Of a stretch of DNA of 53,991 bases, positions 1 to 53,991 are shown piece by piece. Below the pieces are notes generated by a model that saw nothing but the letters and a program-made list of their open reading frames with translations, was not told where the DNA came from and searched no databases. The translations under genes were made by a program, and so were the position numbers. The stretch is taken from NCBI GenBank assembly GCA_002773095.1, contig PFCG01000029.1:1-53991 (forward strand), in the 5' to 3' direction. Source of the DNA: Candidatus Moranbacteria bacterium CG10_big_fil_rev_8_21_14_0_10_35_21 (GTDB lineage Bacteria; Patescibacteriota; Minisyncoccia; Moranbacterales; UBA2206). How positions within the stretch are numbered: position 1 is the first letter of the stretch; the number at the start of each line of letters is the position of its first letter.

Positions 1-43
1 TATACCAGAAAACGTTTCCAAGCTATTGGGCTATTACGTAGTA

Positions 44-72
44 TTGACAACTAGCCTTATTTATTGTATAGT
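44..72 (+). promoter_or_regulatory. sigma70-type promoter
   Basis: TTGACA (44-49), 17-bp spacer, TATAGT (67-72). Confidence 0.6.
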
Positions 73-76
73 ATAT

Positions 77-85
77 TTATCCACA
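77..85 (+). promoter_or_regulatory. DnaA box
   Basis: Perfect TTATCCACA just downstream of the -10 element. Confidence 0.45.
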
Positions 86-181
86 TTAGCCTATTGGCAG
101 ATAGCCATTAATATGATACTATTCAACGTTGTTATTGATACGAATGTTTTTTAAAAACTTACTAAAAAGGAGTTACAAAAT

Positions 182-589
182 ATGAAACTTTTTTTTCGTC
201 TTATTGTTTTATGGCAGTATTTGTATTTTTGTCTTTGCAACCCTAATGAATACACTTATTTTTCTATTTTAAAGCGTGAGTTATGGCTTCCCATTTGGAG
301 TGGCCATGTTTCAGAAACGGTCGTAGAAATAATTTCAAGGATAGATTGTGAAAAGAATGTTGATAAGGTTGTTACATTTAAATCTATGGATCAGGAAAAT
401 AACTTTGATTATCTGAAGGTTTTTCTCAAAAGTTCAGCTAATCATATTCTGAGATGCCCCGTTTGCATCGAAAGGATTTGCATTCAGCTTAATACGCCTG
501 ATCCAATTGAAAAGTATTATCAGCGAAAACGAGGAATTGGAAAAAAAACTGAAACATCAAATGATAAAGAAGATTTAACTTTACATTAA
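182..589 (+). CDS. hypothetical protein (135 aa, CxxC motif)
   Basis: ORF with AAGGAG RBS, upstream promoter and downstream terminator; no family recognised. Confidence 0.6.
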   Translation: MKLFFRLIVLWQYLYFCLCNPNEYTYFSILKRELWLPIWSGHVSETVVEIISRIDCEKNVDKVVTFKSMDQENNFDYLKVFLKSSANHILRCPVCIERICIQLNTPDPIEKYYQRKRGIGKKTETSNDKEDLTLH

Positions 590-600
590 AAATTAAAAAT

Positions 601-637
601 AAAAGCGGTGGAACTTATCAAGTCCACCGCCTTTTTT
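601..637. terminator. bidirectional intrinsic terminator
   Basis: GCGGTGGA/TCCACCGC stem flanked by A and T runs between convergent genes. Confidence 0.7.
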
Positions 638-654
638 ATTTTCTAAAACATTTT

Positions 655-3087
655 TTACAAAACTGCAATAGCAGCTACTTTATCTCCAGTTTGCGGACGC
701 ATTACTCTCACACCTTGAGTAGCTCGTCCTAAAACCGAAATACTTTTCAGTGGAATGCGAATAATTTGTCCCTTTGACGAACTCAAAATCAAATCTCCTT
801 CAATATCATCCACATTCACGATAGCGGAACCAATCATTCTGCCGGTTTTGCTAGTAATGCTAGATGTTTTAATTCCAGAACCACCTCGATTTTGAATTTT
901 ATAAGCTTTTAGATCTGATCTTTTTCCATATCCGTTTTCCGTGATGACCAAAAGTTGATTACCTTTTTGATTTTTGAAAACCACATCCATTCCGACTACT
1001 TTGTCATCTTTTTTAAGTTTAATTCCACGCACACCTCCGGCTGTTCTTCCCATTGAGCGCACATCTTTTTCTCGGAAATGAATAGCTTGTCCACCAGAAG
1101 TCGCAATCACCACTTCGTCTTCTCCAGTAGTAGCTTCCACCCAGCGCAAAGCGTCTCCTTTTTGCAGTTTGATAGCCAGCAGTCCACTGCGACGAACATT
1201 TTCAAAATCTTCCAGTGAAGTTTTTTTGACCGTTCCCATTTCAGTCATCATCATCAGATATTTATAACTATCATCTTTATTGAAAGCGATAATCGCTGTC
1301 ACTGATTCTTCCTGACTGAGTTGAAGAAAATTAACCACTGATTGTCCTTTGGCAATTCTCGATGAAGCCGGAATTTCATAAGCCTTAGTTTGAAAAACTT
1401 TTCCGGAATTGGTGAAGAAAAGTAAATTGTCATGAGTCATCACACCCAAAACTTTTTTAATCACATCTTCTTCTTTAGTAGCGGCGCCAATCACACCTTT
1501 GCCTCCGCGTTTTTGCACACGATAAACAGCCGGATCCATTCTTTTAATGTAACCTTTTTCCGTGATAGTAATAATGGCTTCTTCATTAGGAATTAAATCT
1601 TCTTGCCTGAATTCTCCCACACCAGATTTAATAACCTTGGTTTTTCTTTCGTCTCCATATTTTTCTTTCATTTTTTGCAATTCATCTTTGACAATTCCCA
1701 AAATTTTCTTGGCGCTTTTCAAAATAGCTTCCAGTTCACTAATTAGTTTTAATTTTTCTGCTAATTCATCTTCAATTTTTTTTCTTTCCAATCCAGCTAG
1801 AGTTTGCAATCTCATTTCCAAAATCGCAGTGGTTTGTTTATCAGAAAGTTTGAATTTTTTCATTAAACTCACGTGAGCAATTTCTTTGGTAGCTGATTTT
1901 TTAATAGTGCTGATAATAGCATCAATATGATCCAAGGCTGTTTTTAGACCTTCTAAAATATGGGCCCGATCTTTAGCCTTATCCAAATCAAATTGAGTGC
2001 GACGAGTAACCACTATTTTACGATGTTCAATATAATGTTCTAGGATAGCTTTTAAATTTAAAACGGTCGGTTCAATTCCATCCACTAGCGCCAACATATT
2101 CACTCCGAAATTCTTTTGCAAATCGGTCATAGAATAAATTTTGTTCAACACTTTTTGCGGATAGGCGTCTTTTTTTAGATCAATCACAATTCTCACTCCG
2201 TCCTTATCCGATTCATCCCGAATGTCTTTGATGCCCAAAAGTTTTCCTTCTCGAACTAGGTCAGCCATTTTTTCAATCAGCACTGCTTTGTTAGTGGCAT
2301 ATGTCATTTCAGTTACAGTAATTTGAAAAGCACCAGCTTTGGTTTCCAAAATATCAGCCTTGGCTCGAGTTAGAATTTTTCCCCGCCCAGTCTTATAGGC
2401 TTCTAAAATATCCTTTTTATTATAAATAATGCCACCCGTTGGAAAGTCCGGTCCTTGAATAATATTCGCCAGTTCTTCTATGGTAGTTTCTGGATTTTCA
2501 ATTAAGGCGACAATACCCGCTACTAATTCATTAAGGTTATGAGGAGGAATATTGGTAGCCATTCCTACTGCGATTCCCATACTACCATTCAATAAAAGTT
2601 GTGGGAGATTAGCAGGAAGAACGGTTGGTTCTTGATGTTGCTCATCAAAATTAGGCACAAAATCAACCGTATTTTTTTCAATATCCAAAAGCATTTCGTC
2701 AGCAATAGACGCTAATTTAGCCTCAGTATAACGATAAGCGGCTGCTCGATCACCATCCATTGAACCAAAATTTCCCTGACCTCTAACTAGTGGATAACGC
2801 AGGGAAAAATCTTGGGCTAAGCGCACCATTGAATCATACACCGCTACATCGCCGTGTGGATGATATTTTCCTAAAACTTCTCCCACTACTGTAGCGGATT
2901 TACGAAATTTGGCACTGGATCTTAGACCGCTACTCCACATAGAATAGAGAATTCTTCGGTGAACTGGCTTCAAACCATCTCGCACATCCGGAAGCGCTCG
3001 CGAAACAATAACACTCATGGCATAATCCAAATAGGATTGTTGCACTTCTTCTACTATTTCTCTTGGCTCAATATTACCTATGTTCAT
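655..3087 (-). CDS. gyrA: DNA gyrase subunit A
   Basis: [33 protein letters not shown], catalytic RYTE; GyrA-box QKRGGKG; C-terminal pinwheel repeats. Confidence 0.98.
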
Positions 3088-3117
3088 TTTTTTATTGAAA
3101 AATTTAAATAATTTTGA

Positions 3118-3393
3118 CTACTTATTTTTTTGGTTCAGCTCTTCACTTAAATTATTCCCCATATTTTTGCTGATGCTTTGAGTTATATCGTCCACTTGTT
3201 TTTGATTGCTTATTTCCATTAAGATATTGTTTTCTTCAGTTTTCTTTCTAGAATTATCTCGATCAGCTTTCAAAGAAAAAAACCAAATCAGTAACACGAA
3301 AATCATAGAAATGGTTACCAATGCCCAAACATAACGCAAACGGATGTGTTCCGGTTTTTGTCTTATTTCTTCAATTTTACTTTCAAAGTCCAT
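3118..3393 (-). CDS. small single-TM hypothetical protein
   Basis: 91 aa, KPEHIR followed by a hydrophobic helix; co-oriented between the MBL gene and gyrA. Confidence 0.7.
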   Translation of the reverse strand: MDFESKIEEIRQKPEHIRLRYVWALVTISMIFVLLIWFFSLKADRDNSRKKTEENNILMEISNQKQVDDITQSISKNMGNNLSEELNQKNK

Positions 3394-3398
3394 TATAG

Positions 3399-4064
3399 TT
3401 ACGCTTTATCGGTGGCCATCAGAAGCACTTCCATATTTTTTTCTTCAATATCTTTCTTTTTGAAATTAATTTTGGAAACTTTTTCTCGTGGGCAGTTTCC
3501 CATTTCTGAACAGAATTTTTTTTCACTTTCAATATCCAACTTTAACCCTTCGGTTTTGTAATGAATGGGTATAATAATTTTTGGTTCAATTTTTTTTACA
3601 ATTTCCACTGCTTTTTTGCCATCAATAGTAAATTTTCCCCCGACTGGAATCATCAGAATATCTACTCCATCAATTTCATCCAATTGTTTTTCGTCTAAAT
3701 CTGTTCCCAAATCTCCCAGATGACAAACTCTAATCCCTTCAGCTTCAATTGAAAAAATGGTGTTATGACCACGTTCTTTTCCTTCTTGAGCATCATGGAA
3801 TGAATCAATACCAACGATATTTACTCCCTTGGCTGAATATTCTCCTGGAATATCAAAAACTACCGGCTCTCCCTTTAGAGCTGAGGCATTATTATGATCA
3901 TGGTGATCGTGGCTAATTAAGACAATATCCGCCTGTCCTTGGGGAGGACGTAATCCGGTTTCTTTATCAAAAGGATCAAAAAAAATACCTACTTCTCCTT
4001 GACCTCTGCCTTCCGGTCGGGTAGTTATTTTAAAACAAGAATGTCCGTAATATTGTATATTCAT
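3399..4064 (-). CDS. MBL-fold metallo-hydrolase (Lactamase_B_3-like)
   Basis: GHSCF, SHDHHDH, HLGDLG, PIHY motifs. Confidence 0.9.
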   Translation of the reverse strand: MNIQYYGHSCFKITTRPEGRGQGEVGIFFDPFDKETGLRPPQGQADIVLISHDHHDHNNASALKGEPVVFDIPGEYSAKGVNIVGIDSFHDAQEGKERGHNTIFSIEAEGIRVCHLGDLGTDLDEKQLDEIDGVDILMIPVGGKFTIDGKKAVEIVKKIEPKIIIPIHYKTEGLKLDIESEKKFCSEMGNCPREKVSKINFKKKDIEEKNMEVLLMATDKA

Positions 4065-4151
4065 AAATTAAAAAGTTATGTTTTTATTGGTTTATAGAGA
4101 AATATTATCATAAAATTATTTTTCTGTCGAGCCCTTTTCAGAAAAAAAATT

Positions 4152-4180
4152 TTGACAATAATTACCTAAAACAGTATAAT
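4152..4180 (+). promoter_or_regulatory. sigma70-type promoter of the FIST-HK-RR operon
   Basis: TTGACA-17 bp-TATAAT, perfect consensus. Confidence 0.75.
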
Positions 4181-4272
4181 TAAAAATATAAATAACTCGA
4201 TTTTTAGCGGAAAAAACAATTAAAAAATTATTTTTTATAATTTTTTTTAATAATAAAAATAATAATAAAACT

Positions 4273-5451
4273 ATGTCTATACAATCAGGAGTTGGTTTTT
4301 CTTCCGATGCCGATGCAAAAAAAGCTGGTGGTGACGCTTGTCAAAAAGCGATTGAAAAATTGAAAGCACCAAAACTAATAATTGTTTTTTCGTCTGTGAG
4401 ATATGATCAAAAAGAATTGCTTGATGGAGTACGTTCGATATCTAAAGAAACGCCATTAATTGGATGCAGTGATGCGGGAGAAATTACTGGAGAAGGGCCA
4501 ACTAAGGGTGGCGTAGCAGTTATGGCTCTGAAATCAGATAGTATTGATTTTGTTATTGGAAAAGGAGGAGAAGTAGAGGGAAAAACCAAAGAAGCGGGAG
4601 CAGCTCTCGTTAGGGACATTATGTCTAGAGCTAAAGATAAAGTGAAGTGTTATATTATGCTTACAGATGTTCTAAAAGGCAATGGAGCGGAAATTGTTCG
4701 AGGATTGCAAGATGTGGCTGGAAAAGATGCTTTGATTTTTGGAGGAGCAGCGGGAGATGATTTTAAATTTAAAGAAACTTTTGTTTATTATAATGATACT
4801 GTTTTATCCTCTTCACTTGTGGGAGTTGGACTAGTGGGTGATTTTTCAATCGGATTAGGAGTAAGGCATGGATGGATTCCAATTGGTGCTCCAAAGACAG
4901 TAACCAAATCACATGGGGCGGTGGTTGAGGAGATTGATGGGAAGCCAGCAGTGAGTATTTATGAAGAATATTTTGGGAAAAAAGATGAAGATCTGCGAAA
5001 AGAGCCACTAGCCATAATGGCCATTACATATCCTCTAGGAATGACTGTTGAGGGTAGCACAGAATTTCTCATTAGAGATCCAATTTCGGTAGATGAAAAA
5101 GGAGCCATAACTTGTGCAGCAGAAATGCCAGAAGGCGCAACGGTTCGTTTAATGATTGGAAGTAAAGATGAAGCTATTATCGCCGCTAAAGATGCTGCTC
5201 AAAAAGCACTGGATCAACTTCAAGGAAAAACTCCAAAAGCTATTATATTGTTTAACTGTATCGCAAGAAGTAAATTATTTGGAGAGCATGCTAAGGACGA
5301 AATTGATGCTATTCAGTCTGTTTTAGGGAAAGAAGTGCCATTAATTGGGTTCTATACATATGGAGAGCAAGCTCCAATTGGAGGAGATCCTAATACTGCT
5401 TTTTCTTGTTTTCACAATGAAACAGCAGTTATTGTTGCTTTGGGAGAATGA
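4273..5451 (+). CDS. FIST N/C domain sensory protein
   Basis: LIGCSDAGEI, GGAAGD, HGWIP, NCIAR, GFYTYGE, FHNET motifs typical of FIST proteins. Confidence 0.9.
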   Translation: MSIQSGVGFSSDADAKKAGGDACQKAIEKLKAPKLIIVFSSVRYDQKELLDGVRSISKETPLIGCSDAGEITGEGPTKGGVAVMALKSDSIDFVIGKGGEVEGKTKEAGAALVRDIMSRAKDKVKCYIMLTDVLKGNGAEIVRGLQDVAGKDALIFGGAAGDDFKFKETFVYYNDTVLSSSLVGVGLVGDFSIGLGVRHGWIPIGAPKTVTKSHGAVVEEIDGKPAVSIYEEYFGKKDEDLRKEPLAIMAITYPLGMTVEGSTEFLIRDPISVDEKGAITCAAEMPEGATVRLMIGSKDEAIIAAKDAAQKALDQLQGKTPKAIILFNCIARSKLFGEHAKDEIDAIQSVLGKEVPLIGFYTYGEQAPIGGDPNTAFSCFHNETAVIVALGE

Positions 5452-5491
5452 AATTTTCTCGCTAATTTAAAATAGAAATTTTTTATTACAT

Positions 5492-6910
5492 ATGATTATT
5501 TTAATAAGTAGTTTACTGTCATTTATTGCAATAGGCATTCTTTATTTTTTGCATTTCTCTCATTCAACTCTTGGGGAAAATGTTATTTTCGGTGTCACGC
5601 TATTTGTTTTGGTTGTTTTACAAGCTATTAGTTTTTTGAGAAAAGAAAATAAGTTGAAAAAAGGATCTGAAAAAACGACAGAAGAGCTGGTTAGATTAGA
5701 TGACGCAGCAAAATTATTAATCAGACGCGATTGGGAATTAAATTCAGTTAACCAGAAGCTAGATACTAAAGTAGACGAATTGAAAAAAGGTGAAGAATCT
5801 CTTCGAGAGGCTTATGCTGAAATAGAGGAAGAACAATTGAAAACAGTAGCTATTCTTTCTAATTTAACAGACCCAATTATTGTTTTAGATGATCATGATT
5901 GTGTAAAGTTTTTTAATAACGCCGCTAGAGATATACTGGGCTTAAGTTTTTCTGATATAAAAACTAAAATTTCAAATAAAAATAACTTTAGCCTAGAAAA
6001 TTTCAAAAGAATTATTAAAAAAGATTTTGTTTTTAAAATTATAGAAGAATCCAAAGACAGCAAAGGAATGGAAGAAGAGATAGAATTAACAAATACTAAC
6101 CCAAATAAAACTTTTAAAGTGATTACAGAAACGGTACTTGATCAAAAAGGAGAAAACTTGGGTATGATGAAGATTTTTTATGATTTGACTAGAGAAAAAA
6201 TGGTTGATAGAATGAAATCAGAGTTTATTTCAGTTGCAGCTCATCAATTCAGAACTCCGCTTTCTGCGATTAAGTGGGTCATTCAAATGATATTGGATGA
6301 GGACGCTGGAAAATTAAACCAAGATCAGAGAAAACTTTTAGAAAAAGGATTTGAAAGTAATGAGAGAATGATAACCTTGGTTAATGATCTTCTAGATGTT
6401 TCTAGAATTGAGGAAGGACAGTTTAATTATAATTTCAGAGAGCAGTGTCTGCTGGAAATTATAAATGGAGTAGTTAACAAAATGGCAGAGGAAATTAGAT
6501 ATAGACATCTTGAAGTAAAAATAGACGCACCAAAAGGTTTACCAAAATTGCGGATAGATAAAGAAAAAATAGAAATAGCTATTCAAAATTTATTAGATAA
6601 TGCTGTAAAATATAGCCTTGAAAATGGGATAATAAACATAAAGGTTTCAATGGAAGGAGAAAACTTTGTTAAGGTTTCAATCAAGGACAATGGAGTGGGA
6701 GTCCCAAAAGAAAGTAAACATAAGTTATTCACAAAATTTTATCGAGCCACTAATGTAGTAAAATTAGAAACGGATGGGACTGGCTTAGGATTGTTTATAA
6801 CAAAAAATATTATTGAGCGACATGGCGGAAAAATATTTATTGAAAGCGAGGAAGGCAATGGCACAGAAGTTGTGTTCACACTAATGATAACTAACCCAGC
6901 TAATATTTAA
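5492..6910 (+). CDS. membrane-anchored PAS-domain sensor histidine kinase
   Basis: Two N-terminal TM helices, PAS-like region, H-box FISVAAHQFRTPL, NLLDNAVKY, DNGVG, GTGLGL. Confidence 0.93.
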   Translation: MIILISSLLSFIAIGILYFLHFSHSTLGENVIFGVTLFVLVVLQAISFLRKENKLKKGSEKTTEELVRLDDAAKLLIRRDWELNSVNQKLDTKVDELKKGEESLREAYAEIEEEQLKTVAILSNLTDPIIVLDDHDCVKFFNNAARDILGLSFSDIKTKISNKNNFSLENFKRIIKKDFVFKIIEESKDSKGMEEEIELTNTNPNKTFKVITETVLDQKGENLGMMKIFYDLTREKMVDRMKSEFISVAAHQFRTPLSAIKWVIQMILDEDAGKLNQDQRKLLEKGFESNERMITLVNDLLDVSRIEEGQFNYNFREQCLLEIINGVVNKMAEEIRYRHLEVKIDAPKGLPKLRIDKEKIEIAIQNLLDNAVKYSLENGIINIKVSMEGENFVKVSIKDNGVGVPKESKHKLFTKFYRATNVVKLETDGTGLGLFITKNIIERHGGKIFIESEEGNGTEVVFTLMITNPANI

Positions 6911-6921
6911 AAATAAAAAAG

Positions 6922-7761
6922 ATGAAAAAAATAAAAATATTAATCATTGAAGATGAACTAATTTTGGCAGAAGTTTTGGAAAAGAAATTAAAGCAAGAGG
7001 GTTATGAAATTGCAGTTGCTCATGATGGTCAGGAAGGTTTTGAAAAAATAAAAAGTTTTGTCCCTGGCCTTATTCTTTTGGACATCGTTATGCCAAAAAT
7101 GGACGGTTATGAGGTTTTGGAAAAATTACGAGAAGAAAAAATATCCATTCCTGCCATTATTATTTCTAATTCCGGCCAACCAGTAGAAATTGATCGAACT
7201 AAAAAATTGGGCGCCGTTGATCATTTGATCAAAACCCAATTTGATCCCGCCGAAGTAATTGAAAAAGTCAATAATTATATAAGCCAGATGTCTAAGGAAA
7301 TTCCCAGGGAGGCTCCTACCGAAAAACCAAAGAAAGTTTCTAATGAAACCGTAGATGCGAAAGCTAAGACCACCACTCCAGACAATGCCCTCGCCTCTAT
7401 TTTACTAGTAGAAGATGATCCGTTTTTGCGTAATATCTGTGCTAGAAAATTAGTTAAAGAAAATTTTGAAGTTCGTGAAGCTATGGACGGAGAACAGGCT
7501 CTACGTATGATTCAAAAAGCTATTCCCGATATTATTCTTCTGGATTTAATTTTGCCATCCATTGATGGTTTTGAAGTTTTAACCAAAATTCGTGCTGACA
7601 AAAACAAAGCTCTTGCGGAAACACCAGTGATTATTCTTTCTAATCTTGGTCAAGATGAAGAAATTCAAAGAGGTTTAAGTTTGGGCGCCAATAGTTTTAT
7701 GGTTAAAGCCAACTCCACCACAGGAGAAATTGTGGAAAAGGTTAAAAAGACTATTTTATAA
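6922..7761 (+). CDS. response regulator with two receiver domains and no output domain
   Basis: Two REC domains (IIEDE..LLDIVMP; LVEDD..LLDLILP) joined by a Pro/Lys/Thr-rich linker. Confidence 0.9.
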   Translation: MKKIKILIIEDELILAEVLEKKLKQEGYEIAVAHDGQEGFEKIKSFVPGLILLDIVMPKMDGYEVLEKLREEKISIPAIIISNSGQPVEIDRTKKLGAVDHLIKTQFDPAEVIEKVNNYISQMSKEIPREAPTEKPKKVSNETVDAKAKTTTPDNALASILLVEDDPFLRNICARKLVKENFEVREAMDGEQALRMIQKAIPDIILLDLILPSIDGFEVLTKIRADKNKALAETPVIILSNLGQDEEIQRGLSLGANSFMVKANSTTGEIVEKVKKTIL

Positions 7762-7768
7762 AAATAAC

Positions 7769-7797
7769 TTGCCAAATTTTTAGAAACAAGGTAGACT
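7769..7797 (+). promoter_or_regulatory. probable rpsA promoter
   Basis: TTGCCA-17 bp-TAGACT. Confidence 0.5.
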
Positions 7798-7939
7798 GCT
7801 TTTAAGGTTAATTATTAAGAAAATTAAATATCGGATGCTTTAATCCGAAATATCGAATTACTTAATAATTTCCCGCTGGGAATTTTTTTGTTTTATAATC
7901 AATAATAATTAAAAGGCTTAACTAAGCCAAAAATATACT

Positions 7940-9259
7940 ATGAGTGATAATATTTATGATAAATTAGCTGACGAGGTAGATAAAATAGATAAAAAAAGTG
8001 TTAAACAGTCAGATGATATGAATGACACTTCGGAAAAGCCATCTGTCATGGCCGCTTTGCTCTCAGAAAATCAGACTTCTCTTCCAGCAGTAGGTGATAG
8101 TATTATTGGAGAAATAATTGATATTGCTGCTAATTCAGTTTTTGTAGGTATTGATCCTTTCGGAACTGGAATTGTTTTGGGCAAGGAAATTAAAGATGGA
8201 ATGGGAACTGGAAAATTGAAAATAGGGGACAAAATTTCTGCCGTTGTGATTGACCAAGAAAATGATGAAGGTTTTATTGAACTTTCTATTCGAGAAGCTT
8301 CTTATGAGAAAGCCTGGGATAATTTGGAAGATAAGCGTGATTCTGAAGAAAAAGTATTTACTAAAGTTCTAAGCGCCAACAAAGGAGGTCTTTTAATTGA
8401 ATTGAATGGAATTTCCGGATTTTTACCAGTTTCTCAATTATCCAGCAAAAATTATCCTCGCGTAGAAGACGGAGATAAAAATAAAATATTTGCTATCTTG
8501 AAAAAACTAGTTGGGCAAGAATTGGAAGTGAGAATCTTGGATGCCGATCGAGAAACTGAAAAATTAATCGTCAGTGAAAAAGCGGCTCAAAAAGAAAAAG
8601 ATCGAGAAACAGTTTCCAGTTTAAAAATTGGAGATGTAGTAGAGGGAGAAATTAGTGGAGTAGTTGATTTCGGAGCTTTCATTAAGTTTGTGGCTCCTGG
8701 TAAAGACCCAGCTAAGGTAGCGGATGATAAAAAGCTAGAAGGCTTAGTACATATTTCCGAACTAGCTTGGCAACTAATCGAAAATCCTCGCGATGTGGTT
8801 AAGGTTGGCAGTAAAGTAAAAGCCAAAATAATTGCCATCGATGATTACAAAATTTCTCTTTCTATCCGAGCTTTGGAAAAAGACCCTTGGAGTGAAGTTG
8901 ATAAAAAATACAAAGTAGGAGACATCGTAGATGGTACTGCTCACAAAATAAATCGCTTTGGAATTTTCGTTTACTTAGATCAGGATATTCATGGTCTAGC
9001 TCATATTAGCGAAATGGCTGAAGTTTATCCTGGAAAAAATCTAGATGAGTTGGTTAAAGCCGGAGAAAAATATTTATGGAAAATTCTTTCCGTTGAACCA
9101 GCTACTCATCGTATGGGATTGGTTCTGGCTAAGAAAGGTGATAAAAGCGCGCCAGCTAAAAAAGAAAAGGCAGTGAAGGAAGAAAAAGCCACTGAGAAAA
9201 AAGCTGAAAAGAAACCCAAAAAAGTATCCAAGAAAAAAGTAGAGAAAGAAAAAGAATAA
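7940..9259 (+). CDS. rpsA: 30S ribosomal protein S1 / S1-domain RNA-binding protein (4 S1 repeats)
   Basis: NKGGLL..GFLPVSQL, DFGAFI..EGLVHISEL, GLAHISE; Lys/Glu-rich tail. Confidence 0.88.
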   Translation: MSDNIYDKLADEVDKIDKKSVKQSDDMNDTSEKPSVMAALLSENQTSLPAVGDSIIGEIIDIAANSVFVGIDPFGTGIVLGKEIKDGMGTGKLKIGDKISAVVIDQENDEGFIELSIREASYEKAWDNLEDKRDSEEKVFTKVLSANKGGLLIELNGISGFLPVSQLSSKNYPRVEDGDKNKIFAILKKLVGQELEVRILDADRETEKLIVSEKAAQKEKDRETVSSLKIGDVVEGEISGVVDFGAFIKFVAPGKDPAKVADDKKLEGLVHISELAWQLIENPRDVVKVGSKVKAKIIAIDDYKISLSIRALEKDPWSEVDKKYKVGDIVDGTAHKINRFGIFVYLDQDIHGLAHISEMAEVYPGKNLDELVKAGEKYLWKILSVEPATHRMGLVLAKKGDKSAPAKKEKAVKEEKATEKKAEKKPKKVSKKKVEKEKE

Positions 9260-9274
9260 TCACTTAGCTTATAA

Positions 9275-9305
9275 AAAATACTCCAGCGCTTTGCTGGAGT
9301 ATTTT
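9275..9305 (+). terminator. intrinsic terminator after rpsA
   Basis: AAAATACTCCAGC/GCTGGAGTATTTT hairpin. Confidence 0.7.
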
Positions 9306-9321
9306 ATTATATCCAAAAAAT

Positions 9322-9500
9322 TTCAGCCTTACGAAAGACTCAGGAACAAATTCAGCTGAAACGAGCGTTAAAAAAAACTCCTCACCAATTCAGCCATGGG
9401 CTGACTAGGAGTTTTAGCGAGTGAGGCTTTGAATTTGTCTGAGACTGAGTCCGGCTGACAGTTTTCTTTGCAACTTTCTTTTGCTACCAAAAGAAAGTTG
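9322..9500. repeat. structured intergenic element, copy 1 (candidate ncRNA or MITE-like repeat)
   Basis: Nested stems and a terminal 12-bp hairpin; homologous to 46314-46507. Confidence 0.8.
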
Positions 9501-9569
9501 AGAAGAGATTGATTAATTGCCGAATATAAGCTAAATTACATATAATAATCATAGCAAAATAAGCTCTAT

Positions 9570-10145
9570 ATGAAAAACTCTAATATTTTTATTATTTCTG
9601 GACCTTCTGGGGTTGGAGAAGATTCTATTATCAATGGTCTTACTAAATACTTTCCTATTGAAAAAATAGTCACCACTTCTACCCGTCCAATGCGCTCCAG
9701 AGAATCCCAAAGCAATCCTTACTATTTTATAGATAAGCAAGAATTTGAAACCAGAAGAGAGAAGGGGGATTTTATTGAATGGGCAGAACAATATAATGGT
9801 CAGCTGTATGGCGTAACCAAACAGGAGATTGAGCGAGTGAAATCCGTCAGCCGACGGACCGATAAAATCGGCACCTGGAAAATAGAATGGAAAGGGGTCA
9901 TTACTGCTAAAAAACTTTTTCCGGAAATTCCGGCTATTTTTATTACCATTCCAGATTTGAAAATCTTGGAAGAGCGCATCCGTCGCCGAGATAATATTAA
10001 CGAAGCCTATATTAAAGAACGTATGGCCTATACTCAAGAATGGATGAAACATGCTGATGTTTATGATTACACAGTGGTGAATGAAGAAGGAAAATTGGAT
10101 GAAGCGATTAAAAAAGTGGCAGAAATTATTAGGAAATATATTTAA
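9570..10145 (+). CDS. gmk: guanylate kinase
   Basis: SGPSGVGE P-loop variant, TTSTRPMR..E, YYF, FIEWA..YG. Confidence 0.88.
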   Translation: MKNSNIFIISGPSGVGEDSIINGLTKYFPIEKIVTTSTRPMRSRESQSNPYYFIDKQEFETRREKGDFIEWAEQYNGQLYGVTKQEIERVKSVSRRTDKIGTWKIEWKGVITAKKLFPEIPAIFITIPDLKILEERIRRRDNINEAYIKERMAYTQEWMKHADVYDYTVVNEEGKLDEAIKKVAEIIRKYI

Positions 10146-11099
10146 ATGACTAAAAATCTAACTAAGACAATTCAAAACACTATTTTCCAAAACAATCTTT
10201 TGGAAAAAGACTCCAGGATTGTGCTTGGAGTTTCAGGGGGACCGGATTCGGTTTGCCTTTTGAATATTTTATTTAATTTGCAAAAAAAATATTCTCTGGA
10301 ACTAATTATTGCTCATGTGAATTATGGATTACGCGGAAAAGATTCTGAGCAGGATGAAAGGTTTGTTAAAACTTTAGCTGAAAAATATGGCCTAGAAATG
10401 GCTATCCTAAAGCCTAAAATTAAAGCTAAGAAAAATTTAGAAAATAATTTGCGAGATATCCGTTATATTTTTTTTGAAAAAATTAGAAAAAATAATAATT
10501 TTGATTTAATCGCCGTGGCTCATAATTTAGACGATCAAGTAGAAACTTTTTTGATGCGCCTCATCCGTGGATCAGGATTATCTGGACTGGCTGGAATGAA
10601 ATATCAAAACGAAAAAATTATTCGTCCATTATTGGGAACAACGCGGAAAGAAATTTTGGAATATCTCAAAAAAAATAAATTAAATTATCGAATTGATAAA
10701 ACTAATGCCGAGGATTTATTTTTGCGCAACAAAATCAGAAATAAATTAATCCCGTATTTGAAAAAAGAATTTAATCCTAATATTACCGAAACTATTTTTG
10801 CGGAAACACAATCTATTGGAGAAGATTATGATTTTATTTTTTCTTCTGCTCAAAAATATAACTTTTCTCAATTCTTAAGTGCTAAAAAAATTTTGAGTTT
10901 TCATCCGGCCATCCAAAAAACTATTCTGCGCCAAAAAATTGCTGACCTTAAAAGCAATTTGAAAAATATTGAAGTCTCCCATATTGAAGAAATTTTAAAA
11001 ATTATCAAAAGCACTAAAAGCAAACATCAGGTTGTAATATTCAAAGAGTTGAAAATCACCAGAAAAGGTGATAAGGTTGTAATTAGGAAAATAAAGTAA
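10146..11099 (+). CDS. tilS: tRNA(Ile)-lysidine synthetase
   Basis: SGGPDS PP-loop, HVNYGLRG, AHNLDDQVET, RPLL, RNKIR. Confidence 0.95.
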   Translation: MTKNLTKTIQNTIFQNNLLEKDSRIVLGVSGGPDSVCLLNILFNLQKKYSLELIIAHVNYGLRGKDSEQDERFVKTLAEKYGLEMAILKPKIKAKKNLENNLRDIRYIFFEKIRKNNNFDLIAVAHNLDDQVETFLMRLIRGSGLSGLAGMKYQNEKIIRPLLGTTRKEILEYLKKNKLNYRIDKTNAEDLFLRNKIRNKLIPYLKKEFNPNITETIFAETQSIGEDYDFIFSSAQKYNFSQFLSAKKILSFHPAIQKTILRQKIADLKSNLKNIEVSHIEEILKIIKSTKSKHQVVIFKELKITRKGDKVVIRKIK

Positions 11100-11111
11100 G
11101 TAAAAATATTT

Positions 11112-12998
11112 ATGAAAAATCTAATTAGAAATGTCGGGGCGGTTTTGATTACCTTTATGCTAATTTCTGGAATTTTTGTTCTTTATTCCGCCCCTAAAGA
11201 GAAACCAGAAGATGTTTCCTTAAGCACACTAGTTTCTCAAATCAATGAGGGTAAAGTTACTGAAATTTCCGTTACCAACGACCAATTGGCGATTGAGTTG
11301 AAAGAGGGTAAGAAAGAAAAAGCCATCAAAGAGAGGGAATCAGGCTTAACTGAATCACTAAAAAATTATGGAGTAGATCCAGAAAAGCTTAAATTAGTTA
11401 ATATCAAGGTTAAGGAAGACTCTTCAGCCTCCTTCTGGCTAAGTTCAGTTTTGCCTTTTCTATTGCCTTTTCTATTGGTTGGTGCCTTCATTTGGTATAT
11501 GTTTCGCCAGGCACAAAGAGGTAATAAACAAGCTTTATCTTTTGGATCTTCCCGCGCTCGTGTTATTAATCCTAAGGACAAAAAGAATCGGACTACCTTT
11601 AAAGATGTAGCTGGAGCCAAAGAAGCCAAAGAAGAACTTTATGAAATTGTAGAATTTTTAAAAAGCCCTCTAAAATTTATTAAACTAGGAGCTAAAATTC
11701 CCAAAGGAGTTCTCCTATTAGGTTCTCCAGGAACTGGAAAAACTTTAATTGCCAAGGCAGTGGCTGGAGAAGCTAATGTGCCATTTTTCAATATTTCTGG
11801 ATCGGAATTTGTAGAAATGTTTGTGGGAGTGGGAGCGTCCCGAGTGCGCGATCTTTTTAAACAGGCCAAAAAAAATTCACCAGCTATCGTTTTTATTGAT
11901 GAAATTGACGCTGTAGGTCGTCATCGAGGAGCTGGCCTAGGTGGAGGTCATGATGAAAGAGAACAAACCCTAAATCAAATTTTGGTAGAGATGGACGGCT
12001 TTGATACTAACATTAATGTTATTGTTATTGCCGCCACTAACCGACCGGATGTTTTAGATCCAGCTCTTTTGCGACCAGGACGTTTTGATCGACGAGTAGT
12101 TATGGATTTACCAGATATTGAAGAAAGAGAGGCTATTTTAAAAATTCATTCAAAAAACAAACCTTTAGTTAAAAATGTTGAATTAAGAGCCATCGCCGAA
12201 AGAACTTCCGGATTTTCCGGAGCCGATTTATCTAATCTCTTGAATGAAGCCGCTATTCTGACTGCCCGCCGTAGCAAAAAAGAAATTAGTATGGACGAAT
12301 TAACTGAATCTATAGAAAAAGTTATTCTTGGACCAGAAAGAAAAAGTCGAAGAATTGATAAAGATGAACAGAAAATTATAGCTTACCATGAAGCTGGACA
12401 TGCGCTGATTGGATCTATCTTAGAACACGCCGATCCAGTTCAAAAAGTTTCTATTATTTCTCGCGGACAAGCTGGAGGCTATACTTTAAGCGCTCCTTCT
12501 AAAGACAAACGCCTACTCTCTAAAAATTACTTTCTTGATGAACTTTCAGTTTTTCTAGGAGGTTATGTGAGCGAAAAGTTGCAATTCCAAGAAGTAACCA
12601 CGGGAGCTTCTAATGATTTAGAAAGAGCCACGGCCATCGCTCGCAATTTAGTTACCCGTTATGGAATGAGTGAATTGGGACCAAGAACTTTCGGACATAA
12701 AGAAGAAATGGTTTTTCTAGGCAAAGAACTTTCGGAACAAAAGAATTATTCAGAAAAAACTTCCGAAGCCATTGATCAACAAGTTTCCCAATTCATTGCT
12801 AACGCTTATGAAGTAGCTGAAAAAGTATTGAAAGAAAAAAAGGATGTTTTGGAAAAAATAGTGGCCGTCCTTTTGAAAAAAGAGACTATTGAACGATCCG
12901 AATTTGAAGAATTAGTAGGTATTAAAAAAGTAGCCGTTCCTGAAGAAAAATCCACTCTAAAAACAACTAAAACTAACCCTGATGAAAAAACAAATTAA
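11112..12998 (+). CDS. ftsH: ATP-dependent zinc metalloprotease FtsH
   Basis: Two TM helices, [20 protein letters not shown]. Confidence 0.98.
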
Positions 12999-13950
12999 GG
13001 ATATTCCTTATTTGGAAATTCTCAAAAAAAGCTGGAAAATAACCTGGAGCCATAAATATCTTTGGTGGCTTGGTCTTTTTATTTCTTTGGGTAGTTTAGG
13101 AACTTCCTTCAACTACTCTTCTGGAGATAATGAAATAATAACCGAGGCTGGACAAAAATTTATTCAATTTATAAATACCCACTATGCAATCTTTTTAACT
13201 CTTGTTTTATTGGTTTCGCTTTTATTTATTGGCTTAGCTCTTTTGAGTTTACTAGCCCGAGGAGGGTTGATACGTTCTGTAAAAAATATTTTAGAAGGAA
13301 AAAATGTTTCTTTGAAAGAAAGCTGGAAATTTGGCAGAGAAAATTTCCTAAAAATTTTTTCCATTACTCTTGTAATCGGGCTATTTATGTTTCTAGCTTT
13401 GCTCATTTTAATTGTTCCAATTGCCCTTCTTTTCTTTAACCATTCTTATTGGATTGGAGGCATTTTAACTTTTTTGGCTATCCTAATAGTTATTCCGTTG
13501 TTCATTTTGGCTTTTTTTATTCGTACTTTTGGTTATCTTTACGCAATTTTAGGTCGGCTTTCCATTTGGAGTTCTATCGAAAATGCTTATTTTATTTTTT
13601 CCAAGAACATCGGTCCTAGTTTCATTATGGGATTGATCTTTTTGCCCGTTAATATCTTAGTAGGTTTGGGATTACTAATTATGCTTATTCCCTTGGCTAT
13701 TGTTTTTATTATTTTGGGTGGATTACTTTATTTGGTTTTGCAAAAAACCGGAATTATTATTGCCGCTTCTATTGGAGTCTTAGTCTTTTTAATAATTATA
13801 TTAATAGTTAAATCAGCTTACGCTGTTTTTAATCAAACCGCTTGGCTTTTATTCTTCCAAGAAATCGCTTCTCCAAAAAAGGAAGAGCCAATTATAGAAA
13901 AAGTTTTGGAAATCGAACCTAAACCCATCCCCGAACCGGAAGTGGGGTAG
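12982..13950 (+). CDS. multi-pass membrane protein of unknown function
   Basis: 322 aa with about 6-7 hydrophobic helices; overlaps the end of ftsH. Confidence 0.75.
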   Translation: MKKQIKDIPYLEILKKSWKITWSHKYLWWLGLFISLGSLGTSFNYSSGDNEIITEAGQKFIQFINTHYAIFLTLVLLVSLLFIGLALLSLLARGGLIRSVKNILEGKNVSLKESWKFGRENFLKIFSITLVIGLFMFLALLILIVPIALLFFNHSYWIGGILTFLAILIVIPLFILAFFIRTFGYLYAILGRLSIWSSIENAYFIFSKNIGPSFIMGLIFLPVNILVGLGLLIMLIPLAIVFIILGGLLYLVLQKTGIIIAASIGVLVFLIIILIVKSAYAVFNQTAWLLFFQEIASPKKEEPIIEKVLEIEPKPIPEPEVG

Positions 13951-13963
13951 GATATAAACATTA

Positions 13964-13995
13964 AAAAACAACTCTAACTATTAAGAGTTGTTTTT
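13964..13995 (+). terminator. intrinsic terminator
   Basis: AAAAACAACTCT/AGAGTTGTTTTT hairpin. Confidence 0.65.
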
Positions 13996-14064
13996 AAATT
14001 CCGATTGACTGATTATTTCTTTTGAAATAAGATAGAAATGTTATCCATTTCTTTTTCACACTTA

Positions 14065-14141
14065 GGACACGTAGCTCAGCTGGTTAGAGCGTTTCCTTGA
14101 CATGGAAAAGGTCAGAGGTTCGAGTCCTCTCGCGTCCACCA
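14065..14141 (+). tRNA. tRNA-Val (GAC)
   Basis: Cloverleaf: anticodon arm TTTCC-TTGACAT-GGAAA, GGTTCGAGTCC T-arm, encoded CCA. Confidence 0.95.
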
Positions 14142-14162
14142 AAAAATATATATAAAATAAAC

Positions 14163-14237
14163 GGGACTGTAGCTCAGTGGTAGAGCGCGCGACTCATAAT
14201 CGCTTGGTCGTAGGTTCGAACCCTACCAGTCCCACCA
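14163..14237 (+). tRNA. tRNA with CAT anticodon, probably tRNA-Ile2 (lysidine-modified)
   Basis: Cloverleaf with GCGA-CTCATAA-TCGC arm; G1:C72 paired, so not initiator; anticodon arm and variable region GCGACTCATAATCGCTTGGTCG resemble bacterial Ile2 tRNAs; encoded CCA. Confidence 0.9.
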
Positions 14238-14239
14238 AA

Positions 14240-15187
14240 TTATTTCTTCCTCCGTCTGGCATGAAAAGTTTTGTGAATGTCTCTTAATTGGCGATTGGTG
14301 ACATGAGTATAAATTTGCGTGGTTGTGATAGAGGAATGTCCTAACATAGCTTGCACACTGCGAATATCGGCTCCATTGATGAGTAAATCAGTGGCAAAGG
14401 AATGACGCAATGTGTGTGGATGGACTTCTTTGATGATTCTGGCCTTAGCTGCATAATATTTTACAATTCTCTGGATAGTACGTGGCGTTAAACGTAAACT
14501 TTTTTCTTTTTTAGTGTTTTCATTTTCCGTTCGACTTTCAAATTGTTTCAAGGCCTTCACATCTTGCACAAAAAGAGCTGGATCTATATCACTTCTTTTA
14601 TCCAAATATTTTTCCAATGATTTTTTGGCCCGATCAGAAACAAAAACTACTCGCACTTTATCACCCTTACCACGAATGCTAAATTCTTGGTTTTTTAAAT
14701 CTAATTTTTCCCGATTAATACTGACCAACTCAGAAACTCGCAAACCAGCTGAAAAAAGAAGCTCCAATATGGCTCGATCGCGTATTGATTTAAAGTCCTG
14801 ACCGGAAGCCGCGTCTATAATCCTCTCCACCTCTTCTGATTCTAAAAATTCTATTTCTCTCCGCGAGGATTTACCCACTTCCACTTTCTCGGCAGCCAAA
14901 GTCTGAATGTCTTTCTTATTGAGATACTTCAAAAAACTCCTCAAAGCAATAATATAGTAGTTTTGGGTGTTTTTCTTCAGAGCTTTTCCCTCTTTTTCTC
15001 CCAACCGATTGAGAAAAATGCGATAATCCCGAACTAGGGCTTCAGTTATCTTTTCCGGTTGAGAAACCTTGGCCCAATCCAAAAAGCGATCCAAATAATG
15101 GTTATAATTTTCATTAGTTTTCCGGGATCGACCCTTTTCGATTTCCAGATATTCCAGATATTGACTTTTGAGCTTTCTGAGATCCAT
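14240..15187 (-). CDS. XerC/XerD-family tyrosine recombinase
   Basis: RDRAILELL..GLRVSEL, GKGDKVR, HTLRHSFAT, LGHSSITTTQIYTH. Confidence 0.93.
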   Translation of the reverse strand: MDLRKLKSQYLEYLEIEKGRSRKTNENYNHYLDRFLDWAKVSQPEKITEALVRDYRIFLNRLGEKEGKALKKNTQNYYIIALRSFLKYLNKKDIQTLAAEKVEVGKSSRREIEFLESEEVERIIDAASGQDFKSIRDRAILELLFSAGLRVSELVSINREKLDLKNQEFSIRGKGDKVRVVFVSDRAKKSLEKYLDKRSDIDPALFVQDVKALKQFESRTENENTKKEKSLRLTPRTIQRIVKYYAAKARIIKEVHPHTLRHSFATDLLINGADIRSVQAMLGHSSITTTQIYTHVTNRQLRDIHKTFHARRRKK

Positions 15188-15341
15188 AAAATGAGCCTAC
15201 TATTACTTTTGCGACACCAACAAATTCATCATACACCATCTAAACTGAAAAAGAAATACTTTCTTTTTCAGTTTAGATTAAACCGTTTTATTGGCTATAT
15301 TGAGCCCTTAACTGACTCTTCAAATTTTGCCTATATTTTGG

Positions 15342-15370
15342 TTGACAGGTTTTTCATACTGCGCTATAGT
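15342..15370 (+). promoter_or_regulatory. sigma70-type promoter
   Basis: TTGACA-17 bp-TATAGT upstream of the LysM gene. Confidence 0.6.
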
Positions 15371-15487
15371 TACTTTTGATAAAAATTAGGGTTTTTAGTC
15401 GATGGGCTGTTTCTCAGTTATCTCAATGCTCTTAAACTAGAACCAAAAAGAAAGGTTATCGCCATTAGTAAACTGAATTTATTCTCA

Positions 15488-16645
15488 TTGAAAAGTTTAT
15501 TAGGACGTCCCAATTTGAAGAACCTGGTCACCCGGGTTTATCTTATTCAAAAGAGCATTACTAGATTTATTAAGGAGCGACGCACTATAAAAGCGCTCCA
15601 TCTTTTTAGAAATTATTCTGCCTTATTCGTTGTGGCTAGCAGCGCCGTTTTAGTTTCGGCCACCAACCTGGCTGCTGGTAAAGAATCTAGCGGATTTTTA
15701 TTTGGCTATTTTGGAGAAACAGAAAACCATAGCAATCCAGTTGAAAATAATATGTCTTTAAAAGCCGACAAAAAAAGTGATTTAGCTTTGGTTAAATTAG
15801 CTCAAGCCAGCACCGCTCCTGAACCGACCTTACCAACCGCTGCACCAGTTGAAGAAGAAATTATTACTACTGAAGGTCAAGCTTTGATTGCCAGAAATAA
15901 TCAGGTTCAAAAAGCACCAGCTAAAGAAGGTGGAGTTGTTATTTATGAAGTTAAGGAAGGCGACACTATAGGAGCAATCGCTACTAATAACAACATCACC
16001 ATCAATACTATCCTTTGGGCTAACGAAATTGATGATATTGATTCTATTATGCCTGGAGATAAAATATTTATTCTGCCAGTTTCTGGTATGAATTATACAA
16101 TTAAGAAAAGTGATACGCTGGATAGCATTGCCAAAAAATACAAAGCCGACAAAAAACAAATTATGGCTTTTAACAATCTTCCCGCTAACGAAGAAATTAA
16201 GGAGGGAGAAACGATTGTTATCCCAGGAGGCATTAAAGAGACTCCTCAGCCAGCTTCTACTACCGGCAGAATTGCTACCCGTCCCTATGAATCTTTTGAA
16301 GAATTCAGTGGTAAGAAACTAGATGGAAAAGCCGGAACTGGACGCAGTTTTCCTTATGGATATTGCACCTGGTATGTGGCCAAAAAACGTTATATTCCCT
16401 GGTCTGGAAATGCCGGAACTTGGTTATACAAGGCAAAGTCTATGGGCTATGCCACCGGAAAAAAACCTAAAGTTGGATCTATTATGGTTACAACAGAAAA
16501 TGCTTATTACGGACATGTGGCCTATGTTGAAAAAGTGAATGAAAATATGATAACTGTCTCCGAAATGAATTTTATCGACTTCGCAAAAATTTCTAGAAGA
16601 ACTCTAGATGCACGAAGTCGAGTAATTAAAGGTTTCATATATTAA
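15488..16645 (+). CDS. LysM x2 + CHAP-domain peptidoglycan hydrolase
   Basis: YEVKEGDTIGAIA and YTIKKSDTLDSIA LysM repeats; GYCTWY..GNAGTW..GHVAYVE..SEMN CHAP; start uncertain. Confidence 0.9.
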   Translation: MKSLLGRPNLKNLVTRVYLIQKSITRFIKERRTIKALHLFRNYSALFVVASSAVLVSATNLAAGKESSGFLFGYFGETENHSNPVENNMSLKADKKSDLALVKLAQASTAPEPTLPTAAPVEEEIITTEGQALIARNNQVQKAPAKEGGVVIYEVKEGDTIGAIATNNNITINTILWANEIDDIDSIMPGDKIFILPVSGMNYTIKKSDTLDSIAKKYKADKKQIMAFNNLPANEEIKEGETIVIPGGIKETPQPASTTGRIATRPYESFEEFSGKKLDGKAGTGRSFPYGYCTWYVAKKRYIPWSGNAGTWLYKAKSMGYATGKKPKVGSIMVTTENAYYGHVAYVEKVNENMITVSEMNFIDFAKISRRTLDARSRVIKGFIY

Positions 16646-16652
16646 TATTGAG

Positions 16653-16726
16653 GCGCATTTCCAGACATCCGATGTCTTCAGGTTGTTATGGTCGCGAGAC
16701 ATCGGATGTCTCAAGGGAGAATGCGC
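16653..16726. repeat. REP-doublet-like inverted palindrome pair
   Basis: AGACATCCGATGTCT (16663-16677) and its reverse complement AGACATCGGATGTCT (16697-16711), enclosed by GCGCATT/AATGCGC. Confidence 0.7.
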
Positions 16727-16732
16727 TCATTT

Positions 16733-16767
16733 AAAAAAGACTTAGCGCTATAGCTAAGTCTTTTTTT
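16733..16767. terminator. bidirectional intrinsic terminator
   Basis: AAAAAAGACTTAGC/GCTAAGTCTTTTTT between convergent genes. Confidence 0.75.
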
Positions 16768-16769
16768 AT

Positions 16770-18989
16770 TTAAACTTTTTTCAAAGGAGCGATGGAAGCG
16801 GATAATTTTTTTAAACCGCTTTTGGAAAAAGCCACCGTGAGCGTATCCCCTTGAGAAGCCACAATAATTCCTTCACCAAAAACTTCGTGAATTACTCGAT
16901 TGCCATCTTTAAAGCTCGTAACTTGTAACTCGTAACTCGTAACGCCATTAGATTTAGACTTACTATTTTTAATAAATTGAATTTCGTGTTTCGTTTTTAG
17001 TTTGTATTTTGAATTTTGGAATTTATTTGGAAATTGGAAATTGAGACTTGGAGTTTCCGCAGCTTGAATGAGATGCGACGGGATATCATCCAAAAATCTT
17101 GAGGGCGCGTTGCTTTGAGTAGAGCCGAAAATATTTCGTTCAGAAGTAAAAAGCAAATAAACTTTTTCCTTAGCCCGAGTTACCCCCACATACATCAACC
17201 TTCGCTCTTCTTCCATTTCACTTTGATTCAACATACTACGCGAATGAGGTAAAATTCCTTCTTCTAATCCAGCGATAAAAACTATTTTAAATTCTAATCC
17301 TTTGGCGCTGTGAAGAGTCATCAGATGCACTGCATCAATTTCTTGACTGATATCATCCGTATCAGAAACCAAAGCCACTTCTTCTAAAAATAATCTTAGG
17401 CCTTCAGCTCCGATATATTCGTCATATTTTTTAGCCACGGTTAATAATTCGTAGATATTTTCTTTTCTTATTTCACCTTCTTCTGTTCCATCCATCAACA
17501 TTTTTTCATAGCCAGAATGGGAAAAAACAAACCCAATCAAACCAACCATACTTTCTTTAGATATTTTTTCTTCCGCTCGACGAATAAAATCACAGAATTT
17601 TTTAATGGCATCTATTTTTGATTCATTTAATTTACTCTCGGGTCCTATTTTTAATCCAGCTTCAACTAAATTCAAACCTAGAGATTGAGCAAATTCCGTC
17701 CATTTTTTCAGACTCACCGGCCCAATGCTTCTTCTTGGTTCATTAATTATCCTTTCCAAAGAAACCAGGTCATCATGATTTTGAATTAGACGCAAATAAG
17801 CGACCATATCCTTAATTTCTTTTCTTTGATAAAATTTCAACCCACCTACTATTCGATAAGGGATAGAATTTTTTAACATCGACTCTTCTATAATTCGAGA
17901 TTGAGCGTTGGTCCGATAAAGCACCACAAAATCTCTGAATTTATATTTTTTTTCTCTCGTCCCGGTCAAAACTTCCGCCACCATAAATTCGGCTTCATCT
18001 TTTTCACTCAAGGCTTCATAGGAACTAATCAGATGTCCGCCTTTTTGTTCAGTCCAAATTTTTTTATCTTTACGATTAATGTTTTTGGAAATAATGCCAT
18101 AAGCCGCATCTAAAATATTTTGACTAGAGCGATAATTCTGTTCCAATTTGATGACTTTGGCTTCGGGATAATCTTTTTCAAAATCCAAAATGTTTTGAAT
18201 GTTGGCTCCCCGAAAAGAATAGACTCCTTGCCAATCATCTCCCACCACACAAATATTTTTATTTCGCTTGGCTATCATACTGATCAAATCGTATTGAGCA
18301 TGATTAGTATCTTGATATTCATCCACCATAATATATTTAAAAAATCTTTGATATTTTTCTAAAACTTCAGGAAAATCATGAAAAACTTTTACGGTGAACA
18401 TCAGAATATCGTCAAAATCCAAAGCATTTTGTTCTTTTAACTTTTTTTGATAAACCACATAAACTTTAGCCACAATTTCTTCATAATAGCCTCCTGCTTG
18501 TTTAGCAAAATCATCCGCTCCAATAAGATTGTTTTTAGCTTTAGAAATAGCCCCTAAAATAGATTTAGGTTTGAATTGTTTTAAGTCTATAGACAATTCT
18601 TTCATTGTTTTTTTTATCAGTCCTTGCTGATCTTGAGTATCAAAAATATTGAAAGATTTTTTGTAACCAATTTTCTCAATTTCGTGGCGTAAAATTTTGA
18701 CACAGATGGAATGGAAAGTTCCCACAATCGGAAAGTTGTCTCGAGAAAATTTTTCTTCGGAGAGCAATTTAATGATTCTTTCCTTCATTTCATTGGCTGC
18801 TTTGTTGGTAAAAGTCACAGCCAAAATATTTCTGGGATTAACTTTTTTTTCCTGAATTAAATAGGCCACTCGATGAGTGAGAGCTAAAGTTTTTCCGCTG
18901 CCCGCTCCGGCAATAATTAAGACCGCTCCTTCGGTGGTTTCCACTGCTTCGCGTTGCCGAGAATTAAGTTTTTCTAATAATTTATGCAT
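16770..18989 (-). CDS. pcrA: ATP-dependent DNA helicase PcrA/UvrD
   Basis: AGAGSGKT, TFTNKAA, VDEYQDTN, LEQNYRS, HSAKGLEF, EERRL; C-terminal Tudor-like domain. Confidence 0.96.
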   Translation of the reverse strand: MHKLLEKLNSRQREAVETTEGAVLIIAGAGSGKTLALTHRVAYLIQEKKVNPRNILAVTFTNKAANEMKERIIKLLSEEKFSRDNFPIVGTFHSICVKILRHEIEKIGYKKSFNIFDTQDQQGLIKKTMKELSIDLKQFKPKSILGAISKAKNNLIGADDFAKQAGGYYEEIVAKVYVVYQKKLKEQNALDFDDILMFTVKVFHDFPEVLEKYQRFFKYIMVDEYQDTNHAQYDLISMIAKRNKNICVVGDDWQGVYSFRGANIQNILDFEKDYPEAKVIKLEQNYRSSQNILDAAYGIISKNINRKDKKIWTEQKGGHLISSYEALSEKDEAEFMVAEVLTGTREKKYKFRDFVVLYRTNAQSRIIEESMLKNSIPYRIVGGLKFYQRKEIKDMVAYLRLIQNHDDLVSLERIINEPRRSIGPVSLKKWTEFAQSLGLNLVEAGLKIGPESKLNESKIDAIKKFCDFIRRAEEKISKESMVGLIGFVFSHSGYEKMLMDGTEEGEIRKENIYELLTVAKKYDEYIGAEGLRLFLEEVALVSDTDDISQEIDAVHLMTLHSAKGLEFKIVFIAGLEEGILPHSRSMLNQSEMEEERRLMYVGVTRAKEKVYLLFTSERNIFGSTQSNAPSRFLDDIPSHLIQAAETPSLNFQFPNKFQNSKYKLKTKHEIQFIKNSKSKSNGVTSYELQVTSFKDGNRVIHEVFGEGIIVASQGDTLTVAFSKSGLKKLSASIAPLKKV

Positions 18990-19048
18990 AACATTATTAT
19001 CTTAGCATACCAGAGACTGAAAAGTTTTGAAACAGCTGACTTTTTTTT

Positions 19049-19145
19049 ACCCCTCACCCAAACTATTCCGTGCGTGAGCACATAGTAGATGAATGGCAAA
19101 AACAAGTAGCGAATTACTCAGAAAGTAAGTTCGTGGGTGCGGGGT
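19049..19145. repeat. palindromic element with ACCCC...GGGGT termini
   Basis: ACCCCTCACCCA/TGGGTGCGGGGT terminal stem enclosing two inner hairpins. Confidence 0.6.
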
Positions 19146-19246
19146 TTGCTGGACAAATATCCTTTTGTATGCTAAGATATGTAGGTAATCAATAATAGCA
19201 GACATTGGTCTACGTCATGGCGGGACGAATGTTTAGCCGAAAAACT

Positions 19247-19516
19247 ATGTCTCTCACCAGCAAACAAAAGGAAAAAGTCACCAAAGATGTAAAAAGACAT
19301 GAGAAAGATTCTGGTTCGCCAGAATATCAAATTGCTCTTTTTACCGAAACAATAAAAAAACTTACCTCCCATTTGAAAAAAAATCCTAAAGACTTTCATT
19401 CTCGCCGAGGTTTACTCAAAATGGTTTCCAAACGAAAGAAATTAATGAGCTATCTGCAAAAGGTAGATGAAAAAACTTTCAAAAAAATTATAAAAAAACT
19501 TGATTTAAAAGGATAA
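19247..19516 (+). CDS. rpsO: 30S ribosomal protein S15
   Basis: HEKDSGSPEYQIA, HLKKNPKDFHSRRGL; ATG at 19247 gives 89 aa. Confidence 0.97.
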   Translation: MSLTSKQKEKVTKDVKRHEKDSGSPEYQIALFTETIKKLTSHLKKNPKDFHSRRGLLKMVSKRKKLMSYLQKVDEKTFKKIIKKLDLKG

Positions 19517-19525
19517 TCGAACTTT

Positions 19526-19547
19526 AAAAGCAGGGTAACCTGCTTTT
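19526..19547 (+). terminator. intrinsic terminator after rpsO
   Basis: AAAAGCAGG-GTAA-CCTGCTTTT. Confidence 0.7.
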
Positions 19548-19560
19548 GTTTTCAAACAAT

Positions 19561-19649
19561 TGTCATCCTGAACTTGATTCAGGATCTAATTACAAAACTA
19601 GTGATTACACTAAAACTCTATTAGATTCCGGATCAAGTCCGGAATGACA
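19561..19649. mobile_element. non-autonomous (empty) copy of the GIY-YIG-associated hairpin repeat element
   Basis: TGTCATCCTGAACTTGATTCAGGATCT ... AGATTCCGGATCAAGTCCGGAATGACA; left arm is 26/27 identical to the repeat at 28411. Confidence 0.75.
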
Positions 19650-19664
19650 AATAATATTAATTTT

Positions 19665-20162
19665 ATGACTATATTTAAAGAACAACGCGTAGGTATGTTG
19701 GTGGATATTCAAAATTTGTATTATTCCTCCAAAGTACTCTATGGTAAAAAAGTAAACTTCGGACAAATTTTAAAAGCCGGCATAGGAGACCGAAAACTGA
19801 TTCGGGCTATTGGTTATGGAATCAAGACCCTGGAACGCCAAGAAGAAAAGTTTTTTGAGGCCTTGGAAAAACAGGGATTTGAAGTGAGAACCAAGGATCT
19901 GCAAATTTTTCCCGGTGGAGCCAAAAAAGGTGATTGGGATGTAGGTATTGCAGTGGACGCTATTAAACTTTCCAAAAATTTGGATGTGATTATCTTGGTT
20001 TCCGGAGATGGAGATTATATTCCAGTCGTAGAATATCTGCAAAACACCGTCGGTTGTCGTGTGGAAGTAATCGCTTTTTCTGAATCAGCCAGCGCCAAAC
20101 TTATCATAGCCGCCGATTCTTTTATTGATATAAGTGATAATAAGAAAAAATTCCTTATTTAA
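19665..20162 (+). CDS. NYN domain protein (LabA/DUF88 family)
   Basis: VDIQNLY, KGDWDVGIAVD, VSGDGDY; the ATG at 19644 lies inside the repeat, so 19665 is preferred. Confidence 0.9.
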   Translation: MTIFKEQRVGMLVDIQNLYYSSKVLYGKKVNFGQILKAGIGDRKLIRAIGYGIKTLERQEEKFFEALEKQGFEVRTKDLQIFPGGAKKGDWDVGIAVDAIKLSKNLDVIILVSGDGDYIPVVEYLQNTVGCRVEVIAFSESASAKLIIAADSFIDISDNKKKFLI

Positions 20163-20170
20163 AAAGCTTG

Positions 20171-20201
20171 CCCCGTGATCCCGCCACGGGATTTTACGGG
20201 G
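20171..20201. repeat. short CCCCGTG...CGGGG palindrome
   Basis: CCCCGTGA-TCCCG-CCA-CGGGA-TT-TTACGGGG; termini resemble the rsmA insertion. Confidence 0.55.
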
Positions 20202-20218
20202 AAGTTTTTGATATAAGT

Positions 20219-20247
20219 TTGACAAATCATTCAAAAAAAGTTAGTAT
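20219..20247 (+). promoter_or_regulatory. probable pnp promoter
   Basis: TTGACA-17 bp-TAGTAT. Confidence 0.6.
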
Positions 20248-20272
20248 CAAATACTTAACAAATTAATTAAAA

Positions 20273-20416
20273 GCCTTTAACTAGTGCGTTAAGAGCATAA
20301 AGTTGGGAATATAAAGCGCAAAGCCACAATTTAGAACTTAACCCTTGAGTTTTGACTTGTAGTTTTGACTTTTTACCTTTCAGCTTTGAGCTTCCAAAGC
20401 GTCGCTAGCGTAAGGC
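20273..20416 (+). promoter_or_regulatory. long hairpin in the pnp 5' leader
   Basis: Imperfect nested pairing GCCTT/AAGGC, CTAG/CTAG, AAAGTTGGGA/TTTCAGCTTT, CAAAGCCACAA/TTGTAGTTTTG. Confidence 0.5.
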
Positions 20417-20428
20417 AGCACGTTTCAT

Positions 20429-22606
20429 ATGGAACAAAAAAAATGGTCTCTTCAGCTTGGAGAGAGAAACTTAGAGGTTGAAACTGGTCTTTTGGCTGGT
20501 CAAGCCAACGGAGCAGTAACTGTCAGATACGGTGATACTGTGGTTTTAGCTACCGCCGTGATGAGCAAAGGTGCTTCTAGAATAAGTGGTTACTTTCCTT
20601 TGATGGTTGATTTTGAGGAAAGATATTATGCCGCTGGAAAAATAAAAGGTTCAAGATTTATTAAAAGAGAAGGTCGTCCTTCTGACGCTTCTATTCTTTC
20701 TGGAAGAATGGTGGACAGAACTATTCGTCCGCTTTTTCCTTCCCGAATGAGAAATGATGTGCAAGTGGTTTTGACTGTTCTTTCTTATGATGGAGAAAAT
20801 GATCCAGCTCTAGTAGCCGTTATTGCAGCTTCCACTGCTCTTTCTATCTCTGATATTCCTTGGAATGGTCCTGTAGCCGCTGTGCGAGTGGGGAAAACAA
20901 CTGGGCCTGCCCTCAATGCTTCGCCAGCTCAACAGTCTGATAGCAAACTTGGTGACAAGCATAGCGATGCAGGCGGGGATTTAATTTTAAACCCAGTCAA
21001 TGGAGAAATTAGCGATGGTTCTTTGGACTTAGTGATTGCCGGAACTAAAAACAAAATAAATATGTTGGAAGCTGGAGCGAAAGAAATTCCTGAAGCAGAA
21101 ATTTTGAAAGCGCTTCAATTCGGTTCAGAATATGTCAAAAAAGTAGCTGAATTTGTTGAAAGTATTCAAAAAGAAATCGGAAAACCAAAATCAGAACCAG
21201 CTTTATTAAAAGGAACAGATGAATTTGAAGCTAAAGTGAAAGAAATTCTTTTGGCTGAAGGTTTAGCGACCGCTCTTTATGATCAAGATAAAAAGGTAGT
21301 GGAAGAAAAAACAGAAGCTACTAAAGAAAAAGTAAACCAGTATATTAAAGAAACCTTTACTGAAGATGTGGATAGATTGTTGGAAATTTCCGGAGAAGTT
21401 TTTGAAGAAGTCTCTGACGAGATTGTTCATCAAAACGTTCTAGAAAAAGAGCAACGACCAGATGGACGCAAACTGAATGAAATTAGGAAAATTACTTGCC
21501 AAACTGGAATTTTACCAAGAACTCATGGCACCGGGCTCTTCACTCGTGGAGAAACTCAGGCTTTGACCGTGACAACTCTTGGATCTCCTGGAGATGAGCA
21601 AATCATCGATACTATGGAGGTGGATATGAAAAAAAGATATATTCATCACTACAATTTCCCGCCTTTTTCTGTGGGAGAAACAAAACCCATGCGTGGGCCA
21701 GGCCGACGTGAAATAGGTCATGGTGCACTGGCAGAAAAAGCCTTAATTCCGGTTCTTCCTTCTAAGGAAGATTTCCCTTACACTATTCTTCTGGTTTCAG
21801 AAATTCTTTCTTCTAATGGATCTTCTTCTATGGCTTCTACTTGTGGCTCTACTTTATCCTTAATGGACGCTGGAGTGCCTATTAAGCGACCTGTCAGTGG
21901 AATTGCTATGGGAATTATTGTGGGCGCTACGGATGATAAGTTTAAAGTTTTGACTGATATTCAAGGATTAGAAGATCATTATGGTGATATGGATTTTAAG
22001 GTGGCCGGAACAGAAAACGGAATTACCGCTCTGCAAATGGATGTAAAATTAGCTGGAGTGACTCTTCCAATGTTGGAGGCAGTCTTGAAGCAATCGTATG
22101 AAAATCGTTTGGAAATTTTGGAAAAGATAAAAACCGCTATTGCAGAACCAAGAACTGAAATGTCACAATATGCACCTAGAATTATCACTATGCACATTAA
22201 TCCGGAAAAAATCAGAAATGTTATTGGAGCTGGAGGAAAAATCATCAATGAAATTATTGATGAAACTGGAGTGCAGATTGATATTGAAGATGATGGGTCA
22301 GTTTTCATTACTTCTGTTGATGCTGCTTCCGCTAAAAAAGCTCAGGAGTGGATTCATAGCCTTACCCGGGAAGTTAAGGCCGGAGAAACTTTTGAAGCTA
22401 AGGTAATTAAACTAATGGACTTTGGAGCTTTTGCTGAAATTCTTCCAGGGCAAGATGGATTAATCCATATTTCTGAAATGGCAGACAAGCGAGTGGAAAA
22501 AGTGGAAGATGTTGTTAAAGTAGGCGACATTGTGCCAGTTAAGGTCAAAGAAATTGATAGTCAAGGAAGAATTAGCCTTTCTATGAAAGCAGCTATTAAA
22601 AAGTAG
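20429..22606 (+). CDS. pnp: polyribonucleotide nucleotidyltransferase (PNPase)
   Basis: Two RNase PH domains (RREIGHGALAE, SNGSSSMAS, DMDFKVAGT) plus KH and S1. Confidence 0.98.
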   Translation: MEQKKWSLQLGERNLEVETGLLAGQANGAVTVRYGDTVVLATAVMSKGASRISGYFPLMVDFEERYYAAGKIKGSRFIKREGRPSDASILSGRMVDRTIRPLFPSRMRNDVQVVLTVLSYDGENDPALVAVIAASTALSISDIPWNGPVAAVRVGKTTGPALNASPAQQSDSKLGDKHSDAGGDLILNPVNGEISDGSLDLVIAGTKNKINMLEAGAKEIPEAEILKALQFGSEYVKKVAEFVESIQKEIGKPKSEPALLKGTDEFEAKVKEILLAEGLATALYDQDKKVVEEKTEATKEKVNQYIKETFTEDVDRLLEISGEVFEEVSDEIVHQNVLEKEQRPDGRKLNEIRKITCQTGILPRTHGTGLFTRGETQALTVTTLGSPGDEQIIDTMEVDMKKRYIHHYNFPPFSVGETKPMRGPGRREIGHGALAEKALIPVLPSKEDFPYTILLVSEILSSNGSSSMASTCGSTLSLMDAGVPIKRPVSGIAMGIIVGATDDKFKVLTDIQGLEDHYGDMDFKVAGTENGITALQMDVKLAGVTLPMLEAVLKQSYENRLEILEKIKTAIAEPRTEMSQYAPRIITMHINPEKIRNVIGAGGKIINEIIDETGVQIDIEDDGSVFITSVDAASAKKAQEWIHSLTREVKAGETFEAKVIKLMDFGAFAEILPGQDGLIHISEMADKRVEKVEDVVKVGDIVPVKVKEIDSQGRISLSMKAAIKK

Positions 22607-22680
22607 TAGCCAAAAATTAACTTTTGTTGTAGAATAGAATTATAAAAAAATAGTTCTATTTTATTTTTAATTTTAAAAAA

Positions 22681-23925
22681 ATGTTTGGACAAAAACAAAA
22701 AAACCTGCAACCAACTACTCCAGCTAACCAAAAAATAAATCTTGATCAAAGGAAAGATTTCAAGGTGAACGATATTGAAGTTCATACTTTGGAAAAAGAT
22801 TTAAAAAATTATAAATATTCCGGTGTCACTCCGACTGAAATGAAGCCATCTCCTCCACCGGTTGAAAAAAAGCTTCCAGAAAGTCAGCCGATGAAACCGC
22901 TAAATAAACCCACTCCTAGTCCTTTTTTAAATTTCTCCCAACCTACCCAACCACCCAAACCATCTGTTCCAAAAGCCCCAGAGAAAGTTATGGAAAATTT
23001 TTCTCAAGCGAAACCAACCCCTACACCCATAGCTAAGCCCCCTGTTTTTAGTGCTCTTAGAAACTTACCTCAGGCGAAACCAACTACAAAGCCTCCTGTT
23101 TTTTCTGCCTCTAAAAATATGCCTCCTCAAGATAAAAAAACATTAGAAAAGCCAAAAAAGGAAGGTAACTTAGCTAAAATTATAACTACTACAATCATTG
23201 TTTTGGTTATTTTAATCGTTGGAGTAGGCGCTTATTATTTCTGGATTACTCGCCAAAAAATAGAAGAGGTAGTTATTAATCAACCAGAGGAAAATCCTAT
23301 TTCCGAGCCAGAAATTATTCCAGAAGATAAACCGGAAGAGACTGTCCTTAATGAAAATTATCCTAATTATCTAATGATTGATTTGGCAATTGAAGCCTCC
23401 ACTGCTCAAACTATAAAAGAAACCATTAAAAAAGTTAAAGCTTCTGGATTGGAAACACCTATTGAATTTATTGCAAGCGATGCAGAAAATAATCCAATCT
23501 CCTTCTCAAAATTTTCTGAAAATTTAGGTATTAAATTTTCTAGTGAAGTTTTAACCGGGTTAGATGATACTACTTTCAGTTTATTTATTCAGAATGATGC
23601 TTCGGAAAATATTGGATTAGGAATGGCTCTTTATTTTACAGATAAGACTGGACTAAAAACCACTATGCAAAAAGAAGAAGCTTTCTTAATTAATGAATTG
23701 AAGCCTTTCTTAAATTTAGCCATGATTTATGATACAATCAAAGAAGCCTCTTTCAGCTCAGCTAAATATGACGGAAGAGACATTAGATATATTAATATTA
23801 TTAGTCCCGAAGAGTTAACTATCGATTACGCAGTTAACGGTGAGAAGAAATTATTTATTGCTACTACTAAGCAATCTCTGGAAGGAATCCTACAAAAGAT
23901 GGTTTTTGACATAGAATCTGAATAA
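22681..23925 (+). CDS. Pro-rich single-pass membrane protein
   Basis: Pro/Lys-rich N-terminus with a duplicated QAKPT..KPPVFSA motif, one TM helix, acidic C-terminal domain. Confidence 0.75.
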   Translation: MFGQKQKNLQPTTPANQKINLDQRKDFKVNDIEVHTLEKDLKNYKYSGVTPTEMKPSPPPVEKKLPESQPMKPLNKPTPSPFLNFSQPTQPPKPSVPKAPEKVMENFSQAKPTPTPIAKPPVFSALRNLPQAKPTTKPPVFSASKNMPPQDKKTLEKPKKEGNLAKIITTTIIVLVILIVGVGAYYFWITRQKIEEVVINQPEENPISEPEIIPEDKPEETVLNENYPNYLMIDLAIEASTAQTIKETIKKVKASGLETPIEFIASDAENNPISFSKFSENLGIKFSSEVLTGLDDTTFSLFIQNDASENIGLGMALYFTDKTGLKTTMQKEEAFLINELKPFLNLAMIYDTIKEASFSSAKYDGRDIRYINIISPEELTIDYAVNGEKKLFIATTKQSLEGILQKMVFDIESE

Positions 23926-23927
23926 AC

Positions 23928-23936
23928 TGTGGATAA
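23928..23936 (-). promoter_or_regulatory. DnaA box
   Basis: TGTGGATAA (reverse complement of TTATCCACA). Confidence 0.35.
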
Positions 23937-24078
23937 CTTATGCCAAAATGAATTTTTCCTGAAAAAAAGAGATTTTCTTTCCAAATCTGACTAAAAAAGT
24001 GTATTTTCTATTTTTAAGAATTACAAGCTGAGTTGTTCCATAAAATACCTTTTTTAAGCCTTTTGCACGACTATCTAA

Positions 24079-24107
24079 TTGACCATTTGCTAAAAATTTG
24101 CTATAAT
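24079..24107 (+). promoter_or_regulatory. strong promoter with no downstream ORF
   Basis: TTGACC-17 bp-TATAAT with TGn extended -10. Confidence 0.6.
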
Positions 24108-24141
24108 AAAAACATCAGTAAATTAAAAACCTTACCTTAGC

Positions 24142-24202
24142 AACAGCGAAAGAATTTCAATCGCAATTTCCCCCTATTTGCGATTGAAATTCTCTTGCTG
24201 TT
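24142..24202 (+). ncRNA. candidate sRNA hairpin
   Basis: ~25-bp stem with a perfect 16-bp core AGAATTTCAATCGCAA/TTGCGATTGAAATTCT. Confidence 0.35.
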
Positions 24203-24465
24203 CAAAAATTGAGATGAACCATCTTAATTACCCTTACTAACAAAGGGAAACAAAACAAAAACAAAAAAGTTTTTATAAAATAAAAATAAAAATAAAAATT
24301 TGTTCTTTCAAAAAAAGGTATAACCAGAGAACGGTTAGAGAAAAACGTGTTGAAAATGTTAGACCAATACGTTACGGACGCATATTAATAAAATATATAT
24401 GCATTATAATTTTTGATGCTTTCACCCAAGCTAAAAAATTTCCATGTCATATATTATAATATGTT

Positions 24466-24553
24466 AAACACTGGGGCGCCGAGCCACTTATTAATTTTTT
24501 GGGGCAATAAGCGCCCTGGTTTCCAATCAAAGTCACCAGGAAGGTGTTTTTTT
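24466..24553 (+). ncRNA. candidate structured RNA / leader upstream of yraN
   Basis: GC-rich island in AT-rich DNA: AAACAC/GTGTTT, GGGCGC/GCGCCC, CCTGGT/ACCAGG, then a T run; begins just after TATAAT (24455-24460). Confidence 0.4.
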
Positions 24554-24580
24554 ATTTGCCAAAAATGATATAATGCCCCT

Positions 24581-24976
24581 ATGGATAATGAAATAAAAAC
24601 AAAATCTATTGGGGAAACTGGAGAAGAAATTTCAGCCAATTTTTTAAAAAAGCACGGTTATACAATTTTAGCTATGAACTTTCAAAACAATTCCGGTCGC
24701 CGCTTAGGAGAAATTGACATTATCGCTCGCGATTCAGAAACTAGTGAAATTGTTTTTGTGGAAGTAAAATCTCGAGATATAAAAAAATACGCCCACACTC
24801 TTCCAGAAGAGAATATTAATCCTCAAAAGCTGAGAAAGCTTTCTAAAATAGCCTACTATTACCTTAGAGAAAGGACTAATTTAGACGCTCCCCACCGTTT
24901 TGACGCCCTATCCGTTTGGATTGACACCGATTTAAAAAACGCCAAAATAAAACATTTGAAAAATATCTTCTTTTAG
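24581..24976 (+). CDS. yraN: YraN family (UPF0102) nuclease-like protein
   Basis: GETGE..A..L, GEIDIIA, VFVEVKSR, RFD. Confidence 0.9.
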   Translation: MDNEIKTKSIGETGEEISANFLKKHGYTILAMNFQNNSGRRLGEIDIIARDSETSEIVFVEVKSRDIKKYAHTLPEENINPQKLRKLSKIAYYYLRERTNLDAPHRFDALSVWIDTDLKNAKIKHLKNIFF

Positions 24977-25025
24977 ACATTTCTTTCATTCTTTGCTAAA
25001 CTAAACTTATCATTAAATTAATTTT

Positions 25026-25382
25026 ATGCCATTAGACAAAAAAACTCTTGAGGAATTAAAGCAATCTCTCCTGAAGGAACAAGGTGATTTGGAAAAAAGC
25101 TTGGGAAAAATCGCTAAGCCGGTCGACAAAAAAACTGGAGATTATGACACTACCTTTGAAAACTTAGGCACCGATCGAAACGATAATGCCACTGAAATAG
25201 AACAATATACTGATAATTTGCCAGTAGAACTAACGTTGGAAAAAAATCTTCAGTCTGTTTTAGAGGCGCTTAAAAGAATAGAGAAAGGTACTTATGGATT
25301 TTGCGAAAATTGCCAAAAAGAAATTGAAGTTGAAAGATTAAAAGCTAACCCATCTGCCGAGACTTGTGTAAAATGCGGCTAG
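25026..25382 (+). CDS. TraR/DksA C4-type zinc finger protein
   Basis: ALKRIEKGTYGFCENC..I..ERL.ANP.A.TCVKC. Confidence 0.9.
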   Translation: MPLDKKTLEELKQSLLKEQGDLEKSLGKIAKPVDKKTGDYDTTFENLGTDRNDNATEIEQYTDNLPVELTLEKNLQSVLEALKRIEKGTYGFCENCQKEIEVERLKANPSAETCVKCG

Positions 25383-25393
25383 ATAGAATTTTG

Positions 25394-25807
25394 ATGAAAA
25401 TAAAAAATAAAAAAATACTTTTATTCTTGCTTTTTTTTTTAATCTTTAGCGACCAGCTAGTTAAATATTTTATCCGCCTCAGGGGCGGTTTTTATGTTTG
25501 TAATCCAAATTTGGCTTGGGGAGCCTCCCTCCCTCCATATTTATTTTTGATTTTGTGGATTGGTATCATTGTAGGGCTTTTATATTTTTTCCAAACATCT
25601 AAAAATAAATGGGCTTTTATATTAATTTTTTCTGGAGCTTTTTCTAATTTATTAGATCGCTTAATTCATGGTTGCGTGATTGATTTTATAGATTTAGGCT
25701 TTTTTTTTACCAGCCTCAAGGGCTGGCCAATTTTTAATTTAGCTGATTCATTAATAGTTTTAGGATTAATTATTATTATTTTAAAAAAAAACAAAAATGT
25801 CAGCTAA
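25394..25807 (+). CDS. lspA: signal peptidase II
   Basis: DQLVK, GAFSNLLDR, VIDFI, WPIFNLAD. Confidence 0.85.
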   Translation: MKIKNKKILLFLLFFLIFSDQLVKYFIRLRGGFYVCNPNLAWGASLPPYLFLILWIGIIVGLLYFFQTSKNKWAFILIFSGAFSNLLDRLIHGCVIDFIDLGFFFTSLKGWPIFNLADSLIVLGLIIIILKKNKNVS

Positions 25808-27329
25808 AAAAATACTTTCCGCCGCTACGGTTGGACTGAGAAGCGAAATTATCGAAGTGGAAGTGGATGTTATTTCTTCCGGCCTGCATCAATTTAATAT
25901 CGTCGGTCTGCCTGACGCTGCGGTTAAGGAATCGCGCGATCGTGTGGCTTCCGCGATTAAAAACAGTCGTTTCCGTCCGCCTCACCAATGTGGTCGCATA
26001 ACGGTTAACTTGGCTCCAGCTGATTTGAAAAAAGAAGGGCCAATCTATGATTTACCTATCGCTTTAGGCTTTCTTTTGGCCACAAATCAAATTAAGTTTG
26101 ATTTTCAGAACAAACTTTTTTTAGGAGAAGTTTCCTTAGATGGCAGTGTTCGCCCAGTTAAAGGCATTCTGCCAATGGCTCTTTTAGCTAAAGAAAGAAA
26201 TATTCCAGAAATTTATGTTCCTGAAGAAAATGCCGAAGAAGCTTCGGTGGTGGAAGGTATTTCAGTTTTTCCAGTTAAAAATATTTTAGCCCTTTACTCT
26301 CATTTAGATGGGCAAACATTAATTTCACCGGCCCCAAAAGCCGTCTTGGAAGATTTATTTAAAGAAGAAGAATATTTGACCGACATGAAATTTATTAAAG
26401 GACAAGAACAAGCTAAACGGGCTTTGGAAATCGCTGCTGCCGGAGGACATAATGTTATTCTCAACGGCCCACCAGGGTCAGGCAAAACTATGTTAGCCAA
26501 AACCCTTCCATCTATTCTTCCCCGCTTAACTACCGCAGAAGCTTTGGAAATAACTAAAATTTTTTCGGTGGCCGGTCAATTACTGAGAAAAAAATCTTTA
26601 ATTACCAGTCGACAATTCCGTTCGCCCCATCACAGTGCTAGTGCGGTTTCCTTGGTAGGAGGCGGAACTTATCCGAAACCAGGAGAAATCAGTCTAGCTC
26701 ATCGAGGGATTTTATTTTTGGATGAATTCCCAGAATTTTCCCGAGTAGTTTTGGAAAACCTCAGACAACCATTAGAAGACGGAAAAATAACCGTTTCTCG
26801 AGCTCAAGGCACTTTGGAATTTCCGGCTAGTTTTACATTGATAGCGGCTATGAATCCCTGCCCTTGTGGGAATGCCACTGATCCAGAAAAATCCTGCTCC
26901 TGCAATCCGGCGCAAATCATAAAATACCAAAGAAAAATATCCGGACCAATATTGGATCGCATTGATTTACACGTGGAAGTGCCTCGTATTAAATTTGAAA
27001 AATTTTCTCAAGATGAAACTTCTTTAGAAAATTCTTTTTCTATTCGCCAGCGAGTAGAAGCAGCCAGAAAAACACAGGCTTCCAGATTTGAGCAATCTCC
27101 TATTTTTTGTAATAGCGAAATGGGCAGTCAGGAAATTAAAAATTTCTGTTACTTAAGCCCAGATTGCATTGAATTGATGAAAAAAGCCGTTTCCAGCCTT
27201 CATTTGAGCGCCCGAGCTTACTATCGTATAATTAAGGTTGCTCGTACTATAGCCGATTTATCGGAAGGTCCGGCTATTCAGCCAGAGCATATCGCTGAAG
27301 CCATCCAATATCGGTTTAAGACGGACTAA
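25797..27329 (+). CDS. comM: YifB/ComM Mg-chelatase-like AAA+ ATPase
   Basis: VGLPDAAVKESRDR, NLAPADLKKEG, GPPGSGKT, PGEISLAHRGILFLDE, NPCPCG. Confidence 0.93.
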   Translation: MSAKKILSAATVGLRSEIIEVEVDVISSGLHQFNIVGLPDAAVKESRDRVASAIKNSRFRPPHQCGRITVNLAPADLKKEGPIYDLPIALGFLLATNQIKFDFQNKLFLGEVSLDGSVRPVKGILPMALLAKERNIPEIYVPEENAEEASVVEGISVFPVKNILALYSHLDGQTLISPAPKAVLEDLFKEEEYLTDMKFIKGQEQAKRALEIAAAGGHNVILNGPPGSGKTMLAKTLPSILPRLTTAEALEITKIFSVAGQLLRKKSLITSRQFRSPHHSASAVSLVGGGTYPKPGEISLAHRGILFLDEFPEFSRVVLENLRQPLEDGKITVSRAQGTLEFPASFTLIAAMNPCPCGNATDPEKSCSCNPAQIIKYQRKISGPILDRIDLHVEVPRIKFEKFSQDETSLENSFSIRQRVEAARKTQASRFEQSPIFCNSEMGSQEIKNFCYLSPDCIELMKKAVSSLHLSARAYYRIIKVARTIADLSEGPAIQPEHIAEAIQYRFKTD

Positions 27330-27374
27330 GCTTTTTTAAATTTCCAATTTTTAATTTTTTCAGCCTACAGCTGA

Positions 27375-27389
27375 TCCGCCTTTGGCGGA
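27375..27389. repeat. short palindrome TCCGCC-TTT-GGCGGA
   Basis: Same motif as 46392-46406 and 50591-50605. Confidence 0.6.
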
Positions 27390-27424
27390 AAATAAATCTA
27401 AATTTTTGAATTTTTAAACATTAG

Positions 27425-28396
27425 AAATTTGGATTTATTTATAAAATTATAAAATTAAAAATTATAAAATTTGGAGTCTTTTTTATATTAATAGTCTTAG
27501 TTGGCTACGTCTTTTTTTATTTATTTACCCATTCCGGCCGAAATTTATCCTTCGCTGTTCCCAAAACTGTTTCTCTTGATGACAATGGACTGTCTTTCCG
27601 AAAAAATACTTCTGCGGAGACAATTGAAGAATTTTTGCAAGAAAATAAATTAAACATTAGCGACTACGATCAAATCATTCCGGCCAGAGAAACGCCGATT
27701 TTTCCGGAAATAAATATTGAAATCCGCCGAGCTTTGAAAATAAAAATATCCGCCGACAAACAAGAAAAAGAATTCTACACTTTGTCCGACACTGTCGGCA
27801 ATGCTCTTGCTGAAAGCCAAACGAAACTGGGCGAAGATGATTTGATTGATCCGAAAATTTCCTCGCCATTGAAAAATAATTTGAAAATTACTGTTACACG
27901 TGTGGAAATCAGAGAAGAAACCGTGCAAAAATCCATTGATTTCAAAACAATTGCCAAAGAAGATGATTCATTGGGCTGGCGAATAAAAAAGATAACCACT
28001 CCCGGAAAAAAAGGGACGGAAGAAATAAAATATAAAGTGGTTTCACACGATGGCAAAGAAATTTCCCGAAAAATATTGAATAGAAAAACTGTTCAAAATC
28101 CAACTGATGAAATCGTGGTGCAAGGAACTTATATGAAAACCGGAAAAGCCAACACCGGACAAGGAACGTGGTATGCTTGGAAAGGAGGACTCTTTGCCGC
28201 CAGCGCTACTCTTCCGAGGGGAAGTTATGCTAAGGTTACCAATATGGAAAACGGCAAAACAGTCGTGGTGCAAATCAACGACTATGGCCCCCAAGGCAAA
28301 GGGCGTATTATTGACTTGGACAAAGTGGCCTTCACCAAAATCTCCAACATCGGCGCGGGAGTAATTGGAGTGAAAGTTGAACAGATACTTAATTGA
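27425..28396 (+). CDS. membrane-anchored ubiquitin-like (DUF348) + G5 + RlpA/DPBB domain protein
   Basis: G5 (TPGKKG..K..Y..V..DGKEISR..PTDEIVVQGT) and RlpA-like (AAS.TLP.GS..KVTN..NGK.V.V.INDYGP..GRIIDL); frame open from 27425 with a TM helix, but the first canonical start is TTG at 27635. Confidence 0.8.
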   Translation, partial: KFGFIYKIIKLKIIKFGVFFILIVLVGYVFFYLFTHSGRNLSFAVPKTVSLDDNGLSFRKNTSAETIEEFLQENKLNISDYDQIIPARETPIFPEINIEIRRALKIKISADKQEKEFYTLSDTVGNALAESQTKLGEDDLIDPKISSPLKNNLKITVTRVEIREETVQKSIDFKTIAKEDDSLGWRIKKITTPGKKGTEEIKYKVVSHDGKEISRKILNRKTVQNPTDEIVVQGTYMKTGKANTGQGTWYAWKGGLFAASATLPRGSYAKVTNMENGKTVVVQINDYGPQGKGRIIDLDKVAFTKISNIGAGVIGVKVEQILN

Positions 28397-28410
28397 CAAA
28401 ATAACTATTT

Positions 28411-28758
28411 TGTCATCCTGAACTTGTTTCAGGATCTCAAAAACATGAAACAATATTGCGTTTACATCAACACAAATAAAAATAATACAACTCTTTATAT
28501 CGGGGTGACTAATAATTTACCAAGGAGAATGTATGAGCATAAAAATAAAATAACTAAGGGTTTTACAGCAAAATATAATGTTAATAAATTAGTATACTTT
28601 GAGCAAACTGAAAATATATTGAGCGCCATTCAAAGGGAAAAACAGCTAAAAAATTGGCATAGGGAATGGAAAATAAATCTTATTAATAGTATTAATCCAA
28701 AATTGGAAGATCTAAATAAATCTTTATTAGAAGATCCTGAAACAAGTTCAGGATGACA
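28411..28758. mobile_element. GIY-YIG cassette bounded by perfect 27-bp inverted repeats
   Basis: TGTCATCCTGAACTTGTTTCAGGATCT (28411-28437) and exact reverse complement (28732-28758). Confidence 0.8.
28445..28756 (+). CDS. small GIY-YIG nuclease (UPF0213-like)
   Basis: YCVYI..TLYIGVTNNL.RRMYEHK..FTAKY..LVYFE..AIQREKQLKNW.REWK; stop codon lies inside the right repeat. Confidence 0.92.
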   Translation: MKQYCVYINTNKNNTTLYIGVTNNLPRRMYEHKNKITKGFTAKYNVNKLVYFEQTENILSAIQREKQLKNWHREWKINLINSINPKLEDLNKSLLEDPETSSG

Positions 28759-28763
28759 TTATT

Positions 28764-29606
28764 ATGAAACATATACCCAAAAAAAATCTTGGTCAAAATT
28801 TTCTCAAAACCAATTCTATCGTGAAAAGGATTATTGAGTCTGCCAATTTAAGCGCGGATGATTTTGTCATTGAAGTTGGGCCCGGGGAAGGAGTTTTGAC
28901 AGAGGAGCTTGCAAAAAAGGCGGGAAAAGTTTTGGCGATTGAAATTGACCATACGCTCATCAAACCGCTTCAAAAAAAATTTGAGAATAAAAAAAATGTT
29001 GAAATAATCAACGCCGACATACTAAAAATAAATCTTCCGGAGCTACTTGGACACGAAATGTCCAAGTATAAAGTAATTGCGAATTTGCCTTACTATATTA
29101 CTTCGCCGATTATCCGACTGTTTTTGGAAACCGAAACTCCGCCTCAAGAAATGATTTTGATGGTGCAAAAAGAAGTGGCGGAAAGGATTGTGGCTTCACC
29201 CAGTGAAATTCCGGCTGAAAGCCGGAGCGCGAAGCGCATTTCACGGGGTAAGCCCGGGCAAATGAGCATCCTGGCTGTTTCGGTGCAATACTATGCCAAA
29301 CCGGAAATTCTTTTTGAAGTGGGCAAAGAAAATTTTGATCCGATTCCGGAAGTGGATAGCGCGGTCATCAAAATTACAAATTCCGAATGCGGAATTCCGA
29401 ATGCGGAAACAAAAAAATTTTTTCGCGTGGTCAAGGCGGGATTTTCCGCGAAAAGAAAAACTTTGATCAATAATTTATCAAGCAGTTTGCATTTGGAAAA
29501 GAAGGCTGTGGAAGAAAAAATAAAAGCCGTCGGTTTGAAGCCGACGGCTAGAGCTCAGGAGCTGAGCGTAGATGATTGGGAAAAAATTACAGTTTTACTT
29601 ATTTGA
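28764..29606 (+). CDS. rsmA: 16S rRNA dimethyltransferase RsmA/KsgA
   Basis: KKNLGQNFL, EVGPGEG.LT, ANLPYYITSP, MVQKEVAER, P.PEVDSA. Confidence 0.96.
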   Translation: MKHIPKKNLGQNFLKTNSIVKRIIESANLSADDFVIEVGPGEGVLTEELAKKAGKVLAIEIDHTLIKPLQKKFENKKNVEIINADILKINLPELLGHEMSKYKVIANLPYYITSPIIRLFLETETPPQEMILMVQKEVAERIVASPSEIPAESRSAKRISRGKPGQMSILAVSVQYYAKPEILFEVGKENFDPIPEVDSAVIKITNSECGIPNAETKKFFRVVKAGFSAKRKTLINNLSSSLHLEKKAVEEKIKAVGLKPTARAQELSVDDWEKITVLLI

Positions 29607-29735
29607 TTCTTCATCTGGTTGCATATCTTCTCCGTAATAATTATTTATTGGAGCATATGTGCATTTGAAGCAACACCCACTCATAAAAGAAATAATTGAA
29701 AAAACTACAACAGCTATCAGTAATACTTTTTTCAT
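29595..29735 (-). CDS. small putative lipoprotein (46 aa; not in the ORF track)
   Basis: MKKVLLIAVVVFSIISFMSG-C lipobox-like signal; GGAGG RBS. Confidence 0.55.
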   Translation of the reverse strand: MKKVLLIAVVVFSIISFMSGCCFKCTYAPINNYYGEDMQPDEESNK

Positions 29736-30036
29736 TCTTCTTCCTCCATTTTATCATTATTGTCTTTTCCAAAACACAGTTCCATCAAATAATTTCGTCT
29801 TTTCCAAATTAAATATATGATAATGATATCCACAGCATATCCTAATGAACCGAAGATCAATAGAATAATAAATGCCGCAAACCCCGCCAATAAAGCTATT
29901 CCATCGCTATAAATCCAACCAACAGAGAGCCCTCTCCGCCTCCATGCCCGCTGTCAGACTGGTTTGCATTAACCACCACATAAAAATAAATGGTAAATCC
30001 GCAAACCAAACAAAAAATTATTTCATATATATCCAT
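29732..30036 (-). pseudogene. possible frameshifted small membrane protein gene
   Basis: GGAGG RBS and ATG at 30036; stops after ~46 codons, but a hydrophobic frame continues after a -1 shift to a TGA overlapping the next ATG. Confidence 0.3.
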
Positions 30037-30166
30037 TTTCAACCTCCAATAATATATTAACTATTTTGCCTTTATATAGCCTTGTTAAAAAACCACTCCG
30101 ATTGACTATTATACACCTAAACAGACATTCTGTCAAGACATCCATAATTCATGCTATTATTACAAT

Positions 30167-30926
30167 ATGATTCCCTATAAATTTGCCTTCCTTATGGGTT
30201 CTTTATACTTTCTTAGTATTTGGCTTTTCCTTTTTTGGAGAGTCCCGCAGCATCGGAAAAATATGATATTTTTTGGCTTGTTACTTGCGGGACCGGCTAT
30301 GATAGGAGAATATTTGTGGTGGACAAAAGATTGGTGGCATCCTCAAACGATAACCGGCACGCGAGTTGGCATTGAAGATTTTATTGCATCCTTCACGCAT
30401 TTAACTATCCCTTCCTTCATTTATAAATATACCTTTGGTAAAACCTCAGATATGATTATGATTAAAAAAGGAATTTGCTAAAAAAATATTGATTAATTTA
30501 TTGAAAATTACTACTTCTTTATTTAGTTTATTTATAATAGGATTTTATATATTTAAATTAAATTCTTTTATAGCAACAGATTTAGCTCTTTTTTATGGAG
30601 GATTATATATTTTGTCTGTCAGAATGGATTTATTTAAAAGTATTTTTTGGACGTCTTTGATTTTTTTCTTAATTGCCCAGTTTATGTTTTTTTTAGGCAA
30701 TATTTTTTCTCCCGGCGTGGTTGAAGCGTTTTGGGATTTTTCAAATTTATCAGGATATAAAATTTTAGGCGCCCCGATTGAAGATTCGCTTTTTTATCTA
30801 TTATTAGGATTCCTCCTAGGAGGAATGTATGAATATTTATTTGATTTTAAAATTAAAGATTCTTCTGGAAATAGCTTAAAAAAAGATTTGGCTCTTGTTT
30901 ATTATTTTATAAAAAAACAATCTTAA
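30167..30926 (+). pseudogene. lycopene-cyclase-domain-like membrane protein split into two ORFs (30167-30481, 30489-30926)
   Basis: Each half has a W...(G/P)IED motif; removing one A from the A6 run at 30464-30469 fuses them in frame. Confidence 0.55.
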
Positions 30927-32538
30927 CCAAGATCAAGCCATAGATAGAAACTATACCGAAAATCGGCCAAAAAATATTTTTGGCTTTTATTTTTTTGCTG
31001 ATTACGGTTAAAAACGCCATTGCGCCAAAAATGATTGCCCACCAAAAAGCGTTCAGTTCATTGAGAATAAACACGCTCGCGACAAAGGAAGCAAAAACCC
31101 CGGAGCCAATAATCAATCGGCCTTTTTCTTCACCAAAAATTACCGGAATGGTATATATTCCATCCATCCGATCACCCTCTATATCTTTGAGATCCTTGAT
31201 GGGCAACGAGAAAGTCAAAACCACCAAAAAAAGAATTGGAATTCGCATTGGCAGAAGTGCTAAATTTGCGTCTCCGGAGGCTAAGCAAAATCCGATAATC
31301 ATAACAATAACGGATGCAACAGCGCTGAAAAAAGTTGCCACTACCGGAAATTTTTTCAAGCGATAGGGAGCGGCTAAATAGGTCCAGGCAATAAACTGAT
31401 AAATGAAAATCATTGCCATAAATTTCACTCCAACCACCAACCCGCCCAAAAGTGAAAGCGCAAAAAAAATAATTCCCATATTCAAATATTCTCTTTCCGA
31501 AAAAATTCCTTTTTGCAGCGGTCTTCCATTATTGGAAATTTGATCAATTTTAAAGTCATATATATCATTCACAACTACCGAAGTGAGCCACGCCAGCCAT
31601 ACTGCGACAATAAGATCCAAAAGGGCAAAAAAAGAAAAGACATTCAGTCTCAGACTTTCAGGATAATACCAAAATCCCATACCCAATCCGACAATCAGAA
31701 GTCCTGCGTGATAACCCAACTGAGGAATTCTTGCATTTTTTGCCATAGCCAAAATTTTTTCCCGGCTTCCAAGAAAAAACAAAACCAAAAATATTAGCAA
31801 TAAAAGAGGATAATAGACTAAATTCAAATGATAGGATAGGGCATATTTCAAATCGGAAAAAACGACTCCGAAAAGATTGCCCGGAGTTCCAATCAGCTGG
31901 ATAGCGTCAAAATCCTGCAATGTTGAGAGTTTTTTGGATTTCTCTATCAAATAATACCCATAAGTGAACCAGGAGGGAAAGCTGCCCATCAAAAATATCG
32001 CTAAATATACAAAAAAAGCGCTGAAAAAAGCCTTGAATAGGCTTTTTGAGAGTAAATATACTACCAAAAAGGAGGCCGAGACTCCGAGAATAAAAGTAAT
32101 TTTGGTGCCAAAATAAACAATCCCCGATGGCAAATTTCCAAATATAGTGTAAAAATAGCCCCACAGAGCCTTAATATCGCCTAAAATATAAAAACTCCAA
32201 TAAACCGACCCTCCGGTTTTCACCATATCTATAATGGGTGGCAAAATAACCATCCAAAGGCCCCAGAAAACCAAATTTTTCAGTTTTTGCGGTTTCAAAT
32301 GCAGAAAAAAGCTTAAGATAAGCCAAACCATCGCTATAGTAAGCGCAAAAAAGAAAAAATTGCTCAAATATTCCACTATTCCTTCCTCGTTAGACAAGGT
32401 CTTGCCCACAAACACTTGTTCCAGAAAGGAACGAAAAACTATCATGCCGGCAAAGCCAAAAAAAATATCCAAAATGCCAATTTCCTTTTCCAAAAATTTT
32501 TGCAACAAATTTTGAGCCTTTTCCAATATCTTTTTCAT
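30907..32538 (-). CDS. UbiA-family prenyltransferase with an extra N-terminal membrane domain
   Basis: NDIYDFKID..N.GRPL and KDLKDIEGD..G..TIP aspartate-rich motifs. Confidence 0.85.
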   Translation of the reverse strand: MKKILEKAQNLLQKFLEKEIGILDIFFGFAGMIVFRSFLEQVFVGKTLSNEEGIVEYLSNFFFFALTIAMVWLILSFFLHLKPQKLKNLVFWGLWMVILPPIIDMVKTGGSVYWSFYILGDIKALWGYFYTIFGNLPSGIVYFGTKITFILGVSASFLVVYLLSKSLFKAFFSAFFVYLAIFLMGSFPSWFTYGYYLIEKSKKLSTLQDFDAIQLIGTPGNLFGVVFSDLKYALSYHLNLVYYPLLLLIFLVLFFLGSREKILAMAKNARIPQLGYHAGLLIVGLGMGFWYYPESLRLNVFSFFALLDLIVAVWLAWLTSVVVNDIYDFKIDQISNNGRPLQKGIFSEREYLNMGIIFFALSLLGGLVVGVKFMAMIFIYQFIAWTYLAAPYRLKKFPVVATFFSAVASVIVMIIGFCLASGDANLALLPMRIPILFLVVLTFSLPIKDLKDIEGDRMDGIYTIPVIFGEEKGRLIIGSGVFASFVASVFILNELNAFWWAIIFGAMAFLTVISKKIKAKNIFWPIFGIVSIYGLILVKIVFL

Positions 32539-32639
32539 AGCTTAAATTTAACAGTCTCCTTCCTTTTAGGCAAATAAAAGTAATCCACATGCATTTCTTT
32601 TGGAAAAAACTTTTTTTGTGGTATAATTTTGTCAAGATA

Positions 32640-33713
32640 ATGAAAGAAAAAAATATAAAATTATCTTTATTGATTTTGCTCGGGCTGATTATCATCAGTT
32701 TTGCATTTTTGTCGGTCGCTCAAGAAAATTCCACCACGCAAAATAATATTTTTTTGGATTCAGACCAGGACGGACTTTCTGATGCGGAAGAAAAAGTCTA
32801 TGGAACCGATGCGCAAAATCCCGACACCGATCGCGACGGATATTCTGATGGCGCAGAAGTGAATGGAGGATACAATCCGCTAATTCCTTCTCCCGGAGAT
32901 AAACTCACTGAAAATATTTCAAAAAAAACAACTCCTGTTGATTCTTCCGCCACAACCACTGCGACAGCTGCGCCTGATGAAGAAAATCTCACCAAAAAAG
33001 TGGCTCAAAAAATCGCCGATCTCAATCTTGAAAATCAGGATGTTTCCATCGCTGAAATTACTTCGTTGGTGCAAGATTCCATTTCCACCACTTTGACTGA
33101 CAATGACCTTCCGGAAATAAATGTCAAAGATATAAAAATAAAAAAACAGAACTATGATAATCTTTCCGCGCAATCTTCCAAGGACAAAAGACAAGAAGAC
33201 TTTTCCAAATATATGGCCGCTGTTTTCTATATTTTTTCCAGCAATTCTCCGGAACCCATCACCTCAACCAAGGACATAACTGCAACTCTTACTTCTACTG
33301 CTGAAAAAATAGTTTTTGCCCTTTCCAGCCGCGATGCATCTTCACTCAATGATTTGCAAGAAAGCGGAAAAAAAATAAAAGATCAGTTAATGGAAGTGGA
33401 AGTGCCGGAAGATCTGGTTGAACTGCACATCAAAGCTTTGCGCTTTGCCAATTATTCCATCTCCTTGAAGGATTATGTAACCGCCAACAGTGCCGATCCT
33501 CTATCTGATATTGCCAATTTATCAAAAATAAACGCCTTCGTAGAATCTCTGATTAATTTTGCCACTGAAGCTGAAAACAAAATCACAGAATATGGTTTTA
33601 AATATGACAAAACTTTTCAAGAGAACGCATCCACTCTTGGACTGCCTGATTTGACACCTCTGTTGACTCCGACTGAGCCATCCACGTCCGAAACAGCAAC
33701 CACCACTCAATAA
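32640..33713 (+). CDS. exported protein with Ca-binding DxDxDG (TSP3-like) repeats
   Basis: Signal/TM segment, then DSDQDGLSDAEE..GTD..NPDTDRDGYSDGAEV; TATAAT at 32622 supports ATG 32640. Confidence 0.75.
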   Translation: MKEKNIKLSLLILLGLIIISFAFLSVAQENSTTQNNIFLDSDQDGLSDAEEKVYGTDAQNPDTDRDGYSDGAEVNGGYNPLIPSPGDKLTENISKKTTPVDSSATTTATAAPDEENLTKKVAQKIADLNLENQDVSIAEITSLVQDSISTTLTDNDLPEINVKDIKIKKQNYDNLSAQSSKDKRQEDFSKYMAAVFYIFSSNSPEPITSTKDITATLTSTAEKIVFALSSRDASSLNDLQESGKKIKDQLMEVEVPEDLVELHIKALRFANYSISLKDYVTANSADPLSDIANLSKINAFVESLINFATEAENKITEYGFKYDKTFQENASTLGLPDLTPLLTPTEPSTSETATTTQ

Positions 33714-33717
33714 AAAT

Positions 33718-34809
33718 ATGTTTTTGAATAGAAACAAAAAATCAAAAAAATATATTTTGAGCAAAAAAGTTTTTTTGTTTTGTTTTATTTTTACGCTTTT
33801 ATTTTCTTTCAACACTCCCAGGACTTCGGCCGCTCTATGGCCGACGATAGATCCAATTATCAGAACTGCGTTGGACAAGGTGTTTAATATGGTTATGGGT
33901 ATGATTATGGGAACCTTAAAAAAAGTAGCTGTTACTTCTCTGAATAAGGAAGTCGGCAATTTAGTTGGAGGAGCTTCTTCTCAAGCCGCTATGTTTATCA
34001 CCGACTATAAGGATTTTTTAGAAGTCAAACCAGAACAAAAAGCTAAAGTTTATATGAATGACTATTTGAGCCAAGTTACCAAAGGAAAGGGTTCTCTTTC
34101 TGGATATATTCCCAATAACAGCTCCTCTGGTTTAGCTTCTGCTAACTACGAAGGAGTGGGTGATGGCTCTTTTGCTTATGGAATAGCTAAGGAAAATCCG
34201 GCTTATGGCAGAATGATTCAAGCCGCTAACGCTAGTGGGATAAGTTTAAGTGCTAGTTCTGGTGGCAATTATATTAATACTTTAGTTCAAGGTGCCAAAA
34301 ATATAACCAGTGAAATAAAAACACCAGAAGTCACTTATCATGGCAATCCATCTCAAATGTTTGTTCAAGGAAATTTTAAAAATATGAGTCTTTATCTTTC
34401 CGGTATTAATAATCCTTTTGCTTTTAATTTAAATGCTGAACAAGAATTTCAAAAAACATTAAGCCAGGAGGTAGAAAAAGCTAAAACTATGGCCACAGCC
34501 GGAGCAGGATTTATAGGCAATGTAGCTAATGGAAAAGTCTTGACACCAGGATCAATTGTCAAGGAGAGCGTGGCTAACGCACAAGATTTAGGCAATAAAA
34601 TTATTGCTGGATCCACTAAACTTCCTGAGGTGCTAACTGCTGTCGTTTCTCAAATAATAACCCAGTCTATCCAACAAGGAATTGGAAACATTCAGGCCAA
34701 TATTAATAAAGAAATTAACGGAGTTCAGGTTCGAGCCCAAGCTGAAACCAATACTCAAGTCGAACAGGTTGGGCCTGCAGCCTTGTATTCGAAATTTAAA
34801 TCAAGATAA
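33718..34809 (+). CDS. exported hypothetical protein in the T4SS-like operon
   Basis: N-terminal signal peptide; helical, Ala/Gln-rich. Confidence 0.7.
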   Translation: MFLNRNKKSKKYILSKKVFLFCFIFTLLFSFNTPRTSAALWPTIDPIIRTALDKVFNMVMGMIMGTLKKVAVTSLNKEVGNLVGGASSQAAMFITDYKDFLEVKPEQKAKVYMNDYLSQVTKGKGSLSGYIPNNSSSGLASANYEGVGDGSFAYGIAKENPAYGRMIQAANASGISLSASSGGNYINTLVQGAKNITSEIKTPEVTYHGNPSQMFVQGNFKNMSLYLSGINNPFAFNLNAEQEFQKTLSQEVEKAKTMATAGAGFIGNVANGKVLTPGSIVKESVANAQDLGNKIIAGSTKLPEVLTAVVSQIITQSIQQGIGNIQANINKEINGVQVRAQAETNTQVEQVGPAALYSKFKSR

Positions 34810-34818
34810 AACAACTCT

Positions 34819-36723
34819 GTGTTGAATCAAAAAATAAAAAATAGAAAGTTTTTATTTCGATTGTTAATTGCTGTTTTGTTGTTCGTTGTTTTTTTTGGAC
34901 CCTTGTATATTTTTGAAACAAAAACTGCAAGGGCAGCTAGTGATGAAGATAATGAACGCTGGAGCAAACTAAGTGTTAAGGATCGGGAATATTGTGAAAA
35001 AGCGGATGCCGCAACAATGAAAGACAAGGATGAAATAGAAAAGTTCATAGGAATTTGCTATGACATTCATATTGCTTATTCAGGCGGTCCAATGCCTGCG
35101 GTTGGAGTAATTCATACAGAATCTGATAACGGTGCTTGTTCTATTGGTCAGTGGGCCTCCTCCAATTGGTTTAAGTGCTCTTTATTGATGATTTTATCTT
35201 TTGAAGGAGTTCTTTTGGCCTTTGCAGCTTCTCTTTTCAGCTGGATAGTAGATGCTCAAAATATAAAACATATTTTGGGCTCCAGTGATGGAACTCTTTA
35301 TGAATTATGGAAGATAGTCAGAGATTTTCTCAATATTTCTTTTATTTTGGTTCTACTTCTTTCGGCTTTTTCCACTATTTTTAGGGTGGAAAAATATAAT
35401 TACAAAAAAATATTAATTACATTAATACTAATGGCTCTTTTGGTTAATTTTAGTTTTTCTATAACCAGAGCTATCATTGATTTTTCTAATCTGCTTATGT
35501 ATACCATTATCGGAAATTTTTTACAGGGAGACTATTCTAACGGAAACTTTTTAGGCACCATTTCTGACGCCTCCGGGCTACAAGCTGTTCTCAACCCTAA
35601 AATTGATGTATCTACTACCTATCTATTTTCATTGATTGTATTTGTTTTTATTTTTGCTATCACTCTTTTGGCTGTCGCAGTTCTTTTGTTAATTAGAATG
35701 ATAGCTTTGGCTATTTTAATTATTTTTTCTCCGCTAGGGTTTATCGGCAAAATATTGCCTGACACCAACAATTATGCCGATAAATGGTGGTCCAGTTTAT
35801 TTCAATATGCTTTTTTTGGCCCCATTATGATGTTCATGTTATATATAACTATCCAAATAACCTCCGCTTTAGGCGGTTCCAAAATAGATATAGCAGCGGT
35901 GGCTAATCAAAACTACACTTCACCCTCGGTTATTGCTAACCTTGTTTATTTCTCCATTCCAATTGTTTTGCTTTGGATGGGTATGGGAGTGGCTAATTCA
36001 ATGAGTATTGCCGGTGCCGGCGCCGTAATGGATCGAGCTAAAAAAGCTATATCTAGCACTGGTAAAGGAGCTGCTAAACTGCCTTGGCGAGGCATCAAGG
36101 CAACTGGTATTCCTGGTGGAATAAAACAAGCTTGGAGCAAACGAGTAACATTACCTCTTGATAGAGCTCGCCAACAGAGAGAATCTTTTGTGGCTGGACA
36201 TCTTGGAGACAAGAGCGCTGCAGAAAGAACTATGATGACTCGAGCCTCTCAATATGGAAAAGATGGTGAAACAGAGGAGGATTTGAAAAAATGGGCAACT
36301 AATGGCGATGCAGCCGCTGCTCTTGCTTTAGCGAATCAGAAAAAAATGGATCCTAAAACCTTTGCTAAATCAATGAGTAACATAAAAGATGTAAAAAGTC
36401 GAGAGGTTATTTTGAAGAAAGTGAGCGAAACAAGAATGGATATTACACTTGACTATAAGTTAGCTATGGATGATGCAAAGGCCACGAATGATCCAACTAA
36501 GAAGGGTTGGGCAAATAAAGATGCTGTAGCTAAAGATGAATATGGACAGTTAACTGCTGAAGAATGGTCTAAACAAGAAAAATTAAATGAACAATTTGCA
36601 TCACCTGTTGTTGAAAAAGCAGCTAAAAAGGCTTTTGGAGATCTTCACGATGTTGCTAAAACAGAAGCCCTTAAAAGGATGAATGGGGCAAATTCAAAAG
36701 CAATCACAACCCAAACCCCATAA
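34819..36723 (+). CDS. VirB6/TrbL-like polytopic membrane protein
   Basis: WKIVRDFLN, ALLVNFS..ITRAIID.SN, R...L.ILIIFSPL, KWW..L.QYAF; soluble C-terminal tail. Confidence 0.75.
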   Translation: MLNQKIKNRKFLFRLLIAVLLFVVFFGPLYIFETKTARAASDEDNERWSKLSVKDREYCEKADAATMKDKDEIEKFIGICYDIHIAYSGGPMPAVGVIHTESDNGACSIGQWASSNWFKCSLLMILSFEGVLLAFAASLFSWIVDAQNIKHILGSSDGTLYELWKIVRDFLNISFILVLLLSAFSTIFRVEKYNYKKILITLILMALLVNFSFSITRAIIDFSNLLMYTIIGNFLQGDYSNGNFLGTISDASGLQAVLNPKIDVSTTYLFSLIVFVFIFAITLLAVAVLLLIRMIALAILIIFSPLGFIGKILPDTNNYADKWWSSLFQYAFFGPIMMFMLYITIQITSALGGSKIDIAAVANQNYTSPSVIANLVYFSIPIVLLWMGMGVANSMSIAGAGAVMDRAKKAISSTGKGAAKLPWRGIKATGIPGGIKQAWSKRVTLPLDRARQQRESFVAGHLGDKSAAERTMMTRASQYGKDGETEEDLKKWATNGDAAAALALANQKKMDPKTFAKSMSNIKDVKSREVILKKVSETRMDITLDYKLAMDDAKATNDPTKKGWANKDAVAKDEYGQLTAEEWSKQEKLNEQFASPVVEKAAKKAFGDLHDVAKTEALKRMNGANSKAITTQTP

Positions 36724-36736
36724 TACAATTAATTTT

Positions 36737-37711
36737 ATGAAAGAAAAAAGATTTGCATCATATAGTGAAGAGTTTCAATTAATGGCCAATACATTGCCAA
36801 TGCTGGTTTCAGTTACGAAAAATCCAACCGATGAAACTGATGATCAGTTTATTTCAACCCATGACCGTTTCATCGCTTTAGATGATATTTCCAAAGATAA
36901 AATGGTTGCTCCAAAAACAGCCACTATTATTCAAGCCATAGGAAAAACTTACAACCTAAACTTGATTCAGATGTCTGATATTGCTCGTGCAATAAGAAAT
37001 TTCTATTTTGGTGAGCTAACCATAGAGAATTTACCATCAATTTTAGCTAAAGAATTTCCCATTGAACTAGAAAAGGCTAACGAAATTTCAAAAGCAATAA
37101 TTGAAAAAATAATCAATGATGATTCTCAGGAACAAGCCTATCAAGCTAGTTTGGAAAATATTATATTGCCTACAGCTTTGAAGCATTACCCTGGATTAGG
37201 TGAACAATTGATTACTTCAGAGAAAATAACTCTTAAAAGTTTTCCAGAACCCGTGCGTCCTTCCATTAAAAACTGGTTAGCCGATTATACTTTTACTTTA
37301 GGCTATAATTCGCACAGCTCTATTGAAAGAGGCAATTATATTTTCCAAAATCAAAATACAAAAAATCTTTCTTCCCAAGATCGTCAAAAATTATCTTATA
37401 TTCTCAAAGCCTACGATGAAGGTTCGCAGATTACCATAGATAAAAATTCCAAAACAGTAGTTTTTGAAAAAACGCCTAGCGTCAGAGAACAATTTTTACA
37501 GAAAAATAACCGAAATAATCCAACCAGCGAACCGATTCAAAAAATTGAAAGACCGGTTCAAAAAATTAGTTTCTCATCTCCTCAAAGAATGTCCTATGAA
37601 AAACCTCGCTCTCAGAATTACCGTCAGCCGACCCCCTTACCTAAAACCGAAACTCCTTCTATTAAAAGACCAGCTGGAAAAAATATTATAAATCTGCGAG
37701 ATGATTTTTAA
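36737..37711 (+). CDS. hypothetical cytoplasmic protein in the T4SS-like operon
   Basis: Long ORF between the VirB6-like gene and prgI. Confidence 0.7.
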   Translation: MKEKRFASYSEEFQLMANTLPMLVSVTKNPTDETDDQFISTHDRFIALDDISKDKMVAPKTATIIQAIGKTYNLNLIQMSDIARAIRNFYFGELTIENLPSILAKEFPIELEKANEISKAIIEKIINDDSQEQAYQASLENIILPTALKHYPGLGEQLITSEKITLKSFPEPVRPSIKNWLADYTFTLGYNSHSSIERGNYIFQNQNTKNLSSQDRQKLSYILKAYDEGSQITIDKNSKTVVFEKTPSVREQFLQKNNRNNPTSEPIQKIERPVQKISFSSPQRMSYEKPRSQNYRQPTPLPKTETPSIKRPAGKNIINLRDDF

Positions 37712-37730
37712 ATCAAATATTACTAATGAC

Positions 37731-37758
37731 TAGAAATTAGTAATTAGAAATTAGTAAT
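37731..37758. repeat. heptamer tandem repeat (TAG[A/T]AAT)x4
   Basis: tagaaat tagtaat tagaaat tagtaat. Confidence 0.6.
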
Positions 37759-37766
37759 TTTAGCTT

Positions 37767-38168
37767 ATGCTATTTAATATCCCTCAATTTATTGATAAAG
37801 AAGATAAAATAGTTGGCCCCTTAACCGCCAAACAGCTTGGTTGGATGTTTGGAGGAGGAACCACACTATTAGTTCTCTGGAATATTCTAGATATGTCTGC
37901 TTTTATTGTCGCTTCCGTTTTTGTGGCAGCTATTTTTGGAGCTTTAGCTTTTTACCGTCCCAACGGACAACCCTTGATTGCTTTTATTTTCTCCGCTATG
38001 CGTTTTCTTTTCCGCCCCAAGATGTATCTCTGGAAAAGAATTCCGGAAACTGCTAAAATGAAAAGAACTGTGAAGAAAGATCGAGGGAAAAAAATTGAAA
38101 AATCATTCAGTGAAAAAAATGCCCAAGAAATTTCCAAAATATTGGATACTCAAGGAAGGCACAATTAA
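37767..38168 (+). CDS. PrgI family protein (VirB3-like)
   Basis: F.IPQFID.EDKIVGPLT.KQ, two TM helices, P....W. Confidence 0.85.
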   Translation: MLFNIPQFIDKEDKIVGPLTAKQLGWMFGGGTTLLVLWNILDMSAFIVASVFVAAIFGALAFYRPNGQPLIAFIFSAMRFLFRPKMYLWKRIPETAKMKRTVKKDRGKKIEKSFSEKNAQEISKILDTQGRHN

Positions 38169-38188
38169 TTTCTTCAAACCAGCATTTT

Positions 38189-38887
38189 ATGGAAACTCTC
38201 CATTCAAAAAAAATAACTAAGGCCACTTCTACTTCTGCAACCCAGCAGATTATTGATATTGCTGAGGTTAAAGAAGACACGGTGGTGCTTAAAAATGGCT
38301 CTTTCCGAGCTATTTTAACCGTTTCGGCTATTAACTATGACCTAAAATCCAGCGACGAGCAGGAGGCTATTATCAATCAATATCAAAACTTTCTAAATTC
38401 TCTGGATTTTCCCACTCAAATCATTATTAGCTCCCGTAAAATCAATATGGATAAATACTTGGATTTTTTGGAAACCAAAGAAAAAAGTCAGCCTAATGAA
38501 CTTTTGCGTTTGCAAATTTCCGAATATCGCAATTTTATTTCCGAACTTATTTCCGTTTCCAATATTATGGATAAAAATTTTTATATTGTCGTTCCTTTTG
38601 CTCCTCTGGAAAATACCGAAGCAGGCTTTTTCAGCAAAATGTTTACCATTTTCAATCCTCGCAAGGGAATTCTGCAAAAAAGAGAAAACTTTGAGACTTA
38701 TCGTAGTCAGCTCTATCAGCGAGTGGATCATATCACCGCCAGCTTATCCGGGATTGGAGTGCGCGTTATTCCACTTAAAACTCAAGAGATTATTGAACTT
38801 CTCTACAATTCCTACAATCCACAAGTTTTCACCCCAACCGATTTGGCAGACATTTCCAAACTTGATCTTAAAAACCAACTAAATTAA
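38189..38887 (+). CDS. VirB4-associated (TraC/TraE N-terminal-like) protein
   Basis: INYDLKSSDEQEAII..YQNFLNSLDFP.QI; lies between prgI and VirB4. Confidence 0.7.
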   Translation: METLHSKKITKATSTSATQQIIDIAEVKEDTVVLKNGSFRAILTVSAINYDLKSSDEQEAIINQYQNFLNSLDFPTQIIISSRKINMDKYLDFLETKEKSQPNELLRLQISEYRNFISELISVSNIMDKNFYIVVPFAPLENTEAGFFSKMFTIFNPRKGILQKRENFETYRSQLYQRVDHITASLSGIGVRVIPLKTQEIIELLYNSYNPQVFTPTDLADISKLDLKNQLN

Positions 38888-38891
38888 ATTG

Positions 38892-40715
38892 ATGCTTGAT
38901 TTTTTAAATAAAAACAAAAAGACTAAAGAACCTAAACAAACGGATGAGGTTATTGAAAGTGAAAAATACTATCGGGAAGGTGTCACCAAACTTATTGATT
39001 TAATTTCTCCAGCCGCCATAAAAGTAACTCCCAAAAGTATTCAAGTCGGGGAAGTTATGGCTGAAACCCTTTTTGTCATCACTTACCCACGCTATCTTCA
39101 TAGTAATTGGTTTTCTCCTATTATCAATATGGATATGCCGTTGGATATTTCTATGTTTGTTCACCCTATTGATACTTATGATATTCTTAAGACTCTTCGA
39201 AAAAGTGCTACCCAAGTTCAATCGCAAGTGCATATTGAACAAGAAAAGGGCTTAATTCGTGATCCAGCTCTGGAAACGGCTATGCAGGATATTGAAGAAT
39301 TACGCGATAAGCTTCAGCAAGGAACCGAAAAATTTTTCCGTTATGGTCTCTATATAACTGTTTATGGGCAAACTGAAAAAGAATTAAACAAATCAGTTAA
39401 GGCTATCACCGCTATTTTAGAAGCTCAATTGGTTTATGTGAAACCGGCCATTTTCAAATCAGAACAGGGATTTAATTCTTCCCTACCTTTAGGTAATGAT
39501 GAATTGGATGTGGGCACCAGTATGAATTCTGCTCCTTTATCCACCACTTTTCCTTTTGTTTCTTCCACTTTATCTACTGAAGAGGGTATTCTTTATGGAA
39601 TTAATCGCCACAACAATAGTTTGATTATTTTTGATCGCTTTAAAATGGAAAATGCCAATATGGTAGTTTTCGCCAAATCAGGAGCCGGAAAAAGTTATAC
39701 AGTTAAATTGGAAGTGCTTCGCTCTCTAATGATTGGCACTGAAGTGATTATTATTGATCCGGAAAATGAATATAAACATCTCTGCGAAACAGTGGGGGGC
39801 ACTTTTATTAAAATTTCCCTAAATTCTAAAAACCATCTTAATCCTTTTGATTTGCCAAAAGTAGGGGAGGAAGATGATCCCGAAGATATTTTAAGAAATA
39901 ATATTGCTAATCTAATTGGGTTACTTCACATTATGCTGGGTAGTATCACACCAGAAGAAGATTCTATTTTAGACCGAGCTATTCATGAAACATATTCTAT
40001 TAAGGATATTACCGCTCAAGCTAATCTAAATGCTATCCCAAAAGAATCTTTCCCAACTATGTCTGATTTATATGAAGTTTTACGCAATATGTCTGGAGGA
40101 GAAGATTTAGCTATTCGTTTGGAAAAATATACCCAAGGAGTTTTCGCCGGATTTTTGAATAATGCCACTAATGTCAAAGTAGATAATGCTTTGGTAGTTT
40201 TTAATATTCGCGATATGGAAGAAGATTTGCGTCCGGTAGCGATGTATGTGGTCCTACAATTTATTTGGAATGAAATGAGAACTAATCTGAAAAGAAGAAT
40301 GGTTCTGGCTGATGAAGCTTGGGTGATGATGAAATATGACGATGCCGCTTCTTTCCTTTTTGGAATTGCCAAACGTTGCCGAAAATATTTCACCGGTCTC
40401 ACTACTATTACTCAAGATGTTAATGATTTTTTATCCTCCCGCTATGGCAAGCCGATTGTCACTAACTCTTCAATTCAACTTCTTCTAAAACAATCTCCAG
40501 CCGCTATTGATGTAATTACGGAAACTTTCTATCTTACCGATCAGGAAAAATTTCTACTCTTAGAAAGCAACGTAGGAGAAGGTATATTTTTTGCCGGCAC
40601 TAAGCATGTAGCTATTAAAGTTATTGCTTCCTATTCGGAAGATCAGATAATTACTACTGATCCAGCCCAACTCTTAGAAATTGAACAATCCAAGAAAGAA
40701 TTTGATAATGAATAA
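38892..40715 (+). CDS. VirB4-like type IV secretion ATPase
   Basis: Walker A AKSGAGKS, IIIDPENEY, Walker B ADEAW, KRCRKY, TQD. Confidence 0.9.
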   Translation: MLDFLNKNKKTKEPKQTDEVIESEKYYREGVTKLIDLISPAAIKVTPKSIQVGEVMAETLFVITYPRYLHSNWFSPIINMDMPLDISMFVHPIDTYDILKTLRKSATQVQSQVHIEQEKGLIRDPALETAMQDIEELRDKLQQGTEKFFRYGLYITVYGQTEKELNKSVKAITAILEAQLVYVKPAIFKSEQGFNSSLPLGNDELDVGTSMNSAPLSTTFPFVSSTLSTEEGILYGINRHNNSLIIFDRFKMENANMVVFAKSGAGKSYTVKLEVLRSLMIGTEVIIIDPENEYKHLCETVGGTFIKISLNSKNHLNPFDLPKVGEEDDPEDILRNNIANLIGLLHIMLGSITPEEDSILDRAIHETYSIKDITAQANLNAIPKESFPTMSDLYEVLRNMSGGEDLAIRLEKYTQGVFAGFLNNATNVKVDNALVVFNIRDMEEDLRPVAMYVVLQFIWNEMRTNLKRRMVLADEAWVMMKYDDAASFLFGIAKRCRKYFTGLTTITQDVNDFLSSRYGKPIVTNSSIQLLLKQSPAAIDVITETFYLTDQEKFLLLESNVGEGIFFAGTKHVAIKVIASYSEDQIITTDPAQLLEIEQSKKEFDNE

Positions 40716-40729
40716 ACTTAGAAAATTTT

Positions 40730-41215
40730 ATGCCTACACCAACGGCTGAACAGATACGTCAGGCAGATAAATTACAAGAAGCCAGACAATCTGTCAAAAA
40801 AAATCCCATTAAAAAGATCAAAGAAGTAGCCGAGGCTCTTTCTCTGGGACAATATTTTAATCCTTTTATTGACTGGCTATACGGAATCGCTTTATCCCTG
40901 GCTATACTGAAAGATATCTTAGATTTAGCTATGATTGGGTCCTTACCAGGAATTGGATCAATCATCACTGCTATGATATCCATTACAATTGGATTTATTA
41001 TGTTTATCACCGGATCATCCAGTAACAAAAGAATGGCTAAATCTATTTTTAAACGTTATGGAACAATTCTAATTGGTTCCCTATTAGAGTTAGTTTTCGG
41101 AATTAATTTTCTCCCAATAGAAACCTGCATTGTAATCATTGTTTTTTATTTAACCTTGAAGGAAAGACAGCAAATTGCTGTTGAAAAACAACAACTCAAA
41201 GAAAGTTATGCCTAA
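40730..41215 (+). CDS. hypothetical membrane protein
   Basis: KDILD..PGIG, E...G.NFLP segments within TM helices. Confidence 0.7.
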   Translation: MPTPTAEQIRQADKLQEARQSVKKNPIKKIKEVAEALSLGQYFNPFIDWLYGIALSLAILKDILDLAMIGSLPGIGSIITAMISITIGFIMFITGSSSNKRMAKSIFKRYGTILIGSLLELVFGINFLPIETCIVIIVFYLTLKERQQIAVEKQQLKESYA

Positions 41216-41870
41216 ATTTAATTACAAATTATATCTAACTAAAGAAACAATCATCACTTCTTTGATTATTTTTGCGTCCTTAGGGTTATTTATTTTTTTT
41301 CCTAGCTCTGACTCAGCTCAAACCCTTACCAGCTATCTTTTTTTTCTGTTTTTGATTCCAGTGGGTTGTGCCAAGTTTTTTTTGAATAAAAATTTAAAGG
41401 ATTTTGGTTTTACGTTAAAAATAAATAAAGAAGGTATTTTTTGGACTATTGGAATGTTAATAGTTTCTCTTTTAGCTTTTTATATTTTGACTAACTATAC
41501 TAATTTTTCCTCCTCCTATATATTGCCAACTAGTATTTTAAATAATTTTTGGCTTTTTTTAATCTATGAATTGATTTTTTTTAATATGTTTTTCATTTTT
41601 CAGGAATTTTTCTTTAAAGGTTTTGTGCTTTTCTCTCTCAGAGAAAAGTTGGGCTGGTTTTCCGTCCTAATTTCCGCTATTATATATACAGGGCTAGTAT
41701 TTGGAACTGATGGATTGGCCTTAAAAAACATTCCTTTGATTATTCTAGCCATTACCGGATCTGTTGTGGCTTACAAATCAAATTCAGTGGTCTATGCTTA
41801 TCTAATGGGAATATTATTTTTCATAATTGCCAACTCATATTTTATATATTATTTAAACAACCAACTATGA
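41208..41870 (+). CDS. CPBP/Abi family intramembrane protease-like protein (degenerate motifs)
   Basis: LKDFGF, QEFFFKG (canonical EExxxRG), multiple TM helices. Confidence 0.6.
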   Translation: MPKFNYKLYLTKETIITSLIIFASLGLFIFFPSSDSAQTLTSYLFFLFLIPVGCAKFFLNKNLKDFGFTLKINKEGIFWTIGMLIVSLLAFYILTNYTNFSSSYILPTSILNNFWLFLIYELIFFNMFFIFQEFFFKGFVLFSLREKLGWFSVLISAIIYTGLVFGTDGLALKNIPLIILAITGSVVAYKSNSVVYAYLMGILFFIIANSYFIYYLNNQL

Positions 41871-44260
41871 AAAAACTTAAATCTTTATCAAAAATATTTT
41901 TAGTGAGTTTAATGATTTTTTTTGTTGCTTTTCCAGCTTACGCCACTTCCCTTAGTGACAGCCCTAAGCAAATATGGGACGACATGCTTAAAGATTTAGG
42001 AATTAATACTGGAGAAGGAAGCTCCTTAGAAAAATCAATTAAATTATTCAACACTTCGTCATATAAAAAATCTTCTCCCCAAGTCTCTCTTACTTTTTCA
42101 CCAGAAAATCCGGAACCAGGAGAAGAAGTAACTGCCACAGCCATTCCTTTGTATTTTATGAATGATCCTTCTAATCTTTATTATACATGGGCTCTCAAGC
42201 GAAAAGCATGTTTTAAGAAACCAGAATGTGATTACAACGCAAATGGCGATTATGATATTGAAGATTATAAGATAGAGGCGGCTAGAATAATTGCTAGTAA
42301 TGGATTTGATTGGAGAGAAGCTGCTGAAAATGGAGAATATGATCAGATTCCATCCTATACTCCAGATCAGGATGGTTATAAAGCTTATCATGGTGGGAAT
42401 GATCAAAGGAAAAAGCAGAATATTGCTCAGTGTTTTGTGCATAATCCTGAAACAGGCAAGGAATTCAAACTTCGAAAATGTGCCCATTTATTCCCGAACG
42501 CTCCAAATCTAAGTTTAGCTGAAACAAATGTTGATTTTGGATTAGACAAAGAAAAATTTTGGCATACCGACCCAAACAACCCTGATACAGCTGGAACAGG
42601 AAATAGCGATGAAGCTAATGTTATTGGTTTAGGCGTTATTAGTTTTACTTGGATATATCAAAGTGATGACAAAATCGGACTTGCTGTAGAAGGAATTTCC
42701 ATAGAACCAACCGAAGCATATGATTCTACCTACCAAACTATGTGGGGATTTTTAGAGCAACCATGCTATAAAGAAAAGTATTATGAACTGGATACTAAAG
42801 TTCTACTTAACCAATGTTTGCAAGAGCAAATGATTACTCCTTTCGAAGGAGGAAAAGCTAAAATTTTAGATGTTGCTTTATCCTTTTCACCAGAAACCCC
42901 TACTAATGATCCGGAAGGAAAAAATGGTGCCTACTTAATGGTTAATTCCTATGTTCAAAATTCTAAAAATAAAAATTATCTTAAATATAACTGGTCAGTT
43001 TATACAAGCACTGAAGCAAATGCTATTGCCTTAGATAATATTGAAAGCACTTGGATAGGACCAAAAATGCGTCTTCTTGGCAATCCGAAAACCACAGGGG
43101 TTGGACTAAACTCATTTAAATTAAATTTAAATTTTCCCGATACGAATATTAAATTTCTTAAAATAAAAGTTACTGTCACGGAAAATCTTATTGGAGGAAA
43201 AAAGAAAAAGGGCACAGGCTATGCAATTATTCCAATTACTAACACATCTAAAAAAATAGATGCTTACTTGGCCAAGGTTTCTGCAAACACTACTACTGAT
43301 GACATTGCTAAGACAAAAACAACTAATTACACTATTACTAATGAAGAAACGGCTATTTGCAAGGTTTCTGTTATTTGCCCGGTAGCTAAAAATGAAATTT
43401 TAGCTCTACAAATATCTAATGAGGATGATGCTCTTTCTAATTTTTCTTGGATGATCAACGATAAACCTCTATCTTGTCTAATTGATGAATGTAAGAGTAA
43501 TGGTGAAGCTACCAATAAAGCATACTTTCCTATTTTAGGCGAAATTGGAACTCAATATTCAGTTAATTTGACTGCCGAAAAAGAAATCACATCGAAGAAC
43601 AATAGCGATAAATCACAGGAAAAAGTTAATTTAACCAAAGTTTTTGAAGTAGTAGAGCCGGAAATTAATATTATCTCCGCTGATAAATCTACTTGCCAAG
43701 CAAAAATATGGGGACATTATGTAGATAATGACGGCGATTTATTTCCCGACAAAAGTGAGGATGAATTTCAAGCTATTTCCGGATCCGAAGTGCAACTTTC
43801 CTCTGCATCCAGTATTATCTCAAATGATATCACCTGGTATATTGATGGTATAGCCATTAATGACGAAACTGCTCCTTTTTTTGGAGCTTCTCTTGATAGC
43901 GAGACTGGCAACTTAACTTTCAAAGCGAATAAACCAGTTGGAGAATCTTATTCAATTTCAGCTGAAAGCTTATATATGCAGAACAATAGTGTCCGAAAGT
44001 TATTAAGTGAAAACTTTGGGATTGCCTCTAGCGATTTTTATGAAAAAATGATTTCCAAGACTATCACTATTGATATGGTAGAGTCTTTATCTGGCAGTAC
44101 CACTGCTAAAGCTATCGGCAATAAAAAAATACTAGCTTCTCTTTTTTCCGGAATGCCAATTTATCTTAATTTCCTTTTTCGCATAGTTTTGACTTCCTTC
44201 TTGTTTTTCTTTGTTATTAAAATTATTTTTAACCTACTCCCCAAAACTAATGAGAACTAA
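41867..44260 (+). CDS. large Cys-rich surface protein with Ig-like segments and a C-terminal TM helix
   Basis: Signal peptide, repeated 'LTFSPE.P..' and 'Y.W' beta-strand motifs, many Cys, C-terminal anchor. Confidence 0.7.
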   Translation: MKKLKSLSKIFLVSLMIFFVAFPAYATSLSDSPKQIWDDMLKDLGINTGEGSSLEKSIKLFNTSSYKKSSPQVSLTFSPENPEPGEEVTATAIPLYFMNDPSNLYYTWALKRKACFKKPECDYNANGDYDIEDYKIEAARIIASNGFDWREAAENGEYDQIPSYTPDQDGYKAYHGGNDQRKKQNIAQCFVHNPETGKEFKLRKCAHLFPNAPNLSLAETNVDFGLDKEKFWHTDPNNPDTAGTGNSDEANVIGLGVISFTWIYQSDDKIGLAVEGISIEPTEAYDSTYQTMWGFLEQPCYKEKYYELDTKVLLNQCLQEQMITPFEGGKAKILDVALSFSPETPTNDPEGKNGAYLMVNSYVQNSKNKNYLKYNWSVYTSTEANAIALDNIESTWIGPKMRLLGNPKTTGVGLNSFKLNLNFPDTNIKFLKIKVTVTENLIGGKKKKGTGYAIIPITNTSKKIDAYLAKVSANTTTDDIAKTKTTNYTITNEETAICKVSVICPVAKNEILALQISNEDDALSNFSWMINDKPLSCLIDECKSNGEATNKAYFPILGEIGTQYSVNLTAEKEITSKNNSDKSQEKVNLTKVFEVVEPEINIISADKSTCQAKIWGHYVDNDGDLFPDKSEDEFQAISGSEVQLSSASSIISNDITWYIDGIAINDETAPFFGASLDSETGNLTFKANKPVGESYSISAESLYMQNNSVRKLLSENFGIASSDFYEKMISKTITIDMVESLSGSTTAKAIGNKKILASLFSGMPIYLNFLFRIVLTSFLFFFVIKIIFNLLPKTNEN

Positions 44261-45134
44261 TCGTTTTTCTAAAATTTTCCTGAGTTTAATTTTTTGTCTG
44301 TTTTTTGTCTTGCCTTTTTTATCTTTAGCAGCTTCCGAGGCACCTGACCTCACCAAAGATTCATTCCAATACACTCAAATGGAAAGTTTACCTGGGTTTG
44401 CCGATACTTCCGATTTTTACGTTTATATTTCCAACCTTTATAAACTAGGCATCTGGGCAGTAGGCATTTCCGCTATGCTGATGATTGTCATTGGTGGTTA
44501 TATGTATGCTACTTCAGCTGGCAACAATGCTTCTATGGAAAAAGCTAAGGAAGTAATTACTGACGCCCTAATTGGACTAATTTTAGCTATGACTTCTTAT
44601 GTGCTTCTTTATATTATTAACCCTGATTTAGTAAGAATACAAAGGCTAAAAACTCCCCTTCCTGAACCCAAAACGCAACAAGAAGAAAATCCCGAAGCGG
44701 GTGCCGAAACACCCTTGAAAACCACTGCCAATGGATGCTTGGACAACCCAGCTATCTCATGCATAGATTGCTTTGATTGCGGAAAAGTAGATACTTCAAA
44801 CGTTCCATGTAAAGAAAACCCTTGTTTACTTAATAAAGTCTTATTGACTAAAATAGAGGATGTGCCCGCTGGAAACTGGCAAATAACCGAACCATGGCCA
44901 CCCACAGTTAAACACTTAAGTCCGTGCCATCAGAATGGAACTTGTGCTGATATTAATCTTACTCTCGCTGATGAGAAAGGTGTTCCTAAACATGTTAAAA
45001 AACTTTACGACCAACTAAAAAAAGCTGGTTTATATGTAGTTTTTGAAAGCGCTAATTGCGCACCATATACTAATTTAGGAGTTAATTGTAAATATTATAA
45101 GACAATGACTAGTCCTTCTTTCCATGTTAAATAA
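44250..45134 (+). CDS. VirB2/TrbC-like pilin fused to a Cys-rich putative zinc peptidase (M15-like) domain
   Basis: AMLMIVIGGYMYATSAGN...EKAKEVITDALIGLIL...Y.LL..INPDL pilin signature; C-terminal SPCHQNGTCAD...SFHV. Confidence 0.75.
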   Translation: MRTNRFSKIFLSLIFCLFFVLPFLSLAASEAPDLTKDSFQYTQMESLPGFADTSDFYVYISNLYKLGIWAVGISAMLMIVIGGYMYATSAGNNASMEKAKEVITDALIGLILAMTSYVLLYIINPDLVRIQRLKTPLPEPKTQQEENPEAGAETPLKTTANGCLDNPAISCIDCFDCGKVDTSNVPCKENPCLLNKVLLTKIEDVPAGNWQITEPWPPTVKHLSPCHQNGTCADINLTLADEKGVPKHVKKLYDQLKKAGLYVVFESANCAPYTNLGVNCKYYKTMTSPSFHVK

Positions 45135-45141
45135 ATATTTT

Positions 45142-46275
45142 ATGCTTAAAAAAACTTTCTTGATTTCTGCTATTAGCTTTGGGGTGATTTTACTCCTTTG
45201 GGGTATTTATTTTCTATCTTTCCAAAAACCTTCTGTAAAAGACTCTAGTCAAGATGAATCTGAGACTGTTCAGGAGATAGCTGAGCCCATAATTCCTAAA
45301 ACTGGAAAGCTTGTAGCTATTACCGAAGAAGCGGTTTTGGCCCCCACCATCAATGAAACTGAGGATGGTATTAAATATTACAACAAAAATACTGGGCAAG
45401 TTTTTCAGGTTGATTTTGATGGAGACGGCAAAGAAACCCTTTCTAGCAAAGAACTTTCAGGAATTTTAAATATTTTTTGGTCTCCGGATAAAACTAAAGT
45501 TCTTTCTAGAAATAATGTTAATGGCGCCGAAAGATATGGCTACTATTCTTATGAAGAAGTTATGGGGGGACTTTTACACGAAAACATTCAATCCCTTAGT
45601 TGGCAGAACAATAGAAAAATTATTTATTCTTTCTTTAATACGGTAACTAAAAAAGATTCTCTTAATATGGCTGATTATGATGGCGCTAATTGGTCTAAAA
45701 TATCCGACCTAGACTCTTCTTCAATATTTCTAGCGCCTATTCCTAAAACTGGTCTTATTTCTTTCTGGAACGAACCTGATGCTTCCCAAGAATCAAAACT
45801 TTCTTCTGTTCCCACTATTGGAGGAGAAATTAAGATTATTTCCAGTGGAAATTTTGGAGCCGACTATCTATGGAATGAAGATGGAACACTGGCTTTATCC
45901 AGTCATTCTGATTCTAAAAATGGTTTAAAAATGCAATTAGGATCTTTTTCGGCTGACGGATCAAATTATAAGGATTTGGACCTACCAACCTTTATTTCTA
46001 AGTGTATTTGGAAAAATACTCAATCTGTTTATTGTGCTCTTCCTTCATCTATTCCAGAAAATTCCGTTCTTCCTAACAGTTATTACCAAGGGAATTTCAA
46101 TACCACTGATACTTTCTGGGAAATAGATGTTTTAACTGGAGAGAAAAAAAGAATTGTTGACCTAAAAGAAATTAATGGACAATATGATGCTACCAACTTA
46201 TTCCTTTCGCCTGACAAAGGTTTCTTATTTTTCGTCAACCGAACTGACGAAAAACTTTATCGCATAGAGCTTTAA
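45142..46275 (+). CDS. membrane-anchored beta-propeller (TolB-like) protein
   Basis: N-terminal TM helix; WSPDKTK, LSPDKGFLFF repeats. Confidence 0.7.
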   Translation: MLKKTFLISAISFGVILLLWGIYFLSFQKPSVKDSSQDESETVQEIAEPIIPKTGKLVAITEEAVLAPTINETEDGIKYYNKNTGQVFQVDFDGDGKETLSSKELSGILNIFWSPDKTKVLSRNNVNGAERYGYYSYEEVMGGLLHENIQSLSWQNNRKIIYSFFNTVTKKDSLNMADYDGANWSKISDLDSSSIFLAPIPKTGLISFWNEPDASQESKLSSVPTIGGEIKIISSGNFGADYLWNEDGTLALSSHSDSKNGLKMQLGSFSADGSNYKDLDLPTFISKCIWKNTQSVYCALPSSIPENSVLPNSYYQGNFNTTDTFWEIDVLTGEKKRIVDLKEINGQYDATNLFLSPDKGFLFFVNRTDEKLYRIEL

Positions 46276-46313
46276 TCTAAAACTAAACAATCAGCCTATA
46301 TTCAATTAAGTTC

Positions 46314-46507
46314 TTCAGCCTTACGCAGTCTCAGCTATGAATCCAGCTGAAACGAGCGTTTAGAAACTCCTCACCGATTCAGCCATATTTATCCGCCTAT
46401 GGCGGAGGCTGACTTGGAGTTTTGGCGAGTAAAGTTAGGATTCATCTGAGACGGAGTTTGGCTGAGAGTTCTTTTTGTTTACTTTTTCTTGCGGAAAGAA
46501 AAAGTAA
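46314..46507. repeat. structured intergenic element, copy 2 (candidate ncRNA or MITE-like repeat)
   Basis: Homologous to 9322-9500; contains an extra TCCGCC-TAT-GGCGGA hairpin at 46392-46406. Confidence 0.8.
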
Positions 46508-46529
46508 GAAAGAAAAAAAATACTTAGCT

Positions 46530-47687
46530 TTAAAATTTTTTAATACCCATAAAAAAGAAAAGCCAAAAAACAATAGCTAAATCATTTTTAAAATAAGTGG
46601 TATCTACCATTCCATGAATCAAAATGTAAATTAAAATAGCTGTTGATAGGGTCGCCAAAGCGTTTTTATTAAAAACATTTTCGGATGTTTCTTTAATTCT
46701 TAAATAGATCAATCCTAAAAATCCAATTAACCCAGCTAGTCCACTTTGAAGCCAAAAACTCAAAAAAATATTATGGGGATGGGGGACAGCCCATTCTAAA
46801 TAAGGTGGAAAATATTTTTGATACTCTAAATATTTAGTTTGAAAGTTTCCTGGCCCAATACCTAGGAACCAATTATCTGAAATTATTTTCTCGGCAGCCT
46901 TCCATACCATCGTCCGAGAAGATAATGACGAACGCTCGGTAAAATGACTGAAATCATTATACTTATTTTTTCCTGCTTGAGAAAAAATAAATAACAGAAT
47001 AGCTACACCCAGAACAATGCCTATGGCTTTTAATTTTATTTTTTTATTCAGTCTAAGGAATATGATTATCGCTATGAAAACGCTGGCCCAAGCCGCATAA
47101 GAAAAAGTTAGATAAAAAGCTACCAAAATAATTGCTAAAGCAACTCCATATATTTTTTTATTTCTAGTATAAAGACCTACTCCAATTATTAGCGCTGGAG
47201 CTAAATACATCGCTAAATAATTAGGTGAATTGAAAAAAGCTTCCAGTCTTCCATCAAAGGTTATTAAATTAAGGAAAAAATAGCCCAAAGCTAAAGAAGC
47301 TACCACAAAAGAAGAAATAAAATAGCTTAGAAATATTTTTTCTTTTTTAACTTCTGTAATTGCTATGGCTGAAAAAATTATAGGGAACAAAAACCAACCT
47401 TTAATTATGCCTGCTCCAGCTGTATAGTTCTGATTAACCAAAGTGGAGATTAAGAGACCTAAAAAAATTAAAATAACCCAAAAAATATACTTTTTATATA
47501 CTCCTACACCTTTTTTTAAAAAAGCCACTTTATCCTTTTTTTTCAAAAGCCAGACTACAATTAAACTTGTCATAAGCACTTCCAATAAATTAGTAGGAAC
47601 GGAAAAAATATTAAATCGTATCAGATAAGTCGGTAATATTATAATTATGACACTAATTAAATTTTCTAAACTAAGATATTTTTTCAT
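46530..47687 (-). CDS. O-antigen ligase family (Wzy_C) protein
   Basis: F.SPNYLA, LTFS, R...W.....I...W.LGIGPGNF, HPHN. Confidence 0.85.
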   Translation of the reverse strand: MKKYLSLENLISVIIIILPTYLIRFNIFSVPTNLLEVLMTSLIVVWLLKKKDKVAFLKKGVGVYKKYIFWVILIFLGLLISTLVNQNYTAGAGIIKGWFLFPIIFSAIAITEVKKEKIFLSYFISSFVVASLALGYFFLNLITFDGRLEAFFNSPNYLAMYLAPALIIGVGLYTRNKKIYGVALAIILVAFYLTFSYAAWASVFIAIIIFLRLNKKIKLKAIGIVLGVAILLFIFSQAGKNKYNDFSHFTERSSLSSRTMVWKAAEKIISDNWFLGIGPGNFQTKYLEYQKYFPPYLEWAVPHPHNIFLSFWLQSGLAGLIGFLGLIYLRIKETSENVFNKNALATLSTAILIYILIHGMVDTTYFKNDLAIVFWLFFFMGIKKF

Positions 47688-48936
47688 CTTTTTGATAATT
47701 ACTTAAGGCGGAAATAATCAAAAACAAACACAACACTACTGGAGAATAAATGGCTGTTTCCACCACAGAATGAATAGAAAAAATTATAATTCCCACCGCT
47801 CCAGCCATAAAAATCGGGTTATTTAAGCTTTTTTTCATAAAATCTCGTATAACTACCCATAAAAACAAAATCCAAATAAGAGCGTTTAATATCCCTGTTT
47901 CAGCGGCAATATCCAAGTAGGTGTTATGTGCATAAATAGGCTCTCTATAAGTGGCTAGAGGCTTAATGGCTAGGGCATAATTTCCTAACCCCACCCCTAA
48001 TAATGGATTATCTGCTATTATCTTTCCCGAATCCTCCCAAATAGACAACCTTCCTTTATTTGATCCTTCTTTTAAATCAAATGAGGATTGCAGTCTTTGA
48101 GAAATAGGACTCGGATAAAAAATAGCCAGCAAAAAACCTAAAATACTAACAGCTACTATTTTTTTTCCCGTCCACCCTAATTTTTTCCAAAGAAAAAATA
48201 AAAAAAAGATCAATCCACCAATCAATCCTAAATATCCACCCCGAGAAAAAGTTAAAATATCCGCTATTAAAATAACCCCCGCTAAAATAAACCAGAGCAT
48301 TTTTTTTCTTCTTTCAAAAAAACCAAGTCCAAGCGCTAAGGGAAATAATAATCCTAAAAAAAATGAAAGCATATGTGGATCTGGGAAAGAGGCGGTGGCT
48401 CTTAAGTAGGTTTCTCCAGAAATATTTACCAGCCAGCTGGGATTTTCCAAGACTGCTTGTGTTACGGATTTCCCTAAGAAGGGAGGCGCAATTTTTTCCG
48501 CCCAAAGAGTATATATTTTATCCTTTCCTAGATAAAATTGTCCTAAAAATTGAAAGACACCTAATAAAGCCACTAAGCCACCTCCAATAACTAAACTTTT
48601 TATTAGTTTTATTTGAACTTCATTCTTTTTTATTAAAGATGAAACGACTAAATAGATAGGGAAAATCGAAATAAGATAAACCATCTTCCTTACCGACCAG
48701 TCGTGATTTTGACTAACCAGAAAAGAAACTAAAGAAAGCAGTAAAAAGAATGAAAGAAAAAATAACTTTAAATTAACTGGTATTTCCATCTGTTTCTTTT
48801 TTAGACCTTGTGCCAACCAAAGAAAAAACACCAATATCACTAACACCCTAATAGAGGCCAAATCAACACCTGCCGTTGGATTAATAGCTAATTGAAAAGG
48901 GAGATAAACGGCTAAAAAGGCAATTATTTTTTCCAT
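47671..48936 (-). CDS. O-antigen ligase family (Wzy_C) protein
   Basis: TFSRGG, GRL.IW...PLLGVGLGNY, AHNTYL..AAETG. Confidence 0.87.
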   Translation of the reverse strand: MEKIIAFLAVYLPFQLAINPTAGVDLASIRVLVILVFFLWLAQGLKKKQMEIPVNLKLFFLSFFLLLSLVSFLVSQNHDWSVRKMVYLISIFPIYLVVSSLIKKNEVQIKLIKSLVIGGGLVALLGVFQFLGQFYLGKDKIYTLWAEKIAPPFLGKSVTQAVLENPSWLVNISGETYLRATASFPDPHMLSFFLGLLFPLALGLGFFERRKKMLWFILAGVILIADILTFSRGGYLGLIGGLIFFLFFLWKKLGWTGKKIVAVSILGFLLAIFYPSPISQRLQSSFDLKEGSNKGRLSIWEDSGKIIADNPLLGVGLGNYALAIKPLATYREPIYAHNTYLDIAAETGILNALIWILFLWVVIRDFMKKSLNNPIFMAGAVGIIIFSIHSVVETAIYSPVVLCLFLIISALSNYQKDEKIS

Positions 48937-48937
48937 A

Positions 48938-49723
48938 TTAATTAAATCTCTTTCTAAAAAAACTTACCCAAGTGGAAACATCTTTTCCAAAATGCTTTCT
49001 AAAATAATATTCTTGCGATTGATAATATTTTTCTTTTTTTTCCTTTTCGGTTTGGCTACTCACTCCACCCAAATGTTTAATTAAAATATTCGGATTCCAA
49101 ATTACGTCATAACCCATTTTTTTAGTCCTGCGAGCTAAATCAACATCTTCAAAATACATAAAGAAATTTTCATCAAATCCTCCTAGCTTATGAAAGAGTT
49201 CTTTTTTTATCGCCAAACCTCCTCCACTAACCCAGCCCACTTTTTTTGTCTTATTTTTTGCCTCTCCACTTCTAAAAAAAGGGGGGAGCTTATTTAATAA
49301 AAGATTAACCGGGTTGATACTTTCCCCAAAGCTCCATTTTTGCAAAATACCTTCTTTATCCACTAATTTCACTCCTACAATTCCGCTTTTGTTCTGATTA
49401 AGACAGTTTTCTATTTCCTCTAGCTTTCCCTCTAGTATTTCCGCATCCGGATTAATAAAAAATAGAATCTCTCCTTTTGCCAGCCCTGATCCTTTGTTAC
49501 CAGCTCGACTAAACCCAATATTAGTTGGCATTGTTATCACTGATACTTGAGGAAATTTTTGGGCAAAATCTTTTAGTTTTTCTTGACTATCATTATTAAT
49601 AACCAAAATTTCCTTTTTTTGAGTGTCTTTTAAAAAACGTTGAATAGAAACCACACAATTTTCTAGACATTGCTCACTTTTATAATTAACAACTATAAAT
49701 GAAATTTTAGATAGTTCTCCCAT
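48938..49723 (-). CDS. glycosyltransferase family 2
   Basis: IVVNY, NIGFSRAGN, INPD, GGFDENFFMYFEDVDL. Confidence 0.9.
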   Translation of the reverse strand: MGELSKISFIVVNYKSEQCLENCVVSIQRFLKDTQKKEILVINNDSQEKLKDFAQKFPQVSVITMPTNIGFSRAGNKGSGLAKGEILFFINPDAEILEGKLEEIENCLNQNKSGIVGVKLVDKEGILQKWSFGESINPVNLLLNKLPPFFRSGEAKNKTKKVGWVSGGGLAIKKELFHKLGGFDENFFMYFEDVDLARRTKKMGYDVIWNPNILIKHLGGVSSQTEKEKKEKYYQSQEYYFRKHFGKDVSTWVSFFRKRFN

Positions 49724-49729
49724 AAAGTT

Positions 49730-50629
49730 CTAGAAACCGGCTTTTTTAAAATCGTCAAAAGCTCGTTTAATAATTTCTGCATTATACTTGTCCCCAAAAA
49801 GTAAATCTACTTTATTTTTTGTTTTTCGCAGAAATAACCAAAACTTAATCCACAACCTCCATCGGAAGGGAGTATTTTTTTTGAAGAAAACTAGTCCAGA
49901 AATAACTAGCCAATATATTTTTCGCTTATTTTGTTTTCGGCTTTGTTCTGAATGGTAGACCCAGCTATCGGAAACTACTACATTTTTGAAGCCCTCTTTT
50001 TTGGCTCTTAAGCTAAAATCGGCGTCCTCCCAATAAAGAAAAAAGTCTTCATCAAAAAGCCCTATTTTTTTGAAAACTTCTTTTTTTATTAGCATAGCGC
50101 ACCCGGAAATAAAACCTGACTCGTAATAATCCTGCACTTTTATGGACTGACTATGCTTATTTTTCATCCGACTCCATTTGATTGATCCTCCGGAAAACCA
50201 AACTTCTTTAGTTTGTGTCTCAAAAATAACTGGACTGGTAATGCCTATTTTTTCATCTTTTCTAAAAACTTTCACCAAATGACCCAGAAATTCTGTGTCC
50301 ACCTCGGTGTCATTGTTTAAGATAAAAACGTATTCGGCCATTCTTTCTAAAGAAAATTTTATTCCGATGTTTATTCCAGAAGAAAAACCAAGGTTTTCTT
50401 CATTTTTAATAAAACTAGCTTTGGAAAAATTAATTTTAGCCACTTCAAAGGATCCGTCTGTTGAATTATTGTCCACTAAAACCACCTCAAAATTAGGATA
50501 ATTAATCTTAAAAACGCTAGCTAGGCATTTTTTAATAACCTCCTTGCCATTATAGTTCAAGATTACAATAAAAACCTTAGGGAAGTTCTTCCCGCCAAAG
50601 GCGGGCGAGCTCGCCGGTAAATAATTCAT
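49730..50629 (-). CDS. glycosyltransferase family 2
   Basis: ILNYNG, VDNNSTDGS, NLGF..G.N, LNND, FDEDFFLYWEDAD. Confidence 0.92.
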   Translation of the reverse strand: MNYLPASSPAFGGKNFPKVFIVILNYNGKEVIKKCLASVFKINYPNFEVVLVDNNSTDGSFEVAKINFSKASFIKNEENLGFSSGINIGIKFSLERMAEYVFILNNDTEVDTEFLGHLVKVFRKDEKIGITSPVIFETQTKEVWFSGGSIKWSRMKNKHSQSIKVQDYYESGFISGCAMLIKKEVFKKIGLFDEDFFLYWEDADFSLRAKKEGFKNVVVSDSWVYHSEQSRKQNKRKIYWLVISGLVFFKKNTPFRWRLWIKFWLFLRKTKNKVDLLFGDKYNAEIIKRAFDDFKKAGF

Positions 50630-50669
50630 AGATTATTATACTAATAAAGTTTAGGATATACCTTTTAAT

Positions 50670-52112
50670 TTAAGGTATTTCTTCATATTCTTCTACGCCT
50701 TTACGGCTTATTAAACTAAGTAACTCCGAAGTTTTAACTGCCTTAAAAATCCAAAGAAAAATGAAATAAATAAGTGCTCCACCTAAAGTCAACATAAAAA
50801 AATTAAATTCTTTGAAAACGAAGAGAAAACTCGCCATAATAAGCCCGGATAGCAGAATGCTTGAAAATTTTTCTGCCCTTGGAACATAATCAATTTTTCT
50901 AAACACCATCAGCGCTGTTAGAAAAACAACCACCATCTCAGTTATCACTGAAATATAAGCTGAGCCAAAATAAGAAAAACGAGGGATAAATATAAGATTG
51001 CCAACCACATTAATTATGGCAACTACAGCCAGAATTTTGACTAATTTTTTTTGCAGGTTTCCTGCGATTAGAATATTATTAAAAAAATGTCCAAAGAATA
51101 TAAGTCCCAAAGCAAAAACCAATATTCTTAAAACTGGAGCCGACTGAGCAAATTCTCCGCCACCAATAATATTAATTATTTCTTCAGAAAGAAACAAAAC
51201 ACCAACAATTAGTGGCACCACCATAACTATAAAAAACTTAAAAGTTTTATTGGAGATATTTTTGAATTCCGCCTTATTAATAAATATGTTTTTGGACATG
51301 ATCGGAAAAACTAAACCCACCACCATTGCAGGGAAGAAAGTTATATTTTCCAAAACCTTATAGGCCGCGTTATAAATACCGACCTCCGCACTGCCTTTCA
51401 TAATGGAAAGAAGGATGGTGTCCATTTTAAAATAAATAAAGATTATTATCGAAGATATTCCCATAGGCAGAGATTCTTTAAGAAAACTTTTCCACTGCTT
51501 CAAATCTACCTTAAAGACAAATCGAACATATTTTTTAGCTAATAAAAAAACAATGGTAAAGCTAACTACCATATTTAAAAGTAGCGCAGATACTACCCAA
51601 TTAAAACCTAATCCCTTTCTGACTGCTAAAATAACTACTCCAACCTGAATAATTTTACCCACTAATTCCGCTATAGCTACCCGATCCATTATTAGCCTTT
51701 TTTGAAAAATTCCATTTAAAACCTGATAGCCTGAAGAAAAGATAAAAGAAGCGGCTACTATGATTATGCCTTTTTTTACTTCTTCTGGATAAGGAAAGGC
51801 CCAGACTACTATTGGAGAAATAATAAAAACAGCTATCGCTGTTATAATTCTTAAGGAAAAAATATTGCTGATAATTTTCTCTTCATCTGCTCCTGCTCTA
51901 GAAATTTCTCTAGTGGCTATTGGATATAAACCAAGATCAGCTAGAGCGGCAAAAAAAGACAAAAAAGCTAACACAATCGCATATTCTCCAAACCCCTCTG
52001 TGCCCAAATAGCGGGTTATAAATCCAATCGCTACCAAAGCCAAGATAGTAGATAAAATTTTGGAAATACTACTTACAAAAACATTGTAAGCAATTCTTCT
52101 GGCCACTGCCAT
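50670..52112 (-). CDS. Wzx-like polysaccharide flippase
   Basis: TRYLG.E.FG.Y, DLGL, D.ILLS, VG.Y.AA; about 14 TM helices. Confidence 0.9.
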   Translation of the reverse strand: MAVARRIAYNVFVSSISKILSTILALVAIGFITRYLGTEGFGEYAIVLAFLSFFAALADLGLYPIATREISRAGADEEKIISNIFSLRIITAIAVFIISPIVVWAFPYPEEVKKGIIIVAASFIFSSGYQVLNGIFQKRLIMDRVAIAELVGKIIQVGVVILAVRKGLGFNWVVSALLLNMVVSFTIVFLLAKKYVRFVFKVDLKQWKSFLKESLPMGISSIIIFIYFKMDTILLSIMKGSAEVGIYNAAYKVLENITFFPAMVVGLVFPIMSKNIFINKAEFKNISNKTFKFFIVMVVPLIVGVLFLSEEIINIIGGGEFAQSAPVLRILVFALGLIFFGHFFNNILIAGNLQKKLVKILAVVAIINVVGNLIFIPRFSYFGSAYISVITEMVVVFLTALMVFRKIDYVPRAEKFSSILLSGLIMASFLFVFKEFNFFMLTLGGALIYFIFLWIFKAVKTSELLSLISRKGVEEYEEIP

Positions 52113-52121
52113 AATAATGTT

Positions 52122-52601
52122 TTAAATTAAACTAGCTGGTTTTATGATAACCCTTCGCTCTTCTCCTTCTCCAACACTTTCCGTTTTTACATTTTCATTT
52201 TCCAAAATCTCTAGATGAACAATTCTTCTTTCATAAGAAGACATTGGTCGAAGCGCTATAGACTTATCTTCTCGTATAGCTTGTTCCGCTGCTTCATGAG
52301 CCAAGGAAACAATAGATTTATTTTTTTCTTCTCGATATGAATTAACATCCACAATAAAGTTCATTTTTTCTTCTATTTTTTTTCTCACCAAAAGACGAGC
52401 CAAGTGTTGCAAAGACTGAAGATTCGTTCCGTATTGTCCAATTAAAAAACTAGAGTCCCTTGTTTGAATATTAAAAATCAAACTTTCATTTTCAGTAGTT
52501 TCTTTTTTTTCTATTTCACCCTCAAATCCCATTTTGGCTAAAAATTCTCTTATAACTTCTATGGCAATTTGTTCATTCTTTTCTCTATCTTGATTTTCCA
52601 T
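52122..52601 (-). CDS. jag: Jag/KhpB (KH + R3H) RNA-binding protein, short form
   Basis: LIGQYG.NL.SLQ, VDVNSYR, PMSSYERRIVH, SVGEGEERRV. Confidence 0.88.
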   Translation of the reverse strand: MENQDREKNEQIAIEVIREFLAKMGFEGEIEKKETTENESLIFNIQTRDSSFLIGQYGTNLQSLQHLARLLVRKKIEEKMNFIVDVNSYREEKNKSIVSLAHEAAEQAIREDKSIALRPMSSYERRIVHLEILENENVKTESVGEGEERRVIIKPASLI

Positions 52602-52612
52602 TCTTATTTAAA

Positions 52613-53389
52613 TTAATAGTTATCTTTTTTAGCCAGTTTCTTTTCTTTCTTTTCTAATTGATATTGTTGCACTATCATAAAACCTGTTGAAACTAACCAG
52701 TAAAGCGATAGGCCAGCTGGAAATTTAAAACCGATAAATAAAGTTAGTAGAGGACCAAGATAAAGCATTTGCTGTGTCATCATTTGGGAAAAATCTCCGC
52801 CTTTAGCATTTTTTTGTGCTTTGGGCTGCTTAGCCATAAGCATCTTGGTTTGAAAATACTGAGAACCAGCGGCTAGCAAAATTAAGATTAGATGAGGAAT
52901 ATTCCCAATGGTTAAGTGGCTCAAGCTCAAGGTAGCCGAAAGGTCTATAATGCCTAAAAAGGAGTGATTAATTTGTCCTGGATTAGATATGAAAGAATAC
53001 AAATTATTAGCCTCTACTATTAACCCTGATTGAGAGATATTAAAAAGTATTCTATAAATAGCAATTAAAAAAATCAACTGAACAATCATAGGTAAACAGC
53101 CAGAAAGAGGGTTGGTTTTTTTTTCTTTATACAACTCCAACATAGCCCGACTCTGTTTTTCCTTATCGTTTTTATGTTTCTCTTGAATTTCCTTTATTCG
53201 CGGTTGCAATTCTTGCATTTTTTTCTGCGATTCTATCTGCTTACGACTAAGAGGAATGAGTATAATTTTAATAATAATGGTGACAATTATAATCGCTATC
53301 CCAAAGTCAGCTAGCGGAAAAACATTATATACAAAGATAAGCAGATTGTAGAGAGGCCTATAGACAAGTTCGTTAAATACAAAAGACAT
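52613..53389 (-). CDS. yidC: membrane protein insertase YidC
   Basis: FGIAII..T, MQELQP, NPLSGCLP, PAGLSLYW. Confidence 0.93.
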   Translation of the reverse strand: MSFVFNELVYRPLYNLLIFVYNVFPLADFGIAIIIVTIIIKIILIPLSRKQIESQKKMQELQPRIKEIQEKHKNDKEKQSRAMLELYKEKKTNPLSGCLPMIVQLIFLIAIYRILFNISQSGLIVEANNLYSFISNPGQINHSFLGIIDLSATLSLSHLTIGNIPHLILILLAAGSQYFQTKMLMAKQPKAQKNAKGGDFSQMMTQQMLYLGPLLTLFIGFKFPAGLSLYWLVSTGFMIVQQYQLEKKEKKLAKKDNY

Positions 53390-53396
53390 TTTTTAA

Positions 53397-53690
53397 TTAT
53401 TTTAATTTTTTAATTAGTTCTTTAATTTCTTTTTCTAGTTTAGAAAATATTACTTGGTCCGCTGGTTTTTTGTTTATACAAGCGATGATTTCTATTTTTT
53501 TATTTTCTCCTTTCATCGCTTTTCTAATGATTTCTCTCAGTTGCCTTTTCATCTTATTTCTCTCTACCGCTTTTTTGGAAAATTTAGTGCCCACTGAGAC
53601 TTTAAATCCTTTTTTTTCTGAAAATAAATCAACCAAAAAGAAACCTCCTGATACCAGATACTTTTTTTTCTTTTTTTTGGTTACCTCCAT
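53397..53690 (-). CDS. rnpA: ribonuclease P protein component (short N-terminus)
   Basis: RNR-like motif KKAVERNKMKRQLRE; located between rpmH and yidC. Confidence 0.8.
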   Translation of the reverse strand: MEVTKKKKKKYLVSGGFFLVDLFSEKKGFKVSVGTKFSKKAVERNKMKRQLREIIRKAMKGENKKIEIIACINKKPADQVIFSKLEKEIKELIKKLK

Positions 53691-53691
53691 T

Positions 53692-53829
53692 TTAAACCTT
53701 AGTTAACTTTTTTCTTCCCTTCTTTATCCTTCTTTTTAAAACCTTCTTTCCATTGGTTGTGCTGTTTCTTTTTCTAAAGCCATGCTTTCTTTTTCTTTTT
53801 AGTTTTTTGGGCTTATACGTTTGACTCAT
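53692..53829 (-). CDS. rpmH: 50S ribosomal protein L34 (not in the ORF track)
   Basis: [45 protein letters not shown]. Confidence 0.93.
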
Positions 53830-53910
53830 ATCTTTACTTAATTTCCCTTGACTAAGGGATTTTTTAATATTTATTACTGTCTAGAAGTTTATCAACTAAC
53901 TCCCTTTTAG

Positions 53911-53991
53911 TCAATAAACTAGCTTAACTTCTCGACGATGTCCATAGAAAGGGCACTCGGTAAAAATTTCATCAATAGCTTTCATTATCAG
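53911..53991 (-). pseudogene. truncated IS3-family transposase OrfB fragment (runs off the window)
   Basis: LIMKAIDEIFTECPFYGHRR resembles the IS3 OrfB N-terminal 'IDE....PFYG.RR' segment, then stops after 6 more codons. Confidence 0.55.

What the first reader, a model, noticed from the sequence alone, without database searches (positions are those of the whole stretch)
9322..9500. Two diverged copies (9322-9500 and 46314-46507) of a ~180-195 nt multi-stem RNA-like element with covariation
Seen: both copies share TTCAGCCTTACG, GCTGAAACGAGCGTT, AAACTCCTCACC.ATTCAGCC, GGCTGACT.GGAGTTTT.GCGAGT and CTGAGAC..AGT..GGCTGA. Nested stems: TCAGCC/GGCTGA (outer), CTCAG/CTGAG, ACAAATTC/GAATTTGT in copy 1 versus ATGAATCC/GGATTCAT in copy 2 (compensatory), AAACTCC/GGAGTTT, and an inner TCAGCC/GGCTGA. 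A terminal 12-bp hairpin also covaries (CAACTTTCTTTT/AAAAGAAAGTTG versus TTACTTTTTCTT/AAGAAAAAGTAA). Both copies lie just 3' of + strand genes, in the same orientation, 37 kb apart. Conserved unpaired segments (CTGAAACGAGCG, GCGAGT) suggest a tertiary, catalytic or protein-binding core. From memory only, the GAGCG..GCGAGT plus TTTCTTTG..ACTTT..AAAGT layout resembles uncharacterised dispersed intergenic repeats of other bacteria. I cannot assign an Rfam family.
Basis: partly seen in the sequence, partly recalled or inferred. Interest (0 to 1): 0.85.

Follow-up and report, generated by a model that had tools for sequence, protein, structure and literature searches.

The report
Widespread structured intergenic repeat, uncatalogued
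The two stretches are copies of a hairpin-shaped, many-copy intergenic element, missing from the RNA family catalogue, that occurs from tiny groundwater bacteria to Bacteroidota and a phage and most likely acts as a mobile transcript-end signal.

Summary
Window 9322-9500 and 46314-46507 (+) are two copies of one element. It has a 136-151 nt rod-like hairpin (P1 TCAGCC/GGCTGA), a U-rich tract and a 12-bp pyrimidine/purine hairpin.

No Rfam 15 family matches it. The genome holds 5 full copies. A covariance model finds the element in 39 of 71 genomes of the same family, with up to 22 matches per genome. It also gives full-length matches in Bacteroidota, Neomarinimicrobiota, Ignavibacteriales and one phage contig.

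Covariation is strong: 92.6% of cells are paired against 71.9% when shuffled, and 30 of 39 pairs change on both sides. The fold favours one strand: G-U 169 against A-C 38.

In Breznakibacter the core sits in a MITE with inverted ends and 8-bp target duplications. The CPR copies show no such ends and lie at syntenic sites.

My best reading, at about 0.45: a mobile, non-coding repeat kept as an RNA-level transcript-end (terminator or insulator) module. Expression is untested. The conserved core motif remains unexplained.

The parts
9323..9458 (+). Copy 1, rod-like hairpin. P1 is TCAGCC 9323-9328 with GGCTGA 9453-9458; P2-P5 and an apical hairpin lie inside.
   Evidence: MFE fold. Covariance model hit 9321-9466, 135.1 bits. 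39 of 39 model pairs formed.
9363..9420 (+). Copy 1, conserved inner module: GAGCGTTAAAAAA (9363-9375) ... TTTTAGCGA (9412-9420). It forms a helix with a G.A mismatch and a U.G pair.
   Evidence: Pattern match, 1 found against 0.00 expected. The same motif occurs across phyla. The U.G pair is present in 66 of 71 copies.
9461..9469 (+). Copy 1, U-rich tract 3 nt after P1 (GTTTTCTTT).
   Evidence: 64 of 71 copies have at least 6 T in a 9-nt window after P1, against 66 of 355 control windows.
9471..9500 (+). Copy 1, 3' hairpin with a pyrimidine 5' arm and a purine 3' arm (12 bp, loop GCTACC). The U tract can pair on with 9501-9508.
   Evidence: 70 of 71 relatives' copies have an uninterrupted stem of at least 8 bp, mode 12.
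46315..46465 (+). Copy 2, rod-like hairpin. P1 is TCAGCC 46315-46320 with GGCTGA 46460-46465. The apical hairpin is lengthened by about 19 nt relative to copy 1.
   Evidence: MFE fold. Covariance model hit 46313-46473, 122.1 bits. 38 of 39 model pairs formed.
46469..46478 (+). Copy 2, U-rich tract after P1 (TTCTTTTTGT).
46479..46507 (+). Copy 2, 3' pyrimidine/purine hairpin (TTACTTTTTCTT, loop GCGGA, AAGAAAAAGTAA), followed by an A-rich run to 46521. It lies just beyond the stop (46530) of the convergent Wzy_C gene.
9280..9308 (+). Not part of the element: an ordinary hairpin plus T run ending the S1-domain gene, directly upstream of copy 1.
   Evidence: Read from the sequence. It matches terminator-like parts of sRNA models only weakly.

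Best explanation
The two stretches are resident copies of a large, uncatalogued family of dispersed non-coding elements. Each has a 135-165 nt rod-shaped hairpin with five helices. The rod contains an almost invariant helix, GAGCGUUAAAAAA/UUUUAGCGA, with a G.A and a U.G pair. A U-rich tract follows, then a 12-bp hairpin whose 5' arm is pyrimidine and whose 3' arm is purine.

Shown here: the family is multi-copy, its fold is kept by compensatory changes, it is gained and lost between close relatives, copies recombine with each other, and it crosses phyla. In one cultured Bacteroidota genome it travels inside a MITE with inverted ends and 8-bp target duplications.

Inferred: the element spreads as a non-autonomous mobile repeat. 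It is tolerated or retained because its transcript folds into a long GC-based hairpin followed by U's. This ends or insulates transcription and protects 3' ends at gene boundaries, in either direction where an A tract precedes the rod. In the reduced CPR genomes old copies have become the fixed transcript-end signals of their neighbour genes, which is why pairing is maintained in place.

The role of the invariant inner motif is not explained by this. I assume it binds a conserved host factor.
For: Family and fold:
- 5 full copies in the 0.75-Mb genome.
- Found in 39 of 71 family genomes, 39 of 151 order genomes and 6 of 151 class genomes; each count includes the window's genome.
- 33-48 matches in each of four non-CPR genomes.
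- 92.6% of cells paired against 71.9% shuffled and 29.5-46.7% slid; 619 cells changed on both sides.
- The cross-phylum set gives 87.6% against 60.3%.

Mobility:
- Present in 2 of 6 genomes of one genus at one locus, absent in 3, and with a deletion remnant in the sixth.
- Chimeric copies whose halves come from different subtypes.
- Copies 85-97% identical in a Parabacteroides MAG.
- Inverted ends GGCTCTAT..TGTGGGTAA found 35 times, always with the core, and 8-bp duplications.

Transcript-end role:
- A U tract after P1 in 64 of 71 copies, against 66 of 355 control windows. An A tract before P1 in 20 of 41 lone copies, against 59 of 355.
- The 41 lone copies lie between convergent genes (11) or co-directional genes (25) and rarely between divergent genes (2); 3 lack a called neighbour on the 5' side.
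- The 15 divergent pairs lie mostly between convergent genes.
- In the phage contig the two copies follow the major head gene and a scaffold-like gene, in the genes' orientation.
- Wobble pairs follow the transcribed strand. In lone copies with a co-oriented upstream gene G-U is 35 and A-C 6. In copies antisense to both neighbours G-U is 24 and A-C 17.

Retention in place:
- The same flanking genes occur in different genera.
- Window copy 2 and its syntenic partner differ at 11 of 39 pairs: 7 changed on both sides and kept, 2 on one side and kept, and 2 involving a non-pair.
- The genome has no Y1 transposase, reverse transcriptase or TnpB match.
Against: - No RNA data: no listed run that holds the locus is RNA.
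- The simple terminator scan calls neither copy. The U tract starts 3-4 nt after P1, not directly after it.
- Copy 1 sits directly behind an ordinary terminator, so it is redundant there.
- A terminator needs no invariant internal motif, yet GAGCGUUAAAAAA...UUUUAGCGA (often with CUGUUUGA...GAGUU) is kept across phyla.
- The overall strand bias (G-U 169 against A-C 38) and the near-invariant U.G pair persist even in antisense-embedded copies.
- In the CPR family the gene on the 3' side is convergent in 53 cases against 16. A symmetric terminator does not predict this. In the cross-phylum set the bias is weak, 90 against 70.
- CPR copies show no inverted ends or target duplications (observed score 7.41 against control 7.46).
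- No transposase partner was found anywhere.
- The wobble-by-context difference rests on related copies, so it is only suggestive.
Confidence: 0.45

Rival explanations
1. It is a family of independently transcribed small RNAs (rod plus U tail). They act in trans or as a scaffold or sponge for a conserved protein. The invariant helix and purine-rich internal loops are the binding sites. The copies are paralogous genes.
For: - Sense-strand bias of wobble pairs, 169 against 38, and an invariant U.G pair in 66 of 71 copies.
- Purine-rich loops on the sense strand.
- A rod followed by a U tract looks like an sRNA with its own terminator.
- 18 of 41 lone copies are antisense to both neighbours, so a sense RNA there would need its own promoter.
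- A core motif conserved across phyla.
- Syntenic retention.
Against: - No conserved promoter. Information content upstream of P1 is low family-wide, and no sigma-70-like site lies upstream of either window copy.
- In divergent pairs the two 5' ends are only about 13-35 bp apart.
- A-C pairs rise in antisense-embedded copies.
- Mobile behaviour, truncations and nested inserts.
- No L7Ae-type protein in the genome. No partner protein is known.
Confidence: 0.2
2. It is a purely selfish MITE-like repeat with no host function. The hairpin and its 'covariation' arise because only folded or symmetric copies are mobilised, and because copies overwrite each other by gene conversion.
For: - Inverted ends and 8-bp duplications in Breznakibacter.
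- Near-identical copies in some genomes.
- Gain and loss within a genus.
- Chimeric copies show recombination between copies.
- Copy number ranges from 3 to 22 within one genus.
Against: - The inverted ends differ from the conserved core and are lineage-specific, so the core is cargo and not the transposase site.
- CPR copies lack ends and duplications, yet 4 of the 5 copies in a genome without any detected transposase keep all but 0-2 of their model pairs; the fifth forms 32 of 39.
- Asymmetric internal loops are conserved, which palindrome repair would erase.
- Placement is non-random.
Confidence: 0.15
3. The fold works as single-stranded DNA. It would be a substrate for a HUH/Y1 enzyme (REPIN- or IS200/IS605-like), an attC-like recombination site, or a single-strand initiation signal.
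For: - A strand-specific structure with G.T pairs is also typical of ssDNA transposon ends and attC sites.
- Y1_Tnp-like ORFs occur in 47 of 71 family genomes, 31 of 39 with the element against 16 of 32 without.
- Small palindromes insert at fixed sites of the element.
- The apical part varies in length, like the variable terminal structure of attC.
Against: - The window's genome and the 22-copy genome G073 have no Y1 match.
- The Y1-like genes carry their own, different flanking palindromes and are not next to the element.
- There are no cassette arrays or integrase context.
- No RYYYAAC/GTTRRRY core sites are seen in the sequences.
- The rod of about 60 bp with purine-rich loops is much longer than known Y1 substrates.
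- Orientation does not flip along the two Prolixibacteraceae chromosomes as replication-linked ssDNA elements would. This reading is weak.
Confidence: 0.1
4. The inner module is a catalytic RNA, or a guide or scaffold RNA for an unknown mobility or defence mechanism.
For: - About 40 nucleotides are invariant across distant phyla and a phage, within otherwise covarying helices.
- The module is carried by different outer shells.
- No known family matches.
Against: - No match to any ribozyme family.
- There is no associated protein gene.
- The variable parts are base-paired, so they are poor guides.
- Nothing was tested biochemically.
Confidence: 0.08

Closest known systems
ERIC / IRU elements of enterobacteria (recalled from general knowledge, not read here)
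   Same: An imperfect palindrome of about 130 bp, intergenic and multi-copy. It is transcribed with neighbouring genes and found at orthologous sites in related species. Effects on the transcript depend on orientation.
   Different: ERIC is confined to one bacterial group and is conserved in sequence. This family spans phyla, shows wholesale compensatory replacement of stems, has an invariant inner motif and carries an added 3' pyrimidine/purine hairpin.
Correia (CREE/NEMIS) elements of Neisseria and bacterial MITEs in general (recalled; review PMC10969869 seen only in a search listing)
   Same: Non-autonomous, 100-350 bp, many copies, with inverted ends and target duplications (as in Breznakibacter). 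They form hairpin RNAs and can act as terminators or processing sites.
   Different: The conserved part here is internal cargo, not the inverted ends. The ends differ between lineages and are undetectable in CPR copies. No parent IS is known.
REP/REPIN-RAYT systems (recalled)
   Same: Long-lived, vertically inherited hairpin repeats. Y1/HUH genes with flanking palindromes are present in many of the same genomes.
   Different: REPs are 20-40 nt. This rod is about 140 nt with conserved internal loops. It is not adjacent to the Y1-like genes and is present where they are not found.
Orphan multi-copy RNA motifs in Rfam, such as Flavo-1 (RF01705)
   Same: Structured, multi-copy and of unknown function, found by comparative analysis. 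Flavo-1 lies near one Bacteroidota copy.
   Different: There is no sequence or structure match. This element is larger, crosses phyla and shows mobile behaviour.

Membership tests
Any Rfam 15 family | Score at or above the family's gathering threshold | tested here: not met
   - Whole window: only two tRNAs.
- Both copies at E up to 10: the best matches are 24 and 20 bits, far below threshold.
- 20 relatives' loci: only 2 tRNAs and one L10 leader elsewhere in the loci, none on the element.
- 17 non-CPR loci: only Flavo-1 elsewhere.
- 3 small loci at E up to 1: only miRNA-like hairpin noise.
MITE | Short, non-coding, many copies | tested here: met
   5 copies in the window's genome. Up to 22 matches in family genomes. 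33-48 matches in four non-CPR genomes. No conserved ORF.
MITE | Terminal inverted repeats and target-site duplications | tested here: inconclusive
   Met in Breznakibacter: the left end occurs 35 times with the core, and 8-bp duplications TATTTAAA, AAATTACT and ATTTTTTT are seen. Not met for 41 lone CPR copies: inverted-repeat score 7.41 against control 7.46, direct-repeat score 7.17 against 7.60.
MITE | A related autonomous IS with the same ends | tested here: not met
   The 5 end-bearing sites without a model hit are all MITE copies with inserts or deletions. There is no recurrent neighbouring gene at 209 sites.
Intrinsic (Rho-independent) terminator | GC-rich stem directly followed by a U tract | tested here: inconclusive
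   64 of 71 copies have a U tract, against 66 of 355 control windows, but it starts 3-4 nt after P1. The simple scan calls none. There is no transcript data.
REP/REPIN-RAYT | Short palindromes flanking or accompanying a Y1 (RAYT) gene | tested here: not met
   No Y1 match in the window's genome. The Y1-like genes of relatives carry other palindromes and no element copy.
TnpB/IscB omega-RNA, retron or group II intron RNA | An adjacent or co-occurring TnpB/IscB or reverse transcriptase gene | tested here: not met
   No RVT_1 and no TnpB zinc-ribbon match in the genome, which is 94.85% complete. The neighbours are housekeeping genes.
Integron attC site | R''/R' core sites, arrays of cassettes, an integrase nearby | tested here: not met
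   Copies are dispersed among housekeeping genes. No GTTRRRY or RYYYAAC is seen at the ends in the sequences read.
Kink-turn RNA bound by an L7Ae-type protein | C stem, 3-nt bulge, tandem G.A pairs; an L7Ae-family protein present | tested here: not met
   The loops do not fit the k-turn consensus on inspection. There is no L7Ae match in the genome.

The most novel reading that the evidence does not exclude
The invariant inner module is GAGCGUUAAAAAA, P5, CUGUUUGA, a small hairpin, GAGUU, P5' and UUUUAGCGAA. It could be a functional RNA in its own right, such as a new self-cleaving ribozyme or a protein-recruiting or guide RNA. On this reading it has been carried for a long time, or exchanged, between CPR bacteria, Bacteroidota, Ignavibacteriota, Neomarinimicrobiota, Campylobacterota and phages inside different mobile shells. 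It would be what lets those shells move or persist.
Probability: 0.15. Interest if true: 0.9.

Novelty: new variant of a known kind. Interest (0 to 1): 0.68.

Why it matters
Dispersed hairpin repeats are usually specific to one lineage. This one has a core conserved from genomes under 1 Mb in the candidate phyla radiation to multi-megabase Bacteroidota genomes (4.4 and 7.3 Mb) and a phage, and it is in no RNA catalogue.

It takes up as much as about 0.4% of some tiny genomes, by my estimate from up to 22 copies of about 200 nt in about 1 Mb. It sits at gene ends and is kept in place across genera. It may therefore be a main transcript-end signal in organisms whose gene expression is almost unstudied.

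A cultured carrier, Breznakibacter xylanolyticus DSM 6779 with 36 matches, makes the question testable at the bench. The covariance model also lets annotators mask or label hundreds of intergenic regions that are now blank.

Tried and rejected
Laying contigs of 4 runs showed the same sequence with no joint or empty site. Nothing can be said on expression.
- Earlier findings of this scan were not open.
- Literature: four full-text searches found nothing on this element. The terms were Patescibacteria with intergenic repeat and structured RNA; candidate phyla radiation with noncoding RNA, covariation and intergenic; Parcubacteria with repetitive element, MITE and palindromic; and five motif strings. 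Passages of PMC12045711 (TIGR-Tas) and term searches in two 2026 preprints gave nothing related. Supplements could not be seen.
- A promoter of its own: there is no conserved upstream motif and no consensus site.
- Recurrent neighbour genes: none in the CPR loci or across phyla.
- Link to replication strand: GC skew follows gene orientation, so it could not be separated.
- Annotated phage genomes: no blastn match for copy 1 or for the phage-contig copy.
- Ideas dropped on inspection only: likeness to group II intron domain 5, the hairpin ribozyme, the hammerhead core, SRP RNA, ssoA CS-6 (TAGCGA), and k-turn or loop E motifs.
- A small ORF at 46422-46580 (52 aa) overlaps copy 2. It is not conserved in other copies.

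Full report
**1. The observation**

The two stretches were read directly. The copies align at 82% mean column identity.

Each folds into one long imperfect hairpin whose 5' and 3' ends pair: TCAGCC/GGCTGA at 9323-9328/9453-9458 and at 46315-46320/46460-46465. A separate 12-bp hairpin follows each rod. The fold energies lie far outside dinucleotide shuffles, with z -5.46 and -7.58 and 0 of 200 shuffles as good.

Copy 2 differs from copy 1 mainly by compensatory changes in P2 and P3 and by about 19 extra bases in the apical hairpin. On the 39 pairs of the later model the two copies differ at 10 pairs. Five changed on both sides and kept pairing, 4 changed on one side and kept pairing, and 1 involves a non-pair.

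**2. Not a known RNA family**

Rfam 15 gives only two tRNAs for the window at gathering thresholds. It gives nothing meaningful on either copy at E up to 10. The same holds for 20 relatives' loci, for 17 loci from other phyla and for three small loci at E up to 1.

**3. A family, first in the same genome and lineage**

The window's genome is 753 kb in 32 contigs and 94.85% complete. It has three further full copies plus fragments. One of them (C5) has P1 replaced by CCGTCC/GGACGG. Another (C31) has a different apical part.

I aligned 15 copies and mapped the fold of copy 1 on the columns. I then built covariance model R1 with 143 positions and 39 pairs. R1 finds the element as follows:
- In 39 of 71 genomes of the same family, the window's genome included. 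There are up to 22 matches in about 1 Mb. One genus has it in 9 of 9 genomes and another in 0 of 14.
- In 39 of 151 genomes sampled from the order, in seven of its twelve families.
- In only 6 of 151 genomes sampled from the class, the window's genome included, and weakly there.

**4. Covariation and strand**

On 71 distinct copies from 62 loci, 92.6% of cells form standard pairs. The figure is 71.9% after shuffling partners and 29.5-46.7% when partners are slid. Thirty of 39 pairs show changes on both sides, in 619 cells. That alignment was fitted to the model, which favours it. However, an independent MAFFT/RNAalifold run on 15 copies had already given 22 of 28 pairs with changes on both sides.

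G-U/U-G cells outnumber A-C/C-A cells 169 to 38, or 103 to 37 without the near-invariant U.G pair. The reverse strand of copy 1 scores 21 bits against 135. The fold therefore belongs to the strand that is + in the window.

The consensus shows few truly unpaired conserved bases. GAGCG and AGCGA form a helix: C-G, G-C, U.G, then A-U pairs. Next to it sits a G.A mismatch and a small purine bulge. An A-rich bulge leads into P5.

**5. The 3' part**

Seventy of 71 copies have an uninterrupted stem of at least 8 bp after the rod, most often 12 bp. Pyrimidines are on the 5' arm and purines on the 3' arm. The outer pairs covary.

Between the rod and this hairpin lies a U-rich tract. Sixty-four of 71 copies have at least 6 T in 9 nt, against 66 of 355 control windows. 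The five poorest copies carry an inserted GC-rich palindrome at that spot. Upstream of P1, 20 of 41 lone copies have an A-rich tract, against 59 of 355 controls.

**6. Context**

The neighbours are ordinary housekeeping genes: S1 protein, guanylate kinase, aminoacyl-tRNA synthetases, UvrA/B/C, RNase J, ribosomal proteins and others. There is no transposase, integrase or reverse transcriptase among them.

Of 71 hits, the gene on the 3' side is convergent in 53, co-oriented in 16 and absent in 2. On the 5' side it is co-oriented in 39, divergent in 27 and absent in 5.

The 41 lone copies lie as follows:
- 18 antisense between co-directional genes
- 7 sense between co-directional genes
- 11 between convergent genes
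- 2 between divergent genes
- 3 with no called gene on the 5' side

Fifteen loci hold a divergent pair of two different subtypes, with 5' ends about 13-35 bp apart. These pairs lie mostly between convergent genes.

Several loci share flanking genes across genera. The locus of window copy 2, between a gene with no Pfam hit and a Wzy_C gene, holds a pair in another genus. Copy 2 differs from its same-subtype partner there at 11 of 39 pairs. Seven changed on both sides and kept pairing, 2 changed on one side and kept pairing, and 2 involve a non-pair.

No conserved promoter-like motif precedes P1.

**7. Turnover**

At one locus in a nine-genome genus I compared six genomes. The element is present in two, absent in three, and reduced in one to its first nine or so bases joined to the last bases of the 3' hairpin. 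That last state is a deletion, not an empty target.

Some copies are chimeras: the 5' half of one subtype is joined to the 3' half of another, leaving mismatched stems. Some loci hold a 5' half copy followed by a full copy of another subtype. Copy number within that genus runs from 3 to 22.

**8. Far beyond the CPR**

It hit one IMG/VR contig. A stricter three-part motif hit 115 stretches.

Titled records include MAGs named Candidatus Moranbacteria/Moraniibacteriota, Parcubacteria, Peribacteria and Gracilibacteria. They also include Prolixibacteraceae, Parabacteroides, Lentimicrobiaceae, Sediminibacterium, Ignavibacteriales, Melioribacteraceae, Neomarinimicrobiota and Sulfurimonadaceae, and the cultured Breznakibacter xylanolyticus DSM 6779.

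R1 aligns full-length to many of them at 25-60 bits. It reaches 101-107 bits for two records titled uncultured Bdellovibrionales, which carry CPR-type copies.

Whole-genome searches gave these match counts:

| Genome | Matches |
|---|---|
| Breznakibacter | 36 |
| Prolixibacteraceae MAG | 33 |
| Neomarinimicrobiota | 48 |
| Parabacteroides MAG | 41 |
| Ignavibacteriales | 1 |

On this cross-phylum set 87.6% of cells pair, against 60.3% shuffled. The helix fixed by the search pattern is excluded from that argument.

These copies add two features: an outer repeat of the same helix type (GCGUUAAGAAAAUC...GAUUUUUAGC) and an apical CUGUUUGA...GAGUU loop. They keep the U tract and the pyrimidine/purine hairpin.

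**9. Mobile shells**

In Breznakibacter the core lies in a unit of about 330 bp with imperfect inverted ends (GGCTCTAT..TGTGGGTAA and TTACCCACA..ATAGAGCC) and 8-bp duplications of T-rich targets. The left end occurs 35 times, always with the core. The five end-bearing sites without a model hit are copies with inserts or a deletion, not transposase-bearing elements.

In a Parabacteroides MAG the copies are 85-97% identical over 170-400 bp and share no gene. Other small elements insert at fixed places: the 5' side of P2, the junction of rod and 3' hairpin, and the hairpin loop.

CPR copies show no inverted ends or duplications beyond the core. No neighbouring gene recurs at 209 sites in 199 loci. 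Orientation bias in that set is weak: the 3' neighbour is convergent in 90 cases and co-oriented in 70.

The window's genome has no match to Y1_Tnp, RVT_1, the TnpB zinc ribbon or L7Ae.

**10. What it most likely does**

The element is clearly a proliferating, recombining repeat. Its conserved core is internal cargo, not a transposase site. The best-supported role for the fold is at the transcript level, as a gene-end signal. I take five observations as support:
- A long hairpin with a GC-rich base followed by U's, often preceded by A's, has the layout of a one-way or two-way intrinsic terminator.
- Placement favours gene ends and avoids divergent promoters.
- In the phage contig the two copies follow the major head protein gene and a scaffold-like gene, in the genes' orientation. 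By general knowledge, phages often place terminators or stabilisers there.
- The strand that tolerates wobble pairs follows the neighbours. Where the upstream gene is co-oriented G-U is 35 and A-C 6. Where both neighbours are antisense G-U is 24 and A-C 17. My hand chi-square is about 7, but the copies are related, so this is only suggestive.
- Retention at syntenic sites with compensatory change in genomes lacking any detected transposase fits a host-level use.

What this reading does not explain:
- The invariant inner motif
- The overall sense bias
- The convergent-neighbour bias in the CPR family
- The redundancy of copy 1 behind an ordinary terminator

I give this reading 0.45. The rivals are an independent sRNA or RNP scaffold (0.2), a purely selfish MITE (0.15), a single-stranded-DNA substrate (0.1) and a catalytic or guide RNA (0.08).

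**11. Comparison and novelty**

In kind it is closest to ERIC, Correia and other hairpin-forming intergenic repeats and MITEs. It is not a member of any named family tested here.

It differs in four ways:
- A core conserved across phyla
- Wholesale covariation among subtypes within one genome
- Nested repeats of one helix type
- An appended pyrimidine/purine hairpin

I rate it a new variant of a known kind. The cross-phylum core is a real open question, and a cultured carrier makes it testable.

Noticed in passing
L015, L018, L021, L025, L028, L029, L065 (relatives); L236-L245 (Neomarinimicrobiota): Short GC-rich palindromes (CCCTGCCTRCCGGCAGGCAGG; TCCGCCAGYTGGCGGA; CCCTTGGGGATCCCCTTGGGA) are inserted at fixed sites of the element, most often exactly between the rod and the 3' hairpin. 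They look like a separate class of tiny mobile palindromes.
   Followed up: partly
L339-L350 (family relatives): ORFs of about 190-250 aa match Y1_Tnp and carry an HUH-like NHYH/NHFH motif. Most of the 12 examined are flanked on one or both sides by their own 16-20-nt palindromes. They occur in 47 of 71 family genomes, up to 5 per genome, and look IS200- or RAYT-like. None is found in the window's genome.
   Followed up: partly
L250-L253, L334, L337, L338 (Breznakibacter): An insert of about 95 nt (beginning ACGAGCCCTGTCTAACAC...) and one of about 75 nt (AGCAAAGCTGATTTTTGCAACG...) recur nested inside MITE copies, sometimes both together. In one copy there is a third layer.
   Followed up: no
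L153; G347:C1:3215512-3217414: In the Prolixibacteraceae MAG the element occurs in tandem arrays with a period of about 880 bp. The whole period is repeated, and it holds no convincing ORF.
   Followed up: no
L065-L071, L041, L046, L056, L060: Divergent pairs of two different subtypes have a conserved spacer of about 28 bp in one genus (TTTAAGAAAAAACAATCTTGCATTTTTA). The reason for the pairing is unknown.
   Followed up: partly
L043, L044, L046, L065, L069 (3' of the element): Many copies in one genus carry a second, partial pyrimidine/purine hairpin after the first, consisting of the loop and 3' arm of the other subtype's hairpin. This could offer alternative pairing for the U-rich arm.
   Followed up: no
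window 14065-14138 and 14163-14234: Two tRNA genes on the + strand. They are the only Rfam matches in the window.
   Followed up: no
window 9280-9308: The hairpin plus T run after the S1-domain gene looks like a standard terminator. The consensus scan did not list it, so that scan's silence on the element carries little weight.
   Followed up: no

Follow-up and report, generated by a model that had tools for sequence, protein, structure and literature searches.

Three groups of described systems are closest to the hairpins analysed here: (i) the NTS and SRM motifs, with their Ssn nucleases; (ii) the CGTC-tagged REPs; and (iii) the REPIN/RAYT and IS200/IS605 systems. As regards the first group, single-domain GIY-YIG ssn genes are flanked by NTS (an oriented subset of dRS3) and SRM motifs (Chenal et al., 2025, Nat Commun 16:2388; PMC11893778). 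The nuclease SsnA binds the hairpin as ssDNA only and cuts a few nucleotides upstream of it, and the Neisseria enzyme bound neither RNA nor dsDNA. In Neisseria, the three nucleotides before the palindrome govern cleavage, the C after the palindrome governs binding, and activity was lost when the stem was altered in a way that preserved the hairpin. As consensus for NTS, CGTCATTCCCGCGMAVGCGGGAATCYRG is given, and the SRM search pattern is a heuristic derived from 29 genomes (Chenal et al., 2025). In the main text of that study, the restriction of incoming ssDNA is the sole role demonstrated for Ssn/NTS, no transposition by Ssn is shown, and Patescibacteria are not mentioned. The authors themselves remarked on the IS-like layout NTS-ssnA-NTS and on the analogy with REP/RAYT.

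The CGTC-tagged REPs, whose tag is often TGTC, were defined by Di Nocera et al. (2013, BMC Genomics 14:522; PMC3733652). Their stems, of 8-9 bp, open with A-T pairs; the loop measures 4-5 nt and the tail 3 nt. The usual form is a dimer with a 1-100-bp spacer, frequently a heterodimer, and some copies lie within genes and keep the reading frame. The class includes the Neisseria dRS3 repeats and the Rickettsia repeats RPE-4 and RPE-6. In that paper the heterodimers were explained by the avoidance of long cruciforms, and no dedicated enzyme was found; for CGTC REPs, dRS3 and some Rickettsia RPEs, a partner enzyme was not known until the Ssn work of 2025.

In the REPIN/RAYT and IS200/IS605 systems, the hairpin is recognised by an enzyme specific for single strands, which cuts next to it, a layout shared by the Ssn/hairpin system. 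Apart from the two papers cited above, whose supplements may list related genomes, no further literature was found on GIY-YIG proteins together with REPs, RPEs or in-frame palindromes in Patescibacteria.

The locus described here belongs to a 753-kb, 35% GC assembly (94.85% complete; hereafter G000), and the window, i.e., the whole stretch of 53,991 nt that was analysed, is its contig 20. The element is of an already-known kind, in a new host group. Like the Ssn/NTS system, it has a GIY-YIG gene (about 94-100 aa in the published cases) between inverted hairpins, with many further copies of the hairpins, or arms, in the genome; the HGTCAT/HGTCWY tail and the C after the palindrome are also shared, both being invariant in the G000 arms. 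It differs from that system in three respects: (i) the G000 stems are AT-richer and fall outside the SRM search pattern; (ii) three of the seven G000 doublets (pairs of inverted arms) lie inside genes, versus 2% of NTS in N. meningitidis (Chenal et al., 2025); and (iii) the host has a 753-kb, 35% GC genome, with Candidatus Moraniibacteriota MAGs as the source of the closest named ssn homologues. The TGTC tag, stem, loop, tail and inverted heterodimer organisation of the G000 arms all fit the CGTC REPs; unlike in the class as described in 2013, here a GIY-YIG gene carries the same arms, as in Chenal et al. (2025). With REPIN/RAYT and IS200/IS605 the locus has in common the short inverted hairpin doublets and an associated gene flanked by the same hairpins. 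Nevertheless, the enzyme of REPIN/RAYT is a HUH tyrosine transposase and its tag is GTAG, whereas the flanked gene here encodes a GIY-YIG protein, no Y1_Tnp is found in G000, and the tag is TGTC.

Anatomy of the doublet and its neighbouring genes

The doublet is located between rpsO (19205..19516, + strand; ribosomal protein S15; Pfam Ribosomal_S15, E 1.3e-31) and a gene with a NYN domain (19665..20162, + strand, counted from its conserved start; Pfam NYN, E 1.2e-32), with a PNPase gene downstream. The sequence-only reading, which had seen the letters and their open reading frames, placed two inverted 27-mers 35 bp apart between these genes, and direct reading confirms their coordinates: two 27-nt hairpins stand in inverted orientation, with their TGTCA ends facing outward and 35 nt between them. 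The left arm (19561..19587, + strand; TGTCATCCTGAACTTGATTCAGGATCT) is composed of the TGTCA tail, a 7-bp stem TCCTGAA/TTCAGGA (8 bp if the A-T pair is counted), the loop CTTGA and a 3' TCT, and its stem is assigned to class A. The spacer (19588..19622; 35 nt, AT-rich) loosely resembles those of the same type of doublet in contig 11 of G000 and in the genomes G008 and G022. The right arm (19623..19649, - strand; TGTCATTCCGGACTTGATCCGGAATCT in minus-strand reading) follows the same plan with the stem TTCCGGA/TCCGGAA, of class B. The arm fits the CGTC-REP format, as TGTC plus ATCCTGAA, loop CTTGA, TTCAGGAT and then CT(A). When the 101-nt doublet region was folded as DNA, a value of -18.7 kcal/mol was obtained (z -6.4), equalled by 0 of 200 shuffles.

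The same plan is found in the arm pair around the GIY-YIG gene at 28411-28758. Within the window, the left 26-mer occurs in three places with up to three mismatches, namely at 19561 (no mismatch), 28411 (+ strand, one) and 28733-28758 (- strand, one), and none was found in 100 shuffles. A single loop base separates the left arm from the arm at 28411, CTTGA versus CTTGT, as had been claimed. For the right arm, no second copy is present in the window at up to three mismatches, with zero expected from shuffles. Its relation to the left arm is also as first described: 6 of 26 positions differ, all of them in the stem, three on each side and with pairing kept throughout, while the tail TGTCAT, the loop CTTGA and the 3' ATCT are identical in both arms.

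Directly to the left of the doublet stands a terminator-like hairpin of rpsO (19526..19552, + strand), read from the sequence as GCAGG GTAA CCTGC followed by a T-run; it is absent from the listing given by the consensus terminator scan, and relatives that lack the doublet have a similar hairpin at this place. On the other side, the doublet ends 15 nt before the NYN start. The conserved start of this gene is the second ATG (19665): for 25 of 28 relatives, the alignment starts there, at residue 4 to 10 of the long ORF. The other ATG, at 19644, comes from the ATGACA tail of the right arm and lies in frame, seven codons upstream of 19665, and a gene caller would probably over-extend the NYN gene to it.

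The hairpin family and its GIY-YIG genes

A search of the 753-kb genome with pairing-blind anchors (GTCA N7 CTTGN N7) yielded 28 matches, of which 13 have 7/7 Watson-Crick pairs, one has six, one has five and 13 have four or fewer; the fifteen paired matches represent eight stem sequences. The more demanding pattern TGTCA N7 CTTG N8 TCT gave 14 matches in G000, with 0 in the reversed control. In the 14 aligned arms, the tail TGTCAT, the loop CTTG, the 3' ATCT and the C of column 26, directly after the palindrome, are all invariant. In the set of 14 arms collected blind to structure, 98.4% of cells are paired and four of the eight pairs are changed on both sides, a result matched by 0 of 500 shuffles. 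The hairpins are under selection for pairing together with fixed tail, loop and 3' bases, a finding in support of the earlier claim that selection acts on hairpin structure plus tail and loop sequence.

Tail-outward doublets number seven in G000 (contigs 1, 11, 17, 18, 20, 25 and 32), so that the doublet of the window has six further companions elsewhere in the genome. All seven have unlike stems, and in four of them the distance from TCT to AGA is just 4-5 nt; the explanation of heterodimers by avoidance of long cruciforms (Di Nocera et al., 2013) fits these doublets too. That unlike stems are obligatory was considered and rejected, given the same-stem doublets (homodimers), with 18-nt spacers, that are present in genome G030.

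In the rpsO-NYN doublet, two widespread stem classes, TCCTGAA and TTCCGGA, are combined into a heterodimer; the second class, that of the right arm, is found with identical letters in many other genera. The unit as a whole, with its spacer, matches contig 11 of G000 at 83% and contig 3 of G008 at 88%, with unrelated flanks. Ten TCCTGAA/TTCCGGR doublets, drawn from five genomes, were aligned: their arms are near-invariant, their spacers loosely alike and their flanks unrelated; since these doublets were chosen by their likeness to that of the window, the shared type is partly a selection effect. Because TCCTGAA and TTCCGGR arms are found together, as one unit, at further loci and in further genera, the three swaps did not arise at rpsO-NYN and, on this comparison, are to be read as family-level covariation, not as events at this site. 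The earlier idea that the doublet is a diverged copy of the 28411-28758 pair must consequently be abandoned, its right arm being of the separate class TTCCGGA. No consistent target-site duplication was seen by eye at eight element borders.

With the published SRM pattern, 0 matches were found in G000, both rpsO-NYN arms included, which means that the AT-richer variant escapes the pattern and that surveys built on it undercount the family. In a first set of loci scanned with it, the pattern had two matches, the non-hairpin L047 and an arm at the orthologous site of G014. The latter, the left arm of G014 at rpsO-NYN (TGTCATTCCCGCGAAAGCGGGAATCCAG), agrees with the NTS consensus except for the first base.

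The gene-bearing element of the window consists of (i) a left arm (28411..28437, + strand; class A, loop CTTGT); (ii) an ssn-like gene (28445..28756, + strand) that encodes a single-domain GIY-YIG protein of 103 aa; and (iii) a right arm (28732..28758, - strand), 100% complementary to the left one and 294 nt away from it. The GIY-YIG match (Pfam, E 1.2e-17), with those for rpsO and NYN given above, bears out the gene identities first proposed from the letters. The gene runs into its right arm, 28732-28758, which supplies its last codons (DPETSSG) and the TGA stop; most ssn homologues end before these arm-encoded C-terminal residues. A second ssn element (L088:1030-1420) is located on contig 18 of G000, between the ATP synthase b and delta (OSCP) genes, with longer, imperfect stems in its arms (TGTCATCCTGAGCGAAGTCGAAGGATCT type). 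These two, the window copy and its contig 18 paralogue, are the hairpin-flanked ssn genes of G000: out of its 12 small GIY-YIG ORFs, only the two ssn-like ones show close mutual likeness and such arms. The NCBIfam search of the ssn-like protein gave weak matches to group I intron endonucleases only, below the cut-off, and the PDB sequence search gave no match.

In relatives, 20 ssn homologues were found, 41-70% identical; 18 of them have, by eye, a [TC]GTCAT-tailed palindrome within 70 nt upstream, several being canonical NTS, and among those flanked by canonical NTS the identity is 53-60%. Another 80 homologues come from named genomes of many phyla (51-74% identical). A tailed hairpin lies within 400 nt of 64 of these 80 genes, and on both sides of 41. 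At the same 80 loci, the SRM pattern is found in 21 and CTTG loops in 26, and some of the CTTG-loop arms read TCCTGAA CTTGT TTCAGGA, letter for letter. A protein-recognised ssDNA/RNA substrate had been proposed for the arms. The ssDNA half of this proposal agrees with the recognition published for the family (Chenal et al., 2025), while RNA is an unlikely substrate, since Neisseria SsnA bound neither RNA nor dsDNA. The loss of activity after the stem change in Neisseria also means that one nuclease serving at least eight stem variants is not assured.

To compare arms and genes, 41 genomes were scanned with the CTTG-loop pattern, and an ssn-like gene was counted at E 1e-10 or better. At least one match is present in 25 of the 41 genomes, with up to 32 per genome versus 0-1 in the reversed control. 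Arms are found in 14 of the 15 genomes with an ssn-like gene versus 11 of the 26 without, an association that is descriptive only, because relatives are not independent. Genomes G017 (19 arms) and G040 (8 arms), 98-99% complete, have no ssn-like gene at E 1e-10 or better; here the arms may have outlasted the nuclease or may rely on a diverged form of it.

Insertions in genes and at orthologous sites

Three of the seven G000 doublets (L083:1112-1376, contig 17; L084:1001-1058, contig 18; L086:1001-1060, contig 32), together with one single arm, lie in frame inside genes for (i) a Mur ligase; (ii) a class I tRNA synthetase; and (iii) a B12-binding/radical SAM protein. They add 9-20 residues (e.g., CHPELVSGS...MLKQVQHD), and most orthologues have no inserts. 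The Mur ligase carries two, CHPELVSGS from the single arm and CHHELVSGSKKIPDQVRNDS from a doublet; the insert of the tRNA synthetase is CHPELVSGSQEMLKQVQHD, and that of the B12-binding/radical SAM protein is CHPELDSGSNLNSGSEAGMT. The Mur ligase inserts are missing from 28 of 30 aligned orthologues, and those of the tRNA synthetase from 27 of 30. At the point of the first Mur ligase insert, which G000 alone possesses, a 20-residue doublet is found in G002 (after ...LKLK), and the second insert is exclusive to G000 among the 30 aligned. For the tRNA synthetase, 30 proteins were aligned, and only those of G000, G022 and G034 have arm-derived inserts, all three in the same loop. As read from these alignments, the in-gene inserts are insertion events, and the fact that the same points were struck in different genera suggests hot spots or tolerated loops. 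The intragenic CGTC REPs and RPEs offer a parallel (Di Nocera et al., 2013).

The order rpsO-then-NYN was compared at 29 loci, those of G000 and 28 relatives, one per genus, within the same family or order. The doublet is far from fixed at this place: it is present in five of the 29 genomes (G000, G014, G022, G019 and G020), which do not form a clade. These five doublets comprise four arm combinations, with different spacers, and all lie between the terminator and the NYN start. The other 24 genomes lack it, many of them with gaps of 0-57 nt, and in G012 the G000 site is seen in its empty state (...ATCAAT|AAACATT). On a tree of PNPase from 30 genomes (a single gene, with a quick search), the five holders require five changes, at least four of them forced by well-supported branches; the sister of G000, G004, has an empty site (support 98), and an AU test on this one gene rejected the five holders as one clade (p 0.002). 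As judged from the compared loci, repeated gain or loss of doublets at orthologous sites has taken place. This scattered presence and the insertions inside genes together point to an inserted REPIN-like element, not to a regulator. Of the two outcomes that the sequence-only reading had named as speaking against it, a doublet fixed across distant relatives and a lack of further copies, neither was observed.

Four groundwater or aquifer metagenome runs were mapped to 18900-20500. Contigs stop at the arms, contigs of 90-91 nt cover the doublet exactly, and, with the contigs breaking in this way, none from the four runs spans an empty site. The spacer is skipped in two joints, 19587 to 19623 (X7) and 19588 to 19620 (X3), whose shorter side is only 27-31 nt; they probably come from short-spacer doublets elsewhere. 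In the region 19548-19655 of the window, the summed contig depth over the arms is 50-1363 versus about 1-20 in the flanks, in the four runs, a far higher depth which indicates that these hairpins are common to many organisms of those communities. The metagenome contigs with the NYN protein come from relatives (59-87% identical), none at strain level. In 76 of these contigs with enough upstream DNA, three doublets and four single TGTCA-tailed arms were counted within 260 nt of the NYN start, as a lower bound since the script demands perfect stems; one further match is doubtful.

How the doublet may have arrived and spread

In our judgement, the rpsO-NYN doublet is very probably an SRM/TGTC-REP heterodimer that arrived by insertion. 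The proposed course of events is as follows: (i) the doublet would have been inserted between the rpsO terminator and the NYN start; (ii) each arm, when single-stranded, would form a hairpin of 7-8 bp, in which the 5' tail is always TGTCAT, the loop is CTTGW and the palindrome is directly followed by a C; (iii) by homology, the arms would be bound by the Ssn-type nuclease of 28445-28756 and by its contig 18 paralogue; (iv) as in the Neisseria work, the nuclease would nick ssDNA a few bases 5' of the tail; and (v) Ssn would spread the doublets in the way in which RAYTs are thought to spread REPINs. As the tails point outward, two cuts are predicted, one per strand and just outside the doublet, which would mark the doublet as a unit. 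That Ssn itself mobilises the doublets is a tentative proposal, to which we give slightly less than an even chance. The description of the doublet as a non-autonomous, REPIN-like copy thus holds with regard to insertion and to repeated gain or loss, whereas mobilisation by the GIY-YIG protein is a step that we infer. At rpsO-NYN the doublet is probably a passenger, with the extra upstream in-frame ATG as its sole visible effect.

A bolder reading, which is speculative and on balance doubtful, would regard the SRM doublets as genuine transposable elements, non-autonomous and moved by a GIY-YIG ssDNA nuclease. They would then represent a second, independently evolved system of REPIN/RAYT type, one that repeatedly hits the same intergenic and loop-coding sites in ultra-small genomes of Patescibacteria type and survives in essential genes as translated inserts of 9-20 residues.

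Other explanations are less probable. According to one of them, the hairpins are Ssn sites that mark cuts in incoming ssDNA and that spread or persist by recombination, transformation or another enzyme, and not by Ssn. This is unlikely but has some weight, as ssDNA restriction is the only role of Ssn/NTS with experimental proof in the main text of Chenal et al. (2025), and as arms occur in the 11 of 26 genomes without a detected ssn-like gene. The Y1 transposase family PF01797 has 0 matches in G000 (at 94.85% completeness), so that no alternative mobiliser is evident, though some other enzyme may act. Against this explanation, the gene-bearing units are bounded by tail-outward arms exactly as the doublets are. 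Furthermore, the entry of doublets into coding sequences and the reuse of sites across genera resemble targeted insertion, not drift.

It is improbable that the doublet is what remains, in situ, of a complete ssn element whose gene was deleted at rpsO-NYN. Gene-bearing elements and doublets do share the orientation of their arms, and elements with unlike arms exist (e.g., in G022, with TTCCGGG and TTCTGAA), but the spacer holds no ssn-derived sequence beyond the arm-consensus TTAGAT. Moreover, four of the seven G000 doublets leave just those 4-5 nt between TCT and AGA, and the same doublet unit is found at unrelated loci. The possibility that the spacer keeps the 3' end of an ssn gene was rejected on the grounds that the shared TTAGAT belongs to the arm consensus of all doublets.

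In Escherichia coli, the rpsO-pnp leader contains a processed hairpin. By analogy, the doublet might act in cis on the rpsO/NYN/pnp cluster, as a regulatory structure in RNA or DNA, and both its stable fold and its position after the rpsO terminator, 15 nt before the NYN start and with PNPase downstream, speak for such a role. This explanation is very improbable, however, as 24 of the 29 genomes with the same gene order lack the doublet, its holders are not a clade, and the doublet unit also stands at unrelated loci and inside ORFs. Nor is there an Rfam match: at a permissive threshold, the region 19000-29000 gave only sub-threshold plant and animal miRNA and snoRNA models, the best of them (a plant miRNA model) with 23.8 bits versus a threshold of 74. 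Lastly, chance likeness or ordinary terminators, for which nothing speaks beyond the AT-rich context, can practically be dismissed, considering that zero matches are expected from shuffles, that the reversed-pattern control gives 0-1 per genome versus up to 32 real matches, and that both arms lack a T-run, with a canonical terminator already upstream of the doublet.

Taking up the reading of the doublet as an inserted heterodimer, G000 is a natural test bed for the mobilisation of hairpins by Ssn, since it combines two ssn genes with seven doublets and no fewer than eight stem variants; further assets are orthologous sites that are filled or empty depending on the genus, and in-frame inserts in three enzymes. 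For annotation, the same reading explains the recurrent odd peptides (CHPELVSGS) in proteins of small genomes and the spurious upstream start of the NYN gene.

The remaining ten small GIY-YIG ORFs of G000 belong to a different subfamily. Five of them are immediately followed, on the same strand, by a tRNA gene (Ser, Asn, Asp, Val, Lys); they lie on contigs 12 (23374-23616), 13 (4845-5090), 15 (152-409), 17 (97-351) and 19 (13752-13988). Upstream of at least two of these ORFs (contigs 12 and 15), a duplicated 5' piece of the tRNA precedes GC-rich hairpins, and the GIY-YIG ORF of contig 24 is likewise flanked by a duplicated tRNA-like start. From this arrangement, the tRNA-adjacent ORFs look like a separate, tRNA-targeting element.

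Follow-up and report, generated by a model that had tools for sequence, protein, structure and literature searches.

A small hairpin repeat as the probable source of an in-frame, loop-adding insert in the polynucleotide phosphorylase of a Moranbacterium

Where do 24 extra residues in a core enzyme come from, and are they translated? The question is raised by pnp, the polynucleotide phosphorylase (PNPase) gene of Candidatus Moranbacteria bacterium CG10_big_fil_rev_8_21_14_0_10_35_21, located in a window of 53,991 nucleotides (the whole stretch of DNA that was analysed; contig PFCG01000029.1). The gene (20429..22606, + strand) is intact by its open reading frame, its Pfam matches and its match to a solved structure (PNPase 5yjj, E 6.5e-215). 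Its 725-aa product has the two RNase PH-like cores, the alpha-helical PNPase domain, the KH and the S1 domain of polynucleotide phosphorylases, all five Pfam families being matched (RNase_PH, twice, RNase_PH_C, PNPase, KH and S1). The initial annotation had placed an in-frame insertion of about 24 residues at 20905..20977; alignment with relatives makes it exactly 24 codons (72 nt; residues 160-183, PALNASPAQQSDSKLGDKHSDAGG) and confirms the end, with the start one base further on (20906..20977, + strand). The flanking GGG lets the boundaries of the insert slide.

Solved PNPases do not have the insert: their alignment with the pnp product is interrupted at query residues 156/182 (for example, at residues 167/169 of the 8zaw chain). 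The comparison with PNPases of relatives that the initial annotation had proposed gives a clean 24-column gap in 28 of 29 sequences (MAFFT alignment), with the pattern VRVGKV-N|GEFILNP; the 29th (L037) reads X at the site on account of masked bases, and the insert is absent from all 28 readable relatives. The insert is GC-rich for this genome (0.53 in 80-nt windows vs 0.35). The same value is also reached in two further parts of pnp.

The insert is a copy of a repeat in two layers, the inner of which has decayed. The outer left unit (CCTGCCCTCAATGCTTCG, 20906..20923, + strand) differs by one mismatch from the family 18-mer of a fuzzy census and translates as PALNAS; the outer right unit (CATAGCGATGCAGGCGGG, 20960..20977, + strand) is exactly the family consensus, which was drawn from 38 distinct 36-mers, with W=A, and translates as HSDAGG. 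Comparison of copies identifies the 36 nt between them (20924..20959, + strand) as a nested unit that has lost its fold significance: its left half matches the inner units of the copies on contigs C22 and C18, and its right half is now non-complementary.

The basic unit of the family is the 36-mer CCTGCCCGCAATGCTWCGCATAGCGWTGCAGGCGGG, in which a CCTG tail of 4 nt precedes an interrupted hairpin of 11 bp. The search for further copies that had been suggested along with the original description finds ~20 with common ends in the 753-kb genome, ranging in length from 36 to 105 nt; the larger forms (54-105 nt) consist of one unit nested in the apical centre of another. The tail-plus-hairpin structure is paired in 95.5% of cells over the 38 distinct 36-mers, a score attained by none of 500 shuffles. 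Since the left 18 nt of these aligned sequences are fixed by the search pattern, only one column is able to covary, and it does: pair 16-26 is UA in 21, AU in 13 and something else in 4 (n=38). Two other registers were considered and rejected: a continuous 16-bp hairpin is 82.2% paired, which is no better than shuffles (88/500), and two helices with a 6-nt internal loop (88.9% paired) were superseded by the tail-plus-hairpin register of the energy fold.

Intact copies of the repeat fold with z-scores of -2.5 to -4.8. The pnp copy does not: the 96 nt around it fold as DNA at -12.2 kcal/mol vs -11.5±2.3 for shuffles (z -0.32; 68/200 shuffles equal), the same stretch folds as RNA at z -0.21 (75/200 equal) and the 72-nt insert by itself folds as DNA at z -0.89 (38/200). 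The hairpin arms that the initial annotation named are present in the sequence, but the hairpin of the pnp copy taken alone is at chance level because its inner half has decayed. Palindromy stands as a matter of origin, on account of family membership rather than of the insert's own fold: the insert is 82% identical over 74 nt to the copy at G000:C22:4140-4213, which folds at z -3.83, and 77% identical over 75 nt to that at C18:31213-31287, which folds at z -2.46. Neither of two things that would count against an insertion of this kind is found, the insert being neither conserved in the clade nor the sole copy. Most likely it is a copy of a small selfish repeat that entered pnp long ago and has since partly decayed; the copies in genes lie in frame and would add loops.

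The family extends well beyond this genome. The 18-mer pattern is present in 70 of 201 genomes of the order (reversed-pattern control, 0/201), in 28 of 401 genomes of a sample of the phylum and at no fewer than 121 loci (at least) among species-representative genomes. Record labels assign some of these loci to other phyla; a near-identical 36-mer in several phyla, if the labels are taken as they stand, points to a sequence-specific enzyme. No consistent target-site duplication was found in 40 flank pairs and no parent IS in 80 flanked loci, which does not fit a MITE, with its terminal inverted repeats, target-site duplication and parent IS. An all-against-all comparison of the ORFs at these 80 loci identifies only two sets of recurrent neighbours: a ribosomal-protein operon (in four genomes) and a cluster of GIY-YIG genes. 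Non-coding copies are, by eye, often centred in larger palindromes of the flanks. At pnp itself there is no sign of recent mobility: contigs of the identical strain from four metagenomic DNA runs span the insert, none bridges the site without it, and no filled and empty alleles were found among the contigs of these runs at 20600-21300. The repeat would spread at the DNA level, probably by way of a single-stranded hairpin intermediate, and would leave no target-site duplication.

What might move it? The same hairpin is found in other Patescibacteria immediately 5' of the gene for a tiny (~80 aa) GIY-YIG nuclease (assigned to its family by Pfam PF01541) beside a tRNA gene; two such genes, L096 and L102, have the repeat in their flank. 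The hairpin at these genes is inside the D-loop of a partial tRNA copy, and an intact tRNA gene is found just downstream; all 14 loci scanned have a tRNA gene after that of the nuclease. On this arrangement the nuclease is a plausible mobiliser, although unproven. Among homologues of the L102 nuclease, six of the 12 closest have the fuzzy 18-mer immediately upstream of their start codon, vs none of 18 more distant ones. Of 28 element-positive genomes 20 encode the nuclease, vs 83 of 373 element-negative ones, an odds ratio of 8.7 among related, and hence not independent, genomes. From these sequence comparisons we weakly infer that a clade of tiny GIY-YIG nucleases may be the mobiliser; it is a tentative choice, to which we would not give even chances.

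A somewhat more doubtful possibility, still to be taken seriously, is that the repeat is copied by something else: a trans-acting transposase missing from the assembly, a switch of template at hairpins during replication or gene conversion among the copies, with the hairpin beside the nuclease being one more insertion into a hairpin-prone target, the DNA of the tRNA D-arm. Element arms are found beside none of the 12 GIY-YIG genes of this genome (other hairpins flank them). Five high-copy genomes of the order have 34 GIY-YIG matches between them, a few of which are long ORFs of another kind, and just two of these matches are ~350 nt or less from an element (G196:C16 and G194:C28); one of the five has 26 pattern hits and only one tiny GIY-YIG gene. 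The frequent location of non-coding copies at centres of flank palindromes and the nested forms, which by eye show the element entering hairpin centres, also favour copying by such other means. What speaks for the nuclease instead is that the position of the hairpin, between the 5' part of the partial tRNA and the start codon, is constant across five tRNA types, and that the hairpin tracks the closest nuclease clade; moreover, no Y1/RAYT transposase was found in this 95%-complete genome (G000; PF01797, no match at E<=1; completeness 94.85%). Taken to its furthest extent, the nuclease reading would make the 36-mer the mobile end of miniature cassettes, composed of a hairpin and an ~80-aa GIY-YIG gene, that home into tRNA D-loop regions and restore the tRNA, the nuclease seeding solo hairpins genome-wide and across phyla, with insertion itself biased for strand and codon phase at A-rich|GA junctions instead of only being sifted by selection. 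So complete a scheme is unlikely.

Sixteen of the 20 copies in this genome are within ORFs, and the hosts are mostly housekeeping genes: PNPase, DnaK, GrpE, PolA, pyruvate kinase, the CCA enzyme, AtpG and AtpH (ATP synthase gamma and delta), Fpg, Dus, MiaA, SMC, a glycosyltransferase, an MBL hydrolase, a rubrerythrin-like protein and one of unknown kind. The orthologous site is empty for the pyk insert in all 19 relatives with a match and for the atpG insert in 18 of 19. With pnp, these empty sites and the 16 genes carrying copies in frame bear out the original proposal that mobile palindromes add peptide loops to core proteins of CPR bacteria, much as Rickettsia palindromic elements (RPEs) do. 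Thirteen of the 16 copies share one strand and frame, reading PARNA[ST]...HS[VD]AGG (p 4e-6 vs an expectation of 1/4), and elsewhere too this frame is dominant: 27 of 35 unambiguous in-ORF copies of other genomes have it, and 20 of 24 where GC is low. Four to five of the six frames are open, so that this bias exceeds what the avoidance of stops explains. We infer selection as its cause: copies in genes would persist only if the frame is kept, no stop is introduced and the peptide is harmless, and the dominant-frame peptide (Pro-Ala-Arg-Asn-Ala-Thr/Ser ... His-Ser-Val/Asp-Ala-Gly-Gly), hydrophilic and capped by Pro and Gly-Gly, would be suited to a surface loop. The flanks of the element are K/E-rich, with A in 22-25 of 40 cases in the last codon before it and G in 21 of 40 directly after it, and target preference could therefore contribute to the bias.

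So strong a bias toward a single frame might instead mean that the conserved ends serve the host, as a peptide motif (PARNA..AGG) bound by another protein or as a DNA or RNA structure affecting transcription, mRNA stability or supercoiling, as has been proposed for REPs. The atpG insert of a second genome (G002), at the same site, retains both ends around an interior of unrelated AT-rich sequence, and the pnp insert is similar, with ends that fit the consensus and a decayed interior; this too is what a host function would lead one to expect. Service to the host is nevertheless improbable. About half of the copies in other genomes (37 of 78) are outside long ORFs, variation at the covarying pair 16-26 retains base pairing but alters the amino acids (Thr/Ser, Val/Asp), and the host proteins are unrelated to each other, with sites that are empty in close relatives.

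The initial annotation had offered, as an alternative to an added loop, removal of the insert at the RNA level, and this finds no support. The translational bypass elements of yeast mitochondria occur in a comparable setting, that of GC-rich hairpins within AT-rich genes, and provide a parallel for skipping by the ribosome; excision from the mRNA or such skipping would leave the protein unchanged. Copies within ORFs, though, contain no stop codons, favour a single frame and have lengths that are multiples of three in 34 of 35 cases vs 21 of 37 outside ORFs (1/35 vs 16/37 are off), constraints that are needed only if the insert is translated. In addition, no intron-like features were seen and the drift of the decayed interior is that of ordinary hydrophilic coding sequence. 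Removal or bypass is accordingly very improbable. Translation of the pnp insert as a loop is the most likely outcome on sequence evidence, because copies in genes keep to multiples of three and those outside often do not. The predicted structure, a model of moderate quality (mean pLDDT 67.7), is consistent with this: residues 159-182 are modelled as coil with pLDDT below 50, between strands 150-156 and 185-187. In the first RNase PH-like core, the pnp copy would have entered where the chain turns from one beta strand to the next and would form a disordered 24-residue loop of no demonstrated benefit to PNPase. That it is simply a lineage-specific loop expansion with palindromy by chance, to which the unremarkable fold of the insert alone might lend itself, is refuted to a near certainty by its DNA identity to copies in unrelated genes, by ends common to ~20 copies here and hundreds elsewhere and by the order-wide census.

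Core enzymes of a minimal-genome bacterium (PNPase, DnaK, Pol I, ATP synthase subunits) thus tolerate selfish hairpin DNA and would slowly take it in as extra loops; in the atpG and pnp copies the interior is seen to drift toward ordinary linker sequence. Such inserts mimic lineage-specific loops and are worth recognising in annotation. Were the sequence-specific enzyme to which the 36-mer points a tiny GIY-YIG nuclease, it would represent a new specificity among the single-strand nucleases described in 2025; were the cassette scheme true as well, hairpin repeats would regularly supply the core proteins of ultra-small bacteria with new surface loops.

In the literature searched on CPR palindromic elements, MITEs and REPs, and GIY-YIG proteins, the repeat was not found described (the family logos of PMC3733652 may include it), neither 14-mer of the element has a match in the text, and cassettes of a miniature hairpin and a nuclease were not found in print; PMC11270868, in the part available, treats GIY-YIG only in rRNA insertions. 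The inverted repeats described as translated within the coding sequence of mitochondrial genes of Nematomorpha (PMC6649704) are long, perfect repeats of organelle genes, unlike a dispersed 36-nt family. In the NTS/SRM system, whose partners are the Ssn single-strand nucleases of the GIY-YIG family (Chenal et al. 2025, PMC11893778), a multi-copy hairpin repeat goes with a small single-domain GIY-YIG gene that has the repeat in its flank; the 36-mer shows such a pairing in some other Patescibacteria, but rarely in this order and at none of the 12 GIY-YIG genes of this genome. With no GTC on either strand, the 36-mer does not fit the SRM search pattern HGTCWY...RNCYNB (section 17, PMC11893778), and its putative cassette, recognised by sequence, is located at tRNA genes, unlike SRM/Ssn.

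The GTAG- and CGTC-tagged REPs are described (Di Nocera et al. 2013, PMC3733652) as 20-40-bp palindromes with a short non-palindromic tail. Intragenic dimers of them code for 20-30 residues, especially in genes of replication and repair, and they abound in Opitutus terrae (Verrucomicrobia). They share with the 36-nt repeat the short palindrome, the tail and the presence of some copies inside genes. The tail is GTAG or CGTC in these REPs vs CCTG in the 36-mer, which has no GTC on either strand, and GTAG REPs go with a RAYT, not found in this genome. (Within the 36-mer, GTAG occurs only in the W=A variant, centrally on its reverse strand.) The RPEs are described as dispersed palindromes of ~150 bp, confined to Rickettsia, many of them in frame in housekeeping genes (PMC10969869). 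The 36-nt repeat is likewise a dispersed palindrome of a small-genome bacterium, in frame in unrelated housekeeping genes whose orthologues lack the insert, with a conserved peptide that is compatible with the host's fold. Compared by description, it differs from the RPEs in having a 36-nt unit, in being modular and nested, in its occurrence in several phyla by label and in having a candidate nuclease partner. As selfish DNA the repeat adds a new case to a known kind, akin to the Rickettsia palindromic elements and to intragenic REPs.

The gene pnp is complete in the window (20429..22606, + strand; 725 aa; polynucleotide phosphorylase by ORF list and Pfam) and was found in 41 of 41 genomes when it was sought among relatives. 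Of 40 relatives sought, 29 loci entered the PNPase alignment; 28 of these show a clean 24-column gap (...VRVGKV-N/GEFILNP..., the slash marking its place) and the 29th is masked at the site. That sets the length of the insert at exactly 72 nt (20906-20977, + strand; its edges can slide by GGG on both sides), bearing out the initial annotation's estimate of about 24 extra residues and showing that the insert is not conserved. Alignments with solved PNPases split at query residues 156 and 182, to which residues 167 and 169 of the 8zaw chain correspond, and the Pfam RNase_PH_C match (residues 148-234, model positions 2-66 of 67) covers the site. As to the placing of the loop, an AlphaFold2 model from 27 sequences, moderate in quality (mean pLDDT 67.7, pTM 0.69), has residues 159-182 as a disordered coil (pLDDT <50) in the first core, with strands 150-156 and 185-187 on either side.

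The insert had also been described as a GC-rich hairpin. Its GC content is indeed high (0.53 around the insert vs 0.35 for the genome; two further pnp regions also reach 0.53), but its folding does not exceed chance: neither a 96-nt pnp stretch (DNA z -0.32, RNA z -0.21, against dinucleotide shuffles) nor the 72-nt insert alone (z -0.89) stands out, and the hairpin of the pnp copy is, by itself, not real. The pnp copy has a two-layer form, with outer 18-mers 1 and 0 mismatches off consensus; the left half of its inner layer matches the inner units of copies on contigs C22 and C18, and the right half has lost complementarity.

A search of all 32 contigs of the assembly (753 kb) with the insert yielded two long matches on other contigs (82% over 74 nt, 77% over 75 nt) and many more confined to its two ends. 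A fuzzy search for those ends brings the count in this genome to about 20 copies, 36, 39, 52, 54, 69, 72, 74, 75, 90, 102 or 105 nt long, so that the further copies that had been anticipated do exist. At its simplest the repeat is the single 36-mer CCTGCCCGCAATGCTWCGCATAGCGWTGCAGGCGGG; in longer copies this unit encloses another, diverged one at its centre. Intact copies fold well beyond chance (z -3.83, -2.46, -4.76, -3.23 and -2.60). In an alignment of 38 distinct 36-mers from other genomes, the energy-fold register puts a CCTG tail of 4 nt ahead of an interrupted hairpin of 11 bp, with 95.5% of cells paired and a score that none of 500 shuffles matched; two alternative pairing registers score lower. 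The one covarying pair is 16-26 (UA 21, AU 13, other 4), column 16 being the only one of the left 18 nt that was free to vary, because the search pattern fixed these.

Some further stretches are less regular. In two of 102 nt in this assembly (C29:11313-11414 and C30:1735-1836), ends resembling those of the element enclose 70-76 nt that are AT-rich and not palindromic; these could be nested copies in decay, or ends with other DNA between them. Five contig ends (C3:7317, C9:53, C18:57073, C21:71, C25:115409) share an identical stretch of at least 70 nt, which starts CCTGCCCGCAGGGGTCAAATAGAACAC; it is an unassembled repeat that has only its first 10 nt in common with the hairpin element. In other phyla, copies can be crowded or in tandem (loci L117:1483-1554, L127:1501-1656, L059 and L114), as two abutting 36-mers, a 120-nt tandem duplication including the element, or head-to-head copies (in a Lentisphaerae MAG).

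Sixteen of the 20 copies in this genome lie within ORFs of at least 100 aa. Pfam names 14 of the 15 host genes other than pnp: DnaK, GrpE, DNA polymerase I, pyruvate kinase, CCA-adding enzyme, ATP synthase gamma and delta, Fpg, Dus, MiaA, SMC, a GT1 glycosyltransferase, an MBL-fold hydrolase and a rubrerythrin-like protein. In 13 of the 16, the element is read on the coding strand from a codon boundary, giving the peptide PARNA[TS]...HS[VD]AGG (p 4e-6 against 1/4); with stops absent from four or five of the unit's six frames, this bias goes beyond avoidance of stops alone. Among 80 flanked loci of species-representative genomes, the PARNA frame is used by 27 of 35 unambiguous in-ORF copies (20/24 in low-GC loci), and a length divisible by three is found in 34 of 35 in-ORF copies vs 21 of 37 outside long ORFs; some of the long odd lengths may be two adjacent copies merged by the end rule. 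Removal of the inserts at the RNA level had been offered as the alternative to added peptide. The multiple-of-three rule is what is expected if inserts are translated, and would be needless if they were spliced out or bypassed.

Orthologous sites in relatives are mostly empty. The 35-residue insert of pyruvate kinase is absent from all 19 matching relatives, in whose DNA the two pieces of the alignment abut or nearly do, and the 30-residue insert of AtpG is absent from 18 of 19. The filled atpG belongs to another genome (G002:C33:6500-7800), where an insert at the identical codon junction has the same two 18-nt ends around an unrelated, AT-rich interior (35 aa vs 30 aa): either shared ancestry with decay of the interior, or a hot spot struck twice. 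With these sites empty in relatives and atpG filled in one, the insertions were gathered at different times. Their interiors drift towards ordinary linker sequence and their ends persist, as in pnp. The principal proposal, that mobile palindromes add peptide loops to core proteins, is supported by the in-ORF copies and these empty sites.

With up to one mismatch, the 18-mer half-unit is present in 70 of the 201 genomes sampled from the order (up to 23 matches per genome) and in 11 of 12 other families; the reversed pattern matches none of the 201. A phylum-wide sample has it in 28 of 401 genomes, and an exact search of species-representative genomes finds at least 121 loci. Record titles among the matches listed cover many Patescibacteria groups and also Verrucomicrobia, Lentisphaerae, Kiritimatiellia, Deltaproteobacteria, Bdellovibrionales and Gammaproteobacteria MAGs. 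Contigs titled uncultured Gammaproteobacteria or Bdellovibrionales include L053, L058, L062, L066, L068 and L093, among others. In several contigs so titled, GC is 33-43% and the surroundings, with tRNA clusters and tiny GIY-YIG genes, look CPR-like, so the labels are perhaps unreliable; if wrong, they would make the cross-phylum spread narrower than it appears. No such doubt attaches to the high-GC PVC loci (53-61% GC).

As to how the element may move, its flanks show no consistent target duplication, and no Y1/RAYT transposase was found in this genome. Around 40 in-frame copies the sequence is A-rich before and G-A-rich after, typically K/E then E/D. Judged by eye, the flanks of non-coding copies often form a larger palindrome with the element at its centre, and the nested forms show that it enters hairpins at the apex. 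At five non-coding copies (L069, L092, L109, L115, L156) the 7-9 nt on either side are, again by eye, mutually complementary, which would fit entry into the loop of a hairpin already there, for example a terminator.

All-against-all comparison of flank ORFs from the 80 loci brought out a cluster of GIY-YIG proteins of about 80 aa adjoining the element, which at L096 and L102 lies within 20 nt of the nuclease start codon. Queried with the L102 nuclease, 103 of 401 Patescibacteria genomes match at E<=1e-15. Of the best 30 loci, 12 are the closest homologues (60-70% identity), and 6 of these have a fuzzy 18-mer immediately upstream of the start codon; none of the other 18 does. Several more loci bear, by eye, hairpin variants with the same feet. 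Each time, the hairpin splits at the D-loop an incomplete tRNA copy made up of 5' sequence, and all 14 loci scanned have an intact tRNA gene (Gln, Lys, Asn, Thr, Val or Pro) downstream of the nuclease gene. The nuclease occurs in 20 of 28 element-positive vs 83 of 373 element-negative genomes, an odds ratio of 8.7 that is too favourable to the link because related genomes do not count as independent. Only 2 of the 34 GIY-YIG matches in five high-copy genomes of the order are within some 350 nt of an element, and one high-copy genome of the order has 26 pattern hits and a single tiny GIY-YIG gene. The nuclease is thus a candidate mobiliser at somewhat short of even chances, adjacency being rare in those five genomes.

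This genome has 12 tiny GIY-YIG genes in 753 kb; none has the element beside it, and their flanks have other hairpins. The gene in the window (28424-28756, + strand; open frame of 110 aa, likely start MKQYCVYIN) has on both sides a different hairpin repeat, starting TGTCATCCTGA, which agrees with the opening HGTCWY of the published SRM pattern. The arms recur at a close paralogue (C18:34414-34638), and 350 nt from that gene a copy of the 36-mer sits inside atpH. Six others (C12:23374-23574, C24:1802-2014, C13:4848-5048, C15:224-409, C17:133-339, C19:13782-13988) have a partial tRNA copy with a GC hairpin of yet another sequence on one side and an apparently intact tRNA gene on the other, an arrangement shared with the L102-type cassettes.

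In-frame palindromic repeats in housekeeping genes are described from Rickettsia (PMC10969869), and in-frame REPs in such genes from several species, including a verrucomicrobium (PMC3733652); hairpin repeats with small GIY-YIG single-strand nucleases were published in 2025 (PMC11893778). The element acts like these classes without belonging to them, because it has neither the GTAG nor the CGTC tag given for REPs in the text of PMC3733652, falls outside the SRM pattern as stated in the text of PMC11893778 (there is no GTC on either strand), and lacks the RAYT partner of REPs in this genome. No description of it was found in the text of the papers searched by topic or by its two 14-mers. On that search, the element is an apparently new form of selfish DNA of a known type.

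Follow-up and report, generated by a model that had tools for sequence, protein, structure and literature searches.

A small GIY-YIG nuclease gene between TGTC-tagged hairpins, inserted at the G5–rsmA junction of a Patescibacteria genome

Two published families come closest to the locus described here. The first is the class of CGTC-tagged REPs, with a tag that is often TGTC, which Di Nocera, De Gregorio and Rocco (2013, BMC Genomics) described as elements that "apparently lack a dedicated transposase" (PMC3733652). Their stems are 8–9 bp long and start with AT, their loops measure 4–5 nt, and a short unpaired tail fits CCA. They occur mostly as inverted dimers, often heterodimers, with some copies inside genes, and the class includes Neisseria dRS3 as well as Rickettsia RPE-4 and RPE-6 (PMC3733652). 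The second is the Ssn family of Chenal et al. (2025, Nat Commun), founded on SsnA, a 94-aa single-domain GIY-YIG protein (CDD cd10448) whose gene lies beside NTS/SRM hairpins (PMC11893778). One or more SRMs lie near 71% of Ssn homologues, and 42% have an SRM on both sides. SsnA purified from four species bound the hairpin only as single-stranded DNA (ssDNA) and cut it a few bases upstream, on one strand only, with the three bases before the palindrome mattering most for cutting and the C after the palindrome for binding (PMC11893778). In N. meningitidis, where 2% of NTS lie inside genes, SsnA reduces transformation by NTS-flanked DNA; the NTS-ssnA-NTS arrangement has the look of an insertion sequence and is possibly an element that has been domesticated (PMC11893778).

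A literature search returned no further paper on GIY-YIG nucleases paired with such hairpins, and the name of the first author of the 2013 paper does not occur in the main text or reference list of PMC11893778. One of the points that the present locus brings out is an explicit connection between two literatures that show no cross-citation in the text searched, the "transposase-less" CGTC REPs on one side (2013) and the Ssn nucleases on the other (2025).

We analyzed a window of 53,991 nt, which is contig C20 of a source genome of 753 kb (32 contigs, 35% GC, 94.85% complete). The features used below are as follows, with positions given within the window and R1 denoting a covariance model of the hairpin.

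19561–19649, strand not assigned: gene-less hairpin pair with stems CCTGAA and TCCGGA, tags outward (R1, 48.9 and 46.8 bits)
27635–28396, plus strand: upstream neighbor, a G5/DUF348/DPBB (lytic transglycosylase-like) gene, outside the element (Pfam)
28411–28758, plus strand: whole cassette of 348 nt between G5 and rsmA, consisting of left arm, 7-nt spacer, GIY-YIG gene and right arm
28411–28437, plus strand: left arm, with TGTC tag, AT plus 6-bp stem, CTTGT loop, stem and ATCT (repeat search, R1)
28445–28756, plus strand: gene of a 103-aa single-domain GIY-YIG nuclease, Ssn-like (PF01541)
28732–28758, minus strand: right arm, on this strand the same 27 nt as the left arm, tag outward (repeat search, R1)
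28764–29606, plus strand: downstream neighbor rsmA (16S rRNA adenine dimethylase), outside the element (PF00398, RrnaAD, E = 7e-61)

The repeat search showed that the two arms form a 27-nt inverted repeat, 100% complementary, with 294 nt between them. Each arm reads ATCCTGAA, 5 nt and TTCAGGAT with TGTC at its outer side, so that the order from outside to inside is TGTC, AT, a 6-base stem half, the CTTGT loop, the complementary half, AT and CT. Folded as ssDNA, the arms gave an 8-bp hairpin of −6.1 to −9.6 kcal/mol with z of −4.0 to −4.8 against shuffles (left arm −4.4, right arm −4.0). The window contains three occurrences of the stem pattern, where 0.05 would be expected, and none of 100 shuffles reached that number. 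The initial annotation had described a perfect 27-nt repeat with each arm a TGTC-tailed hairpin, and both the repeat search and the folding bear this out.

The same annotation had the GIY-YIG gene "exactly bracketed" by the repeats. The gene of 103 codons is real (PF01541, E = 1e-17), but the bracketing is not exact, the start ATG at 28445 being separated from the left arm by 7 bases. At the other end, the stop codon does lie within the right repeat as had been read: TGA at 28754–28756 falls within GGATGACA, so that the right arm encodes the final 8 residues plus TGA, and the TGA belongs to the reverse complement of the GTCAT tag. The start codon of rsmA begins 5 nt past the right arm, and Pfam supported the naming of the two neighbors as a G5-domain gene and rsmA. 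The greater AT-richness of the cassette was likewise reproduced, with a GC content of 0.27 for 28400–28799 against 0.39–0.47 for the neighboring genes in 300-nt windows and 0.352 for the genome.

The 103-aa protein matched PF01541 over residues 3–78 (profile positions 1–78 of 78), and this was the sole domain found by Pfam. The reading frame is intact and retains both the GIY and the YIG motif along with the conserved Arg and Glu, and the gene is co-oriented with its neighbors inside an operon. The protein family is very large, with at least 7975 related clusters at E ≤ 1e-10 and a top non-self identity of 77%. NCBIfam gave no match above cut-off (the TIGR01453 score was 20.6 bits, under the 56-bit cut-off), and a PDB sequence search returned no relative, the best GIY-YIG match being SLX1 with E = 0.28. 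A second Ssn-type gene in the genome (C18:34366–34644), 65% identical to the 103-aa protein, is likewise bracketed with tags outward, by different, longer hairpins. Promoter-like sites in the cassette were no commoner than in shuffles; since the cassette has no evident promoter and just 7 nt separate the left arm from the ATG, expression is probably by read-through from the G5 gene.

These features, taken with the genome-wide and comparative evidence given below, make it probable that the locus is an Ssn-type cassette, that is, a small single-domain GIY-YIG nuclease gene between two tag-outward copies of the hairpin it recognizes. The cassette protein has 103 aa and a single GIY-YIG domain, as compared to about 94–105 aa in Ssn. 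As in that family, oriented hairpins stand at both ends of its gene, each with an HGTC tag, a stem that opens with AT and a C behind the stem, and the same hairpins are repeated around the genome. The conserved hairpin positions are those critical for SsnA cutting and binding (PMC11893778). The differences concern the stems, which are AT-richer (CCTGAA and similar) and enclose a 5-nt CTTGT loop; the copy number, about 17 strong copies as opposed to hundreds; the location, many copies lying in frame inside genes as compared to 2% in meningococcus (PMC11893778); and the host, which belongs to the Patescibacteria (CPR), a group unnamed in the main text of PMC11893778.

The published SRM string, HGTCWYN(0-2)YYVSBRHN(0-5)WNVSBRGN(0-2)RNCYNB, matched neither arm and had no occurrence in the whole genome, because the stems are too AT-rich for its S and V positions. 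It was found within 100 nt of the gene at 7 of 80 homologous loci. The cassette hairpin thus represents an AT-rich subfamily that the published string overlooks. Since this subfamily often accompanies close homologues in Patescibacteria and other uncultured phyla, the published frequencies of association are probably too low.

The hairpins share with the CGTC-tagged REPs the TGTC tag, the AT plus 6-bp stem and the 5-nt loop, as well as an occurrence mostly as inverted dimers, often heterodimers, with some copies intragenic and no tyrosine transposase. They differ in the tail, which is CT(N) in the source genome as opposed to the CCA consensus, and in a host phylum outside the five listed in PMC3733652. 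A dedicated enzyme is absent from the description of the class in the 2013 paper, whereas here, as in the 2025 paper, a GIY-YIG gene is the candidate. The cassette hairpin is a TGTC-tagged member of the CGTC-REP/SRM class. The initial annotation had cautioned that such repeats might already be catalogued, and rightly so: the hairpins were published in 2013 (PMC3733652) and the nuclease pairing in 2025 (PMC11893778), and the cassette is a further example.

We searched the genome for further copies, which the initial annotation had anticipated as a repeat family. A scan for GTCAT, a 6–7 bp stem, a loop, the complementary stem and AT gave 21 matches, as compared to a mean of 3.4 and a maximum of 9 in 30 simulated genomes. 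The covariance model R1, built from 79 aligned hairpins, gave 17 matches of at least 32 bits, all 17 with T before GTC; the left arm was the top match of the genome at 49.7 bits, and the right arm scored 45.7 bits on the minus strand. The family is thus small, with about 17 strong copies in 753 kb.

Most copies are gene-less inverted pairs with tags outward, 8–39 nt between cores and usually two different stems. Eight tag-outward pairs were found, on C1, C11, C17, C18, C20 (two), C25 and C32; in the pair at 19561–19649 of the window, 35 nt (19588–19622) separate the arms. The cassette is such a tag-outward pair with a gene in the middle. Tails after the stem are CTA, CTC, CTT or CTG, and the flanks of the eight pairs share only T...A beside the tags.

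The arrangement recalls REP/REPIN elements with their RAYTs in its short tagged hairpins, its inverted doublets, a single-copy gene flanked by its own repeats and, by analogy with SsnA, an enzyme that may recognize the hairpin in ssDNA. The tag, GTC/TGTC, differs from GTAG, and the enzyme is a hydrolytic GIY-YIG nuclease as opposed to an HUH Y1 transposase. A search for a Y1/RAYT transposase (PF01797) found none in the source genome, which is 94.85% complete; in the control, 6 of 14 named genomes were matched. The cassette is therefore not a REP/RAYT system. The analogy drawn in the initial annotation, of a small GIY-YIG enzyme tied to a TGTC-tailed hairpin family as RAYTs are to REPs, agrees with the pairs found genome-wide and with the hairpins that flank homologous genes.

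The association of gene and hairpin was assessed in 80 homologous loci of 54–74% identity from Patescibacteria, Bdellovibrionales, Ignavibacteria, Cloacimonadota, Melainabacteria-like genomes, Nitrospirota and other MAGs, the closest being Patescibacteria-type metagenome-assembled genomes. At 58 loci a GTC-tagged hairpin either spans the stop or precedes the start by no more than 90 nt, and 34 loci have one at both gene ends. Up to 100 nt from the gene, hairpins occurred at a density of 4.37 per kb, as compared to 0.57 per kb for the remainder of the ±2 kb flanks. Circularity was avoided by choosing sites on tags alone (GTCAY-N17-RTC, 117 unique). Inner stems were fully paired in 50 of these 117 sites, with 19 distinct stems, while 500 arm shuffles gave a mean of 4.7 fully paired stems and a maximum of 11. 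These compensating stem variants show that the structure of the hairpin, not its sequence, is conserved; the initial annotation had suggested a test for co-varying repeats beside homologues. Across the 79 aligned hairpins the tag bases G, T and C never vary, and conservation of the C that follows the stem (C28) reaches 90% or more.

One homologue (L122, 64% identical) has both flanks matching the Neisseria NTS consensus except for the first base, a sequence likeness that suggests continuity, through an indirect link, with the published Ssn family. CCA tails were also found beside some homologues, e.g., L119 and L122.

Among 40 relatives of the source genome, 14 have a homologue at E ≤ 1e-10. 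The relatives are not independent of each other, and with this restriction hairpins were found in 13 of the 14 with a homologue (median 15) and in 15 of the 26 without (median 1.5). One relative with two homologues (G016) gave zero R1 matches and carries hairpins of another type. Of the 26 relatives that lack a close homologue, six hold 10–55 hairpins (55 in G017, 35 in G019); when G017, G019, G020, G028 and G037 were searched again at E ≤ 0.001, only distant GIY-YIG matches of 29–39% identity were returned. Hairpins can therefore persist, or spread, without the GIY-YIG gene.

We next compared the G5–rsmA junction among relatives. A match to rsmA was obtained in all 41 genomes searched, the source genome (G000) included. 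Of 29 relatives' loci, 24 have a co-oriented G5 homologue upstream of rsmA; the gap measures 4–231 nt in 23 of these and 1.3 kb in the other. A GIY-YIG match at the rsmA locus was found in none of the 29, so the junction is empty of the gene in the relatives examined, a comparison that the initial annotation had suggested. Removal of 28411–28758 from the window leaves a G5–rsmA spacer of 19 nt, typical of relatives. The cassette is an insertion, gained at this junction after its lineage had diverged from the relatives compared. Two relatives (L028/G026 and L023/G016) carry at the G5–rsmA junction a gene-less hairpin pair with tags outward and stems of other types, which fits the entry of the gene into a pre-existing pair by recombination, and a degenerate gene-less pair lies at the junction in L030. 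Homologous genes elsewhere sit in other contexts: neither G5 nor rsmA was found within 2 kb at any of the 80 homologous loci, and among 25 relatives' loci 4 of 300 pairs share flanks, two of the four being overlapping loci of one genome.

Copies of the hairpin also enter genes. Of 18 hairpins mapped against ORFs, seven interrupt coding sequence in frame, their host genes being an isoleucyl-type tRNA synthetase (IleRS), a Mur ligase (two sites) and a radical-SAM gene. The peptide inserted in IleRS is CHPELVSGSQEMLKQVQHD; it is absent from 22 of 23 relatives' orthologues, and another tagged insert occurs in the same IleRS loop of G034. Mur site 1 is without any insert in 21 of 23 orthologues; one relative (G002) has a full pair where the source genome has a single hairpin, and one other orthologue has an unrelated insert. 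Neither a target-site duplication nor a fixed target could be defined at the in-frame inserts or in the flanks of the eight pairs; the host loops vary among orthologues, so that insert boundaries and the exact unit length cannot be fixed.

GIY-YIG enzymes are hydrolytic nucleases that act without a covalent intermediate, and we know of no joining activity for them. By analogy with the purified SsnA homologues, the cassette protein would bind the folded hairpin only in single-stranded DNA and would read GTC directly 5′ of the stem and C directly 3′ of it. Cuts would be expected a few bases 5′ of each tag, on the plus strand outside the left arm at about 28405–28410 and on the minus strand outside the right arm at about 28759–28764; since the tags lie on opposite strands, the two cuts would fall on different strands. 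Spread could then proceed through nuclease breaks at hairpins in ssDNA, followed by recombination repair from another hairpin-bounded copy. We lean, tentatively, towards such a homing-like route over true transposition, because the enzyme class is hydrolytic, because the two tags are on opposite strands, and because gene-less pairs occupy the G5–rsmA junction in two relatives.

This route shares with the GIY-YIG homing endonucleases (I-TevI, I-BmoI, T4 Seg proteins) the catalytic domain and the selfish-gene logic in which cleavage close to the gene favors the copying of that gene. Those enzymes have a separate DNA-binding domain, are encoded in an intron or free-standing next to the target gene, and cut duplex DNA, whereas the cassette protein is a bare 103-aa catalytic domain and its relatives cut ssDNA only. 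For biotechnology, any further pairing of such a nuclease with its hairpin offers a candidate enzyme for cutting ssDNA at a specificity of its own.

A wider reading, somewhat doubtful at present, is that the cassette is self-propagating and that Ssn-type nucleases are the missing spreader of the whole CGTC/TGTC-tagged REP superfamily, with gene-less pairs as non-autonomous derivatives. If true, it would cover Neisseria dRS3 and the Rickettsia palindromic elements, and the gene-less pairs would be able to enter even essential genes in frame. The initial annotation had called the cassette a candidate autonomous element whose enzyme may mobilize or maintain the hairpins, and on both of these points we infer rather than observe.

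The alternative that fares best is a domesticated host function, as proposed for Neisseria, in which the nuclease limits or shapes how incoming hairpin-bearing ssDNA is integrated and the hairpins beside the gene serve for regulation or protection rather than as element ends. The intact gene, with its GIY/YIG motifs and conserved Arg and Glu kept, is co-oriented in an operon as such a function would have it, and the lowered transformation by NTS-flanked DNA in N. meningitidis (PMC11893778) is a precedent. Unlike a conserved host function, however, the gene occurs in just 14 of the 40 relatives, and its location mostly differs between them; at the G5–rsmA junction it is inserted and AT-richer than its surroundings, and the hairpins interrupt coding sequence in 7 of 18 cases against 2% of meningococcal NTS (PMC11893778). 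We therefore regard domestication as rather unlikely for this locus.

An autonomous IS-like transposon would have the nuclease as the transposase of its own cassette, which would be excised and reinserted via single-stranded intermediates much as IS200/IS605 and RAYTs with REPs, and the gene-less pairs would be MITE-like derivatives. The inverted repeats that bound the cassette exactly, the site without a cassette in 29 relatives' loci, the unrelated contexts of the relatives' homologues, and the in-frame units missing from most IleRS and Mur site 1 orthologues are all as expected for such an element, and the insertion-sequence look is remarked on in the Discussion of PMC11893778. The hydrolytic chemistry of the enzyme class argues against it, as do the lack of a target duplication or fixed target among the inserts and pairs compared, and the genomes that are hairpin-rich yet have no close homologue. 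Cuts on different strands would also be unlike the same-strand ends of IS200/IS605. Taken together, this makes a transposon in the strict sense improbable.

That the hairpins are ordinary terminators or attenuators of the neighboring genes, paired around the GIY-YIG gene incidentally, is highly improbable: the arms do lie in intergenic operon spacers and have stable stems, but no T-run follows either arm, for which the terminator reading was rejected, neither arm appeared in the terminator scan, the same tagged hairpins lie in frame inside genes and at homologous gene ends in 58 of 80 loci across phyla, and Rfam over 27500–29700 at E ≤ 1 gave no family matching the hairpins, its single weak match being an irrelevant one within rsmA.

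The Ssn-type cassette thus remains the preferred reading, and its novelty beyond the 2013 and 2025 papers is modest. Apart from the AT-rich subfamily and the link between the two literatures, it offers a clean insertion case of a whole cassette at a junction conserved in relatives, and frequent in-frame hairpin copies in essential genes (IleRS, Mur ligase) of a CPR-type genome.

Near-identical DNA is present in groundwater and aquifer metagenomes. When contigs of four runs were aligned on 27700–29500, they spanned G5 to the left arm, and the left arm through the gene to rsmA, with zero differences (X4 records 1 and 2; X5 record 12), which confirms that the cassette is linked to both neighbors. 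No G5–rsmA contig without the cassette was found in the four runs; contigs cannot show absence, so they lend present-day mobility no support either way. Contig "skips" of about 290–300 nt were considered as excision products and rejected, since their sides measure merely 18–28 nt and those with printed intervening letters contain 10–38 foreign letters, which identifies them as hairpin pairs of other loci or organisms. Summed contig word depth in X4 was highest at the arms (4925, as compared to about 6), which reflects no more than the presence of the hairpin in many contigs of the community.

The source genome (G000) carries 12 small GIY-YIG genes, 10 of which are of a short type (about 70–115 aa) that only distantly resembles the Ssn type, the small single-domain nuclease encoded between two TGTC-tagged hairpins in the window. 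A same-strand tRNA gene lies ≤35 nt from the gene end, or is overlapped, in five of these ten; the adjoining tRNAs are Lys, Ser, Val, Asn and Asp. The genes concerned (C, contig of G000), with one listed additionally, are:

C19:13752-13988, short-type GIY-YIG gene near a tRNA
C12:23374-23616, short-type GIY-YIG gene near a tRNA
C17:97-351, short-type GIY-YIG gene near a tRNA
C13:4845-5090, short-type GIY-YIG gene near a tRNA
C15:152-409, short-type GIY-YIG gene near a tRNA
C24:1760-2014, additional small GIY-YIG gene

The C12 gene is followed by tRNA-Ser, whose 5' half is present a second time, as a 30-nt copy, immediately upstream of the GIY-YIG gene; at the C24 gene a comparable duplicate is visible by eye, beside a masked stretch. 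Short-type genes beside tRNAs may constitute a tRNA-targeting, homing-type gene family.

At homologous GIY-YIG loci, doubly tagged single hairpins (TGTCAT-stem-loop-stem-ATGACA; L066:359-393 and L101:2294-2328) adjoin the genes, and these units are fully palindromic, without orientation. In each of two relatives, a pair of Ssn-type genes occurs on one strand, its members about 2.2–2.5 kb apart (G016:C14:18935-21672 and G001:C38:68581-71078).

The rsmA gene downstream of the cassette contains a palindrome of its own:

29203-29248 of the window, composite palindrome, in frame within rsmA

This repeat, distinct in type from the TGTC hairpins, comprises TGAAAT, two GC-rich hairpins and ATTTCA, encodes approximately IPAESRSAKRIS, and has a folding energy of −21 kcal/mol (z −5.2). 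RsmA matches in several relatives are broken or gapped close to the corresponding residues.

Other in-frame inserts, low-complexity or palindrome-derived, were observed in relatives' orthologues of Mur ligase (L179 in G011, L177 in G006, L193 in G015) and IleRS (L142 in G034); the encoded peptides include ...NFQFPISNFQ...ISNDK... and ...PLEKGVLPTGGEGF... These inserts occupy the same surface loops as in G000. They suggest that, in this lineage, several repeat families colonise essential genes at permissive loops.
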